Part shown: piece after piece, positions 1-64,000 of the stretch
How the letters are laid out: each line of letters opens with the position of its first letter
Position numbering within the stretch: position 1 is the stretch's first letter
Sequence record: MH383160
Strand: one strand, 5' to 3'
Source: Escherichia phage UB
Length of the DNA stretch: 64,000 nt
Notes under the pieces: generated by a model
What the model saw: only the letters and a program-made list of their open reading frames with translations
The model's database searches: none
What the model was told of the DNA's origin: nothing
Translations under genes and position numbers: made by a program

Positions 1-9643: not shown

Positions 9644-10012
9644 CTAACCTCGTTTACGTTTTTTAATTGTACTGTGCATCTTTTCGAAATAGGGAACCAA
9701 AACATATTGAACAGTTTGCCAGATAACCATTAGATTATGCACTGCACCACCAAGGATACCAAACACTAGAACAATAATTGCCATAATAGGATCACCGTCT
9801 ACCATACCCCATTTAAAGATATGTAAAATCCAAGCAATGACTAGACAAAATAAACTAAGCCAATACGTAATGAAAAATCCGGCTTGTAATTCATAATCAT
9901 CAGCAATTTCATCGTATACCGTTTCTAAAAATGATACACAAAAGAATTTACCAATTATAACCACAGTACTAATAAACAGCATAGCAGTTAAGATAATAAG
10001 AGCAATTTCCAT
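9644..10012 (-). CDS. small membrane protein
   Basis: Hydrophobic 122-aa ORF, tightly packed. Confidence 0.6.
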   Translation of the reverse strand: MEIALIILTAMLFISTVVIIGKFFCVSFLETVYDEIADDYELQAGFFITYWLSLFCLVIAWILHIFKWGMVDGDPIMAIIVLVFGILGGAVHNLMVIWQTVQYVLVPYFEKMHSTIKKRKRG

Positions 10013-10326
10013 TACATCCCTCGTTTACGCTTTTGATTGCGTCTAAATTCAGTTAGTCCACGGCTAATCGGCGGCATCAGACTACATAAAAAAGTAACAG
10101 TTGTTGGTAGTAACATCAAGTCAATCATTGCAGTGTTATCTGGTGGATCAAAAACCAAAAAATACACACAAGAAACACTAATAATGGTTGAACCGATAAA
10201 AGGAATACAAAATTCTTTTATCTGTTTTTCAACATAATCAAACATCTTGAGTACAAATAAAAATCCAACCCAACACATAATGAAATAGAATGAATACAAC
10301 GTGTAAATCAATGTTACGATATCCAT
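10012..10326 (-). CDS. small membrane protein
   Basis: Hydrophobic; start overlaps upstream stop. Confidence 0.6.
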   Translation of the reverse strand: MDIVTLIYTLYSFYFIMCWVGFLFVLKMFDYVEKQIKEFCIPFIGSTIISVSCVYFLVFDPPDNTAMIDLMLLPTTVTFLCSLMPPISRGLTEFRRNQKRKRGM

Positions 10327-10664
10327 TAGTACCTCGCATCAGGAACTTTAGCACGTAATTTATGAACGACTGGGAACAACAACAAACTTACATATGCAAT
10401 AGTTGAACCCCAATAGAATACTAATACAATTGGTTCACCATTAGAACGGAAACCTCTACTAATCATTGAGTAGTGAATAATAGGCATAATCATCGCCATA
10501 CCAAACCATGCGTGTAATTTTAATTGCAGCATGTTATCAGCGATGAATACTGAAATTGGTCGTTTAAAGAACCACATCAGAAAGTAGAATCCAGCACTAA
10601 TAATATAGTACAAAGTACTAACTTTCATATACCACGGCAGTAAATCAATAAAGTACTCCATCAT
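10326..10664 (-). CDS. small membrane protein
   Basis: Hydrophobic 112-aa ORF. Confidence 0.6.
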   Translation of the reverse strand: MMEYFIDLLPWYMKVSTLYYIISAGFYFLMWFFKRPISVFIADNMLQLKLHAWFGMAMIMPIIHYSMISRGFRSNGEPIVLVFYWGSTIAYVSLLLFPVVHKLRAKVPDARY

Positions 10665-11008
10665 TCCTCCGGTATCTTATTTCGAAGTTCAATCATAACA
10701 CAACAAATTTTAATGGTCAATATAAAAGTTAAACATATCATCCCAAGTGTGCCGTAAACTGCGGAAAAAGCTGGTAGTACCTTTCCTGTGAGTGTTGCTA
10801 CAATACATGCAATCAATGTTGATGCAAACAACGATTGATTAATGGCAGAATTCATAAAATCTTCACCATTACGTTTATAGAATTGTCGTTTAAAATACCA
10901 TCCTAGAAACATAACTACCCAAAATGATACATAAGTTGTTAGAATAATCCCTGCAAGTGAATGTGCAACTGAACTACTCCTTAAAAACTCAAGATAAGCT
11001 TCAAACAT
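10661..11008 (-). CDS. small membrane protein
   Basis: Hydrophobic 115-aa ORF. Confidence 0.6.
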   Translation of the reverse strand: MFEAYLEFLRSSSVAHSLAGIILTTYVSFWVVMFLGWYFKRQFYKRNGEDFMNSAINQSLFASTLIACIVATLTGKVLPAFSAVYGTLGMICLTFILTIKICCVMIELRNKIPEE

Positions 11009-11358
11009 TAGAAGTCTCCGCGAATTTTATCTCTACCATGAATAATGAGATGGATTAAGTATACAACTAACCAAATGAACAACCCAAAGAATACAATATA
11101 TTGTGAGATTGAGTTCAAGTGAGGATTAGCACAATAAATTAAGTGTGCCATAAGACCAACAATTGCAAACAAACCTTGAACAAGTGTGTAAAGAACTAGT
11201 GATGAATTCCTCACTGGATACAGTTTAAAAACAATTTTCTTTTTAAAATACCATAGTACTACAACTAGTGCATGATAAAAGAAAAAACCAAAAAGATAAA
11301 TCAAAGTAATACTAATCATTGTATCTGATTTAAAAAATTCTAACATTAGAATCCCCAT
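11008..11358 (-). CDS. small membrane protein, paralog of 11346..11687
   Basis: Shares ITLIYLFGFFFYH..LWYFKKKIVFKLY with neighbour. Confidence 0.65.
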   Translation of the reverse strand: MGILMLEFFKSDTMISITLIYLFGFFFYHALVVVLWYFKKKIVFKLYPVRNSSLVLYTLVQGLFAIVGLMAHLIYCANPHLNSISQYIVFFGLFIWLVVYLIHLIIHGRDKIRGDF

Positions 11359-11687
11359 TTAAAGTTATCACGAGCTTTAATAATAAAATACATAGTACAC
11401 ACCAATAACCAGACGATTAGTCCTGAAAACACAACATATTGTGTAATGTGTGGTGTATTATCAATTTGTAACATGTAAATCACATATGTCATCACACCAA
11501 ATAAAATAAACCCACCTTGTATAATGCTATATACAACTAAGAATACATTATCATACGAATACAATTTAAAAACAACTTTCCTTTTAAAATACCAAAGACT
11601 AATTACAATTGAATGATAAAACAAGAATACAAACATGTATATCAGTGTAATACCAAGCATTATATTAGATTCAAAAAACTCACGCAT
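11346..11687 (-). CDS. small membrane protein, paralog of 11008..11358
   Basis: ITLIYMFVFLFYH..LWYFKRKVVFKLY. Confidence 0.65.
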   Translation of the reverse strand: MREFFESNIMLGITLIYMFVFLFYHSIVISLWYFKRKVVFKLYSYDNVFLVVYSIIQGGFILFGVMTYVIYMLQIDNTPHITQYVVFSGLIVWLLVCTMYFIIKARDNFKWGF

Positions 11688-11752
11688 TGGGTGTCTCCAG
11701 TGATTAAACTTTTGTTATAGTACTACACATTGTTAGTACTGTCAATATGGAA

Positions 11753-12523
11753 TTAAATTTTCTCAAGGAACAAGTTTTCGCACTGTTCTTCCCAATCGTA
11801 TGGGTTGTTGTTATATACTGCCGAAATCAACAGTGGCATACGCAGTGAAGGTGAACGAAGAGAATCTTCGTGCTTCAACATCCAGTTCAGAATTGCTTTA
11901 CTACCATTACGGTTAATACCCTTAGATTCTAAAATGTTAGTCTGATTCATCACGTTCTCAATGTGAATCATGATATCGCTTTTGGTCTGAATCTGTAAGT
12001 CAACGTATACAGAACGAGACATAAGAGCAGCATAGTGAGCAGACATTTTAGTTTTAGCTTTAGCATCTAATGCTAAATCTTTGTTCGTAATGAATACGAT
12101 GCGACCATTAAAATCAAAGCTATTAGGAATACCGTTAGTGGTTAAGTACTTAGAGCTAGTCATATAAGACACAGTACGCTTACCACTATCCAGCACTGCT
12201 TTGAGCAGGTTCATACCGTCTTCTGAATCAAAGATGCTGTCCATATCATCCAGTACTAATACGTTAGTGCTGTGACGATTCTTGTACAGAACTTCGTACA
12301 GAGCAAGAGTAGTCATCTTGCCACTGATAGTAGCTACGTTCCATTCTGCTGCGTCATGAGCTTTCTGGAGGCGTTTAGACAGGGTGTAAGTTTTACCAAC
12401 ACCAGGTGCACCGCTGACAACCATACTTTTTACAGTACTGCTATCGTCGAGCAAACACTCAAGAGCAACCATCATGGAGTTGAAGTTTTTCTGGATTTGA
12501 ATGCTACGTGCTTCTCTGGTCAT
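11753..12523 (-). CDS. P-loop NTPase (AAA-like ATPase)
   Basis: Walker A GAPGVGKT and Walker B VLVLDD. Confidence 0.7.
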   Translation of the reverse strand: MTREARSIQIQKNFNSMMVALECLLDDSSTVKSMVVSGAPGVGKTYTLSKRLQKAHDAAEWNVATISGKMTTLALYEVLYKNRHSTNVLVLDDMDSIFDSEDGMNLLKAVLDSGKRTVSYMTSSKYLTTNGIPNSFDFNGRIVFITNKDLALDAKAKTKMSAHYAALMSRSVYVDLQIQTKSDIMIHIENVMNQTNILESKGINRNGSKAILNWMLKHEDSLRSPSLRMPLLISAVYNNNPYDWEEQCENLFLEKI

Positions 12524-12551
12524 TTCGTTATCCTCATCAGTTGATGAAATA

Positions 12552-12581
12552 ATTATAGCAAAAAGGGTTGACCGAAGTCAA
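12552..12581 (-). promoter_or_regulatory. sigma70-type promoter (TTGACT-N18-TATAAT), -35 inside terminator hairpin
   Basis: Minus strand reads TTGACTTCGGTCAACCCTTTTTGCTATAAT. Confidence 0.5.
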
Positions 12582-12584
12582 CAC
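12560..12584 (-). terminator. UUCG-loop intrinsic terminator (degenerate copy)
   Basis: GTGTTGAC-TTCG-GTCAACCC + TTTTT on minus strand. Confidence 0.5.
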
Positions 12585-12602
12585 TTTTACAAAAAAAACC
12601 AT

Positions 12603-12929
12603 TCAGTACACACAATTACCAATATCAATATTTTTACCATTATAGGTAATTATATATTTTATCTTATTTGGTTTTATAACAAAAACTTTTAATTTTTGAT
12701 TTAATTTATCATTTGAAAAAATAGTATATGAACCACTCCCGTCTTTAAAAACTTCTTGACTTTCGAACATAAATTTCTTTCCATCAATTTTAGCAGCTTT
12801 TGTTGAAACATCCAAATACAGTTGATAAATCTTATCAGATTTTGAAGATTTACAAGTAGTTGATGATTCATTTTTTGCATTCACTGTTGTTGATAAACAC
12901 ATTAACATAACTAACATTAACTTTTTCAT
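12603..12929 (-). CDS. secreted small protein (signal peptide)
   Basis: N-terminal MKKLMLVMLMCLSTTVNA. Confidence 0.6.
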   Translation of the reverse strand: MKKLMLVMLMCLSTTVNAKNESSTTCKSSKSDKIYQLYLDVSTKAAKIDGKKFMFESQEVFKDGSGSYTIFSNDKLNQKLKVFVIKPNKIKYIITYNGKNIDIGNCVY

Positions 12930-12949
12930 TTTAATTAACCTCTTTTATT

Positions 12950-14413
12950 TTATAAAATTACTTCACCAAAAATACCATTAATATCACGTTCAATAATGTA
13001 CTCACCTTCATGTTTGGCTAAGAATTGTTTTATTACTTCAATTACATTTTGACGATGTATGTTGTTGTATGTTTCAGTATAACCATCACCTCTGTTATAA
13101 TAGCCAATATTTTTATGTGGTTTTCCACACAATGCAACAGTATGAACTTGTGTTTCTAACTCCGATGCCAAAAATCCCCCTTCTTCGGTGTGAAAAAAAA
13201 TAACTAATACATTAGTCCAAAAATTATCAACACCATACTCTTCTAAAAAAGATTTGTTAATTTTTTTAAGTCGGGGTTTGATACTGTTACCCTGTTGGGT
13301 TATTCCGAATTTATCCGATTCGTTTGTTTGATCAACGTTCATATATGAACGTGTAGGTTTGTTTTTCTTAAACCCGTACTCATTATACATTGAAAAACCA
13401 TATTCAAAACTGAAAAAATCTGCAATATTAATTTTTTGTTGAATTGAACTATCACTACGAGAATATAAAAACACACTACGGTAATTAGTGTATTCACCGT
13501 CCCAACCAATAAATGTAAACGTCACTTCATCAGTTGAGCGATTACATAATTCTTTTTTAATTTGATATTCACGCTGTTCTTTTGTCCAACGAAACCCGCC
13601 AGTACAGCGACAACTTAAATGCCCCTGTTTGAGTGTGTGCATTTCTTGCTCAAATTCACCAGTACATAAACCATTTTTTGTATATTCATCGTTTGCACAA
13701 ATTGGACATGAGTATACAAGTTTACTAAATCTCCCATAATCATTAACTGTATCACTACGCTTGAACGTGGTCTTTGGATGAAACTTACCAGTATTCATTA
13801 TTTCGTTAATGTGATTTTCCAATCCGTTATTGCTTTCACGATGATACTGTTTCTTTCTTTCATTCCCACATTTAACACATCCATCATTTGTACCATTCGA
13901 TCCAAATAAAATACCATTTATAGTTGCACTGTTCATGAGTTCATCTGGGTGATGTTCACATACAAGAGTTGGTTTATATGTATTACTTTTAATTATACCA
14001 GTTGGAATTGATAATAATTTCTTTCCAGTTTTTGAAATTTTTCTTTCTATTCGAATAATATATTGATAACGAGTCCATTTTGGTATCTCACTACAACCAC
14101 ATGGAATTATTGAATTCAAATATGACGATTGTGCAATAATATACACACCCAAACCATGCAATTGAACATCATTTGCACAAATTTTACAAATTTTAAGATA
14201 GAACTTAGCTTTGGTCTTTGGATTTCGAATTAATCCCAACAGACTTTCATCACATTCTGTATTAGTATCCTGCTCCAATTGATCAAATGAATCAGGAATT
14301 GGCAATTGTGGATGCTTTTCACGAAGAATGAATAACGAAATTCTAAATGCTTCTTCACTTTTTGCCAAGCTTAATGCATTTTCAACTTCAATTGAACGAT
14401 GTACTTTATACAT
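12950..14413 (-). CDS. hypothetical Cys-rich protein (possible zinc-binding / nuclease-like)
   Basis: 487-aa ORF with several CxxC pairs; no confident family assignment. Confidence 0.6.
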   Translation of the reverse strand: MYKVHRSIEVENALSLAKSEEAFRISLFILREKHPQLPIPDSFDQLEQDTNTECDESLLGLIRNPKTKAKFYLKICKICANDVQLHGLGVYIIAQSSYLNSIIPCGCSEIPKWTRYQYIIRIERKISKTGKKLLSIPTGIIKSNTYKPTLVCEHHPDELMNSATINGILFGSNGTNDGCVKCGNERKKQYHRESNNGLENHINEIMNTGKFHPKTTFKRSDTVNDYGRFSKLVYSCPICANDEYTKNGLCTGEFEQEMHTLKQGHLSCRCTGGFRWTKEQREYQIKKELCNRSTDEVTFTFIGWDGEYTNYRSVFLYSRSDSSIQQKINIADFFSFEYGFSMYNEYGFKKNKPTRSYMNVDQTNESDKFGITQQGNSIKPRLKKINKSFLEEYGVDNFWTNVLVIFFHTEEGGFLASELETQVHTVALCGKPHKNIGYYNRGDGYTETYNNIHRQNVIEVIKQFLAKHEGEYIIERDINGIFGEVIL

Positions 14414-14456
14414 TTAAGGTTCCCATTTATTATCATATGATGAATAACAAAAAATT

Positions 14457-14696
14457 TCAAATTGAATTTGATAATATACCTTTCCAGTACTGAACCCGTC
14501 CAGCACCATTAATTTTAGCTTTAATCTTATCTTTTTCGACAAGACCTTCTTTGTAATCAATTGAAGTATTATCACACTTAATTACATCTAAGTCAAGTAC
14601 TTCTTGGGTAGTTAATGATGTATTATCTGCGATTTGTTGTAGAGTAATTACATCAGTACCGAAGTATTCTGCTAAACGTATAAAAGATAGTTTCAT
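14457..14696 (-). CDS. hypothetical protein
   Basis: 79-aa ORF immediately downstream of a terminator-promoter cassette with GAGAGG RBS. Confidence 0.55.
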   Translation of the reverse strand: MKLSFIRLAEYFGTDVITLQQIADNTSLTTQEVLDLDVIKCDNTSIDYKEGLVEKDKIKAKINGAGRVQYWKGILSNSI

Positions 14697-14722
14697 GTAT
14701 TACCTCTCGTTTCGATAAAATA

Positions 14723-14752
14723 ATTATAGCAAAAAGGGCTGACCGAAGTCAA
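14723..14752 (-). promoter_or_regulatory. sigma70-type promoter, -35 TTGACT in terminator arm, -10 TATAAT
   Basis: Minus strand TTGACTTCGGTCAGCCCTTTTTGCTATAAT; leader near-identical to cassette at 16.0 kb. Confidence 0.55.
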
Positions 14753-14755
14753 CCC
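14731..14755 (-). terminator. UUCG-loop intrinsic terminator
   Basis: GGGTTGAC-UUCG-GTCAGCCC + UUUUU on minus strand. Confidence 0.7.
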
Positions 14756-14761
14756 TTTATG

Positions 14762-15121
14762 TTATTCTAAGTCACTCATAGTACTAATAGTTAATCCCAT
14801 TTCTTCTGCAATGTTGCATAGCAAACCAACAGCATTACGAAGAATATCAGTGTTGTCCACCGAGAATGATGAGTTTTCATTTACAGTTGAAGACTCAATG
14901 TAGTACTCAAAATAACGAGAAGTTGAACGCACAACTTTAACACCTTCATACTTCTGTAGTTCAGAGTTGATACGCTCGATTAGTGAATCTTCCAGTACTC
15001 GATAGTCACCATTCATTCCACGTTTCCATCCATCAGCAGGACGGAAATAAAAAGTTTTTGTACGTTGAATTGTTGAGATTGTTAGTGGGTTGTATTCTGC
15101 GATTTCACTTAAAGATGCCAT
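14762..15121 (-). CDS. hypothetical protein
   Basis: ATG with GAGGAA RBS; promoter just upstream. Confidence 0.6.
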   Translation of the reverse strand: MASLSEIAEYNPLTISTIQRTKTFYFRPADGWKRGMNGDYRVLEDSLIERINSELQKYEGVKVVRSTSRYFEYYIESSTVNENSSFSVDNTDILRNAVGLLCNIAEEMGLTISTMSDLE

Positions 15122-15147
15122 GTTGTATTCCTCATTTGGTGATGTAC

Positions 15148-15176
15148 ATAATACAGAAAGATAGAACAGGTGTCAA
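15148..15176 (-). promoter_or_regulatory. sigma70-type promoter TTGACA-N17-TATTAT
   Basis: Minus strand TTGACACCTGTTCTATCTTTCTGTATTAT. Confidence 0.55.
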
Positions 15177-15227
15177 TGTTTATATCTAAAATATCCAAAT
15201 ACTTTGGTGTAGCACATACTACATCAA

Positions 15228-15422
15228 CTAATCCTCGCTGAAGACAACAATAAGGAATGACACGAACAATGCCGCATAACAAGGAGCTATCTTCATGTAC
15301 CACGGGACTTCATAATACCATGTACCCAATTCATCCCACGAAAAGAGTATACTCAAACCGAAGCCGATTAGCGATAGTACAATAAAAGAAATCCAGAAAC
15401 GCTTTGAATATACTAATAACAT
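15228..15422 (-). CDS. small membrane protein
   Basis: ATG with AAAGGAACA RBS; hydrophobic. Confidence 0.5.
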   Translation of the reverse strand: MLLVYSKRFWISFIVLSLIGFGLSILFSWDELGTWYYEVPWYMKIAPCYAALFVSFLIVVFSED

Positions 15423-15460
15423 GTTATGTTCCTTTGTGTAACCGAAGTCAACCCTTTCCT

Positions 15461-15976
15461 TTAATAATTATTCATTTCATCTTTGATTTGTTCTTCAATT
15501 TCGTCGAACATATCAGTACTAGATTCGTTCTTACTACTTACGTTCTGCATATCTTTAACGTACTGTGGACATTCAACATCAGTAAACTTATACCACGTAG
15601 GCTTCATCTGGAGCTTCTCAATCAAACGATCACGAGACATTTTAATCTCTGACTCCGTTGGTACGTAGTCATTACAAAACTCAGCAGGGAAGCCGCTAAT
15701 GTCGTTTACTTCAGTGTTTTGAATCTTCATACCACGACGCAGACATTCGTTGACAATATCAATATGACGCTTCTGTAAGTACAATAACTTGTTGTAGAAG
15801 AATGTTACATGACCTGAACCCAACAGGTAAGTACTGTTAATTTTGAAATCACGAACTCGCTTACGTGCTTGAACGTGTTTTTGTACAGCACCAAATACAC
15901 GTGGGAGTTCACGATATTCAGCCATCAGATGTTGGTCAGCAAGTTCTTTAACGTGTACTAAGTTAATGCGTGTCAT
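15461..15976 (-). CDS. denV: pyrimidine-dimer DNA glycosylase / AP lyase (T4 endonuclease V family)
   Basis: [47 protein letters not shown] matches T4 DenV from memory. Confidence 0.85.
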
Positions 15977-16004
15977 GTATTCATCCTCTCGTTTCGATGA
16001 AATG

Positions 16005-16034
16005 ATTATAGCAAAAAGGGCTGACCGTAGTCAA
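16005..16034 (-). promoter_or_regulatory. sigma70-type promoter in terminator-promoter cassette
   Basis: Minus strand TTGACTACGGTCAGCCCTTTTTGCTATAAT, then conserved leader CATTTCATCGAAACGAGAGG. Confidence 0.55.
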
Positions 16035-16037
16035 CCC
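16013..16037 (-). terminator. intrinsic terminator hairpin (CGUA/UACG loop variant), T-runs both sides
   Basis: GGGCTGAC-CGTA-GTCAACCC flanked by A5 and T6. Confidence 0.7.
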
Positions 16038-16444
16038 TTTTTTCTTTCAATTAAACATAATCTACCAGCATGTACCATGCGATGGTGATTAGAACAAAGA
16101 ATTACACACTTTCGAATTTCATCTTTGATAGATTCTCGACTTTTACTGAACATAGAACTTGGTGTATGTTCTTTGGTATTAGGTTCAAGATGATGAAAGT
16201 CTAAACATTCTGGATACTTCATCATGCAAATACTACAACCATAAAATGATTTAACTCTGGTCATGAAATCTTTATTTTTTCTTTTGATTTCTTCAAGTTT
16301 TTTTACATCAGTTTTTTTATTTCTGGTTTTCTTACTGGTAATATTACTACAACATTTGCATGTATTTCTTTGTTTCCCAGTATCACTTCTTATACCAAAT
16401 TCACTAATGTCTTTTTCAATATTACACGTGATACACTTCTTCAT
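16031..16444 (-). CDS. HNH endonuclease
   Basis: Cys-rich N-terminus plus HNH core ...DFHHLEPNTKEH...ILCSNHHRMVH. Confidence 0.75.
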   Translation of the reverse strand: MKKCITCNIEKDISEFGIRSDTGKQRNTCKCCSNITSKKTRNKKTDVKKLEEIKRKNKDFMTRVKSFYGCSICMMKYPECLDFHHLEPNTKEHTPSSMFSKSRESIKDEIRKCVILCSNHHRMVHAGRLCLIERKKG

Positions 16445-16746
16445 GGTTTAACCCATTTATTCAACAATTCACCCAACTTCACAATCTCATACCCATCCAG
16501 ATAGCCATAGGAACACTCAGGTGTTTCATAAGTTGAACCATCATGGATACCTTGACATTGGCTTTTGGAACGTTCAAGCAATCGTTGCAGTACTGATACG
16601 TCATCAAGAACGTAATACAAGTTAGCATATGGGTCCGTCACAATACAGTACTTAAACATGCCAAATGTATCAATCGATTTTTCAACCTTAGCAAATTGTT
16701 TCTTTTCTTTATTATACAATGCGTACATATTAATCTCCATAATCAA
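16441..16746 (-). CDS. hypothetical protein
   Basis: 101-aa ORF, start overlaps upstream stop. Confidence 0.55.
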   Translation of the reverse strand: MIMEINMYALYNKEKKQFAKVEKSIDTFGMFKYCIVTDPYANLYYVLDDVSVLQRLLERSKSQCQGIHDGSTYETPECSYGYLDGYEIVKLGELLNKWVKP

Positions 16747-17101
16747 GTTTAACTAACTTACCATCCAGATACCCAAAGTTTTCTGGCTTCGCATCTGAAT
16801 AGAAGAAGTCAGTACTTAACTCTGAATTCAATGCTAAAGCACACAACTCCACCCAAAATAAACCCCTATGTTGCACTGGCTTACAACGTTTCTGTACAGT
16901 TACTAGTCCAGTACATGATGACCACAATGTAGGACAGATACTACTATCACTACGATTAGAGTACTGCATCCACGAACGTTCATTGAGGTTAGCTATCATT
17001 CCCGTTAAGAATAACTTCCAGCTTTTGAAGGTTGGAATCTTGATAGCGTATTCCCCAATGAGGATAACAGTTCGGGTTGCACCTTTCAAATCTATATTCA
17101 T
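16730..17101 (-). CDS. hypothetical protein
   Basis: 123-aa ORF. Confidence 0.55.
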   Translation of the reverse strand: MNIDLKGATRTVILIGEYAIKIPTFKSWKLFLTGMIANLNERSWMQYSNRSDSSICPTLWSSCTGLVTVQKRCKPVQHRGLFWVELCALALNSELSTDFFYSDAKPENFGYLDGKLVKLDYGD

Positions 17102-17105
17102 AATA

Positions 17106-17282
17106 TTAGTACGAATCAGATTCCCAGTACTCGATTGCTTCTTTCAGCAATTCTTTAGCACGTTGTTTTGCAATGCGAGCGGGTAACAGATATGTGTACA
17201 TTAACTGACGCTTCACTTCATTCAGTGAAAGCTGTTCATGGTACAGTGCATCCATCAGTCGATTACGAGTACGTAGTTTCAT
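17106..17282 (-). CDS. small hypothetical protein (58 aa, below ORF-track cutoff)
   Basis: ATG preceded by AAGGATAA; fills a 190-bp gap. Confidence 0.45.
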   Translation of the reverse strand: MKLRTRNRLMDALYHEQLSLNEVKRQLMYTYLLPARIAKQRAKELLKEAIEYWESDSY

Positions 17283-17293
17283 ATAAGTTATCC

Positions 17294-17848
17294 TTATTTC
17301 AAAGAATCATAGTAAGCAGTGTCAAAGATTGGAGTCATAATAACATAGTCAATACGGTCAATGTAAGTTGAACTCCACATTTCTGGTTTGTCATATAACT
17401 GACGCTCGCGTTCATTCATACGAGTCAGTACTTCTTCCAATTTACTACGTGAATCCATCAATGTATTACTCGAACCATAAGTGAAGTACTCAGTCCAATG
17501 ATATTCATATTCAGTACTGATAGATTGAATAGTACCATCTTTGAAATGAGCTAAGGCATAACCTTTCTCTACAAAGTTATCAGGTGGAAGAACACCATCT
17601 GGATTAGTTTTCAATGCTTGTGCTAACTTTTCTTTAATTTCAGTTAACGTGCATACTGAACGAATGTTCTTCAGGTTTGATACTTGAAAATCACTGTACT
17701 TTCCAAAGAAAAAGACACGCCAATCTTTAGGTTCATTATCAGATACGGTAGCATCAGGGTGATGGGCGAGTAAACGAAGAAGGCCAGCTTTGTGACCGTT
17801 AATGTAGATTTCATGGATGTGGTTAGCAGTTTTCTTAAAAGTAATCAT
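17294..17848 (-). CDS. hypothetical protein
   Basis: 184-aa ORF with consensus promoter upstream. Confidence 0.6.
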   Translation of the reverse strand: MITFKKTANHIHEIYINGHKAGLLRLLAHHPDATVSDNEPKDWRVFFFGKYSDFQVSNLKNIRSVCTLTEIKEKLAQALKTNPDGVLPPDNFVEKGYALAHFKDGTIQSISTEYEYHWTEYFTYGSSNTLMDSRSKLEEVLTRMNERERQLYDKPEMWSSTYIDRIDYVIMTPIFDTAYYDSLK

Positions 17849-17895
17849 GGTAGATCCTCGATTGTAGGGATGAGAAGTTCATCCCCTTGATAAGC

Positions 17896-17923
17896 ATTAT
17901 ACAGTACTGAATGTGTTTGTCAA
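17896..17923 (-). promoter_or_regulatory. sigma70-type promoter TTGACA-N16-TATAAT with CAGTACTG in spacer
   Basis: Minus strand TTGACAAACACATTCAGTACTGTATAAT. Confidence 0.6.
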
Positions 17924-17924
17924 C

Positions 17925-18320
17925 TCAAAATAAATTCATTTCATGTGCGTATTGTGGTTCAAGATAAGATAAGTTTTTGAAACTGTCTTTCAATTCTGCA
18001 TCATCTACGTACACAGTACCAGGTACATTCCCCATAGTGAAGCCAACCCAAACAGTCATGTTTCCAGTTCCTAAGCGGGGCATTGATAGCGTCCCGTCAG
18101 GTGAAACATCAAACGCTACACTAAAGTCATCCGTTACAACTTCCGAACCATTTTCCAGAATAATACAACCACGTTCTTTAAGCTTCTGAATGTGGATAGC
18201 AGCCTCTACAGCACGTTTAAAGTTATAATAAGACTCTTTATCCTCGAACATTGATTGTTTAACCAGACGCTTGTTTAGCTCGGTTACTTTGTGCATTTGA
18301 CGCATTACTTCAACTCCCAC
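17925..18320 (-). CDS. hypothetical protein
   Basis: 131-aa ORF. Confidence 0.55.
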   Translation of the reverse strand: MGVEVMRQMHKVTELNKRLVKQSMFEDKESYYNFKRAVEAAIHIQKLKERGCIILENGSEVVTDDFSVAFDVSPDGTLSMPRLGTGNMTVWVGFTMGNVPGTVYVDDAELKDSFKNLSYLEPQYAHEMNLF

Positions 18321-18559
18321 AGTTGTAGAATTTCATAAGAGCCTGGTGGTGCTGGATTGATAATCTCAGGGTATTCAGTACTGTTAGGATTACCACCAGC
18401 ATTGAACTCAGCAAGTAATAATTCGAGTTCATTCCTATCATGAACAACAAACACGCAATATCCAGTTCCTTCTTCAAGAACTGTAGTTGATCCCGCACAA
18501 TCCCATACGGTATCAATACATAATAATTCTTTAGTGTTTTTATTACGCAACGCAAACAT
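18305..18559 (-). CDS. hypothetical protein
   Basis: 84-aa ORF; preferred over overlapping 18310..18723. Confidence 0.45.
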   Translation of the reverse strand: MFALRNKNTKELLCIDTVWDCAGSTTVLEEGTGYCVFVVHDRNELELLLAEFNAGGNPNSTEYPEIINPAPPGSYEILQLWELK

Positions 18560-18568
18560 ATATGTCTC

Positions 18569-18937
18569 CTATCGATTCGGCATATTCTTTCGTAGTCGCA
18601 AGAGAAATTCAACCACTGACCATGTTGTAATGAAGGCAATATAAGTTGCAAGGAATCCAGTAAGAATGAATGCAACCAGCGTACTACCATTTGGGGAATC
18701 AGTTTTAATGCCGATGACACCATCGGCTACAGTGAAACATGTAGCCATTAATGTGTAACCTACGTACAACACAAAGAAAAACTCATTCTCCATTGAAGGA
18801 TAGAAACGGTTAAACACTTTATAAAATTTAAAGTACAGTAGGATTATACCAACAAAGGCATAGAATGTAAACAGTGTTGTTATAATATATGAGATTAGGT
18901 TCAAATTATACATATCAACGCTCCGGTAGATTATCAC
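18569..18937 (-). CDS. small membrane protein (FK.YK.LF.R.YP family)
   Basis: Hydrophobic; motif YFKFYKVFNRFYP shared with two neighbours. Confidence 0.6.
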   Translation of the reverse strand: MIIYRSVDMYNLNLISYIITTLFTFYAFVGIILLYFKFYKVFNRFYPSMENEFFFVLYVGYTLMATCFTVADGVIGIKTDSPNGSTLVAFILTGFLATYIAFITTWSVVEFLLRLRKNMPNR

Positions 18938-19262
18938 GTAATGTTTTAATTCGATGATACATTTTCATACCAATATTACCAAAGATACCATATCCAAGTA
19001 CTAAAATGTATGCAATAAGCATAGTAATAATTACTATAGTGCCAAAACTATAATGTACACTACTGATACCCATTGTAGTTTCAACGATTATTTGAGAAAC
19101 TGAAAGAATCAAAAGTACAACTACAATTGGATGATTTGGGTACATTCGGTTGAACAACGTTTTGTACTTAAAGAAGCACAGTACTCCACCGAATAAGAAG
19201 TAAACAATGTAAATGCAAGCAACAGCATAGGCAAACATGTTAGTGTAATAAATCATTACCAA
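18915..19262 (-). CDS. small membrane protein (same family)
   Basis: FFKYKTLFNRMYP. Confidence 0.6.
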   Translation of the reverse strand: MVMIYYTNMFAYAVACIYIVYFLFGGVLCFFKYKTLFNRMYPNHPIVVVLLILSVSQIIVETTMGISSVHYSFGTIVIITMLIAYILVLGYGIFGNIGMKMYHRIKTLRDNLPER

Positions 19263-19265
19263 TCC

Positions 19266-19604
19266 TTACTTTTCAGGGATATTAGAACGCCATATATCAA
19301 TGCGATGAACTAGTCCAAAGAACAACCATACTGGAACGGCAGCTATCATAACAACAAATGAAAACCCAGTCAAGACCGATACCAGATTTAATTCATCAGT
19401 ACTATACCCACATATCAGTACTTCTAATATTCCCCACGTACATGCACAAAACATCAAGAATGAAATTGGGGCATCATAGTAGATACGTTCATATAAAGTA
19501 GTGTATCGGAAGAATGCAATAATGTAGCAAAACATATAATACACCCAAACCAAAGATACTACATAAAATGATACTTTGTTTATTAATTCAAAATATTGTT
19601 CCAT
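19266..19604 (-). CDS. small membrane protein (same family)
   Basis: FFRYTTLYERIYY. Confidence 0.6.
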   Translation of the reverse strand: MEQYFELINKVSFYVVSLVWVYYMFCYIIAFFRYTTLYERIYYDAPISFLMFCACTWGILEVLICGYSTDELNLVSVLTGFSFVVMIAAVPVWLFFGLVHRIDIWRSNIPEK

Positions 19605-19606
19605 TT

Positions 19607-19888
19607 TTACCCCAATATATATTCAGAGAGTAATGTATTAGCTTCATCTTTGTTCTTAAGGTAATACATGTAATATAGATTCGGTTCACCATCTTTAGCA
19701 CTCAAATCGAAGTACTTTAAACTATGTACTTTCATAGTAAAAACAAATAATGACTTAAAACCAATTTCACCGTACTTAATAAACAGTTCATCCAAATGAA
19801 TGTAACTTTTTGATTTGGATAATTCTTTAACGTCTGCATCAATTTCAGATAAAAGATGCTTACCTATTAAGTTTTCAAATGAACGCAT
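19607..19888 (-). CDS. hypothetical protein
   Basis: 93-aa ORF. Confidence 0.5.
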   Translation of the reverse strand: MRSFENLIGKHLLSEIDADVKELSKSKSYIHLDELFIKYGEIGFKSLFVFTMKVHSLKYFDLSAKDGEPNLYYMYYLKNKDEANTLLSEYILG

Positions 19889-19949
19889 GATTTTATCCTT
19901 TACCGCAATTTTTATGGTTTATTAAGAATACACCAGAACATCAGTTCTG

Positions 19950-20591
19950 TCAATAAAAAACTGGATCTTCTTCAGTAATTGGTATTTCTCTACGCACATC
20001 ACACGAAAGAGGATCAGTAATGAATACATTCCCATCTTTATCCATCATCACATTACTTGAATGAATGTCTGGTACAAAACGCCCGTGAAACTCTTTCATG
20101 ATGTTAGCAGCGACCGTTGCAATAGCAATCTCTTCAGAATTTCCACGCATATCATTCACTGAAGTAGCGTACTGACCAGCATGTGCATAAGAATATAAAT
20201 CTCCAATTTTAGTACTAACAAAGTCATCATAATTATTTTTTTGTTTAATTATAGGATAGTACTTGTCCATCTCATACCATCCAAAGTTTCCTTGTTCGTT
20301 TGCACTGTAAATCACTGGAAGAAACTTGGTTCCTGCGTTTTCAATGCAGTACTTTGCATAAGCACGAAAACCATCCCAGCGTGAAGTGGTTACTTTAAAT
20401 GCACGTCCAGGATAGTTTTTATGTTCAACTACTACAGAGTACATCCCCATTCCAAGCAAAGTAAGTCCAGCAGCTTTAACTTGTGGAAAGATTACGCGTT
20501 CAGCATAAGGAATATCAAACTCCATCGCACAACGAGTTTTTGATGGACGCAAAATGTCAATTAAAGTTTTGAATATTTCTTGCTTAGTCAT
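19950..20591 (-). CDS. protein kinase-like fold protein (putative)
   Basis: DIHSSN (D-x4-N catalytic-loop-like) followed by VFITDP; start moved to ATG 20591 with AGAGGA RBS because ATG 20624 lies inside the promoter -10. Confidence 0.5.
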   Translation of the reverse strand: MTKQEIFKTLIDILRPSKTRCAMEFDIPYAERVIFPQVKAAGLTLLGMGMYSVVVEHKNYPGRAFKVTTSRWDGFRAYAKYCIENAGTKFLPVIYSANEQGNFGWYEMDKYYPIIKQKNNYDDFVSTKIGDLYSYAHAGQYATSVNDMRGNSEEIAIATVAANIMKEFHGRFVPDIHSSNVMMDKDGNVFITDPLSCDVRREIPITEEDPVFY

Positions 20592-20619
20592 TACTTTATC
20601 CTCTGTAGTTAATATCAAC

Positions 20620-20649
20620 ATCATAACAAAAAAGGCTGACCGAAGTCAA
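20620..20649 (-). promoter_or_regulatory. promoter in terminator-promoter cassette (TTGACT-N18-TATGAT)
   Basis: Minus strand TTGACTTCGGTCAGCCTTTTTTGTTATGAT. Confidence 0.45.
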
Positions 20650-20652
20650 CCC
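20627..20652 (-). terminator. UUCG-loop intrinsic terminator
   Basis: GGTTGAC-UUCG-GTCAGCC + U-run. Confidence 0.7.
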
Positions 20653-20660
20653 TTTTATTA

Positions 20661-21080
20661 TCATTTACAGTTTTCTATAACTATTGCACGTTTTAGTATT
20701 TTACTTTCATAAACATACTTAAGATGACCTTCTTCACGAATACGATTGAACACATATCCTAGTTTATCTTTTAGTACTGAAGCGGTATCAATGTCAAGAT
20801 TAACTTCAACCCCTCCTGTTAATTTAACTTTATATGTAAAGCTAAAAGCATCACCAGATTCAACCAATGGGACTACTTGTTCATACGTATTCAACATAAC
20901 TCGTTCATCATTAACTAAATTATATATTACTATATCACAAGTTTTTACCCCAATTTCCTCTAATGTAGGAGCATTATCTACTATAACATCTTTTACTGTA
21001 TTTGCAACCTGTTTAGCATCTGCTGCATATACATTAAAACTAAAAAGTACTAAAATAATACTTAAAAAAATCTTTTTCAT
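20661..21080 (-). CDS. secreted protein (signal peptide)
   Basis: MKKIFLSIILVLFSFNVYA. Confidence 0.6.
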   Translation of the reverse strand: MKKIFLSIILVLFSFNVYAADAKQVANTVKDVIVDNAPTLEEIGVKTCDIVIYNLVNDERVMLNTYEQVVPLVESGDAFSFTYKVKLTGGVEVNLDIDTASVLKDKLGYVFNRIREEGHLKYVYESKILKRAIVIENCK

Positions 21081-21089
21081 TATATATCC

Positions 21090-21413
21090 TTATTTTATTT
21101 TACATGTCATATCGGGTTGTGCTTGTTTATTATTTTTAAACGGATTAGGTTTTTTATCTTTCTTTTTATCTTTTAAAGGTTTTTTGTCTTCTTTTTTATC
21201 TTTATCTTTGTCTTTTTTATTTTTATCAGGTTCAGAGGGAGTATTACATTGTGCTGGGGGTTGATTAGTTGGAGTACAGCTATTGTCTGATGGGAGTATT
21301 ACTTCTTTACAATTGTAAAATAGTAAACTTTTATTTGTGGTTAAATTATGAAAACGATAGTTACGTTCATTATTATAATAAATTGTTTTAGTACTTTCAA
21401 TGTCATTGCACAT
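21090..21413 (-). CDS. hypothetical protein with Lys/Asp-rich low-complexity tail
   Basis: KKDKDKDKKEDKKPLKDKKKDKK. Confidence 0.45.
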   Translation of the reverse strand: MCNDIESTKTIYYNNERNYRFHNLTTNKSLLFYNCKEVILPSDNSCTPTNQPPAQCNTPSEPDKNKKDKDKDKKEDKKPLKDKKKDKKPNPFKNNKQAQPDMTCKIK

Positions 21414-21423
21414 TGCTACTGAA

Positions 21424-21675
21424 TCACCGGAACTCTTTTTCTATTCCCATTACATCAGTCTTACGCTCAGATAGTATACCTGAAGTATATGAATCTTTGT
21501 TGTCAAACGCATTAAATCCAATAGTTCTGTCGGTGTCGTGTATTATTCCTTTTGTATATGAGGTAGTATAGAACTCCCCATTTCTGAAATCCTGCCTTGC
21601 TACGGAGCAATGATAATCTGCACCATAAGCAGTACTGGAAAATAATACAATTCCAAATATAATATATTTTTTCAT
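21424..21675 (-). CDS. secreted small protein (signal peptide)
   Basis: Start at internal ATG giving MKKYIIFGIVLFSSTAYG with AGAGGG RBS. Confidence 0.55.
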   Translation of the reverse strand: MKKYIIFGIVLFSSTAYGADYHCSVARQDFRNGEFYTTSYTKGIIHDTDRTIGFNAFDNKDSYTSGILSERKTDVMGIEKEFR

Positions 21676-21704
21676 TGTAATCCCTCTTCTTAATTCCTCT
21701 TTTG

Positions 21705-21733
21705 TATTTACAAAAAAAGGCTGACCGAAGTCA
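21705..21733 (-). promoter_or_regulatory. promoter in terminator-promoter cassette
   Basis: TTGACT in hairpin arm, 17 nt, TAAATA. Confidence 0.4.
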
Positions 21734-21736
21734 ACC
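21712..21736 (-). terminator. UUCG-loop intrinsic terminator
   Basis: GGTTGAC-UUCG-GTCAGCC + U7. Confidence 0.7.
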
Positions 21737-21746
21737 TTTTGTTTTA

Positions 21747-23294
21747 TCATTTACCGTATTTGCTCATGATGTCCTTTTCCCAAGGAGTTACATTTCCATT
21801 TTCGTAATCACGGAAAGAGTCATCAAGTGTAGTCAATGCATAATCATATGCCTCACCGGATTCAACATCAATATCAACAGCACCATTCACTACATCAGTC
21901 CACGCTTTTTGTAGTTTACGAGCGTTGTTACCAACTTTATCTTTAATCCAACTAAGATTTCGGTTTATACTCTTCTTATCAGCACCAGCTTTTTCACCAA
22001 CATCTGCAACCCATTGCATTAATTTCTGTAGTTCGTTATGGGATTTTTCAGTCATTTGGCGGTCTTGTGACAGTTCAGCTTCCATGTCATCAATTTCTTC
22101 GTCTGAATGAACATCTTTCTGTTCAACTGCACCTTCTTCATCTGCACGCTTTAGATAACCATCTGGTGTTACCTTCTCACCATGTTCAGCTTCATACTTT
22201 TTCATAGTGTTGAATGCAGCATCCATAGCTGTTACGAAGCGGCTTTTCTCACCTTGTACATAAGATTTAAGTACGCTGTTAACAGCGTCAGATACGAGCT
22301 TAACCTTATCGTCTTTACCTTCTAAACGGTTTTCAAGTTTAGCTAGTACATTCTTGACTTGCTGTGCATTAGCACGGTCTGCTTTACCAATACTATCAAA
22401 AGTTTTAAGAATACTTTCCAGATTAACATCATCGTGTGAGTGTTCATCAAACTCAATATCATTATTTTCGTCTTCATCCTTGAGCGTTAATCCCATTGAT
22501 GTGAGGTCATCAGCAGCACTTGACATTGACATACGAACTGCACGAGAATCATTTACATCATCTACATTTTCAATTGCCATATCAATAATGTACAGTGCTT
22601 TCTCTAAGTCTGTATATTGTTTAGCTTGATTGATAATATCGTTCACAAACTTAGCACCTAAGTAATCATTTACTTCACGGAATTCGTCTTCAGACATTCT
22701 TCCACTAGGTTTGCTTGGTTGTTGATCGGTCTTTTGTGGTAAGGATTTCTGTTTACCTTCAAGTGCACGCATGATAGTACTGAATACTTCAGTAGGTTCA
22801 GTACTGGTATTTCCACTCATTGCATCAAGTACAGCTTGTGCTTTGACTTTTAATTCTTCTTTAGGTACAGATTGCAATTCTTTCACAATACCTTGGATAA
22901 GTTGTGGTTTATTAGCAAAAATCTTACCTAACTTATCAGACAGTTCTTTGACAGGGTTAACCGCCTTTGGTGCTTCTTGTTTTGGTTCTTCTTTCGCAGG
23001 AGCAGACTTTTCTTTTTCTTCACGTTCCATATCAGCTAGGCGTTGTTTTTGTGTAGCATTAAGAAGTCCCAATGAATTAACATAACGTAGCTTTTCTAGC
23101 TCAGTCATATTGGAAGTATCAGTGCCTTGTGTTGCTACTGTGTTTGCTTTACCAGCTTCACCAGTCCCCATGTTTCTAGAACCTTTAGAACCTTGACCTG
23201 CCATATGTGAATTAGGTCTGCGATTTTTTTCTGACCACTTCTCGCTGTGTCCAGAAATGGTAGCACCATTTTTTGATTTGAAATTATCTGGCAT
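21747..23294 (-). CDS. large acidic hypothetical protein (N-terminal domain paralogous to 24185..24568)
   Basis: 515 aa, Glu/Lys/Asp-rich; YVNSLGLLNATQKQ...KELQSVPKEELK shared with neighbour. Confidence 0.65.
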   Translation of the reverse strand: MPDNFKSKNGATISGHSEKWSEKNRRPNSHMAGQGSKGSRNMGTGEAGKANTVATQGTDTSNMTELEKLRYVNSLGLLNATQKQRLADMEREEKEKSAPAKEEPKQEAPKAVNPVKELSDKLGKIFANKPQLIQGIVKELQSVPKEELKVKAQAVLDAMSGNTSTEPTEVFSTIMRALEGKQKSLPQKTDQQPSKPSGRMSEDEFREVNDYLGAKFVNDIINQAKQYTDLEKALYIIDMAIENVDDVNDSRAVRMSMSSAADDLTSMGLTLKDEDENNDIEFDEHSHDDVNLESILKTFDSIGKADRANAQQVKNVLAKLENRLEGKDDKVKLVSDAVNSVLKSYVQGEKSRFVTAMDAAFNTMKKYEAEHGEKVTPDGYLKRADEEGAVEQKDVHSDEEIDDMEAELSQDRQMTEKSHNELQKLMQWVADVGEKAGADKKSINRNLSWIKDKVGNNARKLQKAWTDVVNGAVDIDVESGEAYDYALTTLDDSFRDYENGNVTPWEKDIMSKYGK

Positions 23295-23333
23295 ATCTAT
23301 TTCTCCATAAAATAATAATACCTATGATTTTAT

Positions 23334-24107
23334 TTATATATTACCATAGATATCCATCCTAGTCAATCTATATTTGTCATTATCAATGATAGTTAATAAT
23401 CTATCTATATCTTTTACGTCTATTGTTTCTGTATAACCACATTTAAACACTGATTTGTTCAAAAACTTACATTTTATTTCTTTTTTAATTATTTTTTCTA
23501 ATTCATTAATTAAATTTCCGTCATTGGAAAAATAACAAATATAAGGAACTGATCGATATTTGTTGGCATTATATTTTCTAAATCTATTTTTACAATTTCC
23601 TGTAATGCCAAATTTATATGATACTAAATTACCAATAGTATCATAAATTTCATTTATATATAAAAATCCAGGTTTGTTGATATCATAACCAGTCTTACTA
23701 CATGATGGACAATTTGTATTAGTATTAATAAAATGATTATAAGAACATTTCCAAGAAGGATGATCAATTATATCACAGTTCAATTCAAGAATAGTGTTTA
23801 TAGAGCCATTAAAAATATATTCTTTACAAGTATATTTTTTCTCTTTACATTTTTGTATAACTCTATCACGGGCAGTTTGTTCTTTGAGAATGTTTCTCCC
23901 ATTACATTCAGGACACCCAGTTCCTTTGTAAATAAACTTTTTAAAAGAACAATTCCATCGTTCGTGTTCTGGATTGGGGCATTTTAAAATTAGTCTTGTG
24001 TTCGTGTTTATATAAACAAATTCTTCACATTTGTAGTTTTTGTCATTGCATATTTTATATACTTTTTCTTCAGCTTCTTTTTGTGTCAATTTAATACCAC
24101 TAGCCAT
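23334..24107 (-). CDS. T5orf172/MUG113-type (GIY-YIG-like) domain protein with Cys-rich zinc-ribbon-like repeats
   Basis: GFLYINEIYD..YKFGITGN..RFRKY core; N-terminal CPNPEH..C, GCPECNG. Confidence 0.6.
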   Translation of the reverse strand: MASGIKLTQKEAEEKVYKICNDKNYKCEEFVYINTNTRLILKCPNPEHERWNCSFKKFIYKGTGCPECNGRNILKEQTARDRVIQKCKEKKYTCKEYIFNGSINTILELNCDIIDHPSWKCSYNHFINTNTNCPSCSKTGYDINKPGFLYINEIYDTIGNLVSYKFGITGNCKNRFRKYNANKYRSVPYICYFSNDGNLINELEKIIKKEIKCKFLNKSVFKCGYTETIDVKDIDRLLTIIDNDKYRLTRMDIYGNI

Positions 24108-24147
24108 GAAATATCATCCTTGAATCTTTGTTATTTCATATATTTAC

Positions 24148-24175
24148 TATATAAAAAAAGGTTGACCTTAGTCAA
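24148..24175 (-). promoter_or_regulatory. promoter in terminator-promoter cassette
   Basis: TTGACT in hairpin arm, ~17 nt, TATATA. Confidence 0.4.
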
Positions 24176-24178
24176 CCC
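24153..24178 (-). terminator. intrinsic terminator hairpin (loop variant), bidirectional
   Basis: GGTTGAC-CTTA-GTCAACC flanked by A7 and T5. Confidence 0.65.
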
Positions 24179-24184
24179 TTTTTA

Positions 24185-24568
24185 TTACTTCTTGAACTTA
24201 TGTTTTTCACTTTCGATTGCATTCACGATTTCATCATGAATTTTACGAAGATTGTGAGTTTTCTTTAGAGATTCATGTAATGCACGGAATGCAGAGTGTA
24301 CAGTTGCTTTAAAGTGCTCTTTAGGAGTTACTTTAAGTTTCTCGATAATATCACGTACATAAATTGGGTGATCTTCAAACACACGATTTAGCTCATGGCC
24401 TAGTGATTCTAGACTGAATGCTTTTTCACGTGAAGGGCGATCATGTGCAAGACTTTGGTCCGGTTTTAGAAGACCTAGTGAATCTAGATACTTGTGCTTA
24501 TGTGCATTGTCTAGACCAGAAATATCAACATCATGTGATGGATCTTTCTTATTCCATTTATCAACCAT
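24185..24568 (-). CDS. hypothetical protein (paralog of N-terminus of 21747..23294)
   Basis: YLDSLGLLKPDQ and KLKVTPKEHFK motifs. Confidence 0.6.
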   Translation of the reverse strand: MVDKWNKKDPSHDVDISGLDNAHKHKYLDSLGLLKPDQSLAHDRPSREKAFSLESLGHELNRVFEDHPIYVRDIIEKLKVTPKEHFKATVHSAFRALHESLKKTHNLRKIHDEIVNAIESEKHKFKK

Positions 24569-24683
24569 TTTTATAACTCCTATAAGAGATAAATTTTACT
24601 ATAATATTTATAGTTCCGTTGTCATTTATATCGAATGACATAAAACATTATATCATAATAAGAATGGTTGTCCCAAAGTTAAA

Positions 24684-25157
24684 TTAGTACTGATCAAGTT
24701 CAGATGTAAAAATGAATGCATCCATGTCTTCCAACGTAAGTTTTAAGTCTGGTACATACTTAAGAATAACGCACTCTGGCTTCTTAATAGCAGCTTGATA
24801 AGCAGCAATGGCAAGGGATTCCAACTGCTGTGCTGTATAATTTTTACGTTCTGCATTAAAAACTTTGTTTTTGATATCACCACCTGGGAGTTTTTCAAAC
24901 TCACGCATAACTGCAGTAAGAACATCGTCAGCAGTGTTACTATATACCCATTGGGGTAATTGCATTACATTATAAATCACACCACTATCATCCATCAAAG
25001 AGATCCATTTGTACCCATCACTAGCACTGAACAAACGCCCTTTTAGTACTGTGTTATTAGTTAAATTTACAAATGCAAAAATATCTTGTTCGTTAAGTTC
25101 AATACTATTAACATTTACCCAACTCATTACGATTCCCCATTCATAAATCACGAACAA
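24684..25157 (-). CDS. hypothetical protein
   Basis: 157-aa ORF. Confidence 0.55.
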   Translation of the reverse strand: MFVIYEWGIVMSWVNVNSIELNEQDIFAFVNLTNNTVLKGRLFSASDGYKWISLMDDSGVIYNVMQLPQWVYSNTADDVLTAVMREFEKLPGGDIKNKVFNAERKNYTAQQLESLAIAAYQAAIKKPECVILKYVPDLKLTLEDMDAFIFTSELDQY

Positions 25158-25737
25158 TATTCATTAAACACAATTTAGGTTTTATAGCATTCAACACCCA
25201 TATGCATTCTTTGTAAGTAGCTATTATATCATCTAAATGCTCAGTTACAATGCTTTCTTGAAAATATTCTTCATCATTGAGCTTTGCTAATTTAGTAACA
25301 TCACACGTAGGCACTATAGGTCTGGATTGTACACCCATTCCATTATTGATATTAGTGAAATGTACAAAATGGTACTTCACAACACCTTTATCTAGATTTA
25401 TTATACATGACAAATTTTCCAACTCAGTTAGTTTTTTATTACAAGTAACATTAATGAAACCAGCATTATAGGCTCTATAATCATCTACTGATATCTCAAA
25501 ATCATTACGTTCAAATATAAGTGAAATGAGTTGGTCCAGTGGTTTGACATTCATATATTTTAATGAATTTACGTATGATACTTCAATCTTAGATGAAATT
25601 ATCTTTTTACTAAGTGCCGTTAAATCTTTGTTAGATTTAACTGTTAAAACAATAGGTTTAAACCTAGAACTTTTGTTCTTTTTTGATACTTTAAAACGAC
25701 CTTTACGATTCATAATTTCCTCAATTAACAATTTCAC
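25141..25737 (-). CDS. hypothetical protein
   Basis: 198-aa ORF. Confidence 0.55.
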   Translation of the reverse strand: MKLLIEEIMNRKGRFKVSKKNKSSRFKPIVLTVKSNKDLTALSKKIISSKIEVSYVNSLKYMNVKPLDQLISLIFERNDFEISVDDYRAYNAGFINVTCNKKLTELENLSCIINLDKGVVKYHFVHFTNINNGMGVQSRPIVPTCDVTKLAKLNDEEYFQESIVTEHLDDIIATYKECIWVLNAIKPKLCLMNIVRDL

Positions 25738-25942
25738 ATTTAACGTGTGGTTTATATAGCATAATTAACCCATTTTTAAGTACAATGATTGTTGCTCTGT
25801 TAGTAATCGAAACGTTTTTAATTATACTTTTTTTATATGTTTCAACATATTTCTCTTCATAATTTATACATTTAACATATTCTTTTTGTTTAGCACTTAC
25901 AACAGTACTGAATAATATCAGTACAAGTACTATATATTTCAT
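25721..25942 (-). CDS. secreted small protein (signal peptide)
   Basis: MKYIVLVLILFSTVVSA. Confidence 0.55.
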   Translation of the reverse strand: MKYIVLVLILFSTVVSAKQKEYVKCINYEEKYVETYKKSIIKNVSITNRATIIVLKNGLIMLYKPHVKCEIVN

Positions 25943-25994
25943 TACTATACCTTATAAACAAAAAGGAATTCATTTAAGAATTCCTATTTTACAA

Positions 25995-26288
25995 TCATTT
26001 ATCTAACATACCATTGTGCAAACGTTCATATACTTCAGTTCGACGCAAATTCACAATATCTTCTGCGTATTTTAATGTAAATGCCCATGCTTTTGGATGT
26101 ACGTTAAGCTTCATACGAATTCGATTTTTCATCAACTCTCCACTTAAACGAATAAATTCGTGTACACCACGACTACCGTATTCAGTAATTAAATCATTAA
26201 TGTACATATCACGAAGAGTTTCATCTGCACATTCTTTAACCATTTCTACGTCAGCGACGATGCTTTCATTAACTGAAGTACTGATCAT
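25995..26288 (-). CDS. hypothetical protein
   Basis: 97-aa ORF. Confidence 0.55.
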   Translation of the reverse strand: MISTSVNESIVADVEMVKECADETLRDMYINDLITEYGSRGVHEFIRLSGELMKNRIRMKLNVHPKAWAFTLKYAEDIVNLRRTEVYERLHNGMLDK

Positions 26289-26300
26289 TTTTAATTTACC

Positions 26301-26567
26301 TTATTTAAATTCGACTGTAATTTTATCACCTTCAACTACGAACTTACAGTTGTAGCGACGTGCCATATCCATGTACATATGCTCAGAGTACCAAGGAACA
26401 TCAATAATCGGATGCTCTGCATATTGTAGAACTTCACGGTCGCCCACTGTAGTAATGATGAAAGGAATGTTCATCTCTCGTAAAAACAGTTCAGCACCAG
26501 GAGAACGATTAATAAATTCAGTATCATTACGTAAAGTAAATCCATTATATTGTAATTTAAGCTTCAT
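26301..26567 (-). CDS. hypothetical protein
   Basis: 88-aa ORF. Confidence 0.55.
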   Translation of the reverse strand: MKLKLQYNGFTLRNDTEFINRSPGAELFLREMNIPFIITTVGDREVLQYAEHPIIDVPWYSEHMYMDMARRYNCKFVVEGDKITVEFK

Positions 26568-26581
26568 ATGTTATCCTCTAT

Positions 26582-26926
26582 TCAATACCATTCTTTAAAA
26601 CCATTAAGTTCGGCTACGTGAGTGATTATAACACATATAACATTCAGGTCAAGTATAATTTGATCATAATTTAATTTTATACGATCATCATTATATGCTC
26701 TAAAAACTACATCGTAATCAAAGAAATTTGCGTTTTCATCATTCATTGAAACGATTCGGTATCTACGTCTTCCATCTGTATTGAATATAGTTAAACACTG
26801 TTGAAACTTTCTCATTAACTGTTTAGATAGGATATTATAATATTCAATATCTTTTTGTGAATTACGTGGGTCATCAGGAAGATAGAATGAAACAAATTTC
26901 TTTAATTCTATTTGAGTTTTATCCAT
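26582..26926 (-). CDS. hypothetical protein
   Basis: 114-aa ORF. Confidence 0.55.
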   Translation of the reverse strand: MDKTQIELKKFVSFYLPDDPRNSQKDIEYYNILSKQLMRKFQQCLTIFNTDGRRRYRIVSMNDENANFFDYDVVFRAYNDDRIKLNYDQIILDLNVICVIITHVAELNGFKEWY

Positions 26927-27359
26927 ATATTACCTCATGTGTTTCTCTTTTACTTTGTCGGAACTCATCCTTTGCTTCCTTAACTGACATGATACGAACT
27001 AATTTAGCACTACCGCAATAGTACTGAACCTGATTACGACCAATGTCTACATGGTGGTCTGGAACTTCATATACAGATATAGCAAACCCAGCACGATGCA
27101 ATTTACCCAAGTCCATAGTGAAGAATCTGAACAAATCTTTCAAACTTTGACAACCAAATACCCATCCACTTTTGATTGAATAGATCCCATCCTCAGTTGG
27201 TTCAGGTTGGAATTGAGAAGGTGTAGTCATAAGCAAACGGTCAAATCCATTTTTAGTACTGTATCTGGTTGAATACCGTGCAAACGGACCTACAGTTCGT
27301 GCAGGATCTAAGTTAGGTTCAATGTAACTAAATTTAAGTTCAAAACGATATACATACAT
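26919..27359 (-). CDS. hypothetical protein
   Basis: 146-aa ORF, first gene after terminator-promoter cassette. Confidence 0.6.
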   Translation of the reverse strand: MYVYRFELKFSYIEPNLDPARTVGPFARYSTRYSTKNGFDRLLMTTPSQFQPEPTEDGIYSIKSGWVFGCQSLKDLFRFFTMDLGKLHRAGFAISVYEVPDHHVDIGRNQVQYYCGSAKLVRIMSVKEAKDEFRQSKRETHEVIYG

Positions 27360-27387
27360 AATTAAAATCCTCTAATTTATTAAGAGA

Positions 27388-27417
27388 ATTATAACAAAAA
27401 AGGCTGACCGAAGTCAA
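27388..27417 (-). promoter_or_regulatory. promoter in terminator-promoter cassette (TTGACT-N18-TATAAT)
   Basis: Minus strand TTGACTTCGGTCAGCCTTTTTTGTTATAAT. Confidence 0.55.
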
Positions 27418-27420
27418 CCT
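27395..27420 (-). terminator. UUCG-loop intrinsic terminator
   Basis: GGTTGAC-UUCG-GTCAGCC + U6. Confidence 0.7.
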
Positions 27421-27605
27421 TTGTTTTGAAGTTCTTGAACTAATTGTCGTACTTCGTTAATATTTTTACACTGCTTTACAGTGAAGTAATCATACTTACG
27501 ACCATAGGTTCTTGGGTCATCACCTTCCATATACTGCTGCACATCAAAGATTTGTAAGTAGGGATGCTGCATAACACGAATATTATCACTTTGATAAATC
27601 AACAT
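27414..27605 (-). CDS. hypothetical small protein
   Basis: Start at internal ATG 27605 with AAGGATTGA RBS, 4 nt after upstream stop. Confidence 0.5.
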   Translation of the reverse strand: MLIYQSDNIRVMQHPYLQIFDVQQYMEGDDPRTYGRKYDYFTVKQCKNINEVRQLVQELQNKG

Positions 27606-27609
27606 AATA

Positions 27610-27960
27610 TCAATCCTTATATTTACACAAGCCACCAAAACTAGTTTCTTTAGCACCACGACGCATCATAACTAATTTAGCATATTGTGTGCCATTACTA
27701 TCTTCATATACATCTACTTCAATAAACGCTAAGAAGTTAGGGTCTGTGTCGTTAGAAAACTCAGTGAAGCTAATGTCGCCTACTGTATGCTCTTTAACAA
27801 ACGTATATGATTGTCCATCAATATATACAATATCTCGATCGTCACTATCACCTTGATAGATATGTTTAATATTACCATCTGTACAAACTAAACCTTCCAA
27901 TGGTTCAGCATATGACAATCCACACATTAACATACATACAAAAAATAAAATAATTTTCAT
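27610..27960 (-). CDS. secreted protein (signal peptide)
   Basis: MKIILFFVCMLMCGLSYA. Confidence 0.6.
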   Translation of the reverse strand: MKIILFFVCMLMCGLSYAEPLEGLVCTDGNIKHIYQGDSDDRDIVYIDGQSYTFVKEHTVGDISFTEFSNDTDPNFLAFIEVDVYEDSNGTQYAKLVMMRRGAKETSFGGLCKYKD

Positions 27961-27962
27961 GA

Positions 27963-28340
27963 TTATTTTCCTCCAACGTTAAGTGATTTCTTGTACTGAT
28001 ATTCTTTATAAGTACTATACCATATATCACCAACGTAAATCAAGTACCACGTAGCAGGATAAAGAGCCAATCCAGTACTGATGTATACGAACTTTTGGTC
28101 AAGGACATCAAATACATACAGAAGGAAAGTTACTCCCATAATGCAAGAACAAATTAACCACAAGTTATAAGCAATCGAATCGCAAGCAAAAATAGAATCA
28201 AGCTTAGAAATTAGGACATATTTGTTTGTTAAAATGAAATGAATTACTGCAACTAAACAATATCCTGCCATAAAAATAGAAATTAAAAAAGACAGAATAA
28301 TTGGAATATTCAACAACAAAAGTAAAATAGTGTTTACCAT
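27963..28340 (-). CDS. small membrane protein
   Basis: Hydrophobic 125-aa ORF. Confidence 0.6.
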   Translation of the reverse strand: MVNTILLLLLNIPIILSFLISIFMAGYCLVAVIHFILTNKYVLISKLDSIFACDSIAYNLWLICSCIMGVTFLLYVFDVLDQKFVYISTGLALYPATWYLIYVGDIWYSTYKEYQYKKSLNVGGK

Positions 28341-28350
28341 TTTTTAAGTC

Positions 28351-28710
28351 CTATATTTCACAGTGTAAGTTCAATTTATCTATATCTAGGTCACGGCGTA
28401 CCGATGAGTCCAAGTAAATTACTATATAGATATCACCATTACCAGTTCTTGGGTCTACAATTAATATTACGTTTGCTAATGTACCAGAATCATCTCTATA
28501 AGTCGAGATTTTTTTATTACCGATAATACTTTCTACTTTAAAACGATAAATCACACCATCAACAACTATATTTTTACCATTTCTAGGGTCGTTAGTCAAT
28601 ACATGCCACGTTCCCTTAGTACTACGACAATATGTTTCTGCTGCTGCACCATAACTAAAACATGAAAATAATGCACACACAAGTGCTATTAATTTTATAT
28701 AACTCTTCAT
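28351..28710 (-). CDS. secreted protein (signal peptide)
   Basis: MKSYIKLIALVCALFSCFSYGAAAE. Confidence 0.6.
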   Translation of the reverse strand: MKSYIKLIALVCALFSCFSYGAAAETYCRSTKGTWHVLTNDPRNGKNIVVDGVIYRFKVESIIGNKKISTYRDDSGTLANVILIVDPRTGNGDIYIVIYLDSSVRRDLDIDKLNLHCEI

Positions 28711-28788
28711 AACAAACCTCTAACGAGAAATACTTCTGTACATATATATAGTACAGAAGTATTTAATACTATAGAGATATTTTCACTG

Positions 28789-29115
28789 TTACATCTTATT
28801 CGTGAACTTGAATTTGATAATATCAATCCAAATTTTAACATTTCCTGCAAATAGTGCTTTGATTAGCCACATAATTGCAACAAAGTTCTCAACTAAATCC
28901 AAAGTTTTAACTACTGCACCGAGTGGGAAGATAAAACTCAAAACCCATACAATTACTGAAACCACAACGACTGCATAGAAAATACGCACAATCGGTGAAT
29001 CAAGCATAAACAACTCAGAGAACTCTTTTTTATCATTATCATCAGTAATGAAGCATTCGTAAACCAGAAGCCAAATCAGAATTAAAGACGGAATTGAAAT
29101 TAGTACTGATAGCAT
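28789..29115 (-). CDS. small membrane protein
   Basis: Hydrophobic. Confidence 0.6.
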   Translation of the reverse strand: MLSVLISIPSLILIWLLVYECFITDDNDKKEFSELFMLDSPIVRIFYAVVVVSVIVWVLSFIFPLGAVVKTLDLVENFVAIMWLIKALFAGNVKIWIDIIKFKFTNKM

Positions 29116-29172
29116 ATTTTTTACCTCAAGTTTAAGTGTTAAGTTTCAGACTACAGGAACCATTATACAGTA

Positions 29173-29415
29173 CTACGAACGTTTGTCAACATTTGTTTCT
29201 TCAATAAGCATAAGATAACTTAACACGAAGAGTAATACCGAAATAATATCAATAACTGTAAAGCTCACTGGAATGATAATAGACACCAGTACTAATGCCA
29301 CGTTTAGCAAGAATACAGTAGTGAGATCTACCATCGTTCGTCTAGTTGCTAATGCCACTAGTGTAGGATAGAACATAAACAATAGTGCAACAACAAAACT
29401 TAGTACTAGATACAT
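29173..29415 (-). CDS. small membrane protein
   Basis: Hydrophobic 80-aa ORF. Confidence 0.55.
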   Translation of the reverse strand: MYLVLSFVVALLFMFYPTLVALATRRTMVDLTTVFLLNVALVLVSIIIPVSFTVIDIISVLLFVLSYLMLIEETNVDKRS

Positions 29416-30086
29416 TTCTTTTTCACCTTAATAAAATTATAACACAAAACCACATCAACATCTGGCTCATCATACAAGTACTCAAAACGTTCTTTACTTC
29501 GTTTAGTACCGATATACTCACCATTCTTATGCCAACGCCATCCACCATCCTTTGGTTGTTCAGACTTCAGTACTGGGTGATAGCACAGGACAATTTCTTC
29601 TGGACCTTCAATTAGGTTCTTGTACTTATTCATAATCTGTTCAAGCGTATCTGCTACACCATAAGATGGATGCATAAGATAAGACTCAGGACGTGGACGT
29701 CCACTTGGTAGAATATCATCAGTACTATTAAAGATAGCACGGAAGTCTTCAGATGTGTATAGACTTCCATCTTCATGGATCATTGGGTATTCATCCACGA
29801 CATCGTAATCAGTGAAGTGTTCAATTGCATGTGCAGGTCGATAACCTGCAAGGATACCTGCATGTTTAGTCTGGACAATAGTCATAACAGATGTATTGTT
29901 GTTTACATTTGGATCATGAATTTCAGCCCAAAACGGATGATTTGGATCAAAAGTTGCATTTACCAATGTACACTCACCAATGTAGTCAAACATAGTTTCC
30001 TTGAAGTTTAAAGAAACTCCACGTAATGCCCAGTCAGGTGAAGTGATGAAATTAAGATTAACTAACATAAGTATCCTCAGATGCAA
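29406..30086 (-). CDS. hypothetical protein
   Basis: 226-aa ORF; no motif I can assign. Confidence 0.6.
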   Translation of the reverse strand: MHLRILMLVNLNFITSPDWALRGVSLNFKETMFDYIGECTLVNATFDPNHPFWAEIHDPNVNNNTSVMTIVQTKHAGILAGYRPAHAIEHFTDYDVVDEYPMIHEDGSLYTSEDFRAIFNSTDDILPSGRPRPESYLMHPSYGVADTLEQIMNKYKNLIEGPEEIVLCYHPVLKSEQPKDGGWRWHKNGEYIGTKRSKERFEYLYDEPDVDVVLCYNFIKVKKKCI

Positions 30087-30100
30087 TTTTTTTGATGTGG

Positions 30101-30316
30101 TTATTGTATCAAAGATGTATCGATTTGTACAACATTTATTGTAACTATTTCGTACATATAGTCAGGTGCATTGAACTCAGCATACCACTCAATGATCTCA
30201 CAAGCAGCATCAACTTGGTTGTTCGCATTAACACGTCTTGCATAGGTACTAGACATTTTATATCTACCATTTACATACACGTTATATACACCATGACACC
30301 ACCACATCTTAGTCAT
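30101..30316 (-). CDS. hypothetical protein
   Basis: 71-aa ORF colinear with block; preferred over opposite-strand 30092..30325. Confidence 0.45.
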   Translation of the reverse strand: MTKMWWCHGVYNVYVNGRYKMSSTYARRVNANNQVDAACEIIEWYAEFNAPDYMYEIVTINVVQIDTSLIQ

Positions 30317-30527
30317 TTATACTAGGCCATACTTTGTATTGTAAGTTCTGGTATTGAAATTTACCAATTTCATTTTTCTTACGGAATGATTCATCTACTT
30401 GAATTTCCGCATCGTACTGACCATCAGCCTGTACAACGTACTTAAATTCTTCTACGTGTGAAAAACGTTGACCTTCACCTTCTGGTTTATAGACTTGTAC
30501 TAAACCTTCAACTAGATATAAATTCAT
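30309..30527 (-). CDS. hypothetical protein
   Basis: 72-aa ORF. Confidence 0.5.
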   Translation of the reverse strand: MNLYLVEGLVQVYKPEGEGQRFSHVEEFKYVVQADGQYDAEIQVDESFRKKNEIGKFQYQNLQYKVWPSIND

Positions 30528-30530
30528 TTA

Positions 30531-30752
30531 TCATTCCTCATCACTTTCAGTTAGTATAATGCTATGTACAGCTTCCACATAGCGGTGTGTTTTGGGTGTG
30601 TTATACTTTGTAATTTCATCAAACAATTTAAACAGTGCATCTACTTCACTAAGAGCACGAATGAATACATCCATCTTGGTGACTACTCTGGAAAACCCGC
30701 GTATGTTATTAAATTCAGAGACGTGTTCATACACAACATAGTATCTATTCAT
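30531..30752 (-). CDS. hypothetical protein
   Basis: 73-aa ORF. Confidence 0.5.
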   Translation of the reverse strand: MNRYYVVYEHVSEFNNIRGFSRVVTKMDVFIRALSEVDALFKLFDEITKYNTPKTHRYVEAVHSIILTESDEE

Positions 30753-31267
30753 ATATTAAAAAGTTCCATGAATTCATTGAATAAAGAAGTTCTAATGCAC
30801 ATAACAAATTCAAAATCAACATCGATGGTGTCAAGTAGTTTGAACAACTTTGGTACTAATGGGTCATTCACCTCAAAGTTATGAATCAAACTTTGTTGAA
30901 ACACATTTTCTTCAGTACTATAATCAATAACAAAATATTCAGCAATACCAGGTGGTGTGTAAACATCATATAAAATATGGCGGTGATGATTTGTTTTAGA
31001 ACTAGGGGAATATATAAGTTCTATTTCATAAGATTTATCAGCACTGCGTGCGTAACAAACAATATCAGTACTCGTTATTTCTGAACCATCACTTCTCTCT
31101 GAAAAACAAACATCAGCATAGCGTTTTCCAGAGAGATTCAAAAGGTCATGAGTTGTTTTACCATAACAGAAATCAGTTTCAATGCGTATCACATCTTGAT
31201 ATTCAATTGGTCTTGTATCGCGGCGTTCACGATTAAACACTAATTTCAACAACTCATTAATATCCAT
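30749..31267 (-). CDS. hypothetical protein
   Basis: 172-aa ORF. Confidence 0.6.
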   Translation of the reverse strand: MDINELLKLVFNRERRDTRPIEYQDVIRIETDFCYGKTTHDLLNLSGKRYADVCFSERSDGSEITSTDIVCYARSADKSYEIELIYSPSSKTNHHRHILYDVYTPPGIAEYFVIDYSTEENVFQQSLIHNFEVNDPLVPKLFKLLDTIDVDFEFVMCIRTSLFNEFMELFNI

Positions 31268-31467
31268 TACTTAGTCTCAATAACCTTTAGATTTACAAAG
31301 TCACCTTTAACCTTCATACATTTGTATTCAGTGCGAGATTCATCACCAGCATCACGAGGCCAATGAGTTGCAGAGTAACACTGATCAGGTGTTTTATATA
31401 CACCTTCACCAACGGTGCGAGTGATTTCACCATTAGTTAGTACTACTGCAAGATATAAAGTAAACAT
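31267..31467 (-). CDS. hypothetical protein
   Basis: 66-aa ORF. Confidence 0.5.
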   Translation of the reverse strand: MFTLYLAVVLTNGEITRTVGEGVYKTPDQCYSATHWPRDAGDESRTEYKCMKVKGDFVNLKVIETK

Positions 31468-31618
31468 ATTAGTCCTTAGAATAATTTATTAATAATAATA
31501 GCACCCAACGCAAGAACTGCAATAATTACAGATACCCACATTACTGCATTCACTGTACCAGTAAGTTCTTTATCAAACTCCCTGCACTTCTTGCGGTAAT
31601 CTTCCCACTCTTTGTTAT

Positions 31619-31834
31619 TCACACTGCCACTCCTAATAGGTCGGTAGCTTTCTTGAGTACTACGTCAATGGTTTCCAGTACTGCACCTTTGTGTTCAATT
31701 GATACAATATTATTATAAGTATCAAGGTCCAAGTACTCCATATATTCAGTTTTGAATACACGAACATCAGTACTAGTGATTTTAATATCACAACCTTTAT
31801 CCCAAATAACCTGCATCATTTCATTGGTAGTCAT
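31619..31834 (-). CDS. hypothetical protein
   Basis: 71-aa ORF. Confidence 0.5.
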   Translation of the reverse strand: MTTNEMMQVIWDKGCDIKITSTDVRVFKTEYMEYLDLDTYNNIVSIEHKGAVLETIDVVLKKATDLLGVAV

Positions 31835-31837
31835 TAT

Positions 31838-32110
31838 TCAACCTTTATCATAAACAAGTTTGTGTGTGCTTAGTACTTTGTTGTGATGTCCAGGGCATTC
31901 ATATACATACAATCGCTCCTGTCGTTTTTCCCAACCACCACAGATACGGCCTGATTGTGTACATACCTCATACTCGTTAATAAAAGACTTACCTGTGAAT
32001 GTACAATCCTGACGAACTAAGTCTTTTGCACTAAACCTGCCGTCATCATTACATGCTGTAAGAAACATTGTACTGCACACAATGATTCCAGTCAAGAGTT
32101 TTTTAATCAT
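31838..32110 (-). CDS. putative lipoprotein
   Basis: Signal peptide with lipobox-like LTAC (MIKKLLTGIIVCSTMFLTACNDDG). Confidence 0.6.
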   Translation of the reverse strand: MIKKLLTGIIVCSTMFLTACNDDGRFSAKDLVRQDCTFTGKSFINEYEVCTQSGRICGGWEKRQERLYVYECPGHHNKVLSTHKLVYDKG

Positions 32111-32475
32111 TTAACATCACCCCAACGGAATCCATTCATATAATTCAAATTCACCTCAACGAGTTCATTTGTTTTTGTACACCAAATTGATAGAGTTTTT
32201 GTAACATCACCAGGTGAACTTTCATACTTCACACAATACCCTTCAATGCGAAGAGTTTTGTTAGTCCAATGTTGCCACTCAATCCAAATTTCATTAGGAT
32301 AATAAACCATATCTTCCTTGAACCTATGGTATTGATCCATCGGTAAGTGACCTTCAACTTCAATTACTTCAGCACTTCGAACAAGTTTGTCAAGCTTGTA
32401 CTTTATCTCAGCAAGATATTCTTCATCATTCAGACGAGTTAATAAATCTGCTGCACGTGTTGTATCAAGGCTCAT
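32107..32475 (-). CDS. hypothetical protein
   Basis: 122-aa ORF. Confidence 0.55.
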   Translation of the reverse strand: MSLDTTRAADLLTRLNDEEYLAEIKYKLDKLVRSAEVIEVEGHLPMDQYHRFKEDMVYYPNEIWIEWQHWTNKTLRIEGYCVKYESSPGDVTKTLSIWCTKTNELVEVNLNYMNGFRWGDVK

Positions 32476-32477
32476 TG

Positions 32478-32723
32478 TTATTCTCCATGAATTACGGAAG
32501 TGTTGATTCGTGTTTTACCGCTAGTGTATCCAGTACTGGTATTTGCATTAGGGCAATAAACTGTATACAAGGTTACGCCAGCACCATCCTTTTGCATACG
32601 ATAAATCTTACATCCTGCTTCTTGTAATTCAATAGGGAGAATAAAATCACTTGTGCGTTCTTTGGTTGAAGCATCACATGCAGTGAGTAAAAATGCGACG
32701 AGTACTGCTACAATGTATTTCAT
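32478..32723 (-). CDS. putative lipoprotein
   Basis: MKYIVAVLVAFLLTACDAS (lipobox LTAC). Confidence 0.6.
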   Translation of the reverse strand: MKYIVAVLVAFLLTACDASTKERTSDFILPIELQEAGCKIYRMQKDGAGVTLYTVYCPNANTSTGYTSGKTRINTSVIHGE

Positions 32724-33031
32724 TAACGAACCTCCACTTCTTGAGAAAGAGCATGAGTCAGTGCATTTGAATTCGAACTATTCATTTCACGCTGACATAC
32801 AAACATAATGGCATCTTGTACTGAACCTGCGATTTCATACTCACGACCTTCTGGATCAGTTACCAGATGTTCAACGATACAACCACCACGCAGTACAGAA
32901 GCACCAGTACTTACACTAATTCTGTAACCTAAGAAATCAAACTGCATACATGCGTCAGTAGGTTTCATCCAATAACCGCTGTTTTGATTCAAATCGATGA
33001 TTACAAAACCTTGAGTGTTAGTTTGAAACAT
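32723..33031 (-). CDS. hypothetical protein
   Basis: 102-aa ORF. Confidence 0.55.
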   Translation of the reverse strand: MFQTNTQGFVIIDLNQNSGYWMKPTDACMQFDFLGYRISVSTGASVLRGGCIVEHLVTDPEGREYEIAGSVQDAIMFVCQREMNSSNSNALTHALSQEVEVR

Positions 33032-33125
33032 AGTTAATTCCTCATTTAATTTAAAAGGGCGGGAACGCAGTGACGAGTACGATTATGCTGTCTTTCCTTT
33101 CACTGCATTCCCTTTTATATAAAAC

Positions 33126-33154
33126 ATAATACTGCTATTATTCAGTACTGTCAA
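33126..33154 (-). promoter_or_regulatory. sigma70-type promoter TTGACA-N17-TATTAT with GTACTG element
   Basis: Minus strand TTGACAGTACTGAATAATAGCAGTATTAT. Confidence 0.55.
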
Positions 33155-33444
33155 TCGATATAAGTACCTTTTTTAACATCACAGACTTCTTCCATCCAAT
33201 GTGGATTTTCGTTTTTATCAGTGAAGATTTGTTCTGCTTCTTCTTTTGTTTCAGCTAGGACAATACGATCCCCTTCATCCAAATCACGGATACGATACAC
33301 TTTCAGTTCTTGTTTCTTCTCAAGAATATTACACAGTTCACGTGCTTTTTCTTCATCGCACTTCCCTTCATTAGCATAAAACCAAATTGCTTTTTTAATA
33401 AGGTCACGTTCTTCTTTAGAAAAAGACATAATATTTCCTATCAT
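33151..33444 (-). CDS. hypothetical protein
   Basis: 97-aa ORF. Confidence 0.55.
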   Translation of the reverse strand: MIGNIMSFSKEERDLIKKAIWFYANEGKCDEEKARELCNILEKKQELKVYRIRDLDEGDRIVLAETKEEAEQIFTDKNENPHWMEEVCDVKKGTYID

Positions 33445-33474
33445 TTGTTAAAGTGGATTTCGTTTGATATAAAC

Positions 33475-33502
33475 ATTATACAGTACTGATATCTTATGTC
33501 AA
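33475..33502 (-). promoter_or_regulatory. sigma70-type promoter TTGACA-N16-TATAAT with CAGTACTG in spacer
   Basis: Minus strand TTGACATAAGATATCAGTACTGTATAAT. Confidence 0.6.
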
Positions 33503-33598
33503 GTATTAATCACCAAAAACCATCAGATACCCAAACCAACCCACACAGACGACTAAGCTAACAATACCAAAGACAATCTCTAAAGTCATGTTGTATCC

Positions 33599-33817
33599 TT
33601 AATCAATGATTTTATATTCACGATGACCATAGAATCCAGCCTCAAGGATGCGATTACCATCAGCATCTTCCAAATCCCACCCACGGGATGTTTCGGCAAT
33701 AATAGTCATGATGTGACCTCTTGGGAAAATTCCACTCATGGTGGATACATCTTCAAGTAATTGAACTTTCTTACCAACATTGGAATTCGGTTTAAACATT
33801 TTATGGCCCTTATTCAT
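33599..33817 (-). CDS. hypothetical protein
   Basis: 72-aa ORF. Confidence 0.5.
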   Translation of the reverse strand: MNKGHKMFKPNSNVGKKVQLLEDVSTMSGIFPRGHIMTIIAETSRGWDLEDADGNRILEAGFYGHREYKIID

Positions 33818-33992
33818 TGATCACATCAAGTACTTTATCCAGCTTTTTACCAATGCTTTCCTTTGGTTTCTCACCATTCTGGAATACATTAGTACTGCAA
33901 TATTCAGGACGCGTATTAGGAAACTTCTCGTTCATCCATGAGTGACCATAAACACCCAACATGATACCAACGATAAGAATGATGATTTGCAT
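33810..33992 (-). CDS. small membrane-anchored protein
   Basis: N-terminal hydrophobic segment. Confidence 0.5.
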   Translation of the reverse strand: MQIIILIVGIMLGVYGHSWMNEKFPNTRPEYCSTNVFQNGEKPKESIGKKLDKVLDVINE

Positions 33993-34007
33993 GATAATTT
34001 CCTCTGA

Positions 34008-34796
34008 TTAAATGTTAGTAGTATAGTACTTGATTTCGTGTTGAATTGCAAGTTCTATTTGTTTATTGAAAAGAATTCCAAACTCTTTGATTGATTCACA
34101 ATCGAATTCAATAGAAAAAGTATACTCTGGTACACGTAGATTGTCAATCCCCAAATACTCTTTTATGTAAATTTTAATGAGTTTACATAGTGCAGTACTA
34201 AGACATTGAATTTCAAAATGTTTTGCACCTTTGTCAAAATACTTGAATGCATCAATATCACCTACAATAAAACTATTCTTTAATGTAGTGAATAGGTTCT
34301 CAGGAAACACGGTAATAGGTGACATTGATTTAAGAATGTATGTATCTTTGGCATTCTTAATGTACTCAATGAAGCAGTAGTTAACGTCAGGCTCGATTGA
34401 ACGATCCGCGTTATGATACCAGTGTTTAAACTCACTGTATTCAGCAAACTTATGCTGGCGTAATGCGTTACATTCTTCACACAGTGCAGTCATGTTCTCT
34501 TTATCATTACCGCCCTGAAGACAGTCCAGTACATTATGGTCTAACGTCATGCGTACAAGGCGTTTCCCTTTAAGTACATAAGGTCTGAATTTATAACGAT
34601 CTTTAGTACTGTGCTTGTGTAAAGTGAATACTACATTTGATTCACCACAACAATCACATTTAAAGCCATCACGTGACATTACATGAATGAGTTTGCGTGT
34701 GTTCGGTCCAAACTCAGATTTAGTAATGTTATCCACAATTTCTGATGGTTGGTAATATTTTGAATTCCGTTGAATCAGTTCATCGATAGTGCCCAT
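34008..34796 (-). CDS. HNH endonuclease
   Basis: HNH core TLDHNVLDCLQGGNDKENMTALCEECNALRQ. Confidence 0.75.
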   Translation of the reverse strand: MGTIDELIQRNSKYYQPSEIVDNITKSEFGPNTRKLIHVMSRDGFKCDCCGESNVVFTLHKHSTKDRYKFRPYVLKGKRLVRMTLDHNVLDCLQGGNDKENMTALCEECNALRQHKFAEYSEFKHWYHNADRSIEPDVNYCFIEYIKNAKDTYILKSMSPITVFPENLFTTLKNSFIVGDIDAFKYFDKGAKHFEIQCLSTALCKLIKIYIKEYLGIDNLRVPEYTFSIEFDCESIKEFGILFNKQIELAIQHEIKYYTTNI

Positions 34797-35027
34797 TTAC
34801 ATTATTCCTTCTATGCAACAACCAAGAATTACTTTTTTAACTTCAACAACTCGTACCAAATAGAATCCATTTGAAAAGTTAAAACTATACATTTGTACTA
34901 AGGCATCTGCTTCAGATTTCGCACGTATACATGATAGATAAATTTCACGTATATCACCATCTAACGATACTTGTTTCTCTGCATCAATGACAATAGAACG
35001 AATCTCAAAACGAACACCATAACTCAT
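34797..35027 (-). CDS. hypothetical protein
   Basis: 76-aa ORF. Confidence 0.5.
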   Translation of the reverse strand: MSYGVRFEIRSIVIDAEKQVSLDGDIREIYLSCIRAKSEADALVQMYSFNFSNGFYLVRVVEVKKVILGCCIEGIM

Positions 35028-35233
35028 TGAGTTTGTCCTACAATAAGCTTTGTGTTAGTATTACTATTGTAACACCACATTTGTTCTTTATTAACTGTAA
35101 TCCAAATATCTTTGTTTACTTGTTCGTATGTACTATCACGTACTGCTATACATTGATTCATGGAATTCATTGGGGTTATTTGTACACCGGAATTAACAGA
35201 AAAAGCTATTACTAAAAAGATTACTGAATTCAT
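35024..35233 (-). CDS. secreted small protein (signal peptide)
   Basis: MNSVIFLVIAFSVNSGVQ. Confidence 0.5.
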   Translation of the reverse strand: MNSVIFLVIAFSVNSGVQITPMNSMNQCIAVRDSTYEQVNKDIWITVNKEQMWCYNSNTNTKLIVGQTQ

Positions 35234-35297
35234 TGGATATTCCTTAATGGTTAATCATCCATCTCTTCGAGATGTCTGTTCGCTTCTAATACTACGT

Positions 35298-35326
35298 ATT
35301 CTACGCGAATGATTAATAACTGTCAA
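35298..35326 (-). promoter_or_regulatory. sigma70-type promoter TTGACA-N17-TAGAAT
   Basis: Minus strand TTGACAGTTATTAATCATTCGCGTAGAAT. Confidence 0.5.
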
Positions 35327-35339
35327 GGACTTTTAATAT

Positions 35340-35820
35340 TGACGGGATTTGAGGAAGGGATTTTTCTTCCCCCCACAAGGAGGGAAATTTGACGCTGATG
35401 GTATCAGAGCTATTGCATTGAAGATTACTCATAAAGAGTGCGAAAGCGGGTCATCCTGTTTCTCTCTACTTCAGTTTCATATGACGGTCTACACTTTTAA
35501 ACATAGTGTATCTTCATTAAGTATCTATGCAATCAAATACTTAATGTGAGTACTCAAATTTTGGACGCAACTTTCCTGTACAAAATTCGATAACTCTCCC
35601 TTAGATAATTCGTAAGGTGTTATCCTTATATGTCTATCAAGGAACCACCAGCTATCCTAACGTGGTTCTTTATACAGCCGCATTGCCGTGAGGGGTTCAA
35701 ACTATGCCCACATCTAACGGGTTTCTTTTGCTGTTCGCACTGTCGGACTGCTCAACTGCCCTCTACGTTTTCGAGTGGATCAGGTACATAAATATCATGC
35801 CAACAGAATTGTACAAGATA
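35340..35820 (-). ncRNA. candidate structured non-coding RNA (unclassified); strand inferred from promoter
   Basis: ~480 bp with no credible ORF, visibly G+C-richer than surrounding DNA, bracketed by an extended -10 promoter and the next gene's promoter. Confidence 0.3.
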
Positions 35821-35850
35821 ATTATATCACAAACTTTTACTTCATCCCAT
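35821..35850 (-). promoter_or_regulatory. extended -10 promoter (TGATATAAT) reading into the ORF-free block
   Basis: Minus strand TTTGTGATATAAT immediately after the sigma-gene terminator. Confidence 0.4.
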
Positions 35851-35876
35851 AAAAAAAGGTTGGCATAAGCCAACCC
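35851..35876 (-). terminator. intrinsic terminator hairpin, bidirectional
   Basis: GGTTGGC-ATAA-GCCAACC flanked by A7 and T5. Confidence 0.65.
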
Positions 35877-35883
35877 TTTTTCT

Positions 35884-36849
35884 TTAGAAATCTTCGTATT
35901 CGTACCCTTTTGCAAGTACTAGCTTCTTAAGCTTTTGCATAGCTTCACTGTACTTTCGATGTATTGATGAACGGGATTTAACATATTTTCCATTATCATC
36001 AACAAAACCATTATCAGCAATCTCACGAAGCGTTTCAGGTTCATATTCACCTAGACCATGAACACGCTGGATAATCTCACGTTCTTTAGTACTCAATTCG
36101 TTAGTCAGTTCATTGATAGCATAACGTAAAGGTGCACGAATACTATCAACATTGAGGTTAAAATCAGAAGCAGGTGAATGAATAATGTCACCTAGTGTAC
36201 CATCGGTAACACCGTCTAATGGTGCATCCAGCGAAGTGTATTCGCTTTGAAATAACAAACAGTTATTAACATGCTGAATCTCAATCCCAGTACCCTCTGA
36301 GATTATTTCAGGAGTTGGGCGAACACCATGTTTACGCATATATTCCTGACAGAATCTTTTTACTTTGATCTTATGAACACTCATATAACGTGGGAAGTGT
36401 ACCATATAGTTAGCGTCAGAACTTTCGTTATAGACTGTCATGTAAATACTAGAAGAAGCATAGGTAATGAACTTAACATTCTTATTAAGATCAAAGGTTT
36501 TTAGTGCTCTCATGAACCCCTCAACACCATATGAAATCTTATCTTCAAATGGGATATAACAAGTACATTTACTTGCTACATCAATAATCAGTCCATAATT
36601 GTAACGAACTAACAGTTCAGTGTTTTTCTTTACATTGATACCAGCTTGAATATCACGAATTAGATCTTCATTGGAAACATTTGGTGGTCGCTTAAGTGTA
36701 ATATTATATTTGAAACTGCTTTGTACTTTACCTTCATTTTCATCTTTATCTTCAACGAAATCTAAGGCTTCTAGTGTGTTGACTTCTTCATTAGCAAAAC
36801 ATTCATCCAGTACTTCTTCGGCAATTGTATTTAAATCAAGCTTTTTCAC
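35884..36849 (-). CDS. sigma-70 family RNA polymerase sigma factor (phage-encoded)
   Basis: Region-2-like ISYGVEGFMRALKTFDLNKNVKFITYASSSIYMTV and region-4-like KEREIIQRVHGLGEYEPETLREIADN; GTG start with TAGGAGATG RBS. Confidence 0.8.
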   Translation of the reverse strand: MKKLDLNTIAEEVLDECFANEEVNTLEALDFVEDKDENEGKVQSSFKYNITLKRPPNVSNEDLIRDIQAGINVKKNTELLVRYNYGLIIDVASKCTCYIPFEDKISYGVEGFMRALKTFDLNKNVKFITYASSSIYMTVYNESSDANYMVHFPRYMSVHKIKVKRFCQEYMRKHGVRPTPEIISEGTGIEIQHVNNCLLFQSEYTSLDAPLDGVTDGTLGDIIHSPASDFNLNVDSIRAPLRYAINELTNELSTKEREIIQRVHGLGEYEPETLREIADNGFVDDNGKYVKSRSSIHRKYSEAMQKLKKLVLAKGYEYEDF

Positions 36850-36870
36850 TTACATCTCCTAATGACGAAA

Positions 36871-37368
36871 TCAAAATCGATATACATTAATATTATCATC
36901 TGTGAAGCAATCATGGTTGTGCACATCCATGAAAGTACTAAACACTTTATCATATAAAGTTGTATGTTCTTCATGAATAGCAGCATCTAGCATGTATTCT
37001 CCACCACTTCCCATAAAGAAAGTGTAGTCTTCATGTAGATATTCAAGTTTTTTAATAAACTTTCCTTTAGTTAAAATCATATGAATAACATAATCTTTAG
37101 AAAGAAGCACACAATGGCAACTTAACTTTCTGTCAGGTATAACTGGTACTTTATTAATTAACCAATCCAGTACTTTATCAATTTCACTTACTACCCCACT
37201 AGCACTGAATAAACGGTCATGTACATATAAAGTTTTTTGATTAACAACTCCATATTGATATTTTGGTCTTAGTGGGAAAAAACCAAATAAGTTTCGTGGT
37301 ATAGTTGACGTAACTCTAGAATCGGTAATCAATAAATTTAATCGTTTATCAATATAAACAGTTGTCAT
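36871..37368 (-). CDS. hypothetical protein
   Basis: 165-aa ORF. Confidence 0.6.
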   Translation of the reverse strand: MTTVYIDKRLNLLITDSRVTSTIPRNLFGFFPLRPKYQYGVVNQKTLYVHDRLFSASGVVSEIDKVLDWLINKVPVIPDRKLSCHCVLLSKDYVIHMILTKGKFIKKLEYLHEDYTFFMGSGGEYMLDAAIHEEHTTLYDKVFSTFMDVHNHDCFTDDNINVYRF

Positions 37369-37369
37369 A

Positions 37370-37789
37370 TTAAACCTTATCTAAGAATTTATCGTATATA
37401 TAAAATTCTTTATCGGTGAATACATTAATTCTAGTATCGAATCTTTGCATTGTGTTCATATACAATGAACTTTTTAAATAAAAATACAAAGCAACAAATT
37501 CTGATATATGCATATTCTTTTTATTGTTACATAAATTCTTAAGCATTTTGATGCTATCAAATTCTTTTTCATCAAATCTGTATTGGTAAAAATTGTATCT
37601 ATTGGAACGGCACTCATAGATACGAAGTGCCATTATATCAATACATGCTTTAGATTTACAGTACTTATTCAATACGTCATAATCACCCGTACATAATGCT
37701 ACAAAGATTCTATGTGCGAGTGTAGCTTTGCCTTCAATCGTATAATAGCCAAAAAATTTAATGATTAAGTACTGAATGAATGTAATCAT
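37370..37789 (-). CDS. hypothetical protein
   Basis: 139-aa ORF. Confidence 0.6.
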   Translation of the reverse strand: MITFIQYLIIKFFGYYTIEGKATLAHRIFVALCTGDYDVLNKYCKSKACIDIMALRIYECRSNRYNFYQYRFDEKEFDSIKMLKNLCNNKKNMHISEFVALYFYLKSSLYMNTMQRFDTRINVFTDKEFYIYDKFLDKV

Positions 37790-37794
37790 TTGAT

Positions 37795-38055
37795 TTAGAA
37801 TTTCTCCGAAATTACTAGAGTGTCATCATAATCTTCTGCAATATCATGAAGAACTTTTAAGTTACTTTCACCAGAAACGCTTTTTACTTCGTTCAAAAGA
37901 TAGTTTAGATCAACTTTAGTTACTTTTTCTGAATCAAACACACAGAAAGTTAATTCAGCGTTTGGACAGATCTTCTTCAGATTATCAGCAACAACTTGTT
38001 TGAAGTTGAAAGATGGGGAAGCAACCAGGTTAACTGCAACGAGAATAGATTTCAT
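37795..38055 (-). CDS. hypothetical protein
   Basis: 86-aa ORF. Confidence 0.55.
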   Translation of the reverse strand: MKSILVAVNLVASPSFNFKQVVADNLKKICPNAELTFCVFDSEKVTKVDLNYLLNEVKSVSGESNLKVLHDIAEDYDDTLVISEKF

Positions 38056-38129
38056 AATGTTTTCCTTTTTAGCTGATAATTAAATTAGGAGCACATTGTA
38101 CTCCATATTATTTGTTATGTCAAATACTT

Positions 38130-38381
38130 TTAGATACCAAGTGCAGTAGATAACTCTTTACGTTTGTTATATGAATCAGATTCAATCTTACTTTTCTTGT
38201 TGAAAAGGGATTCGATATCCTTATAGATTGCTTCGATAGATTTAGTTACTACCCATTCTGATTCTTGAAGCATACCTTGGAGTCGTGCGTACTCAACTTT
38301 GATAGTACTGCGAAGTTCTTCACAAACTTCTTCATTCTTAATTAGTGCAGCACTAAGTTCTTTGACCTTATCGATGTTCAT
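38130..38381 (-). CDS. hypothetical protein (predicted helical)
   Basis: 83-aa ORF. Confidence 0.55.
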   Translation of the reverse strand: MNIDKVKELSAALIKNEEVCEELRSTIKVEYARLQGMLQESEWVVTKSIEAIYKDIESLFNKKSKIESDSYNKRKELSTALGI

Positions 38382-38440
38382 AAGTTCCTTACTCTAATTT
38401 GTTTTTAACAAAATAATTATATATAACATACTAAATTATG

Positions 38441-38866
38441 TCAAGTATTTTTAGTACCTTCTTCTGCCATTTTTGTGATATACCAATTAAGTATTGATTT
38501 GTGTACCATAAAAAATGTGAATGCAAATATAGCAATAGCTGCTGATGTAACACTATTAGATAATGACCCAAGTTGGATGTTAGTACCTAAAATAACAATA
38601 AATGGATACAACACAATCAATCTACTGTAAGGTTCGTCTCCAGTATCACGGAGAAATCCAAGCCTTTCATGATCAGTATCCATAGTGACAATTGGACAGA
38701 ACATAAGTGCAGACATAAGAGCAATACCAATTTGTGCTACATTGGAAATTGTAAACCACAAAGGATTTAAACCATATGAAATATTATTTTCTGTACAGTA
38801 GTAACCAAACGAATTGAATGCACAAACTAAAAATACAAAAATACAAATCTTATTATAGCCTCTCAT
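38441..38866 (-). CDS. multi-pass membrane protein
   Basis: Hydrophobic 141-aa ORF. Confidence 0.6.
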   Translation of the reverse strand: MRGYNKICIFVFLVCAFNSFGYYCTENNISYGLNPLWFTISNVAQIGIALMSALMFCPIVTMDTDHERLGFLRDTGDEPYSRLIVLYPFIVILGTNIQLGSLSNSVTSAAIAIFAFTFFMVHKSILNWYITKMAEEGTKNT

Positions 38867-39285
38867 TTGTTTAGCTCCGTTAATTTTCGTTTAACTTCTA
38901 GATCATGAAACTCATCGGCATATGAGTTTTGAACAGTTCTGATGTATTCCAACATAACAAACATAGTTCCACATACCCATAGATATGTATAGTAATCAAA
39001 TACAAATGCATATAACATACACGGTACTAAAATGAAAGTGTAAACAAAACTATATCGTGTAGTTCCAAATACTTTCAGATATAACAAACGTCGATAATCA
39101 CGGGCAAATGTATTGATGCACACTGAAAATGTAATTAATGTATACCATGAAATACCCTGAATTAAACCTGAAACATTTAAAAGTTTATGTTCATCGGAAA
39201 ACCCCAGTGCATTTAGCACTGGAGCCATAACCCAACCAATAATACTAATAAGAAAAAGATATTTTGCATTACTTAGTGTGAACAT
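38863..39285 (-). CDS. multi-pass membrane protein
   Basis: Hydrophobic 140-aa ORF. Confidence 0.6.
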   Translation of the reverse strand: MFTLSNAKYLFLISIIGWVMAPVLNALGFSDEHKLLNVSGLIQGISWYTLITFSVCINTFARDYRRLLYLKVFGTTRYSFVYTFILVPCMLYAFVFDYYTYLWVCGTMFVMLEYIRTVQNSYADEFHDLEVKRKLTELNK

Positions 39286-39286
39286 A

Positions 39287-39745
39287 TTACTTTAGTCCCC
39301 ATGCTTTTTTGATTGCATCAACAGAGTTTTGGTCCACTACTTCCTTTTTTTCTGATGTAGTTTGAAGTTTATTAATTACATATTCCTTTGCATCTTTTTC
39401 TATCATAAATTTACCATCAACCAACACACCAAAAACTTTAGAATTTCGGGCTGGATATGGATTAATTTCATCAAGAGTACGGACTTTCTTATCAACTATA
39501 ATGGCTTTGATGTAACCAGTTTCAAGTACTGTTGTAATCACAGTCATTTCAATTGCAACTGGTGAATCTTCCCAATACGCAATCCATTTAGTAAAGCTAC
39601 GATCAGGTGAATCTTTTGTGCATTTTAATTTAATTGCACTATTAAAAATGTATTGTTTAAAATTGTCATCGACAACTTCACTAATACTAAAATAACCTTC
39701 ACGCTCTTCAACATTACGTTTGAAATTTGTAGCTAATACATCCAT
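39287..39745 (-). CDS. hypothetical protein
   Basis: 152-aa ORF. Confidence 0.6.
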   Translation of the reverse strand: MDVLATNFKRNVEEREGYFSISEVVDDNFKQYIFNSAIKLKCTKDSPDRSFTKWIAYWEDSPVAIEMTVITTVLETGYIKAIIVDKKVRTLDEINPYPARNSKVFGVLVDGKFMIEKDAKEYVINKLQTTSEKKEVVDQNSVDAIKKAWGLK

Positions 39746-39786
39746 TTTCCATCCCCCTTGGGTTACTTGGTGTGTTAATTATAATA

Positions 39787-40263
39787 CTAAGAATCTTTGT
39801 TGTCAAACTTTTCCCTCAAATATTTTTCTATTAATCTAATTTGTGTTGGTGGTAAGATAAAGTAATCGTACATAGATTTACTACCATGTATCGAACAACC
39901 TACACTAATACTATAATCATATGGATATAAGTATATTGGATCTTGTATATCAGGTATGAAAACTATTCTTGATATATTACCATTTCCTATTCTTACTTGG
40001 ACGTTATCATTATTATTAATATAATTTCTTATACAGTACTCAATTATACCATTTACTTTAGAATCATAACCATAATTTTTATATTCAGGAAAAATGAAAT
40101 AGCGTTCATGGTATAGATATGAGCATAGTAATGCTGGGAAAAAATTCCAAAAACCTTCATGCTTTGCAATTGTTTGTGCATATTTAAAATGATTAGCATT
40201 ACTAAAAATATTATACAGCACAAAATACACAAATGGACTTACCAACAACACTATTGTTAACAT
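39787..40263 (-). CDS. membrane-anchored hypothetical protein
   Basis: N-terminal hydrophobic segment. Confidence 0.55.
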   Translation of the reverse strand: MLTIVLLVSPFVYFVLYNIFSNANHFKYAQTIAKHEGFWNFFPALLCSYLYHERYFIFPEYKNYGYDSKVNGIIEYCIRNYINNNDNVQVRIGNGNISRIVFIPDIQDPIYLYPYDYSISVGCSIHGSKSMYDYFILPPTQIRLIEKYLREKFDNKDS

Positions 40264-40724
40264 CAGAAGCCTCTGTATTTTTCATACACTTCAACGCATT
40301 CCATGATTTTGTCATCGTCCATCATATCATAGCCTTGTAGAAATTCTTCTTTATCAACCTTCCCTGCCATCATATCTGTGTCAGAAATTCTGGAGTCATA
40401 GAAGTAATACATATCTTTATAGTACTGGTTTTTGTGCTGCTCAATCTTTACTTTAGCATATCCAGCACAAAATGAAGGAGATTTAACAACTTCCCATTTA
40501 TGCTTCTTGATGGGTTTATCATTAGCATGTTTTTCCCTGTATGTCTGACGATAACGTTCACGCATTTCAGGCATGTATTCTTCAGCAGTACGTTTAGGGG
40601 GAGTTTTACCAGTCCCAATAGTTTTAATAGTTTGACGTTGTTCTTCTGCGTGTACTGGGTAAATAAAACATGATGTACCAAACAGTACTGCTACGATAAC
40701 CATAAAATTCTTAAACATAATCAA
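40263..40724 (-). CDS. secreted protein (signal peptide)
   Basis: MIMFKNFMVIVAVLFGTSCFIYPVHA. Confidence 0.6.
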   Translation of the reverse strand: MIMFKNFMVIVAVLFGTSCFIYPVHAEEQRQTIKTIGTGKTPPKRTAEEYMPEMRERYRQTYREKHANDKPIKKHKWEVVKSPSFCAGYAKVKIEQHKNQYYKDMYYFYDSRISDTDMMAGKVDKEEFLQGYDMMDDDKIMECVEVYEKYRGF

Positions 40725-40948
40725 ACCTCTTTTACAATAATATCGATTGATACTGGAATTGCAATTTCACTATTACATGAATATACATCAGCACAGTACT
40801 CAATATCTAGTACTTTAAAATATTTCTCAAAACCACAAATGGTAAGATTCAACGTTGACCCAACTGCTGGGAGTACAGGAAATGATAAGAACGCAATTTT
40901 AGAATGAAATTCTTCATTGATATCTTGATATACAGTTGCAGTAATCAC
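40721..40948 (-). CDS. hypothetical protein
   Basis: 75-aa ORF. Confidence 0.5.
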   Translation of the reverse strand: MITATVYQDINEEFHSKIAFLSFPVLPAVGSTLNLTICGFEKYFKVLDIEYCADVYSCNSEIAIPVSIDIIVKEV

Positions 40949-41529
40949 AATGGTAACTCCTGTAGTGGTTTCATAATACCGAGTACTGGGTGATTTTCAA
41001 TCATTGGTCGCCCTGGTACACCAGTGAGGATAACTGGGATAGAACTAATATCTTTTACATAGTTGAATCCCTCAAACGTGAACTCTTGTTTTTTCTCATT
41101 ATACAATACCCATAGTATTACGTCAGCTTTTTTCTGGATATTTTTTAACTGTCGAGTACTAACACATGGTCCAAAGTCAGTCCATGATTTATACTTGATA
41201 CCTTTTACTTCAATACGAAGGTTGTTTACCTTAATATCACATTCACCGTCACGTGCTTCATTTTGGAATGCTGGATCGATATTAAGTTTAATACCAGTAT
41301 TGTTTTCAATTTCATTAAAAAGTACTAAAGATGCGTGCTCACACACCATACCAACAAAATGACTATGTGCATGATTAAAACCATATGGCGATTTACTTGC
41401 TGGAGCCAAAAGTTTATATCGTTCTGATTTTTCAATCGCTTTTGCCATAAAAGAATCAGCTTCATCTTTATATAACTTAACAGTCATTTTTCCATTTTTC
41501 AGTACTAATCTATTATCAATAACATTCAT
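40945..41529 (-). CDS. hypothetical protein
   Basis: 194-aa ORF; consensus promoter upstream. Confidence 0.6.
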   Translation of the reverse strand: MNVIDNRLVLKNGKMTVKLYKDEADSFMAKAIEKSERYKLLAPASKSPYGFNHAHSHFVGMVCEHASLVLFNEIENNTGIKLNIDPAFQNEARDGECDIKVNNLRIEVKGIKYKSWTDFGPCVSTRQLKNIQKKADVILWVLYNEKKQEFTFEGFNYVKDISSIPVILTGVPGRPMIENHPVLGIMKPLQELPL

Positions 41530-41556
41530 AAAAACACCTCATTATTCATTCACTAC

Positions 41557-41585
41557 ATGATAACACCAAATCATACACCAGTCAA
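41557..41585 (-). promoter_or_regulatory. sigma70-type promoter TTGACT-N17-TATCAT (divergent pair)
   Basis: Minus strand TTGACTGGTGTATGATTTGGTGTTATCAT. Confidence 0.5.
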
Positions 41586-41594
41586 GCTCATTTT

Positions 41595-41623
41595 TTGGAT
41601 ATGCATAATAAATACGTTATAAT
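41595..41623 (+). promoter_or_regulatory. sigma70-type promoter TTGGAT-N17-TATAAT for the lone plus-strand gene
   Basis: Plus strand TTGGATATGCATAATAAATACGTTATAAT then AATGGAGGG RBS. Confidence 0.5.
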
Positions 41624-41645
41624 AATTATACCAATGGAGGGATAA

Positions 41646-42800
41646 ATGTCAAGGTCAATTGCTGCGGCTGGACGCTATAAGTTTGGTGAATGTGGTTATG
41701 TTGTTGATGGTGCAATCCTCAATGATGGAACTAGACTAAAAAATATTAGAATCTATCGCCAAAGAAGCCATAGATTATATGATTTAGTTGATCCAAGAAC
41801 TAATATAATATATCGTAAAGTACAAATAACAACTAAAGATAATAAAGGTTATCTATTAAATTACAATAAAACTAATGACCAACTATTAAGTGAAATTAAT
41901 AAAAATTGTTTCTTTGTTCGTGGATATTCTGAAGAGCCACAAGAAACTGATACTGGATTTGTATATAAATTCATGCTACATAAAACAATTTTAGGTAGTT
42001 CACAAACCTTGTATCATATGTATACACCTGAATGTGGTATTATAGATCGTGATATAGATAATATTCTCATTTCACCAGTATTTGTTGGTAATGACTCAAT
42101 TAGTGGTAAATTATTCAACACTGGTTCAGAAATTGATACTAACGGTATGGTAATAACAATCGTATTACCAGACGGGACAGAATACTTTACTACCCAATTT
42201 GTTAATGATGCATTTACAATTCCAGTTGATGTTATCACACAATCAGGGAAAGGTACTGCTACACTCACTTCTCCATATTATAACACTAAAGTGGTGGAAT
42301 TTGATGTTCTTGAAAGTGGTGAGGATATTGATTTTGTTACATCAGTTCTTCTATCCCAATTTGAACCTGTTTCGGAAGGTGTATTTTCTGCGGTTGTTCC
42401 ATTTGATGTTCATGATCGTGGACAGTACTTAGCACTTCAAGCATACAGTGGTGACTTATATCAAGTTGGTGTAGATCTTTCTGTAGACGCAGAAGGTAAT
42501 ATTACTGTGTATCAAACTGACAATTTACCTGTTTCTTTGAGTATAATCGGAAAAACACTGCATACTACTCCTTTCCATAAAGAATATACTTTAAGTGAGT
42601 GGGTTCTCGGTGAAGACTCTATGTACTCTATCTCAGTTCCAGTAACTGAACATGGTAAAGCACTACCACAAGTTCAATTATATTCTTCAGACAATCATGT
42701 AGTTCATAGTGAAATACAAGTGGATGAAGATGATAATGTAATTCTTAAAGTAGTAGAACCGCTTGACTGCTCAGTCGTAATAGTTGGTTACAACGCATAA
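41646..42800 (+). CDS. hypothetical protein (only plus-strand gene inside the minus block)
   Basis: 384-aa ORF with own promoter, strong RBS and terminator. Confidence 0.75.
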   Translation: MSRSIAAAGRYKFGECGYVVDGAILNDGTRLKNIRIYRQRSHRLYDLVDPRTNIIYRKVQITTKDNKGYLLNYNKTNDQLLSEINKNCFFVRGYSEEPQETDTGFVYKFMLHKTILGSSQTLYHMYTPECGIIDRDIDNILISPVFVGNDSISGKLFNTGSEIDTNGMVITIVLPDGTEYFTTQFVNDAFTIPVDVITQSGKGTATLTSPYYNTKVVEFDVLESGEDIDFVTSVLLSQFEPVSEGVFSAVVPFDVHDRGQYLALQAYSGDLYQVGVDLSVDAEGNITVYQTDNLPVSLSIIGKTLHTTPFHKEYTLSEWVLGEDSMYSISVPVTEHGKALPQVQLYSSDNHVVHSEIQVDEDDNVILKVVEPLDCSVVIVGYNA

Positions 42801-42807
42801 TAAAAAA

Positions 42808-42836
42808 AGCCACTACAATGTAGTGGCTTTAATTTT
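42808..42836. terminator. bidirectional intrinsic terminator between convergent genes
   Basis: AGCCACTACAATGTAGTGGCT flanked by A7 and TTTAATTTT. Confidence 0.7.
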
Positions 42837-42842
42837 ATCTAA

Positions 42843-43655
42843 TTATTTGAAATTGTCACGTAGAACTTCTTCAAGTGTTTTATCTGGATTGCTAATGGCT
42901 ACATTATAAATCAATTCTTTAAATGCAGTTAGTGCCTGCTCAGTTGCTTCTGGACCAAAGTTCTCACTAATGCTTTTAAACATACTTTGTGCACGTTCTG
43001 ATTTGATACAACTAGTTACAAACTTGTCAATTTCATTACGAAGCTGCTTAGTTGTCATGTCACCAATGAGCATCTCACTAATTTCTTTTGGTTCATCTGC
43101 ACTTGTTCGGACATTCGTAAAACCAAACACATCATCACCTGAGCCAAAGCTACGTTTTTCTTTTTTAGTTTCTTTTACTGGTTCTTCTTCAACTTCTTGT
43201 TCGTATTCTTTAGTAAAGAGATGAGATAGTACATCATCAAGATTTTTAACCATACCGTCAATACGAGATTCAGCATTCTTGGATACATGTTTGAATGCTT
43301 GCTCTAGTGCTTTTTCTTGAATCTGGTCACGAACATTATTAACTACATTACGAAGTTTTTCATTACAGTTGTCTAAAATTTCTAATACTTCACCAGTTTT
43401 GATTTTTTCCAAAAGTACATCTAAATCAGATTTTACATGTTGTTTTTGACTTACTTCACCATTAAGAATTGAATTCAATTCTTTAGCACCTTCAACTGCT
43501 TCTTCATGTGTTTTAAATTCAACTGGTACGTCAACACCATCCAGTACAATATTAAGCACTTTACCATCAACGTAGGCGTAGGAGTAAGATGCTTTTTTGA
43601 AAGAAATAGTTTTGAAGAAAATGTTGCTCATATTGATATACTCCTTAATGCCCAC
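42843..43655 (-). CDS. hypothetical acidic protein
   Basis: 270-aa ORF. Confidence 0.65.
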   Translation of the reverse strand: MGIKEYINMSNIFFKTISFKKASYSYAYVDGKVLNIVLDGVDVPVEFKTHEEAVEGAKELNSILNGEVSQKQHVKSDLDVLLEKIKTGEVLEILDNCNEKLRNVVNNVRDQIQEKALEQAFKHVSKNAESRIDGMVKNLDDVLSHLFTKEYEQEVEEEPVKETKKEKRSFGSGDDVFGFTNVRTSADEPKEISEMLIGDMTTKQLRNEIDKFVTSCIKSERAQSMFKSISENFGPEATEQALTAFKELIYNVAISNPDKTLEEVLRDNFK

Positions 43656-43986
43656 TAGCTGGGAAGGTTTTAAACATATAGTGACATTGTACTAAATCAT
43701 CGAACTTCAAGCCGAAGTCTTTAGTACCCATCAGTGTGTGGTAAAAATAATGCGAAATTGTATTAGTTTCAGCGTCTTTAATATAGATACCAAATTCGGT
43801 ACAGCAAAACTGAACAACTTCATTATAACTTTCTAACTTGGAAATTACAAGTACTTGATCATAAGAATTTTTATCAAATCCAATGATGTACATTTCCTCT
43901 GTTTCTGGGTGTACAATCATCCCACCGCGAGAAATAATTTTCTCGAAGTTACTGCTCAAGTACTGAATTGTTGAACTTAAGTTCAT
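43645..43986 (-). CDS. hypothetical protein
   Basis: 113-aa ORF. Confidence 0.55.
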   Translation of the reverse strand: MNLSSTIQYLSSNFEKIISRGGMIVHPETEEMYIIGFDKNSYDQVLVISKLESYNEVVQFCCTEFGIYIKDAETNTISHYFYHTLMGTKDFGLKFDDLVQCHYMFKTFPASGH

Positions 43987-44199
43987 TTACAACTCCTTAC
44001 GTATTACTCGTCCGGTAAGATGTTCATCTGTACAGAACTTCATTATAAATGCTTTTAGATGGAAGTCTTCTAAAATTCTATATGCTTGCTTTTTCATAAC
44101 GACTTCCTTCTTCTCCACATCAACAATTATATCATGTTTCTCGTGAAGTTCCTGGATCATTTGATATGAATTCAAACTTAGTACGCTCATAACCACCAA
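43987..44199 (-). CDS. hypothetical protein
   Basis: 70-aa ORF; 5' end overlaps neighbour so start uncertain. Confidence 0.4.
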   Translation of the reverse strand: MVVMSVLSLNSYQMIQELHEKHDIIVDVEKKEVVMKKQAYRILEDFHLKAFIMKFCTDEHLTGRVIRKEL

Positions 44200-44506
44200 T
44201 GTCCTCCATCTCCCACAAAATTTGAACTGCCACTTCTAATTCGTGGTGAATTTGAAAATAACCATTACTTGCAGTATAGATGTAGCCATTTTTAGTAATT
44301 GCATAACCCCACTTTTTACTTTGAGAATGCATCTCACGTTTCAACCCATAAGGTGATGGTGGCTTCTTGACTGGTTCTGGTTCTCGGTTTTCGTTGTAAA
44401 TCTCTTGTTCGATTCGCAACGCTTTATGATATGAGTATACATGAATCAGGCGACAAAGTACAATAGTAATGCAACAAATAATTGTAAATGTTATCAAGCT
44501 CATCAA
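44132..44506 (-). CDS. membrane-anchored hypothetical protein
   Basis: N-terminal hydrophobic helix. Confidence 0.55.
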   Translation of the reverse strand: MMSLITFTIICCITIVLCRLIHVYSYHKALRIEQEIYNENREPEPVKKPPSPYGLKREMHSQSKKWGYAITKNGYIYTASNGYFQIHHELEVAVQILWEMEDIGGYERTKFEFISNDPGTSRET

Positions 44507-44922
44507 TTTGCCCTCTGCCTAGATACATATTCATTAATTGCATCTTCCAAATCATACCCTGACATTTTTACATTATCAATTGAAACATGATATTTTTTCA
44601 GCACTTTTTGTCCAGCAGTGTTCTCCCATATAGACCCATCAGGCTCAATATGAACTTTATGGTTCAGGATGAAATCGAACATTTCTTCTTTTGATAAGTT
44701 TGCTTTACGGGTTTCAATGTGATTAGTATTAAGTAATTCACGAGTATGTTTAATGCCATATTCAGTGTACTCACCAATACTACGATGCAAAACTTTTAAC
44801 TGCTCGGCAGCAGTCTCTTCATCATAAACATGAATAGTTTCAGTACTGTACAAAATATCCTGAATATTACCAGTACTCACTTCTGTCCATGTGTCTTTGA
44901 AATGCACTTTGATTGTTTTCAT
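44503..44922 (-). CDS. hypothetical protein
   Basis: 139-aa ORF. Confidence 0.6.
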   Translation of the reverse strand: MKTIKVHFKDTWTEVSTGNIQDILYSTETIHVYDEETAAEQLKVLHRSIGEYTEYGIKHTRELLNTNHIETRKANLSKEEMFDFILNHKVHIEPDGSIWENTAGQKVLKKYHVSIDNVKMSGYDLEDAINEYVSRQRAN

Positions 44923-44933
44923 GGAAGCTCGTA

Positions 44934-45380
44934 TTAGTTATATGCTGTGAATAGGTCAATGTTTTTATCATCTACACTGATTAATTTACCAGTTGAACTA
45001 ACAAACACAATATTACCACCAGGGGTGATTTGAACACGCTGGTTTACTGAATATTGATCACTAAGGTTATAATTAGCCCATTCAACTACATAACGCTGTT
45101 CAACACCGTTAGTATCATATAGATAAACGTGTGTAACGTCACGCATTTTTAAACGGTCTAACAGTGTAGAGTTGTCCATGAAATCCGATGGTGTATTGCT
45201 GCGTAATGCAATACCGAACTCACCGATAACAGTACTAATTGTCAGTCCGTTTGAAAAACGGCTACAAAGAGTTTTCTCATCAGCAATATGCATCCATAAA
45301 ACATTCTTTACATCAATATCAACAAATTCACAGTTTTCAAAAACCAAACCTACTTTGGAAACTTTACCATTAAATTGCAT
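44934..45380 (-). CDS. hypothetical protein
   Basis: 148-aa ORF. Confidence 0.6.
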   Translation of the reverse strand: MQFNGKVSKVGLVFENCEFVDIDVKNVLWMHIADEKTLCSRFSNGLTISTVIGEFGIALRSNTPSDFMDNSTLLDRLKMRDVTHVYLYDTNGVEQRYVVEWANYNLSDQYSVNQRVQITPGGNIVFVSSTGKLISVDDKNIDLFTAYN

Positions 45381-45389
45381 TAGTAACTC

Positions 45390-45824
45390 CTATTTTTTAT
45401 ATTTTAAAATTAAATCACTCACGGCTTTCATTAGCTTATATGGAATAGCTAATTCTTGAACAGTACTTTCCATAAAATGTTCTTCTTCTGTATCATAAAA
45501 TGTTGAACTAAAGTGTTCACAATCATCTATACTATCATAAAAAGAAGACGTAAGTTTATCAACAATGACAGTGATTTGTTTGTCAGTTTTGGCACATCCT
45601 ACCTGAACGGTTAATCCAATATCATCAGCCTCTACACGAATTATAAACGAATTATTAGTATAGTTCAGCCAACAATCTTCACCAAAGTATACAACACTGT
45701 GTTTCTTCTGAAATGAAGTTGCGGTGTTAAGAACACCAATAACAACATCAACTGTTTTTTCATTTAAAATATTAGACATTTTTATTCCTGCTTCGTATGT
45801 TTCGTGAAATCTCAAATATTCCAT
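45390..45824 (-). CDS. hypothetical protein (weak member of C-terminal FQ-x-S motif family)
   Basis: 144-aa ORF. Confidence 0.55.
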   Translation of the reverse strand: MEYLRFHETYEAGIKMSNILNEKTVDVVIGVLNTATSFQKKHSVVYFGEDCWLNYTNNSFIIRVEADDIGLTVQVGCAKTDKQITVIVDKLTSSFYDSIDDCEHFSSTFYDTEEEHFMESTVQELAIPYKLMKAVSDLILKYKK

Positions 45825-46200
45825 TCAACTGCTCAACAGTTAAACCCTGTAAATCGTAAACTGTTGATAGTTGAAAGAACATCTCTGAATCTATAGTATC
45901 ATGTTCAATTGGAAGACTCAAGAGGTCTTTATTAATAAAATAATCATATGTTCGAATTGTCAAAGAATCACCAAAGATATCAATGTAAAATTTCGGAACA
46001 TTATGTAACGAAACATCTATTAATATGTTTTCAGCATATCTACAAGAAATTTTAGAATTATTTTTATAAGATTGGTATGAAAAATTATAAGGTTCATCGA
46101 CCGATGTGTATGATGAGGTATCACCTTCGGAAAATATTACACCACATTCAATAAGATGTGTTAACGACTTAGGTGGAATTTTTAACATTTCACTTCCCAT
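45772..46200 (-). CDS. paralog-family protein (C-terminal FFQLSTVYDLQGLTVEQL motif)
   Basis: C-terminal motif shared with 46190, 47329, 47687, 53805, 60085, 60908, 61360. Confidence 0.6.
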   Translation of the reverse strand: MGSEMLKIPPKSLTHLIECGVIFSEGDTSSYTSVDEPYNFSYQSYKNNSKISCRYAENILIDVSLHNVPKFYIDIFGDSLTIRTYDYFINKDLLSLPIEHDTIDSEMFFQLSTVYDLQGLTVEQLNGIFEISRNIRSRNKNV

Positions 46201-46609
46201 GCTTACTCATATTACTACGGATCACCCCACTAAGAAAACATATTTTCCTTAATGTATCATAACTGATATTTGTAAGATCATGTACAAAATTCAACTGCAA
46301 GTACATTTCTTCAGTTAATTGATTAAATGTATCATCAACATGAATGTTAGTATGTTCCGTTATATCTATTTCTATATTATTTTCCCAAATATCAATGCTA
46401 ACAGCATAGTCTGATGTATGTCTGGATTGAACTGAAATAAAAATATTATTACTGTTGTATAATGTCTCTGTGTATCCATTCAAAAATGATCCAACGACAA
46501 CATCAAAAATGCCATCTCTAATTGGGTTTTTTGTTTCAAACGTATCACTACAAACTTGACGGTATACAATGTCAACATACTTATCAATTAAAGTAAACAA
46601 ATAACTCAT
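46190..46609 (-). CDS. paralog-family protein (LQLNFVHDLTNISYDTL motif)
   Basis: Start set to ATG 46609 with AGGTGA RBS; listed 46618 start is GTG. Confidence 0.6.
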   Translation of the reverse strand: MSYLFTLIDKYVDIVYRQVCSDTFETKNPIRDGIFDVVVGSFLNGYTETLYNSNNIFISVQSRHTSDYAVSIDIWENNIEIDITEHTNIHVDDTFNQLTEEMYLQLNFVHDLTNISYDTLRKICFLSGVIRSNMSKHGK

Positions 46610-46626
46610 TGCATTCACCTATATAA

Positions 46627-46655
46627 GAAAAAAGGCCGATTCATCGAATCAGCCT
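46627..46655 (-). terminator. intrinsic terminator
   Basis: AGGCTGATTCGATGAATCGGCCT + U-run on minus strand. Confidence 0.55.
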
Positions 46656-46843
46656 TAAGTATAACACAGTAGAAGTTAAAAAGTCAACTTCTAAATTACA
46701 GCATCCAAGAGGAATAAAAAGATACTGTTAGAGGGTAACGAATATAATGAATTTGAGGGTAATATCATTATACGTAAAAAAGTGATAGCTTCTATACATA
46801 AGGAGGAATCAGTACTGACTAGAAGCTATCGGGTTAAACGATT

Positions 46844-47128
46844 TCAGTACTGAGTGTTTAGTTTAGGATGAGTATTTCCATCTTCGATTTGTTTTAGAAT
46901 CGAGTCACGAATTTCTACTGCCCCTTGATAACTATATTTATCTTTTGGGATCACCCATGTATATTCGCCATCAGTGGTTTTAAAATCAATACATGGATTA
47001 TCCCTGTATTCAGATGCAATGATTGCAATAACATGTAATGAATTCAATGAATGATTTGTATAAGGATAATTGTTATTATCTCTGAACGTGAATGTTTTAA
47101 GTTCATCAGGTGCAACAATGAATTCCAT
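46844..47128 (-). CDS. hypothetical protein
   Basis: 94-aa ORF. Confidence 0.55.
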   Translation of the reverse strand: MEFIVAPDELKTFTFRDNNNYPYTNHSLNSLHVIAIIASEYRDNPCIDFKTTDGEYTWVIPKDKYSYQGAVEIRDSILKQIEDGNTHPKLNTQY

Positions 47129-47319
47129 TATTCATCCTCGTACTTCTTGAATGGTGGAACATCTACCTTGAAGTCTTTGCACATCTTAGTTGTACGAACT
47201 TCAGTATTGTTGTGATAATTTTTCTTAAATTCATAAGAAACATAATTACGAATACCAGGTGTATGAATAATAGCAAGAACCAATGTACGACCAAACAAGC
47301 ATAATAAATTCCAGAACAT
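47128..47319 (-). CDS. hypothetical small protein
   Basis: 63-aa ORF. Confidence 0.45.
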   Translation of the reverse strand: MFWNLLCLFGRTLVLAIIHTPGIRNYVSYEFKKNYHNNTEVRTTKMCKDFKVDVPPFKKYEDE

Positions 47320-47328
47320 ATGAATCTC

Positions 47329-47694
47329 CTAATTGTGGGTTTTAACCAAACGTGCGACAGCTAGTATAGCATTAACCTCATCCAATGTCAACCCACCAAT
47401 GTCATTAATCATTGAGTACTGAAATAGTGATTCTTCAGTGTAATTGTAATCATGAGAAGCAATAAAGATTGCTGGTTTAGATGCATCCAAAATTATCTTT
47501 GTCATTGTAGTATATATATCAAATTGATACAATAGATTTTCACCTGTATATGCTACGTAGATATTATTTGAATAGGATGGATGTACCATTGTAAAACCAT
47601 CATAACATAATATTTTTATGTTCGGATCGTCAAAATTGCCTGTATAAAGGTTATTACAAACATCTTGCATTATACGTACTATTAGACTAGTCAT
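47329..47694 (-). CDS. paralog-family protein (FQYSMINDIGGLTLDEVNAIL motif)
   Basis: Shared C-terminal motif. Confidence 0.6.
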   Translation of the reverse strand: MTSLIVRIMQDVCNNLYTGNFDDPNIKILCYDGFTMVHPSYSNNIYVAYTGENLLYQFDIYTTMTKIILDASKPAIFIASHDYNYTEESLFQYSMINDIGGLTLDEVNAILAVARLVKTHN

Positions 47695-48112
47695 TTAAAG
47701 GATTTAGAACCTCTTCTGGAATCAACTTTTGAACTTTAAGTATAGCTTTAATGTCCTCAAATGTTAATCCTAATGTGTCGTTAAGGAGGCAGTACTGGAA
47801 GAATTTTTCTTCAGTATCAATATCGTTAACATTCAATTCAATTGATTCATCATCATAATCATAATCTTCATTATCACATTCATAACTTCTGAATATAACT
47901 TTTTCAAAATACACATCAAATGAATAAAAATGATTATTGAATTCATAACCAAGAAAAATATTAAAACATTTACTCAAATCTGTGGTTTGATTCAAATCTG
48001 GATCATAGCAAAATACTCTAACTTCACCAATATCTTCTAATTGTACATCATGCAGTGACCATGCGTTGTTTTTTAATACATAGTTCACCATTTTAACAAT
48101 GTTGTATGTCAT
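47687..48112 (-). CDS. paralog-family protein (FFQYCLLNDTLGLTFEDIKAIL motif)
   Basis: Shared C-terminal motif. Confidence 0.6.
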   Translation of the reverse strand: MTYNIVKMVNYVLKNNAWSLHDVQLEDIGEVRVFCYDPDLNQTTDLSKCFNIFLGYEFNNHFYSFDVYFEKVIFRSYECDNEDYDYDDESIELNVNDIDTEEKFFQYCLLNDTLGLTFEDIKAILKVQKLIPEEVLNPLND

Positions 48113-48118
48113 AGTGTA

Positions 48119-48208
<90 letters not shown>

Positions 48209-48229
48209 AGAAGTAAGATAACCAACAAG

Positions 48230-48393
<164 letters not shown>

Positions 48394-48436
48394 ATTGACC
48401 TCTTTAGATTAAAACCCCCAGTTTTCTTCTTGAACC

Positions 48437-48534
<98 letters not shown>

Positions 48535-48553
48535 GCATACTCGAAGTACCTCT

Positions 48554-48668
<115 letters not shown>

Positions 48669-48703
48669 ATAAGCTACTGAATCGGGAATCACAACCTCCC
48701 CTC

Positions 48704-48955
<252 letters not shown>

Positions 48956-48967
48956 TTATAATACCTG

Positions 48968-49643
<676 letters not shown>

Positions 49644-49656
49644 TATATCATGTGAA

Positions 49657-49903
<247 letters not shown>

Positions 49904-49904
49904 A

Positions 49905-50421
<517 letters not shown>

Positions 50422-50439
50422 ATACCCAACTTTAATTAA

Positions 50440-50765
50440 AAAAATGGATGGTGACGCTTTTAAACGCCGCTGTTAATTCAGCTTTATAACCATCCGTTTT
50501 AACTTGCCTTTCGGCTACCTTGACGTGGGGCGTACAGGCTGCTAAAAGCAACTTCTGTAAACATATTTCCACGCCTTACCCTTTTAAATAAAAGTCCATC
50601 CGGTTTTCCAGTTTGGTGAAGGACTGTCACCTCTAGTTTCAACCTGCTAGTCAAGTAATAATTGCCTATCGTCCAATTATCAAACCCGTCTAGGTTAACA
50701 TTCACCACTTCCTAGAGTACCAGAGATCTTGTTCTGGATAGCATCGACGTAACTTACACCATATA
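50440..50765 (-). ncRNA. candidate structured non-coding RNA (unclassified)
   Basis: G+C-enriched ~330-bp block with many short inverted repeats; only ORF has an alternative start, no RBS and atypical codons; promoter directly upstream. Confidence 0.3.
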
Positions 50766-50774
50766 CGTCTGATT

Positions 50775-50803
50775 GTGGAATTCATTATATCAGTACTGAA
50801 CTA
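50775..50803 (-). promoter_or_regulatory. extended -10 promoter (TTCAGTACTGATATAAT)
   Basis: TGATATAAT with conserved palindrome in spacer; weak -35. Confidence 0.45.
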
Positions 50804-50992
50804 TTCATCAGTGCTCAAATAAATTGTATCAGTTTTACATTTATACTGAATACGATGATCAATAAACGTACCTTGTTTATAAAGATCTGCATTTTTTACA
50901 TCAGTAATGATTTCAACACCAACATATTGTTTAAAAAGAACTTCTGCTTCTGGATATTGTTTAAGAATTTTAATCAAATCTTTAGCTTTCAT
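50801..50992 (-). CDS. small protein, MKAKDLIK-family
   Basis: N-terminus MKAKDLIKILKQYPEA. Confidence 0.55.
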   Translation of the reverse strand: MKAKDLIKILKQYPEAEVLFKQYVGVEIITDVKNADLYKQGTFIDHRIQYKCKTDTIYLSTDE

Positions 50993-51022
50993 TTAATCCC
51001 ACTCGTTTATGTGTTAAGATAC

Positions 51023-51055
<33 letters not shown>

Positions 51056-51063
51056 CTTTTTTT

Positions 51064-51225
<162 letters not shown>

Positions 51226-51229
<4 letters not shown>

Positions 51230-51390
51230 GTTCGTACCATTATTTCAATAAAGAACCACGGATACGCTTCATGGTTTATAAGTTTATCGTATTCTGCTGG
51301 GTCTGACATGATTTCCCAATGATACTTTCTCCAGTTACCGAAACCTGCATATCTAAAATTAATGTCATTCATCCATTCTTCATGCGTCAT
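51226..51390 (-). CDS. small MTHEEW-family protein (54 aa)
   Basis: N-terminus MTHEEWMNDI. Confidence 0.5.
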
Positions 51391-51441
51391 GGTTTTAACC
51401 TTTAATTAAAATTATCATAGGCATAAATTTAATTACTATCA

Positions 51442-51984
<543 letters not shown>

Positions 51985-51998
51985 AATATTATATTTTA

Positions 51999-52070
51999 TA
52001 AAGGGCCGGAGAATCGAACTCCGATTGGATTCTTAGAAGGAATCTGTTTTATCCATTAAACTAGCCCCTC
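51999..52070 (-). tRNA. tRNA-Arg (anticodon UCU)
   Basis: Acceptor GAGGGGC/GCCCUUU with G-U pairs, D-arm GUUUAAUGGAUAAAAC, anticodon stem GAUUC/GAAUC loop CUUCUAA, T-arm CGGAGUUCGAUUCUCCG. Confidence 0.7.
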
Positions 52071-52113
52071 AGTACTAATAATTATATCACATCTTTATGT
52101 GATGTCCAATTAT

Positions 52114-52386
52114 TTATGATTCGGTTTCGGGATTAAATTTTATAAATTCATCTTTATATTCATCTTCAATCGCAATATCTTCTACTTCTTCAGGCCAAAT
52201 CGTAGTGTCTCCTTGATAAAAGCGATAATTATCAAATACTGCACTACGCGTTCTTCCCTGTTCCCAGCCAATCGTACAGTCATGATATACATCCCCACTA
52301 CTTGTACGAATACTAATGGTGTCTTGAGTTTCATAAAGAACTTCAATGCGTGTGTTACGATTTACGTTGAATTTTTCAAAATGCAT
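52114..52386 (-). CDS. hypothetical protein
   Basis: 90-aa ORF. Confidence 0.55.
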   Translation of the reverse strand: MHFEKFNVNRNTRIEVLYETQDTISIRTSSGDVYHDCTIGWEQGRTRSAVFDNYRFYQGDTTIWPEEVEDIAIEDEYKDEFIKFNPETES

Positions 52387-52439
52387 AATATTATCCTCAT
52401 CTAGAACCAGTGATAATCATTATATAATGAATTAATGAT

Positions 52440-52658
52440 TTATGCAAGTGTTTTAGATACACCGACACCAATAATTCCAGTGATATCGATATGGATATTG
52501 GCAAGTTGATTACTATCATATGGGTTTGTTTCTGTAATAACCAATGTTGTATCATTGACTAAAACCACAGTACCTTTTACACGATAACCATGTAGTAGTA
52601 CTTGAACCTCATCTTCAGGTTTTAATGATTGAATAACTTCAAATAAAGTTGTTTCCAT
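52440..52658 (-). CDS. hypothetical protein
   Basis: 72-aa ORF. Confidence 0.5.
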   Translation of the reverse strand: METTLFEVIQSLKPEDEVQVLLHGYRVKGTVVLVNDTTLVITETNPYDSNQLANIHIDITGIIGVGVSKTLA

Positions 52659-52673
52659 TTTTGTATTCCTTGT

Positions 52674-52856
52674 TTAGTTTTGATTATTTGACTTTCTAAA
52701 TGCCAGTTCGCATATAAACCAGGGTTTTCTGGTATCCAAAACATATGACCTGAAAAGATTTTCATCTCTTAATATATCATAATGTACCTGACGAATGCCA
52801 TTCCCAAAGCAGTCATGTTCTTTATGCTGTTTGGACATCCATTCTTCGTGTGTCAT
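52674..52856 (-). CDS. small MTHEEW-family protein
   Basis: Start set to ATG 52856 (MTHEEWMSKQ); listed 52874 start is TTG. Confidence 0.5.
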   Translation of the reverse strand: MTHEEWMSKQHKEHDCFGNGIRQVHYDILRDENLFRSYVLDTRKPWFICELAFRKSNNQN

Positions 52857-52857
52857 T

Positions 52858-53073
52858 TTATGTATCCAGTACAATTAAGTGCTGCATCTCTTCTTTTGTA
52901 AAGAAAGCACTGTCATGAACAATAGAACCAGTCTTATCAACTACATAGTACAGGTTTCCATATTGTTGAACATCAATTCCGTCAATTTCAATTCGTGGAA
53001 AATTTTGGACAATACAGTCTGCACCGAAAACCTCACCAAAAAAGTTTCCTGCTGGATTGATAATGACTTTCAT
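52858..53073 (-). CDS. hypothetical protein
   Basis: 71-aa ORF. Confidence 0.5.
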   Translation of the reverse strand: MKVIINPAGNFFGEVFGADCIVQNFPRIEIDGIDVQQYGNLYYVVDKTGSIVHDSAFFTKEEMQHLIVLDT

Positions 53074-53091
53074 ATTAAATCACCTTTATTG

Positions 53092-53193
<102 letters not shown>

Positions 53194-53198
53194 TCTTA

Positions 53199-53375
53199 CT
53201 ATTTTTTGTCTCTAATAGCAAGCTCGTAGATGAACCAGTGGTTGGAATCTTCGTCCAAAACCAATGATTCGAACGTTTTTTTATCGTTCAAAACATCATA
53301 ATGGCCTTGGCGTATACCAAATCCAAAATGATCATGTTTATATTTTAGTGACTCTATCCATTCTTCATGTGTCAT
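53199..53375 (-). CDS. small MTHEEW-family protein
   Basis: Start set to ATG 53375 (MTHEEWIESL); listed start is TTG. Confidence 0.5.
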   Translation of the reverse strand: MTHEEWIESLKYKHDHFGFGIRQGHYDVLNDKKTFESLVLDEDSNHWFIYELAIRDKK

Positions 53376-53453
53376 TTTATGTATCCAGTTCAATTAAGTG
53401 TTTCATTTATTCTTCTGTAAAGAAAGCATTGCAATGGACAATGGAAAAGGTTA

Positions 53454-53633
53454 TTATATTTTTTTGTCTCTAACCGCAAGCTCATAGATGAACCAACGAT
53501 TTCCATTCTCATCTAGTACATATGATTCGAACTTATATTTGTCTCGTAAAATATCGAAATGACCATCAATAAATCCATTTCCAAACTGGTCATAACGTTT
53601 TTTCATCATTGCCATCCATTCTTCATGTGTCAT
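53454..53633 (-). CDS. small MTHEEW-family protein (59 aa)
   Basis: MTHEEWMAMMKKRYDQFGNGF...; ATGA overlap with upstream stop. Confidence 0.5.
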   Translation of the reverse strand: MTHEEWMAMMKKRYDQFGNGFIDGHFDILRDKYKFESYVLDENGNRWFIYELAVRDKKI

Positions 53634-53815
53634 CTCTTAATATCCATAACGGCTATACTAAAATATGTACCAAAATCATCACAATTGATAATGTTGTTAT
53701 AGTACTCAATTGGGTTACGCAATGATATATACAATTCAAGCTTAAAATAGTATATATCTGCTGCATTTATATTATAGTGTAGATTAAACCACTCATCAAA
53801 TGTCTTAGGCTGCAT
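53630..53815 (-). CDS. hypothetical small protein
   Basis: 61-aa ORF. Confidence 0.45.
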   Translation of the reverse strand: MQPKTFDEWFNLHYNINAADIYYFKLELYISLRNPIEYYNNIINCDDFGTYFSIAVMDIKR

Positions 53816-54209
53816 TATATTTATCTTTATAAAAATCCATGATTTTAGTCAACAGTACTGCAATCGTATAATCTAAATCAGGATAAAGTAAATTGTACTG
53901 AAATTCTTCCTCAACACTATAGTTAGTGGTACAGTACTGGTAATCTTTATAACCTATTGAAAAATAATTCGGATACAATGTACAACGAAAGCGATAAGCT
54001 TCATCTGTCATATAATCATTGTATTCAACACAGAAGTATAGTGATTTTGAATTTAATTCGATAAGCTCAACGAATCCATCAGGTAATGAATGGTTATAAA
54101 TTACTGAATCTTCATTAAACCATTCATAGTATTTTTCCAAAAAATCACTAATGGATACATCCAGACTTTGTATAGGTGGAGTTATGATAATTTGAACTTC
54201 TTTATTCAT
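53805..54209 (-). CDS. hypothetical protein (C-terminal EFQYNLLYPDLDYT family-like)
   Basis: 134-aa ORF. Confidence 0.55.
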   Translation of the reverse strand: MNKEVQIIITPPIQSLDVSISDFLEKYYEWFNEDSVIYNHSLPDGFVELIELNSKSLYFCVEYNDYMTDEAYRFRCTLYPNYFSIGYKDYQYCTTNYSVEEEFQYNLLYPDLDYTIAVLLTKIMDFYKDKYNAA

Positions 54210-54709
54210 TTCGACCCCTTACTATATTTCACGTATGGGCTATCATACAGATCATAACTTTTTTGTGCACGTTCTTTTCGGCGTTCATACATGATTCTAT
54301 CATACTCTTTAGCTTTCTGATTTGCTTCATTATACAATTTTAAAATTAGCAAAAATGCATCAAGATCGGGATAGTTTACTGGATTGATAGTACTCAGCAT
54401 AAATCGTTCTTCTTCAGTTCTAGCTAAGTCAAATTCATACTTAATAGTTTTATACCCACTCCATTTATATATATGCGTTACTTTATTAGTAAGTACATTA
54501 TATTCAACGAAGTCAGTACTACCATCAAGTACACGAGTAATCTTAATAGATGTACCAATGACAATCTGCACAGAACTCATTTCTGAAGTTTTAAAGTAAT
54601 AAATGTTATTACGGCGAAGATTAACTTCTCGATCTCCAATGCGAACATGCTTAATAACTTCCATTAATGGTTCTGGGACACCACGAATCGGCATGTTAGT
54701 ATTCCTCAA
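54206..54709 (-). CDS. hypothetical protein
   Basis: 167-aa ORF. Confidence 0.6.
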   Translation of the reverse strand: MRNTNMPIRGVPEPLMEVIKHVRIGDREVNLRRNNIYYFKTSEMSSVQIVIGTSIKITRVLDGSTDFVEYNVLTNKVTHIYKWSGYKTIKYEFDLARTEEERFMLSTINPVNYPDLDAFLLILKLYNEANQKAKEYDRIMYERRKERAQKSYDLYDSPYVKYSKGSK

Positions 54710-55265
54710 TAACGGTTAGGAATCTATCCCAACCAGTATAAGTGAAATGATCAAAGTATTGTTTTTCGCCACCTACCATATATACTTCAATTAAACCGTG
54801 GTCGAAATAATTTTTTGGTTTTTTAACTTCAGTTACGATTGCTTTATGTCTGAAACCATTATAATCAGTATATGTTACAATATCGTGAATTTTGATATTA
54901 TCAGGTGTATAAGTGTTGGCGTTATTATTGAGAACATGAAGATGATGGTCTACGATTTCTTTACTGGAAATTACTCCAAATATGTTACCAGAAAATACTT
55001 TATTACCATTACAGGTCAATGCCCAGCCATCACCAACTTCAATAGATTCAAATACATAATGTGTGCAAATTTTAGATACATCTGACGTATCCCAGTAATC
55101 ACCATCAAGATTGGTGAATTTATAAACAGTTTTGAGTTTTTCGCCATCAAATGAAAGCAATGATACTCCGATAACAACCGTTCCGTCTTTAAGAATAATA
55201 TTAAATTTATTATTTGTATTAAAGTATGCTTCTGACTCATATGTGTTGAATTTAATAAAGTTCAT
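54696..55265 (-). CDS. hypothetical protein
   Basis: 189-aa ORF. Confidence 0.6.
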   Translation of the reverse strand: MNFIKFNTYESEAYFNTNNKFNIILKDGTVVIGVSLLSFDGEKLKTVYKFTNLDGDYWDTSDVSKICTHYVFESIEVGDGWALTCNGNKVFSGNIFGVISSKEIVDHHLHVLNNNANTYTPDNIKIHDIVTYTDYNGFRHKAIVTEVKKPKNYFDHGLIEVYMVGGEKQYFDHFTYTGWDRFLTVIEEY

Positions 55266-55312
55266 ATGTTCTCCTTAGTAAGTCATAGTATTATATCAGA
55301 GTTTCATTGCAC

Positions 55313-55705
55313 TTACCAGCATGTTTTCATAACTTCTGTGATGTAAATCATTTTATCTTTTAGTGTGTAAGGGATGCAAATTTCACCTGGGCTTAACGTT
55401 GTGTTCTTTTGAAACTCATCTTCTTCGGAATCAGCCAGGTAAAATGGGTGTGTCACAAAGGTATCATCAACTGGACGATTATGTGGTTTCATTAATGCAT
55501 CATGATTGACAAAATAATAAGCATCAATATCAGGACGGAAATACAAACAATCAACCTTAATGCACGGGTGTAACCATAAGGACAAAGAATATGTTATTTG
55601 GTTACCAATTTGTCTTGGGCCTGATGCAATTGCATTGATGTTATTTTTATCTTGTACCATTTCATAAATGAAATCTATCATTTCGTGTAGTTCTGATTCA
55701 GTCAT
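55313..55705 (-). CDS. hypothetical protein
   Basis: 130-aa ORF. Confidence 0.6.
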   Translation of the reverse strand: MTESELHEMIDFIYEMVQDKNNINAIASGPRQIGNQITYSLSLWLHPCIKVDCLYFRPDIDAYYFVNHDALMKPHNRPVDDTFVTHPFYLADSEEDEFQKNTTLSPGEICIPYTLKDKMIYITEVMKTCW

Positions 55706-55716
55706 TTTATTTCCTT

Positions 55717-55743
55717 AAAAAAATACCCAGTACTTGACTGGGT
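55717..55743 (-). terminator. intrinsic terminator (ACCCAGU-ACUUG-ACUGGGU + U7)
   Basis: Hairpin carrying the CAGTACTTGACTG motif, followed by U-run on minus strand. Confidence 0.6.
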
Positions 55744-55759
55744 ATTTACAAAGTAACGT

Positions 55760-55909
55760 TTAATCAGATTTCTTTTCGTAATCTGTAAAAACAGTCAGGA
55801 TTGTTGCACATAGTGAATCAACTACTGATGCACGTGTGTTATCAAGGTCTTTAGCTAGTGCTTGAATCTCTTGAAGTTTTACTACTAAGTCGATTTTTTG
55901 ATTACTCAT
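55760..55909 (-). CDS. small hypothetical protein (49 aa)
   Basis: ATG with AGGAGAAG RBS; terminator immediately downstream. Confidence 0.45.
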   Translation of the reverse strand: MSNQKIDLVVKLQEIQALAKDLDNTRASVVDSLCATILTVFTDYEKKSD

Positions 55910-55931
55910 TACTTCTCCTATTGGATGTTTT

Positions 55932-56222
55932 TTAGATATTAATTTTTATACCACTAAGGTCTAGAACTTTTTTATTAGATACTGTTTCTGATTCTAATTT
56001 AGTTTCTTTTACCTCAGTGTTAATATTTACGTCATCTTTGAGAATATCAGGGATAATACCATGTTGAATATCATCGTACATAGAAACAACGGTTTCGGCA
56101 CAAGATAACATTTCACGAACTTTGTACTGATAACCCTGTGGTAACTCATTGATGATTTCCATAATATCTAGTAATTTAGTTTGGACATCAATAAGAATTT
56201 TTCTTGATTTTTCTGGTTCCAT
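55932..56222 (-). CDS. hypothetical protein
   Basis: 96-aa ORF. Confidence 0.55.
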   Translation of the reverse strand: MEPEKSRKILIDVQTKLLDIMEIINELPQGYQYKVREMLSCAETVVSMYDDIQHGIIPDILKDDVNINTEVKETKLESETVSNKKVLDLSGIKINI

Positions 56223-56728
56223 TACTCCAACTCCACAACATTACTTTTTTTGGATTTAATCACTGATGGTGGCTCATTAACGCTTGTTTGACCACGAAGT
56301 GATTTTTCCAACGCAATGATGCGTTTTAAAGTTTTTATTGATGGTCGCTTCTTCGTCAACTCAGCTTTTGCTTCTGAATAATATTTTCTTACATATCCAT
56401 AGGCATAATATTTTGAACCAATGAAAATTTCAGCAACTACTGGATTTGAGTATTGTGTATCAATTCCATCTAGATCCGTGTCTACCGAGTAGAATGAAAT
56501 ATTTGTATCACATGCTGAAATTTTAGCCACCAAAAGATTTGCATCGAACTTATCTAAAATTAGAGAAATTGTTTTTTCGGCATCAGCACTATATGGCATA
56601 GCAGACATTAAAAGTTGGAATGTCTTAAAGTACTTACTTCCACTAATCATGGTATTGAAAATCAATCCAATGGTGATTAATGCAAGTGTACCAATACACA
56701 CAAACAAAAACCAATATTCAACACTCAT
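56222..56728 (-). CDS. membrane-anchored hypothetical protein
   Basis: N-terminal TM helix MSVEYWFLFVCIGTLALITIGLIF. Confidence 0.6.
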   Translation of the reverse strand: MSVEYWFLFVCIGTLALITIGLIFNTMISGSKYFKTFQLLMSAMPYSADAEKTISLILDKFDANLLVAKISACDTNISFYSVDTDLDGIDTQYSNPVVAEIFIGSKYYAYGYVRKYYSEAKAELTKKRPSIKTLKRIIALEKSLRGQTSVNEPPSVIKSKKSNVVELE

Positions 56729-56793
56729 TTATAAATCCTCTTACTTTATATGATTAAAATGCCCCATCAAAAATGATGAGGCGGTAAGATAAA

Positions 56794-57003
56794 TTACTTA
56801 CGATTTGCTTTACGCAGTTCAGATAGTTCTTCTTGAAGACTTTTCTTCCATGCAATCAAGTGAGCAAAACGGATTGGCCTTGCACCAGTACCGTGGAATA
56901 CTGCTAGAGCTTCTTCTGCTTGATGAATCTGGAATTGAATGTAGTTCACAGTGCGGTCGAAGTCGGTGATATCTAGTACTTGTGCGTTAGTTTCTTTAGC
57001 CAT
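56794..57003 (-). CDS. hypothetical small protein
   Basis: 69-aa ORF. Confidence 0.5.
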   Translation of the reverse strand: MAKETNAQVLDITDFDRTVNYIQFQIHQAEEALAVFHGTGARPIRFAHLIAWKKSLQEELSELRKANRK

Positions 57004-57118
57004 TTTAATACCCTTTTATTTCTTTTTTATGAAAAACCCTCATCATTGAGGAATGGTTTGCATTTTAATATCTGCCGATAACAAACATTATATCACAATA
57101 TCTGTTCTTGTCCAATTT

Positions 57119-57415
57119 TTAATTATTAGAAAGAACAATTTTTGAAACTGGTAAATCTGTATCATTTACACGTTGTTCATTATATCCATTCTGTACAAGA
57201 ATGTCAATAACTTTAGACTTATCAATTGTAAATGATTCTAACATATCATATCGGTAATAACCAATAGTCTGACTGAACTCATATTTTCCTGGCTGTTGAC
57301 GACAACACGTATTTGTTTCAGCCATAATCTTATTGATTAGGTAATATGTTTCAGTACTATCAATATTTGGAATATAGATCTTATCATCAAAATGAATTAC
57401 TTCATGTTTATTCAT
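57119..57415 (-). CDS. hypothetical protein
   Basis: Start set to internal ATG 57415 (MNKHEVIHF) with GGAGATTGA RBS. Confidence 0.5.
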   Translation of the reverse strand: MNKHEVIHFDDKIYIPNIDSTETYYLINKIMAETNTCCRQQPGKYEFSQTIGYYRYDMLESFTIDKSKVIDILVQNGYNEQRVNDTDLPVSKIVLSNN

Positions 57416-57677
57416 AGAGTGATTCAATCTCCGCTTTAAGAATGGAAATGATCTCTTTCTGAAGGCCAGTAATTTCACTGTTCAAAGATGATAGTCGCTT
57501 CGATAATGCCATGAATTGCTTTGCATCTTCTTTAGAACGGTCATTTCGTACTTTATCAGAACTCCAGTTAGCATATGATTGCTCATCTTTCCTGTTAAGG
57601 ATATCCCAGTCTAAACGTACTAGTTTACGTTCTTTCTTCAGTTCGCTTAAGCGAGATTTCATTTCGTCTTTAGTCAT
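57408..57677 (-). CDS. hypothetical coiled-coil-like protein
   Basis: 89-aa ORF, Lys/Glu-rich. Confidence 0.55.
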   Translation of the reverse strand: MTKDEMKSRLSELKKERKLVRLDWDILNRKDEQSYANWSSDKVRNDRSKEDAKQFMALSKRLSSLNSEITGLQKEIISILKAEIESLYE

Positions 57678-57967
57678 TAGATTGTTCCTTTCATGAAGTC
57701 TGGAATAACGATTACGATAGGAGGATTATACTCTACATAACCATTTTTTGTCAATAGACTTTTAATATCTGAAATCACATTATCATGCTGTTCAATATCT
57801 TTATCACAAAAGATTTCCAATTCTTTCTGAAACGGTTTTTTAACCGAGATGTTTTGAGTCAGTGTTTGGATTCGCTGTAACATATCAATTGGATCTGGAC
57901 TGAACTCATTACCAACATAAAGAGTACCAGATGCATCTTTTTCTAGCAAGACTTCTAAAATTTTCAT
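57677..57967 (-). CDS. hypothetical protein
   Basis: 96-aa ORF. Confidence 0.55.
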   Translation of the reverse strand: MKILEVLLEKDASGTLYVGNEFSPDPIDMLQRIQTLTQNISVKKPFQKELEIFCDKDIEQHDNVISDIKSLLTKNGYVEYNPPIVIVIPDFMKGTI

Positions 57968-58800
57968 TTCGTATCCTTCAATTTACTAAAGTTTTCTCGT
58001 GTAAATCCAGGAACTGGAAAATATACATCACAGTCAACATCAGGATTCATAATTACCATGTCATTACATATTATATCACGAATTTTACTGCCGTCCACGA
58101 TTTTTTGCATTAAATCATTCCATTTTTTACGAGAAATAACGAATGTACTAATTATACATAAATCATGTCCACGTTTTGAAATATATCCTAGTACTTCATT
58201 ATCGTAAACAACACGTATGGTAACTTTTCCAATTGTAACCCCTCTTACTGGATTAATACTAGTATCTTCAAAAATTAATTCTAATTTAAGTTTACCATTC
58301 GAAATAAGTGATGAAGTATATCTAGAAACCATTTTATCAATTTCTTGAGTCAAATCATCTCTATTTAGATATTCAAATACAGAATAAGTTAATTCGTCTG
58401 CACCTAGTTCTTGGATAGTTGGAAGCTGTGCCACCATATCCAAAGATACAGGTTCGATATATATTCTTTCAATATCAGAAGATTGTACAAATAGACAACC
58501 ATCAGGTGTCGTATCTCTAACAATTTCGGCATAATATGTATAAAGATAAAAAACATTAGACTCTGATGAGTCAGTTTCTACCCAAATCTCAGATTGTTTC
58601 ATTTCATCTTTATGAAGAATTCGTTGAGTAAATCCTATGTAAAAACCAAGATATAAATCATCATCAGTTTCAAACGGATTAAACATCAAATACGGATATT
58701 TGTCAAGGTACTCATTGAACTTACGCTGTACATCTCTATCACAATCCATGATATACTTTAGGAATTCAGAAATGATTATTTTTTCTAATGACATAATCAA
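57964..58800 (-). CDS. hypothetical protein
   Basis: 278-aa ORF. Confidence 0.65.
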   Translation of the reverse strand: MIMSLEKIIISEFLKYIMDCDRDVQRKFNEYLDKYPYLMFNPFETDDDLYLGFYIGFTQRILHKDEMKQSEIWVETDSSESNVFYLYTYYAEIVRDTTPDGCLFVQSSDIERIYIEPVSLDMVAQLPTIQELGADELTYSVFEYLNRDDLTQEIDKMVSRYTSSLISNGKLKLELIFEDTSINPVRGVTIGKVTIRVVYDNEVLGYISKRGHDLCIISTFVISRKKWNDLMQKIVDGSKIRDIICNDMVIMNPDVDCDVYFPVPGFTRENFSKLKDTK

Positions 58801-58994
58801 TCCTCAAGATGCATGTAGTACATAAACATCGCCAACCATATAAAAAACCCGAAACAACGAAGTAAAATATCAATTGTTGGATCTGTCCCACCATTAACTT
58901 GGTAAACGATTACTGGGATTAAAGCAATAGTAATAGATACAGCACATAAGATGAATGCAACAAACACCTCAAACATAAACTTAATCGTTTCCAT
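58797..58994 (-). CDS. small membrane protein
   Basis: Hydrophobic 65-aa ORF. Confidence 0.5.
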   Translation of the reverse strand: METIKFMFEVFVAFILCAVSITIALIPVIVYQVNGGTDPTIDILLRCFGFFIWLAMFMYYMHLED

Positions 58995-59553
58995 TATTAT
59001 CCTTCAATGTGTAGTGTAGTACATCTAAAAAGTTATACATTGATTCATTACGCACAACCTTGATTGTTAAATTACGACAACCCAACATACGTTTGAGGCG
59101 ACGCTTCACCGCAGTTAAATCATGTGTACTATTCGTATACAGACCATTAACCTGACCTGGAACAGTTGGCACATGAAGAATGTAATCATAATTCATTAGT
59201 AAGCGTTGATTATATTTCTTTAATGCTTGCTTGTATTCTGAAATATTTTCAAAGAATGTACAATAACGGTCGTAACGATTCATTTTATTCAAAATTGAAA
59301 TACGAAAAGCGTTACCACTATTCCAATCATCTTCAGTTGGGTTTGGGTTGATATGTGCCATGTTAGCTGTACTGTACCCACCACTTGTGAAAACTTCAGA
59401 ATATCCATTCTCAAAAACATACAATGTTGCTTTGTGGCCTCTGAATTTTTTACGGTACTTTGACAGTACTTGAATGTGATTACGCTTGGACTTGTACATC
59501 TCGTAACCTTCATAATCTGAACTGAATTCACAAATTTTATCAACACCAGCCAT
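58981..59553 (-). CDS. hypothetical protein
   Basis: 190-aa ORF. Confidence 0.6.
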   Translation of the reverse strand: MAGVDKICEFSSDYEGYEMYKSKRNHIQVLSKYRKKFRGHKATLYVFENGYSEVFTSGGYSTANMAHINPNPTEDDWNSGNAFRISILNKMNRYDRYCTFFENISEYKQALKKYNQRLLMNYDYILHVPTVPGQVNGLYTNSTHDLTAVKRRLKRMLGCRNLTIKVVRNESMYNFLDVLHYTLKDNNGND

Positions 59554-59753
59554 TTCGTATATCCTCGTTTAATTAATATAGGAGTATTATACATACTCCA
59601 TTTTCATGTGTCAAGCTTTATAATACGGAAGACTTTTTACTAAAGATTCAGACGTATTATTTTTTACCCATGTACTACCGTTGTCATTAGATACGTATCC
59701 AGTACCATTAATAAATTTACGCATAATACCAGTAAAAATATTAGTATACACCA

Positions 59754-59951
59754 TTACTCAGTATCCTTTGGTTTAGAATGTAAACCATACTTTTCATCAT
59801 AACGATCATAGGTAGTACCATTAGTACTAGCTTTGATGCTTTCAGTACGATTGATTGGTTCAATCTTAACACCACGATAACCAATCTCTTCTTTAAATTG
59901 TTCCCATGATTCACGTAGACTCATTTTAGCCCCTTTTGTTATTTCATACAC
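59754..59951 (-). CDS. hypothetical small protein
   Basis: 65-aa ORF. Confidence 0.5.
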   Translation of the reverse strand: MYEITKGAKMSLRESWEQFKEEIGYRGVKIEPINRTESIKASTNGTTYDRYDEKYGLHSKPKDTE

Positions 59952-60084
59952 TCACGTAGGTCAATCTTTTCTACTGACCCACCGAGTACTAGATAGTGAA
60001 AATTAGAATCTTTGTTTGCCATATTCAAAAGATCTGCTTTCTGTTGAAGCGTAAAGCGTGAAGTACTGTTACGTACTGGCATAG

Positions 60085-60528
60085 TTACTCCTTAAAGTAG
60101 ATATCACGAATTTGTTTAATCATCTCTAACTCTTGAAGTCCTATCATACCAAAGTCTTCTTGTATTGTCAACTGCTGAAAGTACATTTCTTCTAAATTAT
60201 TGTACGGAATCTCAACAAGATTCAAAGGCTCACTTTCCACACGATAAATTGTATCTTGTACATCATGTTTTTCGATATGAATACTAAATGTATCTTTTTG
60301 AATTCTAAATTTATAAAATGTTTGATTTGTTGTAAACAAACCAACTTTAGGATGGAATCCCATTTGAATACACAAACAATCTTCATCCTTATATTTCAAG
60401 TATATAGCTTTTGACGTTGCTAGTACTTTAGATTTTGGGAAATAAAAATCACCCATCAGCTTCTGACGTTTCCAGTCCTCATATACAACTGGATGCTTAA
60501 CCTTCTTCAATTGGTGCAGTACTGTCAT
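60085..60528 (-). CDS. paralog-family protein (YFQQLTIQEDFGMIGLQEL motif)
   Basis: Shared C-terminal motif. Confidence 0.6.
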   Translation of the reverse strand: MTVLHQLKKVKHPVVYEDWKRQKLMGDFYFPKSKVLATSKAIYLKYKDEDCLCIQMGFHPKVGLFTTNQTFYKFRIQKDTFSIHIEKHDVQDTIYRVESEPLNLVEIPYNNLEEMYFQQLTIQEDFGMIGLQELEMIKQIRDIYFKE

Positions 60529-60908
60529 AGTTTTTTCCAGTCCAATGAATCGAAATCGATTTGTTCAGGATTATCAACAGCGACAACTCGTGCATTATGA
60601 AGAGTTTCAAAGTAGCCGTTCCACGGTGTACGTACTGGAATTTTTTCATCTCCAATTTTTACAAAGAAAGAGAATTCACATGACATTGGATCAAACCATT
60701 CTTTATGTTTGGCTTCATCGATTATTGTCGCACGTTCGTTACTATATGCATCATCGAGTTTCTTAAAGAATACCCAATGCTCTTTCAAAGACTGTAATGC
60801 TACAACTGCCTCATCCTTTGATTCCCATTGAACATCCAATGTATTGGTAACTGAATCTTCAGTTTCAGTGTCCCCTGTAGTGTAATGTACTTCAATGCTG
60901 TATTTCAT
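60525..60908 (-). CDS. hypothetical protein
   Basis: 127-aa ORF. Confidence 0.55.
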   Translation of the reverse strand: MKYSIEVHYTTGDTETEDSVTNTLDVQWESKDEAVVALQSLKEHWVFFKKLDDAYSNERATIIDEAKHKEWFDPMSCEFSFFVKIGDEKIPVRTPWNGYFETLHNARVVAVDNPEQIDFDSLDWKKL

Positions 60909-61363
60909 TAATCATCGCCTTTTAGTAATTTACAAATTTCAATCATATGATAATAACATGTATTCCAAAATTGTCCATTAGTACTTCCAACATCATGCAC
61001 AGTACTTTGTTGGAAAACATATTCATCGTTGAACATCATTTTAATATCATCAATGTAAAATTCTGGTTTTGAATCATTATTGTATTCAATACTCGTTTCA
61101 CCATCTGGATCAAGTGAAATTGATGATATGTCGTGAATTCCTCTCGGATTTGTTGGATAAATTCTCAACGTAAGAGGATAGAAGTCTGGATCGGTTTCAT
61201 AAGTATATTCGATTATGTAATAACCATCACCAGTAATTGATTGATATTTAAATGTAGTTTCAATTGAATTTGAGATGTTAAATCCCAGTTTCTTTATCTC
61301 ATCTACATGAGATAATATTTTATGTAAAGTTCCTAAAACATGAATCAAATTATCAATTTTCAT
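60908..61363 (-). CDS. paralog-family protein (VFQQSTVHDVG motif)
   Basis: Shared C-terminal motif. Confidence 0.6.
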   Translation of the reverse strand: MKIDNLIHVLGTLHKILSHVDEIKKLGFNISNSIETTFKYQSITGDGYYIIEYTYETDPDFYPLTLRIYPTNPRGIHDISSISLDPDGETSIEYNNDSKPEFYIDDIKMMFNDEYVFQQSTVHDVGSTNGQFWNTCYYHMIEICKLLKGDD

Positions 61364-61902
61364 TTACGAACCTTTGAAAAGTTTAGTTTAAAAGATTTAC
61401 CAAATTCCATTGTAGCTTTACCCAGATTGTTAATATTTTCCTTTAACATTTCTTGCATCTTATTCATACTTTCAATCCAAGCTTCTTCTTCGATACGAAG
61501 AATTGGTCGCAATCGTTCCTGAATATCGATAAAACGTGTATTGAGTTCTACTAATGATTCATATGTGAAATCTTTCATGTCGATAATAGTACTTCGTTGA
61601 AAGAATTCTTCTTCGGATAAATTACTTAAAATGATTTTATCACGACCAATAGATAATGTCAATTCATCATCTTTATTTTTTTTAATTACAATACTAACAG
61701 GTGTTTTTAATGTAATGCAAATATCATGATTATTAAATGTTTCAGTTTGGTTTGACATTCTGAATTGAAGTTTCCCAGATAAAGCATGTACTGGTGATGG
61801 TTTCTTTTTACCAGTAATAACATCTTCCCATGAATCGAGAATATTATTAATAATTTTAACATAAGGAATTGGCATATATGCACCTATGAAAAATCCACGC
61901 AA
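61360..61902 (-). CDS. paralog-family protein (EEEFFQRSTIIDMKDFTYESL motif)
   Basis: Shared motif. Confidence 0.6.
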   Translation of the reverse strand: MRGFFIGAYMPIPYVKIINNILDSWEDVITGKKKPSPVHALSGKLQFRMSNQTETFNNHDICITLKTPVSIVIKKNKDDELTLSIGRDKIILSNLSEEEFFQRSTIIDMKDFTYESLVELNTRFIDIQERLRPILRIEEEAWIESMNKMQEMLKENINNLGKATMEFGKSFKLNFSKVRK

Positions 61903-61917
61903 TGCGTGGATTTGTAA

Positions 61918-62448
61918 TTATTCAAGTATAGTAATTTCAATTAAACGAATTTCGATAAACTCGTTTTCAGTTTCCCATGACGTGCCAAATTTCTTTTCAA
62001 GTTCAGATTTCACATCACTTTTAAATTTTCCCATAGTATTAGGAATAATTTGTTTGGTTAATTTGTCGTAACCACAATAAAACATAGGTTTCTCCCTTCG
62101 AGATATTAGCTGAACAAAATCTTTTGGATATGCAGGTATGTTATGCATCACTTCATGAATACACTCAGTACTTGAATCTTGTACTTTGTACATTACATTA
62201 AGTTTACCTCTGAAATTTGCGGTCATATCAACAATAGTTCCTTTACCCGATTTAAGTAAAGTTCCATTCTTTGAATGAGAGCAATAAAATACCTCATCAC
62301 CAATATTAGGATAATACAAATTAAATTCTAATTCAGATTTTACAGCCAGCCGTTTGAAACTTTCTGTACGTTTTATATAAGTTTGGTATTTGTTTATGTT
62401 CAAAAGAATATCTCTCTTAGTAAATGTGATATAACTGGCATAGTCCAT
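61918..62448 (-). CDS. hypothetical protein
   Basis: 176-aa ORF; 5' end overlaps methyltransferase 3' end so start may be downstream. Confidence 0.55.
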   Translation of the reverse strand: MDYASYITFTKRDILLNINKYQTYIKRTESFKRLAVKSELEFNLYYPNIGDEVFYCSHSKNGTLLKSGKGTIVDMTANFRGKLNVMYKVQDSSTECIHEVMHNIPAYPKDFVQLISRREKPMFYCGYDKLTKQIIPNTMGKFKSDVKSELEKKFGTSWETENEFIEIRLIEITILE

Positions 62449-63260
62449 CCATTCCCAAGCATTTTGTATGCTTGTGTCTTACTAGACACTTTAAAGAAAT
62501 CTTCAGGAACACCCTGTAATTTACAACATTCTACTACACTTAAGTGTCTATAGTCAATATTTCTTTTGCCATTCTCTAATAGATATTGACGACTGATCAC
62601 TGGGTCACGAAACACCAATTGTCGTCTGGATTTATTAAAGTACTGGTTACAATCACCACCTTTAAAATAGTTAGCATCTATACAGTACGAAGCGGTTCTG
62701 TCAGTGTACCAACCATCTTCAATAATATCTTGAAGTTTAGGTGCATTGGATAATGCAGGTGGTATAAAAAGCTTATCAGTACTGTACCAGTAATATCTCT
62801 GCCTGAAGTGAGGCGTATAATGCTGGGAGTTTATCAGTACTGGCGTGATTCCTAAAATACTATTAATGTATTCTTTGAAATCTTCTTTCATTTTAACATT
62901 TTCAAACAGAAATTTCAAGTTAGGATTAAGACTTTTGATATGATCAAAAATTTCAACCATTACTAAAAATAACTGCCCACGTATATCATTTAAACCACCC
63001 TGTTTACCTGCAACTGACCAGGCTTGGCATGGGAAACCACCCATTAATAAATCTATTTTGTCCCACTCAATATCCCATTCTCTCCACTTAGTTACATCAC
63101 CCAATTGGATAATATCAGGAAAGTTAGATTGAGATTCAGCTATTGCGTACTTATCAATTTCGGATGAATAATATTTTTCAACTGGGATACCAGCATCTTG
63201 CAATGCCATATATCCCACACTCATTCCATTAAAAAGAGAAAGTACTCGGATAGGTTTCAT
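62400..63260 (-). CDS. DNA (cytosine-5)-methyltransferase
   Basis: Motif I LSLFNGMSVG, motif IV GGFPCQAWSVAG, ENV, RQRYYW, motif X-like KMLGNGWTMPVISHL. Confidence 0.85.
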   Translation of the reverse strand: MKPIRVLSLFNGMSVGYMALQDAGIPVEKYYSSEIDKYAIAESQSNFPDIIQLGDVTKWREWDIEWDKIDLLMGGFPCQAWSVAGKQGGLNDIRGQLFLVMVEIFDHIKSLNPNLKFLFENVKMKEDFKEYINSILGITPVLINSQHYTPHFRQRYYWYSTDKLFIPPALSNAPKLQDIIEDGWYTDRTASYCIDANYFKGGDCNQYFNKSRRQLVFRDPVISRQYLLENGKRNIDYRHLSVVECCKLQGVPEDFFKVSSKTQAYKMLGNGWTMPVISHLLREIFF

Positions 63261-63312
63261 ATAAAATCCTTTTTATATTGTTAAGGTACTATAATATATT
63301 ATAGCATCTTAT

Positions 63313-63603
63313 TTAGAAATCTTCCAAACTTTTTTCATCACACCATCGTGATGTACAGATGATTGCAGATGCCAGAATTGAAGCACTTGCACGTCCTCCA
63401 CCGAGTAAGTACTGGCTAATTACGCCAATCATATTGAACACTTTATCATACTCGGTTAGTTGTTCAAAACCTTTCTTCCAATGCTGATATTCTTCTTCTG
63501 TGACATTAAACTCACCATCAAGTTCCTTTAAAATCTTTTTAAGCACAGCACTATGTTCACTCATCATCATCTCCATATCGTTCGTCATAAAAATCATCAT
63601 CAC
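63313..63603 (-). CDS. hypothetical protein
   Basis: 96-aa ORF. Confidence 0.5.
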   Translation of the reverse strand: MMMIFMTNDMEMMMSEHSAVLKKILKELDGEFNVTEEEYQHWKKGFEQLTEYDKVFNMIGVISQYLLGGGRASASILASAIICTSRWCDEKSLEDF

Positions 63604-63642
63604 GATCTAATGGTTCTTTTGGCTTTTCAGACATATATTTCC

Positions 63643-63903
63643 TCACATGGTAAAGGTATTATCACCATCCATATCTTCATCAGTTGCTTCAGCTAATGTC
63701 TTGATTGTAAGTAATCCACGCTTCACGTACAACATGAAGACCTTTTCATAATTACCAAACATAATCTCAGGTGACATGTAATTCTCTGTTACAATGACGA
63801 TTGGACGGCCCTGTGAAAGCATACGAAACATAGTACGATATTTGTCAAATGTGCGAAATTCATCCATGTTCATCATGTGGCGTTTACGAACTACTTTAGT
63901 CAT
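63643..63903 (-). CDS. hypothetical protein
   Basis: 86-aa ORF. Confidence 0.5.
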   Translation of the reverse strand: MTKVVRKRHMMNMDEFRTFDKYRTMFRMLSQGRPIVIVTENYMSPEIMFGNYEKVFMLYVKRGLLTIKTLAEATDEDMDGDNTFTM

Positions 63904-63917
63904 CTTAATACCTTTAG

Positions 63918-64000
63918 TTAATTGAACTCTACTTCTGGATAATGATTATAGAACATCTCACGAACTGCGTCAAGATGTTCTTGAAATTGTTTTATATCTT
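63918..64000 (-). CDS. 3' end of a minus-strand gene whose start lies beyond the window
   Basis: Open frame from window edge to stop at 63918-63920 (...EMFYNHYPEVEFN*). Confidence 0.4.
   Translation of the reverse strand, partial: DIKQFQEHLDAVREMFYNHYPEVEFN

Follow-up and report, generated by a model that had tools for sequence, protein, structure and literature searches.

A conserved intergenic spacer of an Asteriusvirus jumbo phage with RNA hairpins, a predicted promoter and terminator, and copies of an iterated palindrome

Results

Location of the spacer and neighbouring genes

The analyzed sequence was a stretch of 64,000 nt (hereafter, the window), assigned on the basis of nucleotide identity to an Asteriusvirus (PBECO4/121Q-like) jumbo coliphage, with PBECO4, 121Q and G17 (Asteriusvirus) matching it at 99-100%. 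Every gene around the spacer described here is carried by the minus strand, and the flanking ORFs have no known function. Upstream lies a 94-aa gene ending at TGA (46846-46844), and a promoter was proposed ahead of this gene and the 63-aa gene (47391-47363, minus strand). Downstream, a gene of ~139 aa is preceded on the minus strand by the Shine-Dalgarno sequence AGGTGA (46620-46615), and most likely starts at the ATG at 46609-46607 rather than at the GTG at 46618, judging from the conservation of this ATG in 8/8 relatives and the annotation of the same start in G17. With the start at 46609, the spacer comprises positions 46610-46843, and is thus longer than the interval proposed in a first-pass annotation of the sequence (46620-46843), although the individual features were found where that annotation had placed them.

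The spacer was compared with those of eight diverged relatives, whose flanks differed by up to ~30%, and base pairing in its upstream part was evaluated in five distinct lineages. A literature search for Asteriusvirus transcript data or transcriptomes returned none. For the related phage CBB, RpoD-like promoters have been reported clustered among short early ORFs (PMC5259590).

A conserved hairpin past the stop codon

The most upstream hairpin of the spacer (I1; 46784-46830, minus strand) consists of an 11-bp stem (5' arm 46830-46820, 3' arm 46794-46784) and a 25-nt loop, in agreement with the perfect inverted repeat GATAGCTTCTA/TAGAAGCTATC, enclosing AAGGAGG and CAGTACTG, reported in the first-pass annotation. 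A single 11-bp perfect repeat with a loop of ≤40 nt is not rare by chance (8 raw matches at 5 loci in the window, vs. a mean of 1.7 in a first-order Markov simulation), and the repeats of the spacer were judged real because they were conserved among relatives with compensatory changes. Pairing of the I1 stem was 100% in the five lineages, with loops of 24-26 nt, and included one compensatory change from A-U to G-C (A4) and two changes to G-U (UE-S1 and JNE01), which become A-C mismatches if read on the plus strand. The energy of the hairpin was -14.3 kcal/mol, and folding relative to own shuffles yielded z = -6.2 for the minus-strand RNA and z = -3.4 for the plus strand. I1 was found once per genome and was lost in ph0011, a deletion indicating that it is not essential. 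A run of six T two nucleotides past the hairpin (46776-46781, minus strand) makes it terminator-like in this genome, yet the run was not conserved: UE-S1 has lost it, and in Ecwhy_1, JNE01 and A4 it is weaker. I1 therefore lacks both the small loop and the conserved U-run of intrinsic terminators.

Two sequences stand out within the loop. One of them (c2; 46809-46818, minus strand) is a second copy of TCAGTACTGA, the first copy of which (c1; 46844-46853, minus strand) contains the stop codon of the 94-aa gene in most genomes. Both are instances of a palindrome found genome-wide, and their full complementarity follows also from the palindrome itself, because any two of its copies are complementary. 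The TTCAGTACTG of c1 was invariant in 8/8 relatives, including JNE01, in which the 94-aa gene is absent and c1 is non-coding, 19 nt downstream of the stop codon of another gene. Pairing between c1 and c2 was kept at 98%, with one compensatory change (JNE01) and two changes to G-U (Ecwhy_1 and JNE01), and had an energy of -12.0 kcal/mol as a simple hairpin. Formed together, this pairing and I1 would constitute a pseudoknot; the observed covariation, based on only five lineages, was matched by 21/500 shuffles. The other loop sequence, UUCCUCCUU (46800-46808, minus strand; single copy in the window), resembles an anti-Shine-Dalgarno and is the reverse complement of AAGGAGG. Its UCCUCCUU was kept in 4/5 lineages and replaced by UUCUCCUU in UE-S1, unlike the linker of 12-13 nt between c1 and the I1 stem, which varied freely.

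AAGGAGG had been regarded in the first-pass annotation as sequestered, a description that did not hold, as the motif sits in the unpaired loop, outside any stem. The accompanying remark that it lacks a start codon was correct (ATG, GTG and TTG were all absent at usable distance). Since all local genes lie on the minus strand, the mRNA reads CCUCCUU at this place, and AAGGAGG therefore cannot be a ribosome-binding site.

A covariance model of c1 plus I1, searched against 204 kb (the window, JNE01, RaK2, GAP32 and PBECO4), retrieved the JNE01 orthologue only; its weak matches merely contained CAGTACTG. Pattern scans of IMG/VR for additional homologues recovered 121Q itself and chance matches, and a candidate contig of 359 kb from this database turned out to be unrelated when read. 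A metagenome scan yielded a single true match, identical to the window. The possibility that the loop is a decayed gene fragment (CAGTACTG-att-CCTCCTTA resembles CAGTACTGCCTCCTTA in the paralogue at 47790) was considered and dropped, because a BLAST comparison of spacer and window with short words detected nothing except the palindrome.

Predicted promoter and intrinsic terminator

A sigma-70-type promoter, TTGACT-N18-TGtTATACT, was predicted on the minus strand at 46658-46693, with 10/12 consensus positions plus TG (-35 TTGACT, 46687-46682; spacer of 18 nt; TG, 46666-46665; -10 TATACT, 46663-46658). The -35 lies within an AT-rich inverted repeat, TAGAAGTT/AACTTCTA (46693-46686 and 46677-46670; hairpin energy -9.0 kcal/mol), which is the AGAAGTT/AACTTCT hairpin already recognized in the first-pass annotation. 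The -10 region TGTTATACT was invariant in eight genomes, and TTGAC was kept in 6/8, the exceptions being UE-S1 (TTGCA) and ph0011 (TTGAT). In A4, TTGAC was kept although both surrounding arms had become another complementary pair, GGTATTGA/TCAATGCC. Both the -35/-10 spacing, with the optional TGn, and a conservation independent of the neighbouring sequence are those expected of a sigma-70 promoter, while promoter-like matches as such were as numerous in this AT-rich DNA as in shuffled sequence (30 vs. 30). As further points against the promoter, its hexamers are 18 nt apart, and it has no counterpart of the AAAAG-type element found upstream of the majority of the other TTGACA promoters in the window. 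A LexA/SOS box at CAGTACTGTATAAT promoters was discarded, as only one half-site was seen by inspection.

Abutting the -10, a GC-rich intrinsic terminator was predicted (46625-46656, minus strand; stem AAGGCUGAUUC/GAAUCGGCCUU), whose hairpin, AAGGCTGATTC-gat-GAATCGGCCTT (46656-46632), has an 11-bp stem with five G-C pairs and a 3-nt loop. It is followed by the tail TTTTCTT, ending at 46625, in which the run is lengthened by two stem-closing U's. This terminator, located downstream of the 94-aa gene, had been noticed in the first-pass annotation and is also annotated in the GenBank records of G17 and UE-S1; the G+C-rich stem, small loop and U-run at the end of a unit are all characteristic of intrinsic terminators. 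It was near-invariant in eight genomes, with a compensatory swap from U-A to A-U in JNE01 and a change from U-G to U-A in ph0011.

Spacing rules alone (a start ~7 nt downstream of the -10) would place the start site of the promoter at about 46651-46649, inside the 5' arm of the terminator. The full terminator hairpin folded with -14.2 kcal/mol, compared with only -3.1 kcal/mol for RNA starting at 46651 or 46650. Between the end of the U-rich tail (46625) and the first position of the Shine-Dalgarno (46620) there is no room for another promoter, and expression of the next gene cluster would therefore require either initiation within the hairpin or readthrough of it. The promoter, its overlap with the terminator and the genome-wide nature of CAGTACTG had gone unseen in the first-pass annotation. 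Its suggestion of a regulatory RNA element was upheld insofar as the region is not plain spacer, with at least two hairpins showing compensatory and strand-specific G-U changes, but did not extend to a functional Shine-Dalgarno.

Variable middle stretch and small ORFs

Between I1 and the promoter there is a variable stretch of ~80 nt (46694-46775, minus strand), missing from some relatives, which holds the repeats TATAATGA/TCATTATA and ACAGTATC/GATGCTGT and two copies of TTACCCTC(A/T)AA, 24 nt apart. It was mostly deleted in ph0011, carried an insertion of ~90 nt in A4 and was strongly diverged in JNE01. Within it, an ORF of 25 aa is annotated in G17, and the annotations of G17 and 121Q disagree on the ORFs of the spacer. 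The three small ORFs of the spacer (25, 23 and 23 aa) were rejected as genes, as they have no Shine-Dalgarno and their frames are broken in relatives by indels that are not multiples of three. Together, the deletion, insertion, divergence and ORF-breaking indels indicate that the middle stretch is dispensable.

Rfam searches over the whole window at gathering thresholds detected tRNAs only, and nothing convincing was found over 46560-46900 at permissive E-values; the best local match was suhB/mmgR (20.4 bits vs. a threshold of 41, E = 0.05).

Exchange of flanking genes

In the Ecwhy_1 group the spacer was 89% identical, in contrast with only 44% identity of the downstream protein, and nucleotide similarity broke at about 46625. 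A second exchange junction was located just upstream of c1: in JNE01, devoid of the 94-aa gene, c1 and I1 directly follow the homologue of the 63-aa gene. The flanking genes have thus been swapped or deleted at the edges of the spacer. Searches for a second copy recovered one place per record in 35 genomes and none elsewhere in the window. The same window holds another, repeated family, formed by canonical terminator/promoter cassettes of the form AAAGGGTTGACTtcgGTCAGCCCTTTTTgcTATAAT.

An iterated palindrome in the window and in related genomes

Among the 8-mers of the window, CAGTACTG ranked first in frequency (36 copies vs. 0.6-2 expected), and its core AGTACT was present in 173 copies (22-34 expected), with a density of ~1 per 370 bp, equivalent to ~1000 per genome by extrapolation. 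AGTACT was also enriched in JNE01, RaK2, GAP32 and the late region of PBECO4 (6.2-8.3x), and the motif is shared by at least three related genera with Escherichia, Klebsiella and Cronobacter as hosts, while it was depleted in T4 (2 sites vs. 6.8 expected). Most other G+C-containing palindromes are avoided in these 350-kb genomes. AGTACT sites were conserved in 60% of the cases vs. 38% for composition-matched control hexamers (p = 5e-5), and the flanks of the motif were symmetric, T(T/A)CAGTACTG(A/T)A. Gaps of less than 40 nt between neighbouring AGTACT sites numbered 17, vs. ~18 expected by a Poisson estimate, hence no clustering was observed. A protein-coding origin of the excess was rejected, given that the sites were spread over the three reading frames and also fell in non-coding DNA.

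The many-fold excess in coding and non-coding DNA, the sharing within the clade, the depletion in T4 and the signs of selection are those of highly iterated palindromes. A literature search on the CAGTACTG/AGTACT motif in these phages found nothing, and, as far as could be found, this iterated palindrome of RaK2-like jumbo phages is apparently undescribed.

Discussion

From the sequence anatomy, strand, conservation, covariation, junction positions and folding energies reported above, we infer a promoter activity, the position of its start site, termination and a role for I1. The spacer is an ordinary kind of regulatory element, composed of a conserved RNA hairpin and a predicted promoter and terminator, and we consider it fairly probable that it works on the minus strand as a boundary cassette between two early transcription units. 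Transcripts from the upstream promoter would cover the 63-aa and 94-aa genes and continue through a structured 3' untranslated region, in which the first element, I1, would most likely confer stability on the 3' end of the RNA or act as a weak terminator, before ending at the strong GC-rich terminator (46656-46625). The sigma-70 promoter with its extended -10 sits immediately upstream of this terminator, and a start inside the 5' arm would leave the RNA with a weak hairpin remnant of 5-6 bp, sparing the promoter's own transcripts, which would then read into the Shine-Dalgarno and allow translation of the next gene cluster. Such a cassette would insulate the two units from each other yet restart transcription, and, being conserved between variable genes, it would mark recombination junctions. 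The conserved loop content (CAGUACUG and UCCUCCUU) is left unexplained by this model, and the poor quality of I1 as a canonical terminator and the single-copy condition of the cassette are points against it.

The arrangement resembles the promoter-early stem-loop (PeSL) terminator/promoter cassettes of T4-like phages (PMC4122927; see also PMC2839356). As in these, a sigma-70-type early promoter, stem-loops and a terminator are combined between small early ORFs of a variable region, the whole being better conserved than the surrounding genes and located exactly at junctions of gene replacement or deletion between related phages; in A4, moreover, the 5' arm of a stem-loop contains the -35, as in the canonical cassettes of the window. 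On the other hand, PeSLs are a dispersed repeat family, whereas the spacer is found once per genome. Its strong terminator is located past the -10, over the predicted start site, rather than at or upstream of the -35, its -35 stem-loop is AT-rich and devoid of a U-run, and it has an additional conserved large-loop hairpin (I1) ~100 nt upstream. Compared with intrinsic terminators, the hairpin at 46656-46632 has the usual 11-bp stem, 3-nt loop, U-run and location at the end of a unit, but it immediately follows the -10 of a promoter, so that its effect on the transcripts of that promoter depends on where they start; I1 has a U-run in this genome, but also a 25-nt loop and an unconserved tail. 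In enterobacteria and their phages, protective stem-loops are known at mRNA ends, both 3' hairpins that block 3' exonucleases and 5'-terminal hairpins such as that of ompA. I1, stable, conserved and just past a stop codon, may be compared with the former, and a short hairpin at the start of the RNA expected from the internal promoter would be reminiscent of the latter; the conserved loop sequence of I1, in contrast, is not a generic feature of such hairpins.

Other explanations were considered. One of them, in which AAGGAGG would serve ribosome binding on a plus-strand RNA, with the 11-bp hairpin either masking or exposing it, draws on the position of this perfect Shine-Dalgarno core between inverted repeats, but is scarcely credible and is already contradicted: genes lie only on the minus strand, a search of the spacer found no plus-strand promoter, the only plus-strand ORF crossing the AAGGAGG region (23 aa, GTG start) loses its frame in the Ecwhy_1 group through an indel of 1 nt, and each one-sided change in the stem becomes an A-C mismatch. 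I1, c1 and c2 may instead constitute a dedicated cis-regulatory RNA rather than a passive 3' hairpin, either as a pseudoknot, with the c1:c2 pairing (10 bp) stacked on I1 (11 bp), or as a switch in which a ribosome stopping at the UGA in c1 prevents c1:c2 pairing and favours I1. Both versions could control formation of the RNA 3' end, stability or readthrough, and the CCUCCUU of the loop might pair with the Shine-Dalgarno on readthrough RNA, a pairing that the fold does not show. Support for c1:c2 is of the same kind as that for I1 (98% paired, one compensatory and two minus-strand-specific G-U changes), the change from CAG to CGG in Ecwhy_1 destroys the DNA palindrome while the RNA pair is retained, and conservation of c1 extends to JNE01, where it lies outside any gene. 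Moreover, both pairings are similarly stable, the nested minimum-energy fold of 46860-46770 uses c1:c2, UCCUCCUU is more conserved than the linker from c1 to the stem, and the connecting loops (12-13, 1-2 and 14-16 nt) would be long enough for a pseudoknot. However, with a palindrome selected genome-wide the complementarity may be a by-product, the covariation comes from five lineages at a level that shuffles also reach, the stop codon of JNE01 lies 19 nt upstream of c1, ph0011 dispenses with I1, and a similar element is found nowhere else in 204 kb of related phage DNA. On balance, a dedicated cis-acting RNA of this type seems unlikely.

As for the 3' part of the spacer, we find it improbable that it encodes a small RNA ending at the GC terminator, produced by cleavage of the 3' untranslated region or as a transcript of its own, in which the conserved UGUUAUACUUAAGG would be a single-stranded seed or an Hfq-binding region instead of a -10. 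The layout from 46693 to 46625 (a hairpin, an AU-rich single strand and a terminator with a U-tail) is typical of enterobacterial Hfq-dependent small RNAs, the weak sub-threshold Rfam matches to small RNAs cover exactly this stretch, and the fold is a chain of hairpins with the low z value given above. Nevertheless, Rfam yielded no match at threshold, a good separate promoter for such an RNA was searched for and not found, and the part upstream of the -35 is dispensable; in addition, TTGAC is present in 6/8 genomes at 17-18 nt upstream of the invariant TGnTATACT and persists in A4, where both flanking repeat arms are entirely different, a pattern more in keeping with a promoter than with a seed. 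Finally, c1 and c2 may be two DNA sites, 35 bp apart, for a factor recognising the clade-wide T(T/A)CAGTACTG(A/T)A, possibly a dimeric DNA-binding protein or a methyltransferase; once bound, it could stop RNA polymerase from entering the next unit or modulate its entry. The excess of CAGTACTG and AGTACT in the window, in all reading frames and non-coding DNA, the conservation of the sites above that of control hexamers and the symmetric flanks, expected of a double-stranded palindromic site, are consistent with this, and at least four to six sigma-70 promoters have the motif directly next to their -10, suggesting an operator-like use; DNA methyltransferases have been reported in RaK2 (PMC3622015) and Sharanji (PMC11895373). 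Yet the changes in Ecwhy_1 (in c2) and JNE01 break the palindrome while keeping RNA pairing through G-U, neighbouring AGTACT sites show no more than random scatter, and a DNA site does not account for the covariation of the I1 arms, which makes this pair of sites a quite unlikely explanation of the spacer.

The motif itself, rather than the whole spacer, is comparable to HIP1 (GCGATCGC), the highly iterated palindrome of cyanobacteria, which is reported to be recognised by cognate orphan methyltransferases (PMC4390886 and PMC5861425). Like HIP1, CAGTACTG is an 8-bp palindrome and the top octamer, in excess in all frames and non-coding DNA, shared within a clade and with signs of selection; it differs in its AT-rich core (AGTACT) and in belonging to a virus rather than to a cell. 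A speculative and rather unlikely possibility is that the TCAGTACTGA pair are working instances of this palindrome, read by a phage factor, and would make up, together with I1, a specific device controlling readthrough between early units, in the form of an RNA pseudoknot, of a switch responding to translation at the stop codon or of a roadblock bound by protein.

Taken alone, the spacer matters little: it adds a well-conserved case of early transcription units being kept apart and restarted in large lytic phages, and shows again that conserved cassettes mark the swap points of small early genes; a notable detail is the position of the terminator, whose stem may contain the start site of the neighbouring promoter. 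The palindrome, the dominant word of these 350-kb genomes, is the larger lead. Its excess, set against the avoidance of most other G+C-containing palindromes, its conservation and its sharing by at least three genera imply a system that reads this sequence, with a DNA-binding protein, a modification enzyme and a repair bias among the candidates, in a group of phages that is now being developed for therapy.

Organization of the spacer and its gene neighbourhood

The spacer, the intergenic region at 46610-46843 between a 94-aa gene upstream and a gene of about 139 aa downstream, most likely belongs to a known class of element, the conserved terminator/promoter cassettes at transcription-unit boundaries, and carries in addition a conserved hairpin that is unexplained. 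The 1.4 kb around it matched Asteriusvirus jumbo phages of Escherichia and Salmonella (PBECO4, 121Q, G17, SP27 and others) at 99-100%, and a 261-bp query covering it (46600-46860) was located in one place per genome in 35 records, with 100% identity in 16 records. All ORFs called between 42843 and 50421 were on the minus strand, a direction also found in the GenBank annotation of G17, UE-S1, 121Q and other relatives. The flanking proteins matched no Pfam family, and their PHROG matches were only to families of unknown function. The region adjoins a tRNA cluster and contains short ORFs, several of them paralogues arranged in tandem. A region of this kind has been described in the related phage CBB as an early region with abundant RpoD-like promoters (PMC5259590). 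Among the tandem small genes (approximately 120-145 aa; 45390-48112, minus strand), at least two belonged to PHROG family phrog_17453, and several had a common C-terminal motif (F-[FL]-Q-[YL]...[ND]D..GLT). A good sigma-70 promoter (TTGACA-N17-TGcTATACT; 47391-47363, minus strand) was detected within the 3' end of gene 47329-47694, and is the likely start of a two-gene unit ending in the spacer.

Read along the minus strand, the spacer is preceded by c1 (TCAGTACTGA, 46853-46844), within which the 94-aa gene has its stop codon and which is one of two local copies of a palindrome iterated throughout the window. The other copy, c2 (46818-46809), is located together with UUCCUCCUU (46808-46800) in the 25-nt loop of I1 (46830-46784), a hairpin with an 11-bp stem followed by AC and then T6. 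A middle stretch of about 80 nt (46775-46694) includes two weak hairpins and two direct repeats, TTACCCTC(A/T)AA (46728-46738 and 46752-46762 in minus-strand reading, copies 24 nt apart), which lie in the dispensable part of the spacer and were partly kept in close relatives. Next come a putative promoter (46693-46658), with TTGACT (46687-82) within the inverted repeat TAGAAGTT/AACTTCTA, an 18-nt spacing and TGtTATACT (46666-58), and a predicted terminator (46656-46625), AAGGCUGAUUC-gau-GAAUCGGCCUU with a U-rich tail. The translation start (46620-46607) consists of AGGTGA (46620-15) and the ATG at 46609, which is probably the start of the downstream gene. All relatives keep this ATG, and the G17 annotation uses it, so that the GTG chosen by the ORF lister (46618) is less likely.

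The inverted repeats named in the first-pass annotation were all present at the positions it gave, and its terminator-like site was recovered by two independent scans and is annotated as such in G17 and UE-S1. Its further proposal, a regulatory element with a sequestered AAGGAGG rather than a simple spacer, held as regards a regulatory cassette but not as regards strand or a ribosome-binding role: the minus strand is transcribed, so that the RNA carries CCUCCUU, and the motif lies in the unpaired I1 loop, outside the stem. A plus-strand Shine-Dalgarno reading of AAGGAGG was contradicted. Inverted repeats of 11 bp gave 8 raw hits at 5 loci in the window, compared with a mean of 1.7 in simulation; since 64 kb of sequence may well contain a lone repeat of this length by chance, the functional case rests on comparison with relatives.

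Conservation and covariation among relatives

The conservation suggested as a check on the spacer was indeed found in an alignment of eight diverged Asteriusviruses (97% down to 72% identity to the window; ph0011 alignable in part only). The -10 and the terminator block were almost invariant, with TGTTATACT, the GC hairpin and the T-run in succession. In the terminator stem, a U-A pair was replaced by A-U in JNE01, a compensatory change, and the U-G pair had become U-A in ph0011, with free variation in the loop. The -35 TTGAC was kept in most of the eight relatives; in A4 the repeat around it was replaced by another complementary pair (GGTATTGA/TCAATGCC) while TTGACT was unchanged, and both the hexamer and the surrounding hairpin potential therefore look selected.

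I1 was present in seven of the eight relatives, being lost in ph0011, and all 11 of its 11 pairs (100%) were maintained in five distinct lineages. In A4 one stem pair had changed on both sides in a compensatory way, whereas UE-S1 and JNE01 each had a change on one side only, giving G-U on the minus strand vs. A-C on the plus strand. Over I1, the c1:c2 pairing and the terminator, with the terminator U-G of the window included, 5/5 one-sided changes fitted pairing in a minus-strand RNA or in a single DNA strand equivalent to it (chance about 0.03 by our own estimate). The T-run after I1 showed no conservation among relatives, and the middle stretch was also poorly kept: ph0011 lacked most of it, A4 had an interruption in it, and in JNE01 its sequence had diverged. 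No conserved ORF was found in the spacer, where indels among relatives were not multiples of three.

Similarity with the Ecwhy_1/BF17/TH47 group (about 89-90% at the nucleotide level) ended at approximately 46625, where the terminator tail stops, and the protein encoded beyond this point was 44% identical. In JNE01 the 94-aa gene was absent, and a homologue of the other gene of the two-gene unit (63 aa; 58% identical), with no similarity to the 94-aa protein, directly preceded c1 and I1; c1 was there non-coding and still conserved. The spacer thus behaves as a conserved unit whose neighbouring genes can be exchanged, a behaviour described for the PeSL (promoter-early stem-loop) terminator/promoter cassettes of T4-like phages (PMC4122927; PMC2839356, abstract). 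Canonical PeSL-type cassettes, AAAGGGTTGACTtcgGTCAGCCCTTTTTgcTATAAT, occurred at five minus-strand sites in the window (27422-27388, 24181-24146, 16038-16005, 14756-14723 and 12582-12552), with the -35 in the 5' arm of the terminator hairpin, the T-run as spacer and TATAAT after it; two more hairpins of the same type (21739-21716 and 20651-20634, minus strand) had no recognisable -10. Unlike these, the spacer cassette is single-copy, and is not a copy of them.

A highly iterated palindrome

The sequence shared by c1 and c2, CAGTACTG with its core AGTACT, is a highly iterated palindrome; the first-pass annotation had already pointed it out in the I1 loop. CAGTACTG was the commonest octamer in the whole window, with 36 copies vs. 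expected numbers of 0.9 (dinucleotide shuffles) and 2.0 (second-order Markov model), while AGTACT had 173 sites vs. 22 (base composition) and 34 (Markov model) expected. These sites were evenly spread, with random-looking neighbour spacing and symmetric flanks (T-(T/A)-C-AGTACT-G-(A/T)-A); the three reading frames held 62, 33 and 45 of them, and a further 33 were in the non-coding 15% of the window (crude gene call). Most G+C-containing 6-bp palindromes, including GGTACC, CCATGG, CAGCTG, GCATGC, CGTACG, TGGCCA and GGATCC, had 0 copies where up to 13 were expected, a strong restriction-site avoidance beside the AGTACT excess. Relative to base composition, AGTACT was enriched 6-8x across three genera of RaK2-like jumbo phages (8.0x in the window, 8.3x in 50 kb of JNE01, 6.2x in the late-gene region of PBECO4 (20-50 kb), 7.4x in Klebsiella phage RaK2 (Alcyoneusvirus) and 6.4x in Cronobacter phage GAP32 (Mimasvirus)), and depleted in 20 kb of T4 (2 sites vs. 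6.8 expected). In a 23-kb alignment of the window with JNE01 (80% identity), 60% of AGTACT sites were conserved vs. 38% of composition-matched hexamers (p = 5e-5). No description of this palindrome was found in the literature searched; its closest analogue is HIP1 of cyanobacteria (PMC4390886 and PMC5861425). Methyltransferases have been reported in RaK2 (PMC3622015) and Sharanji (PMC11895373).

The palindrome abuts the -10 of several minus-strand sigma-70 promoters, TTGAC[A/T]-N8-CAGTACTGTATAAT with a 16-nt spacer (51054-51027, 33502-33475, 29189-29162 and 17923-17896; also 50027-50010 and about 50798-50780), an arrangement that suggests an operator-like use of the motif. It also precedes a phage tRNA-Ser gene (49911-50002, minus strand), where the promoter is AGTACTGGACA-N8-CAGTACTGATATAAT. 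The anticodon of this tRNA, ACU (anticodon loop CU-ACU-AA), would read AGU, the Ser codon made by AGTACT in frame 0; bacterial tRNAs seldom have an unmodified A at position 34. Palindrome halves formed the stems of several terminators, GCCAGTAC-loop-GTACTGGC, on the plus strand (843-861, 3297-3317, 5729-5747, 7005-7023 and 8878-8901) and the minus strand (55746-55722). In three cases an identical stretch, taaatatagtataatgaataaaggagg, lay between the terminator and a gene start, and the counterpart of this block in JNE01 was a series of genes of similar size. A second CAGTACTG pair, at 8151-8198, formed an 11-bp perfect inverted repeat (TACAGTACTGG/CCAGTACTGTA, 26-nt loop) where plus- and minus-strand genes converge and overlap. 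In one of the tandem small genes at 45390-48112, QYC is encoded via CAGTACTG followed by CCTCCTTA, an echo of the I1 loop.

Interpretation of the spacer

Pairing between c1 and c2 showed, like I1, one compensatory and two G-U changes. The evidence allows a pseudoknot or translation-sensing switch formed with I1, although this reading is inseparable from the fact that c1 and c2 are copies of a palindrome under selection in its own right. At the DNA level, both copies could be binding sites for whatever reads the palindrome, in agreement with its symmetric flanks and its position next to -10 elements; this reading is weakened by a change in Ecwhy_1 that breaks the palindrome and keeps the pair. 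The shape of the GC terminator region and weak, sub-threshold Rfam hits suggest a small RNA ending there, but a promoter accounts better for the constant arrangement of -35 and -10.

Under the terminator/promoter reading, no further promoter fits between the end of the U-rich tail (46625) and the beginning of the Shine-Dalgarno (46620), and the downstream cluster would therefore be expressed by terminator leakage or from the promoter adjoining the hairpin. The -10 of this promoter ends one base before the terminator hairpin, and with standard spacing the predicted start is at 46651-46649 (46650 and 46649 being purines). RNA from this start would retain a 5-6-bp hairpin remnant (-3.1 kcal/mol vs. 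-14.2 for the full hairpin), so that transcripts from upstream would be halted at the GC terminator and those of the internal promoter spared. I1 would act as the 3'-end hairpin of the upstream unit, either as a stabiliser or as a leaky terminator. Of all the steps in the model this one is the weakest, given the large size of the loop and its unexplained conserved content. The spacer cassette itself is of modest interest, and the genome-wide palindrome found through it is the part worth following up.

Follow-up and report, generated by a model that had tools for sequence, protein, structure and literature searches.

A predicted pair of adjacent small structured RNA genes beside the tRNA genes of Escherichia phage UB

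Small stable RNAs that are encoded within the tRNA clusters of bacteriophages, such as the species 1 and 2 RNAs of T4 and the RNAs of T5, have been known since the 1970s, and to our knowledge none of these T4 or T5 RNAs has an assigned function. The T4 species 1 and 2 RNAs come from the same precursors as the tRNAs, and the processing of phage tRNAs by host enzymes has been established for T4. In the T4 record, the genes rnaC and rnaD (“small, stable RNA; species 1/2”) lie directly after tRNA-Arg, and the record of T5 has eight features in the tRNA region (RNAI, RNAIII, RNAIV, RNA1, RNA2, RNA2H, RNA3 and RNAX) that are annotated as stable RNA of unknown function or as tRNA-like. Another small RNA that contains pseudoknots in series and is matured by the tRNA-processing enzymes is tmRNA. 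The tRNA islands of phages are now viewed as modules for counter-defence and translation support. Elaborate pseudoknotted RNAs of unknown function, GOLLD and ROOL, were also described in phages and prophages, often near tRNA islands, and ROOL was reported to be non-essential (PMC12286853).

Here, we analysed a block beside the tRNA genes of Escherichia phage UB (record MH383160); the window is the whole 64,000-nucleotide stretch of this DNA. An earlier note on the stretch, which was based on its letters alone, had described a G+C-enriched non-coding block that might be a structured RNA and possibly related to tRNA. The block spans 50438-50782 of the minus strand, which carries all of the genes and tRNAs around it, and is flanked by gene 50032..50421 on one side and by the -10 box of a promoter (50784-50789) on the other. 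Its G+C content of 0.414 exceeds that of the flanks (0.25-0.33) and that of the window as a whole (0.337), which confirms the enrichment, and its predicted non-coding character agrees with the comparative evidence given below. ARAGORN found six tRNAs in the window and none within 50422-50800, and Rfam 15, searched at E<=1 with permissive filters, gave no match in the same interval; these two checks, which the note had proposed, thus recognised nothing in the block. The idea of a structured RNA was borne out by helices and pseudoknots that are conserved by covariation, with the correction that the block consists of two adjacent, separable small RNA genes, modules A and B, and not of one. The main features are as follows.

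50784..50800, minus strand: promoter, TTCAGTACTGATATAAT, with a -10 box TATAAT (50784-50789), an extended TG (TGATATAAT) and a poor -35 region
50590..50782, minus strand: module A, a structured RNA of ~190 nt (match to the covariance model R1 at 50588-50782, 238.7 bits)
50438..50579, minus strand: module B, a structured RNA of 142 nt that was found only in 121Q/RaK2-like phages
50032..50421, minus strand: downstream gene of 129 aa (phrog_38341), which starts 17 nt past a U tract at the end of module B

Compared with the known systems, module A resembles rnaC and rnaD of T4 in its position inside a phage tRNA cluster, on the strand of the tRNAs and adjoining a tRNA gene, and the T4 genes encode two different RNAs side by side, as modules A and B do. 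The T4 species 1 and 2 are 139 and 119 nt long, compared with ~190 and 142 nt for modules A and B, and rnaC has at its end a T-arm and acceptor like those of a tRNA, whereas module A is an array of hairpins and pseudoknots; searches of the T4 tRNA region with R1 and R2 gave no match at E<=10, and no shared motifs were seen by eye. Some of the T5 RNAs adjoin tRNAs and others have a promoter of their own in front, as is the case for module A, and the T5-like Novosibvirus has module A at the corresponding position. R2 found no homologue in 49 kb of T5 (20-69 kb) at E<=10, and RNA2H of T5 (172 nt), which is closed by a long terminal helix, has no motif in common with module A. The stable RNAs of T4 and T5 are the closest analogues of module A in their niche and probable biogenesis. 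Like module A, GOLLD and ROOL are phage-encoded and located near tRNA islands (PMC12286853), but they are 500 to over 800 nt long and form homo-oligomeric cages, while module A has only ~190 nt. Moreover, their hosts lie mostly outside the Enterobacterales, and they occur in both phages and prophages, whereas module A was found in virulent phages only; the GOLLD and ROOL models of Rfam had no match at E<=1 in the window region or at E<=0.01 in seven homologous loci. With tmRNA, module A shares an architecture of several H-type pseudoknots in series within a small RNA, but it has neither a tRNA-like domain nor a tag reading frame. In the block, no tmRNA was found by ARAGORN or with the RF00023 model, and no Rfam model of the tRNA clan (RF00005) matched at E<=1.

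The predicted fold of module A has seven hairpins, and of its three pseudoknots two are at the ends of the molecule and one is in the core. Listed from the 5' end of the RNA, its elements are the following.

50775..50778, minus strand: 5' strand of PK3, CCAC, followed by a conserved AA; pairs with GUGG (50705-50708) in the loop of P3
50743..50773, minus strand: hairpin P1, AUCaGACGUA/UACGUCGAU, with a conserved 12-nt loop, (U)AUGGUGUAAG
50720..50737, minus strand: variable hairpin P2, CCAG/CUGG, with 5- and 6-nt indels
50689..50716, minus strand: hairpin P3, UCUAGG/CCUAGA, whose loop provides the 3' strand of PK3 (GUGG, 50705-50708)
50681..50688, minus strand: J3/4, CGGGnUUG, near-invariant and unpaired, with invariant columns in alignments A2, A3 and A6
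50658..50680, minus strand: hairpin P4, AUAAUUG/CAAUUAU, with an invariant loop, GACGAUA(n)G (50665-50673)
50633..50656, minus strand: P5, ACUUG/CAGGU, and PK1, an H-type pseudoknot between the loop CUAG and a downstream CUAG
50615..50631, minus strand: hairpin P6, GGUGA/UCACC, with a 7-nt loop, CnnyCCU; GUCC (50621-50624) is the 5' strand of PK2
50600..50611, minus strand: hairpin P7, CUGG-AAAA-CCGG, inside PK2
50594..50597, minus strand: 3' strand of PK2, GGAC, within a conserved AUGGR; pairs with GUCC in the P6 loop

Three stem-forming segments that the earlier note had singled out were each found to be a helix of a consensus structure: GGTGAAGGACTGTCACC (50615-50631) is P6 of module A, CCTTTCGG (50506-50515) is the GNRA hairpin of module B and GACGCTTTTAAACGCC (50453-50468) is one arm of the three-way junction of module B. 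The energy of single-sequence folding was unremarkable and not strand-specific (z ~ -3 for both strands over 369 nt; z -1.3 for module A alone) and therefore uninformative, so the case rests on comparative evidence. The helices were derived by hand and then tested on alignments. When nine enterobacterial-type members were simply aligned with MAFFT, 96.2% of the cells paired and 16 pairs were changed on both sides, compared with 5.1 in column shuffles and 0-3 in slid controls, in which the 3' partners were moved by 1-3 columns. Across 15 members, 95.8% of the cells were paired and 27 of the 44 pairs were compensatory (6-10 in the slid controls); this second alignment was model-fitted and leans toward the structure, with the MAFFT result as the unbiased check, and because the members represent ~6 independent lineages with many close relatives, some of the covariation counts repeat single events.

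The support is distributed over the whole molecule. Six of the nine P1 pairs show compensatory changes, and in one metagenomic copy (L142b) the stem is fully rewritten while the loop is kept; the P1 of the Aeromonas phages was misaligned by the model, although inspection by eye shows a hairpin there whose loop is similar. P2 occurs as CCAG/CUGG, CCG/CGG and UCAG/CUGA and is longer in the IMG/VR member L008. In P3, five of the six pairs are compensatory (98.9% paired), and all seven pairs of P4 vary with compensation (97-100% paired). P5 shows changes between C-G, G-C and A-U, including A-U to C-G, while one stem position of P6 shows G-C, A-U, U-A and C-G. The weakest helix is P7, which is invariant in the enterobacterial-type members and not conserved in the Aeromonas phages and L008. 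As regards the pseudoknots, 99% of the cells pair in PK2 and PK3, each of which has several types of pair. PK2 is found as GUCC/GGAC, ACCC/GGGU, GCCC/GGGC, AUCC/GGAU and AUUCC/GGAAU, and PK3, for which one count gave 100% pairing, as CCAC/GUGG, GCAC/GUGC (Aeromonas) and CUAC/GUAG (L008, read by hand). In PK1, which is 100% paired, a U-A pair changed to A-U independently in the Aeromonas phages and in the metagenomic tandem copies (L142). The invariant U-G pairs assign the RNA to the minus strand. About 45 nucleotides are invariant; they are mostly unpaired and concentrated in the 3' core.

Several other pairings and motifs were considered and rejected. A terminal helix between 5' AAUUCCA and 3' UGGAnUU was 77% paired and showed no covariation, while the 3' GGRN covaries with the P6 loop as part of PK2. 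Two pairings that were suggested by RNAalifold, that of the CCR ahead of P2 with the 3' UGG and that of the second CUAG with the CUGG of P7, are broken in both tandem copies, L142a and L142b, which keep PK1. Pairings of GUUUG in J3/4 with CAAAC in J6/7 and of AUC in J1/2 with GAU in L4 showed no covariation and had mismatches in RaK2 and PM2. Moreover, CsrA-type GGA motifs, a mimic of the tRNA-Lys anticodon loop in the 3' tail and a mini-ORF, AUG-GUG-UAA, in loop L1 were not conserved family-wide.

The homology search against phage genomes that the note had proposed recovered homologues, and these lie inside tRNA arrays. BLAST against 50,697 phage records found module A in three lineages of virulent phages that are unrelated to one another, with ~75 genomes in all: the RaK2/121Q-like jumbo phages, the T4-like Bragavirus and Aeromonas phages and the T5-like Novosibvirus. 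The whole block is 97-99% identical across the jumbo phages of the 121Q/PBECO4/SP27 type (Asteriusvirus), to which the window belongs by these matches, and ~80% identical, plus an insertion, in the Klebsiella RaK2-like phages. Only ~50595-50783 matches the T4-like Proteus, Morganella and Shigella phages (Bragavirus) and the T5-like Proteus phages (Novosibvirus), at 85-91%; Aeromonas phage 65 has a partial match to the promoter-proximal half, and only the distal half matches phage JNE01. About 20 T4-like Aeromonas phages carry a more diverged module A. The covariance model R1, which was built from the MAFFT alignment of the nine enterobacterial-type members, recovered 18 full-length copies from five to six lineages (E 1e-19 to 1e-73), including the diverged Aeromonas and IMG/VR members, and scans of IMG/VR and the JGI metagenomes added only a handful. 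No copy of the conserved-core pattern was present in 185,579 bacterial and archaeal species genomes (one genome per species), and neither the 5,426 complete E. coli genomes nor the 72,556 plasmids that were searched with BLAST gave a match. We therefore rejected a host or plasmid origin, and the family is, as judged from these sequence searches, restricted to phages, and to virulent phages rather than prophages. A search of 44-58 kb of the window with filters off found no second copy of module A. The weak R1 matches at 2127-2310 and 3906-4090 of the window lie within long ORFs, the 120 loci of the loose pattern GACTAGCAG..TAGAGG were all chance matches except for the known members, and two further candidates (L137 and L145) were also chance matches.

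The genomic context of module A is consistent. It is always on the strand of the tRNAs and often abuts tRNA genes, and its homologues are unannotated or covered by doubtful “hypothetical protein” features. It lies between tRNA-Gly and tRNA-Asp in phages PM2 and SdyM006, between two tRNA-Leu genes in Proteus phage 2 and between tRNA-Pro and tRNA-Thr in Aeromonas phages AP1 and P19. On one IMG/VR contig, it is upstream of tRNA-Thr/Ser/Gly; on metagenome contigs, it is beside tRNA-Arg or tRNA-Leu, and one of these (L142) has two diverged tandem copies around tRNA-Arg(ACG). According to the covariance-model coordinates, from which the spacings were taken, module A starts 0-3 nt past the 3' end of a tRNA in PM2, SdyM006, Proteus phage 2, AP1 and L142a. 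In three of these (PM2, SdyM006 and Proteus phage 2), the next tRNA follows module A after 3-8 nt, and the flanking tRNAs are complete genes. These gaps are too short for a promoter, which argues that module A is made within a tRNA precursor and freed by tRNA processing. In contrast, the copies without an upstream tRNA, in the window, in L139 and in the RaK2-like phages, are promoter-driven. The proposed relation to tRNA thus held with respect to linkage, since the homologues lie within tRNA arrays and touch tRNA genes, and failed with respect to structure, since neither module is tRNA-like; the relation is probably one of linkage and shared processing and not of descent.

No partner protein appears to travel with module A: when ten ORFs that adjoin it in the window were compared by tblastn with twelve homologous loci, no shared neighbouring ORF was found, and a conserved partner protein adjoining it was rejected on these grounds. 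Homology to the T4-like and T5-like phages ends at the borders of module A in the BLAST matches. Module A of the window shares 91% identity with that of PM2, compared with 58-69% for the isoacceptor tRNAs Gly, Arg, Met and Asn of these two phages. Together with the border-limited homology and the lack of a shared ORF, this indicates an exchange of its own, a stronger constraint than on the tRNAs, or both. A homing endonuclease gene with HNH and NUMOD4 domains is nearby at 51442-51966, and a segD-like gene adjoins the SdyM006 copy; by analogy with SegB of T4 (PMC2330249), we conjecture that homing endonucleases could be a plausible vehicle for module A. In phage Sharanji, the promoter is followed by the initial 37 nt of module A and then by the start of the downstream gene, which amounts to a clean ~330-bp deletion of most of module A and all of module B, and JNE01 has module B without module A. 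These natural deletions suggest that both modules are dispensable, accessory elements, and the existence of viable phages without module A suggests that it is not needed in the laboratory.

The promoter that the earlier note had placed at 50.78 kb is better than chance: its exact 17-mer, TTCAGTACTGATATAAT, occurs twice in the window (0.02 expected), and the other copy, at 50013-50029, precedes the tRNA-Ser/Met/Asn operon. The block therefore seems to be driven by a promoter of the type used by the tRNA operon. A simple sigma-70 scan did not list the promoter at 50784-50800 because its -35 region is weak. The same motif is found directly upstream of module B in the RaK2-like phages and in JNE01 and directly ahead of the downstream gene in Sharanji, while the window lacks a promoter between the modules and module A leads directly into module B. 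Only 1 nt separates the -10 box of the window from the first conserved base of module A, and with a start site at the usual distance, part of the 5' strand of PK3 could be missing from the transcript.

The evidence for module B is thinner than that for module A. Its consensus of 37 pairs, four of them compensatory, was derived from four full sequences (the window, JNE01, RaK2 and KP13-7). It comprises a 7-bp closing helix, GGCGUGG/CCACGUC, in which KP13-7 has G to A and C to U, a long interrupted hairpin, the hairpin GCC-GAAA-GGC, and at the 3' end the following two elements.

50446..50495, minus strand: three-way junction with a 7-bp stem, GGAUGGU/ACCAUCC, and two small hairpins
50438..50444, minus strand: U7 tract after the junction, read from the sequence

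The junction stem is followed by an A and the U7 tract, which is a probable tail of an intrinsic terminator. A simple terminator scan did not call the branched stem, as its “loop” is itself branched. A second copy of the junction, with compensatory changes, lies directly after tRNA-Ser in RaK2 (L004 10747-10811), which suggests that the junction is a terminator module in the 121Q/RaK2-like phages.

Taken as a whole, we think it rather likely, from comparative sequence evidence, that the modules are stable accessory RNAs that are made together with the phage tRNAs and that probably act in trans on a host factor. In the phage studied here, modules A and B would be transcribed leftwards from the tRNA-type promoter at 50784-50800, and transcription would end at the branched terminator at 50438-50495. 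Where module A lies between tRNA genes, its excision from the tRNA precursor would fall to the host enzymes for tRNA maturation, with RNase P acting at the downstream tRNA and the trimming pathway for the 3' end of the upstream tRNA freeing its start; where it has its own promoter, as in the window, it would be a primary transcript. Module A would then accumulate as a stable RNA, whose ends, both buried in pseudoknots, would be protected. Through its ~45 invariant and mostly unpaired nucleotides, it may act in trans on a host component that is common to the Enterobacterales and Aeromonas; a host target is suggested because no phage protein travels with module A and three unrelated lineages keep it. 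Its role would be of the same type as that of the tRNA island, i.e., translation support or counter-defence. Module B would be a second small RNA that is lineage-restricted, and its three-way junction at the 3' end, with the U7 tract, would double as the terminator. Our confidence is highest for the origin by processing or from an own promoter, lower for the stability and lowest for the action in trans on a host component. A bolder version, which we regard as unlikely but worth stating, is that module A is a ribozyme or a high-affinity aptamer or decoy against a host system that is aimed at tRNAs or nucleotide signals and that it has been traded among T4-like, T5-like and jumbo phages as a protein-independent counter-defence cassette.

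The other ways of reading the locus were weighed against this explanation. Modules A and B could constitute a cis-acting leader, a riboswitch-like attenuator that senses a signal and, through the terminator in module B, controls gene 50032..50421 or, elsewhere, the downstream tRNA. The only evident promoter for this gene is the one ahead of module A, so that the gene, which lacks a promoter of its own, must be read through both modules; the putative terminator with U7 is 17 nt before its start codon, the same promoter drives the downstream gene directly in Sharanji, and a multi-pseudoknot fold with invariant junction bases is typical of aptamers. However, there is no conserved downstream gene, as module A is followed by tRNA-Asp, tRNA-Leu, tRNA-Thr, a promoter or nothing, and no alternative pairing that would join it to an expression platform was found. 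Because the two modules also occur separately, with a promoter between them in the RaK2-like phages, and neither a riboswitch family (Rfam) nor a conserved neighbouring protein was matched, we consider such control improbable. An equally improbable proposal is that module A is a catalytic RNA, self-cleaving or of another kind, with a part in cutting the tRNA precursor, for instance by freeing the 3' end of the upstream tRNA. Its compact, multi-pseudoknotted fold with ~45 mostly unpaired invariant bases and its start 0-3 nt from a tRNA 3' end in five lineages would suit a catalyst, but the promoter-driven copies have no upstream tRNA to release, and phage tRNAs are already processed in this way by enzymes of the host. 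Additionally, no known ribozyme family matched at E<=1, and neither group I or II introns nor the known self-cleaving ribozymes had an Rfam match in the block or the homologous loci.

The remaining readings are effectively excluded. That the block is a diverged tRNA, a tmRNA or a homologue of T4 species 1/2 or of the T5 stable RNAs would fit the niche and strand that it shares with tRNAs, the annotation of stable RNAs, some of them tRNA-like, in the same niche of T4 and T5, and the vague resemblance of the 3' domain of module B, with its 7-bp closing stem and two arms, to a reduced cloverleaf. It is very improbable, since ARAGORN and the Rfam models for tRNA, tmRNA and tRNA-Sec find nothing in the block, R1 and R2 have no match in the tRNA regions of T4 and T5 at E<=10, the T-arm GGUUCGAAUCC is missing, unlike in T4 rnaC, and the fold is a series of hairpins and pseudoknots rather than a cloverleaf. 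There is still less to be said for an element that acts as DNA, i.e., a recombination or homing target or a replication or packaging signal, even though the region is rich in homing endonucleases (HNH at 51442-51966 and the segD-like gene beside the SdyM006 copy) and the element seems to have been exchanged between phage families. The compensatory changes preserve pairing and not sequence, the orientation to tRNAs and promoters is always identical, and the helices keep invariant and variable G-U pairs, which would be A-C mismatches on the other strand or irrelevant in duplex DNA. Least probable of all is a short protein-coding gene, although some deposited genomes annotate “hypothetical protein” features here and two ORFs exist, 50499..50708 (69 aa), the sole sizeable one, and 50432..50572 (46 aa). 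The doubts that the earlier note had raised about ORF 50499..50708 were justified: it has a GTG start and no ribosome-binding site, neither ORF belongs to a Pfam or PHROG family, and its frame is not conserved among the homologues, in which it is disrupted by 5- and 6-nt indels. The homologues show paired compensatory substitutions and not third-position changes, and the ORF straddles the junction of modules A and B, which are found separately in other phages and between which RaK2 has an insertion.

The preferred explanation, that of stable accessory RNAs made together with the tRNAs, places module A among the long-known RNAs of phage tRNA clusters, within which it appears to be an undescribed family; its sequence was not found printed in the literature text that was searched, and no description was found in the topical literature, where a prior description is still possible. 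It provides what the T4 and T5 RNAs lack, a covariation-supported fold with three pseudoknots, and its presence in three unrelated phage lineages points to a function that is independent of any phage-specific protein. The phages of the 121Q/PBECO4 type, which have module A, and Sharanji, G17 and JNE01, which do not, are near-isogenic by nature, and the fold, the distribution and this natural contrast make the function of such RNAs directly testable. The annotation of many records, in which hypothetical proteins have been placed on these RNAs, can be corrected, and RNA-only cargo would be added to what the tRNA islands of phages are considered to carry.

In the window, module A, the pseudoknotted RNA of about 190 nt, has its first conserved base only 1 nt away from the -10 box (interval 50776-50789, minus strand), so the usual start site would lie within or after CCAC, the 5' strand of the module A pseudoknot PK3. 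The -10 box is placed 7-9 nt farther upstream than in the window in two other cases, the promoter-driven copy L139 and the copies of RaK2-like phages. The other features of this region are as follows:

48203-48739: non-coding stretch of raised G+C content (0.38-0.40), adjoining tRNA-Thr (48129-48202)
49911-50002: tRNA-Ser with the anticodon ACT, as called by ARAGORN
50752-50760, minus strand: start-Val-stop mini-ORF, AUG GUG UAA, in the loop of P1, the first hairpin of module A
51065-51229 and 51226-51390, minus strand: two tandem paralogous ORFs of 54 aa
51442-51966, minus strand: HNH homing endonuclease gene with NUMOD4 and HNH_3 domains

The mini-ORF was kept in the P1 loop of all of the enterobacterial-type members, including those whose stem had been rewritten, and it was absent from the Aeromonas members and the IMG/VR contig L008. 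The HNH endonuclease gene adjoins tRNA-Arg (51998-52071), and the RNA cassette formed by modules A and B is located about 660 bp downstream of it. A segD-like endonuclease was found beside the module A copy that is located between tRNA genes in phage SdyM006. Both of the 54-aa ORFs begin with MTHEEWM and matched no Pfam family; three consecutive 165-nt genes of this kind are present in the related phage Sharanji. The tRNA-Ser gene is also annotated in Sharanji and is present in JNE01, another related phage. Its ACT anticodon is unusual because A34 looks unmodified. BLAST matches to the G+C-raised stretch were confined to the Asteriusvirus phages, and this stretch is presumably the first G+C-enriched block of the earlier note.

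The comparison loci added the following features:

L003 (Aeromonas phage 65), 3123-3323: CDS 65p135, called by GeneMarkS only
L001 (T4-like), 4610-4972, and L003, 3548-3990 and 4320-4561: long unannotated gaps within T4-like tRNA arrays
L142 (very A+T-rich metagenome contig), 2099-2284 and 2416-2608, minus strand: two diverged module A copies
L004 (RaK2), 10747-10811: second copy of the putative three-way-junction terminator of module B, directly after tRNA-Ser

The module A homologue that was matched by the covariance model R1 (L003, 2981-3176) shares its 5' third with CDS 65p135, which is probably a false gene. Hypothetical proteins are likewise annotated over modules A and B in several Asteriusvirus records, as the BLAST matches revealed. 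The gaps in the tRNA arrays could be the sites of other RNA genes; the sole Rfam match within them was tRNA-Sec-like (L003, 4333-4422). In L142, the module A copies are arranged in tandem with tRNA-Arg(ACG) between them, and a long U-rich run comes after the downstream one. The RaK2 junction copy contains compensatory changes, and the three-way junction of module B looks like a reusable terminator module.

Follow-up and report, generated by a model that had tools for sequence, protein, structure and literature searches.

The window analysed here is a 64,000-nucleotide stretch of Escherichia phage UB (sequence record MH383160), in which a C5-cytosine DNA methyltransferase gene sits in a long series of small minus-strand ORFs. 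The corresponding region of phage CBB was taken to hold early genes by the authors of the CBB paper. The features of the locus are as follows.

63298 to 63327, minus strand: sigma-70-like promoter candidate (TTGGAA, 18-nt spacer, TATAAT, extended -10 TG)
63268 to 63272, minus strand: Shine-Dalgarno-like AAGGA, 7 nt 5' of the methyltransferase ATG, read from the sequence
62400 to 63260, minus strand: coding sequence of the C5-cytosine DNA methyltransferase, 286 aa, ATG start, identical to PBECO4 gp416 / YP_009150730.1
63213 to 63233, minus strand: motif I, SAM binding, F10-G16, LFNGMSVG, from the translation and the DNMT3C/3A alignment
63024 to 63038, minus strand: motif IV, GFPCQ (G75-F-P77-C78-Q79), with the codon of the catalytic Cys78 at 63027-63029
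62895 to 62903, minus strand: motif VI, E120-N121-V122, from the translation
62796 to 62804, minus strand: motif VIII, R153-Q-R155, from the translation
62556 to 62783, minus strand: short target-recognition region, approximately residues 160-235
62445 to 62456, minus strand: motif X, G269-N270-G271-W272, GNGWTMPVISHL (DNMT3: GRSWSVPVIRHL), from the translation and the DNMT3 alignment
61918 to 62448, minus strand: downstream ORF of 176 aa, from the ORF list, sharing 49 nt with the 3' end of the methyltransferase gene

The promoter at 63298-63327 lies about 40 nt 5' of the methyltransferase start codon and matches the consensus at 10 of 12 positions plus the TG; since the consensus promoter scan overall gave no enrichment over shuffled sequences, it is a candidate only.

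The translated protein matched PF00145 (DNA_methylase) as its sole Pfam domain (E = 7.5e-38, 131.2 bits, cutoff 22), TIGR00675 (dcm; 119.2 bits, cutoff 100.65), and, over its full length (residues 1-285), phrog_116 'DNA methyltransferase' (E = 5.3e-60). The first-pass annotation had claimed all hallmark C5-methyltransferase motifs for 62400-63260, and motifs I, IV, VI, VIII, and X were indeed all read in the translation. In an alignment of 78 homologues, F10, G12, P77, C78, E120-N121-V122, R153, R155, G269, and N270 were invariant, and S14, G16, G271, and W272 were at least 90% conserved. Motif I (F10-N-G12-M-S14-V-G16) is the DNMT3-type variant of FxGxG, which reads LFDGIATG in DNMT3, and the recognition region has the conserved core S-Y-C193-I-D-A-N-Y198-x-K200-G-G ... 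Q206-Y ... K210-S-R-R-Q214. An AlphaFold2 model of the 286-aa protein (mean pLDDT 93.8, pTM 0.91) showed the class I methyltransferase fold together with a small domain for DNA recognition. As judged from the sequence and the predicted structure, 62400-63260 was confirmed as a complete, intact DNA cytosine-C5 methyltransferase gene.

Over bases 61000-64000 the window matches Escherichia phage PBECO4 (Asteriusvirus, a lytic jumbo myovirus of 348 kb) with 100% identity, and some 30 related jumbo phages of E. coli and Salmonella match this stretch at 96-99%. In the middle of the window, identity to the PBECO4 record falls to 98.2%, as for a very close relative of PBECO4 or a mosaic. PBECO4 gp416 is annotated as 'DNA methyltransferase', and elsewhere the annotation is 'DNA-cytosine-methyltransferase' or 'modification methylase HaeIII', so the basic observation of a methyltransferase gene is already known from GenBank. 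A methyltransferase at least 99% identical was present in 20 phage records, and orthologues with 64-78% identity were found in Erwinia, Xanthomonas, Pectobacterium, Cronobacter, and Klebsiella jumbo phages. The gene is conserved through the RaK2-like jumbo phages (Asteriusvirus, Alcyoneusvirus, GAP32, CBB, and Erwinia and Xanthomonas relatives), each genome having one C5-methyltransferase-like locus even at E <= 0.01. The orthologues RaK2 gp194, 121Q gp91, PBECO4 gp416, and those of GAP32 and CBB are single-copy, of equal length and with an equal recognition core, and there is no material difference from the window gene except for an intein in some RaK2-like orthologues. Relatives at E <= 0.01 were detected in 1,327 phage records, and phrog_116 is a very large, mostly phage-borne family.

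The intein was seen in phage TH47, where the methyltransferase ORF is interrupted in frame by a 342-aa intein with a LAGLIDADG endonuclease immediately before the catalytic Cys78 (CFTEGT...VVHN followed by C), with Hint_2 and LAGLIDADG_3 domains both exceeding their Pfam cutoffs. Five orthologues were split at residue 78 in this way (TH47, UE-S1, ph0011, JNE01, and A4), and the allele in the window is free of the intein. Such placement is typical for the conserved active site of a gene that is still used. The pN/pS of the methyltransferase was 0.19 against TH47 and 0.26 against RaK2, a substitution pattern by which the gene is under purifying selection.

The closest link to published data on virion DNA is RaK2 gp194, which is 64-66% identical to the window enzyme, shares its recognition core (SYCIDANYxKxG...QY..KSRRQ), and has no second C5-methyltransferase-like locus beside it in RaK2 at a threshold as loose as E <= 0.01. 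In the accessible portion of the RaK2 report (PMC3622015), the authors stated, both times as 'data not shown', that bisulfite treatment detected methylated CpG in RaK2 virion DNA and that this DNA was digested by methylation-insensitive enzymes only. The digestion resistance indicates that the virion DNA is modified in a restriction-relevant manner. A literature search found no methylome of any Asteriusvirus.

These results leave little room for an inactive protein, or for one that acts on RNA in the manner of Dnmt2 rather than on DNA, an explanation we consider hardly credible. The catalytic residues are all intact, the gene is under selection, DNMT3 and bacterial DNA methyltransferases scored equally well or better, and methylation was reported for the virion DNA of RaK2 (PMC3622015). 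The CFT tripeptide, a signature of Dnmt2 (PMC3227630), occurred nowhere in the 286-aa sequence, which therefore does not have the mark of a Dnmt2 or tRNA-Asp methyltransferase.

For the ten ORFs flanking the methyltransferase gene (57964-63903), PADLOC gave no match to a restriction or defence model, the only PHROGs matched were of unknown function, and no nuclease was recognisable among them. The eight nearest ORFs (60085-63903) gave no significant Pfam match, and among them Pfam likewise identified no gene for a TET/JBP dioxygenase or a glycosyltransferase; a survey of jumbo phages reported that these phages have no TET/JBP (PMC7824862). We also compared 80 IMG/VR phage loci carrying a methyltransferase homologue for shared neighbours. 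No partner gene was conserved across the 80 loci: the commonest neighbour family occurred in at most 17 of them, and the most frequent families were an integrase and a second methyltransferase. The neighbours of the RaK2 orthologue gp194 differ from those in the window. Bacterial homologues were considered for guilt by association and rejected; they were at most 61% identical, and the recognition core was present in only 1 of 36 called methyltransferases, so that the nucleases adjoining bacterial homologues are uninformative for the phage enzyme. The absence of a nuclease among ten neighbours and of a conserved partner in 80 loci makes the gene an orphan as far as sequence tools reach, and the earlier claim that no endonuclease adjoins it holds within these detection limits. 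The adjoining cognate endonuclease of a type II restriction-modification system was not found, although a novel nuclease may go unrecognised among small flanking ORFs that have no detectable homology, and the locus has the attributes of a phage orphan methyltransferase: a full-length phrog_116 match in a gene of a lytic jumbo phage, with no recognisable partner nuclease.

The window also displayed strong avoidance of particular short sites. GCGC was not present at all, against 51 copies expected. It was likewise missing from all other Asteriusvirus stretches examined and from 21 kb of RaK2. There was no GCGC depletion in T5, nor among other phages that carry a member of the methyltransferase family. 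CGCG, CCGG, GGCC, and GATC were depleted 2-4 fold in the window, and nearly all G+C-rich 6-bp palindromes were missing. This purging of restriction sites would be the phage's other, very visible anti-restriction strategy.

Several of these observations bear on whether the enzyme is truly an orphan or is paired with an unrecognised nuclease, for example the product of the overlapping 176-aa ORF, in a restriction-modification or host-DNA-degradation module. The 49-nt overlap suggests translational coupling, the ORF has no detectable homology (no match in Pfam, PADLOC, or PDB), and a GCGC-cutting nuclease encoded by the phage would lead one to expect the complete lack of GCGC. The AlphaFold2 model of the 176-aa product (pLDDT 48.6) is too poor for judging a nuclease fold. 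Homologues of the ORF, however, were confined to Asteriusvirus (4 clusters), whereas the methyltransferase is far more widely distributed and has other neighbours in RaK2; the 80 other loci share no conserved partner, and a genome free of GCGC needs no GCGC methylase. A hidden nuclease partner is therefore very improbable, and the enzyme is treated below as a stand-alone methyltransferase.

The target of this methyltransferase probably contains CpG, and a plain CpG target has somewhat short of an even chance. The RaK2 bisulfite statement names CpG, and we examined the nucleotide composition of the window for a corresponding footprint. At synonymous third positions, C was about half as frequent before G, whatever the 5' base, and the TpG/CpA excess was 1.24 in the window versus 1.01 in T5. 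Synonymous CpG depletion together with TpG/CpA excess is the classical footprint of m5CpG deamination, here a weak one because of the T5 control: the overall CpG observed/expected ratio was 0.77 in both the window and T5, and the synonymous effect in T5 was weaker but real. The window was further aligned to SP27, ECO103 4-12-1, and TH47, and transitions were counted by context at all sites and at synonymous sites. CpG was about two-fold hypermutable in the window against these phages. A similar, approximately two-fold CpG transition excess was obtained for T5 versus PYC03, a control pair with no known C5 methyltransferase; the mutation spectrum was therefore rejected as evidence of methylation. 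What distinguishes the jumbo phage from T5 is confined to two measures, the TpG/CpA excess and the more pronounced synonymous depletion.

Among IMG/VR contigs, those whose homologue has the same recognition core showed a lower CpG observed/expected ratio than those with other cores (0.69 vs. 0.91, p = 4e-5) and higher TpG/CpA; once related contigs were collapsed in a crude de-replication, the association between core and CpG had p = 0.05. Flanking bases were also considered. The NCGN context was uninformative, as ACGT was depleted neither in the window nor in T5. Palindrome avoidance sorted by recognition-core class revealed no clear protected site; avoidance of CCWGG was milder among contigs with the same core, yet CCWGG gave no signal in Asteriusvirus itself and was rejected as a candidate. 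Dense CpG methylation should expose DNA to McrBC, McrA, and Mrr, and a phage methylated in this way would need a countermeasure to these enzymes. Yet E. coli K-12 MG1655, with its K-12 genotype for McrBC, McrA, and Mrr, is the strain on which Sharanji was isolated and grows, and the methyltransferase of Sharanji differs from that of the window at a single residue.

The palindrome AGTACT was present in 173 copies in the 64 kb, about eight-fold more than the 21.7 expected from base composition (a Markov model expects 134). The copies were evenly spread, with 64, 35, and 46 in codon phases 0, 1, and 2 and 28 intergenic or at ORF edges. Between the window and TH47, 81% of AGTACT copies were conserved, compared to 51% for random hexamers, indicating that selection on the DNA itself keeps the motif. 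In some terminator hairpins (GCCAGTACTnnnnACTGGCTTTTC), the stem is made up of AGTACT copies. GTAC was the most over-represented 4-bp palindrome (observed/expected 2.4). The AGTACT excess was present in both Asteriusvirus and RaK2 (46 copies in RaK2 vs. 6.9 expected) and is a trait of this phage clade.

The first-pass annotation had suggested that the target of the enzyme could relate to this palindrome, and that part of its interpretation was not supported, in contrast to the orphan C5-methyltransferase call, which the motifs and the absence of a recognisable nuclease bear out. Methylation of the C in AGTACT (or GTAC), with the abundant motif as the target, would fit a motif that is real, selected, and found in every codon phase as well as between genes, a tetranucleotide GTAC that is plainly not avoided, and the co-occurrence of motif and enzyme in the window phage and RaK2. 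However, it is CpG that the RaK2 authors name (PMC3622015), and AGTACT was not enriched in 64 further homologue-bearing phage contigs with a length of 9 kb or more (108 copies observed, 316 expected). Contigs with the same recognition core depleted it as much as those with other recognition domains (observed/expected 0.26 vs. 0.29). At synonymous sites, C was retained more often in the A-C-T context than in any of the other 15 contexts, with no hint that C decays there; 5mC decay would produce the reverse, although the comparison is confounded by the selection that keeps AGTACT. We regard AGTACT or GTAC as a very improbable target. The absence of GCGC and the eight-fold excess of AGTACT point to unexplained sequence-specific pressures on the 350-kb RaK2-like genomes, and these side observations may outweigh the methyltransferase in value.

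Taken together, the data suggest, with a probability of about 0.6, that the encoded protein is an active, stand-alone, SAM-dependent DNA cytosine-C5 methyltransferase that protects phage DNA and whose target likely contains CpG. The gene would probably be transcribed early, from its own host-type promoter, and the enzyme would act on phage DNA as it replicates, methylating a short site that probably contains CpG. Progeny genomes would then reach the next host already marked and may resist methylation-sensitive restriction enzymes, and such protective methylation would complement the avoidance of restriction sites. Self-methylation against host restriction, as suggested for this gene in the first-pass annotation, is the most reasonable reading, and the RaK2 authors made the same proposal, self-protection by methylation, for gp194 on the strength of their unshown digests and bisulfite data (PMC3622015).

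Orphan methyltransferases can also be regulatory. Methylation could accordingly serve mainly non-defensive ends, such as the timing of transcription, packaging, or replication, discrimination between phage and host DNA for a phage nuclease, or methylation of host DNA; regulatory roles of orphan enzymes are discussed in PMC8256090, and a phage that already avoids most restriction sites has less need of protective methylation. No specific support for such a role was found, however, while RaK2 DNA was reported to resist methylation-sensitive enzymes (PMC3622015) and the patchy spread of the family over unrelated phages is as expected of an accessory counter-defence gene. We consider a mainly non-defensive role unlikely.

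The methyltransferase was also compared with enzymes of known structure and specificity. In a sequence search of the PDB, the catalytic domains of DNMT3C, DNMT3A, and DNMT3B were the best matches, with end-to-end alignments at E about 1e-23; M.HaeIII and M.HhaI ranked behind them (about 1e-17). The best 50 matches of the model in a Foldseek search of the PDB were all DNMT3A, DNMT3B, or DNMT3C catalytic domains (TM about 0.8), and among solved structures this compact methyltransferase with its minimal recognition domain superposed best on the catalytic domain of DNMT3A/B. The two share the unusual motif I, motif X, and a very short recognition region. In a HMMER alignment, the family-invariant K200, in the loop N-Y-x-K-G-G, aligned with the basic position in T-T-K/R-S-N, a loop of DNMT3. 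In DNMT3A/B complexes the guanine of CpG is read by that loop, and the correspondence of K200 to it may offer a lead for specificity.

The phage protein has a DNMT3-type catalytic domain. DNMT3 additionally has PWWP and ADD regulatory domains and a DNMT3L partner, whereas the phage protein is without these and comes from a viral rather than a eukaryotic context; it is a single-domain protein that resembles DNMT3 but is not a member of that family. The sequence of its motif IV loop, GFPCQAWSVAGKQ, is of the bacterial, M.HhaI-like kind. The CpG-specific M.MpeI was no closer to the phage enzyme than the GCGC-specific M.HhaI, and the same specificity does not follow from a DNMT3-like fold. M.SssI and M.MpeI (CpG) and M.CviPI (GpC) are likewise orphan enzymes with very short targets; by analogy, the minimal recognition domain and the RaK2 CpG statement would imply a very short target for the phage enzyme as well. 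Other phage orphan C5 methyltransferases of phrog_116 also stand alone, have no cognate nuclease, and are presumed to be anti-restriction; they were reviewed by Murphy et al. 2013, as cited in PMC8256090. The phage C5 methyltransferases characterised in PMC8256090 itself prefer GpC and are coupled to TET, which is not so for the window gene.

On its own, the methyltransferase adds little to an existing annotation and a common phage counter-defence. Were the target plain CpG, the enzyme would be a compact 286-aa tool for methylation footprinting and epigenome editing, and would provide the DNMT3 catalytic domain with a tangible relative among viruses. We tentatively propose, at odds nearer one in three than even, that this enzyme and the phage family with the SYCIDANYxKGG core are natural minimal CpG (dinucleotide) methyltransferases, a 286-aa viral counterpart of the DNMT3 catalytic domain. 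If so, no smaller CpG methylase would be known, and the enzyme would be a candidate for a close relative, prokaryotic or viral, of the ancestral lineage of DNMT3.

The palindrome AGTACT occurs at 173 sites in the window (e.g., at 239, 846, and 1067), an approximately 8-fold over-representation, and the sites are evenly spaced at about one per 370 bp. Copies were found in intergenic DNA and in all three codon phases, and four lie within the predicted orphan C5-cytosine methyltransferase gene (62400-63260, minus strand). When the window was compared with phage TH47, 81% of the AGTACT copies were conserved, versus 51% for random hexamers; therefore, AGTACT is maintained by selection acting on the DNA itself. 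The enrichment was shared with RaK2 and was not found in other phages with related methyltransferases. Some copies form the stem of terminator-like hairpins:

843-870 (approximate), plus strand, terminator-like hairpin with a stem built on AGTACT
3298-3325 (approximate), plus strand, terminator-like hairpin with a stem built on AGTACT
5729-5756 (approximate), plus strand, terminator-like hairpin with a stem built on AGTACT

The repeated hairpins have the conserved stem GCCAGTACT-nnnn-ACTGGC, followed by TTTTC.

The methyltransferase orthologue of Escherichia virus TH47 (L089) carries an in-frame intein of 342 aa with a LAGLIDADG homing endonuclease; the gene is located as follows:

7442-9328 of L089, minus strand, intein-bearing methyltransferase orthologue

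Both Pfam matches in the intein exceeded the cutoff (Hint_2, E = 1e-9; LAGLIDADG_3, E = 3.8e-7), and the insertion point lies directly before the catalytic Cys78 (…GGFP↓CFTEGT…VVHN↓CQSWS…). The gene was likewise split at residue 78 in JNE01, ph0011, UE-S1, and A4; the window allele has no intein. The right end of the window (61000-64000) was 100% identical to PBECO4, whereas the middle (20000-44999) showed only 98.2% identity at 94% coverage, with JP4 and SP27 as the closest matches (98.7%). Judged from these alignments, the genome containing the window is either closely related to the PBECO4 record or mosaic.

Site avoidance was also compared among IMG/VR contigs bearing homologues of the methyltransferase (L008-L086), which are non-independent samples for all of the following contrasts: CCWGG avoidance was much weaker in contigs with the C[IL]DANYxK recognition core (observed/expected of about 0.78) than in those with other recognition domains (0.33-0.42), and the former also had lower CpG and higher TpG/CpA.

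Across the window, 28 of the 64 6-bp palindromes have zero copies, including nearly all of the G+C-rich ones, and CGCG, CCGG, GGCC, GATC, and CCSGG occur 2-9 fold less often than expected; these losses point to strong genome-wide restriction-site avoidance. GCGC is absent from the whole window (1-64000; about 51 copies expected), from each further Asteriusvirus stretch examined (L001, L002, L003, L005, L087, L088, and L089), and from 21 kb of RaK2 (11 expected), and T5 and other phages bearing members of the methyltransferase family show no GCGC depletion. Extreme restriction avoidance and a phage-encoded GCGC-specific nuclease are the candidate explanations for this loss. In the T5 record, the major single-strand nick is annotated at 18574-18575 at the consensus Pu↓GCGC, whose tetranucleotide is the one missing from the jumbo phages, a match that may be a coincidence.
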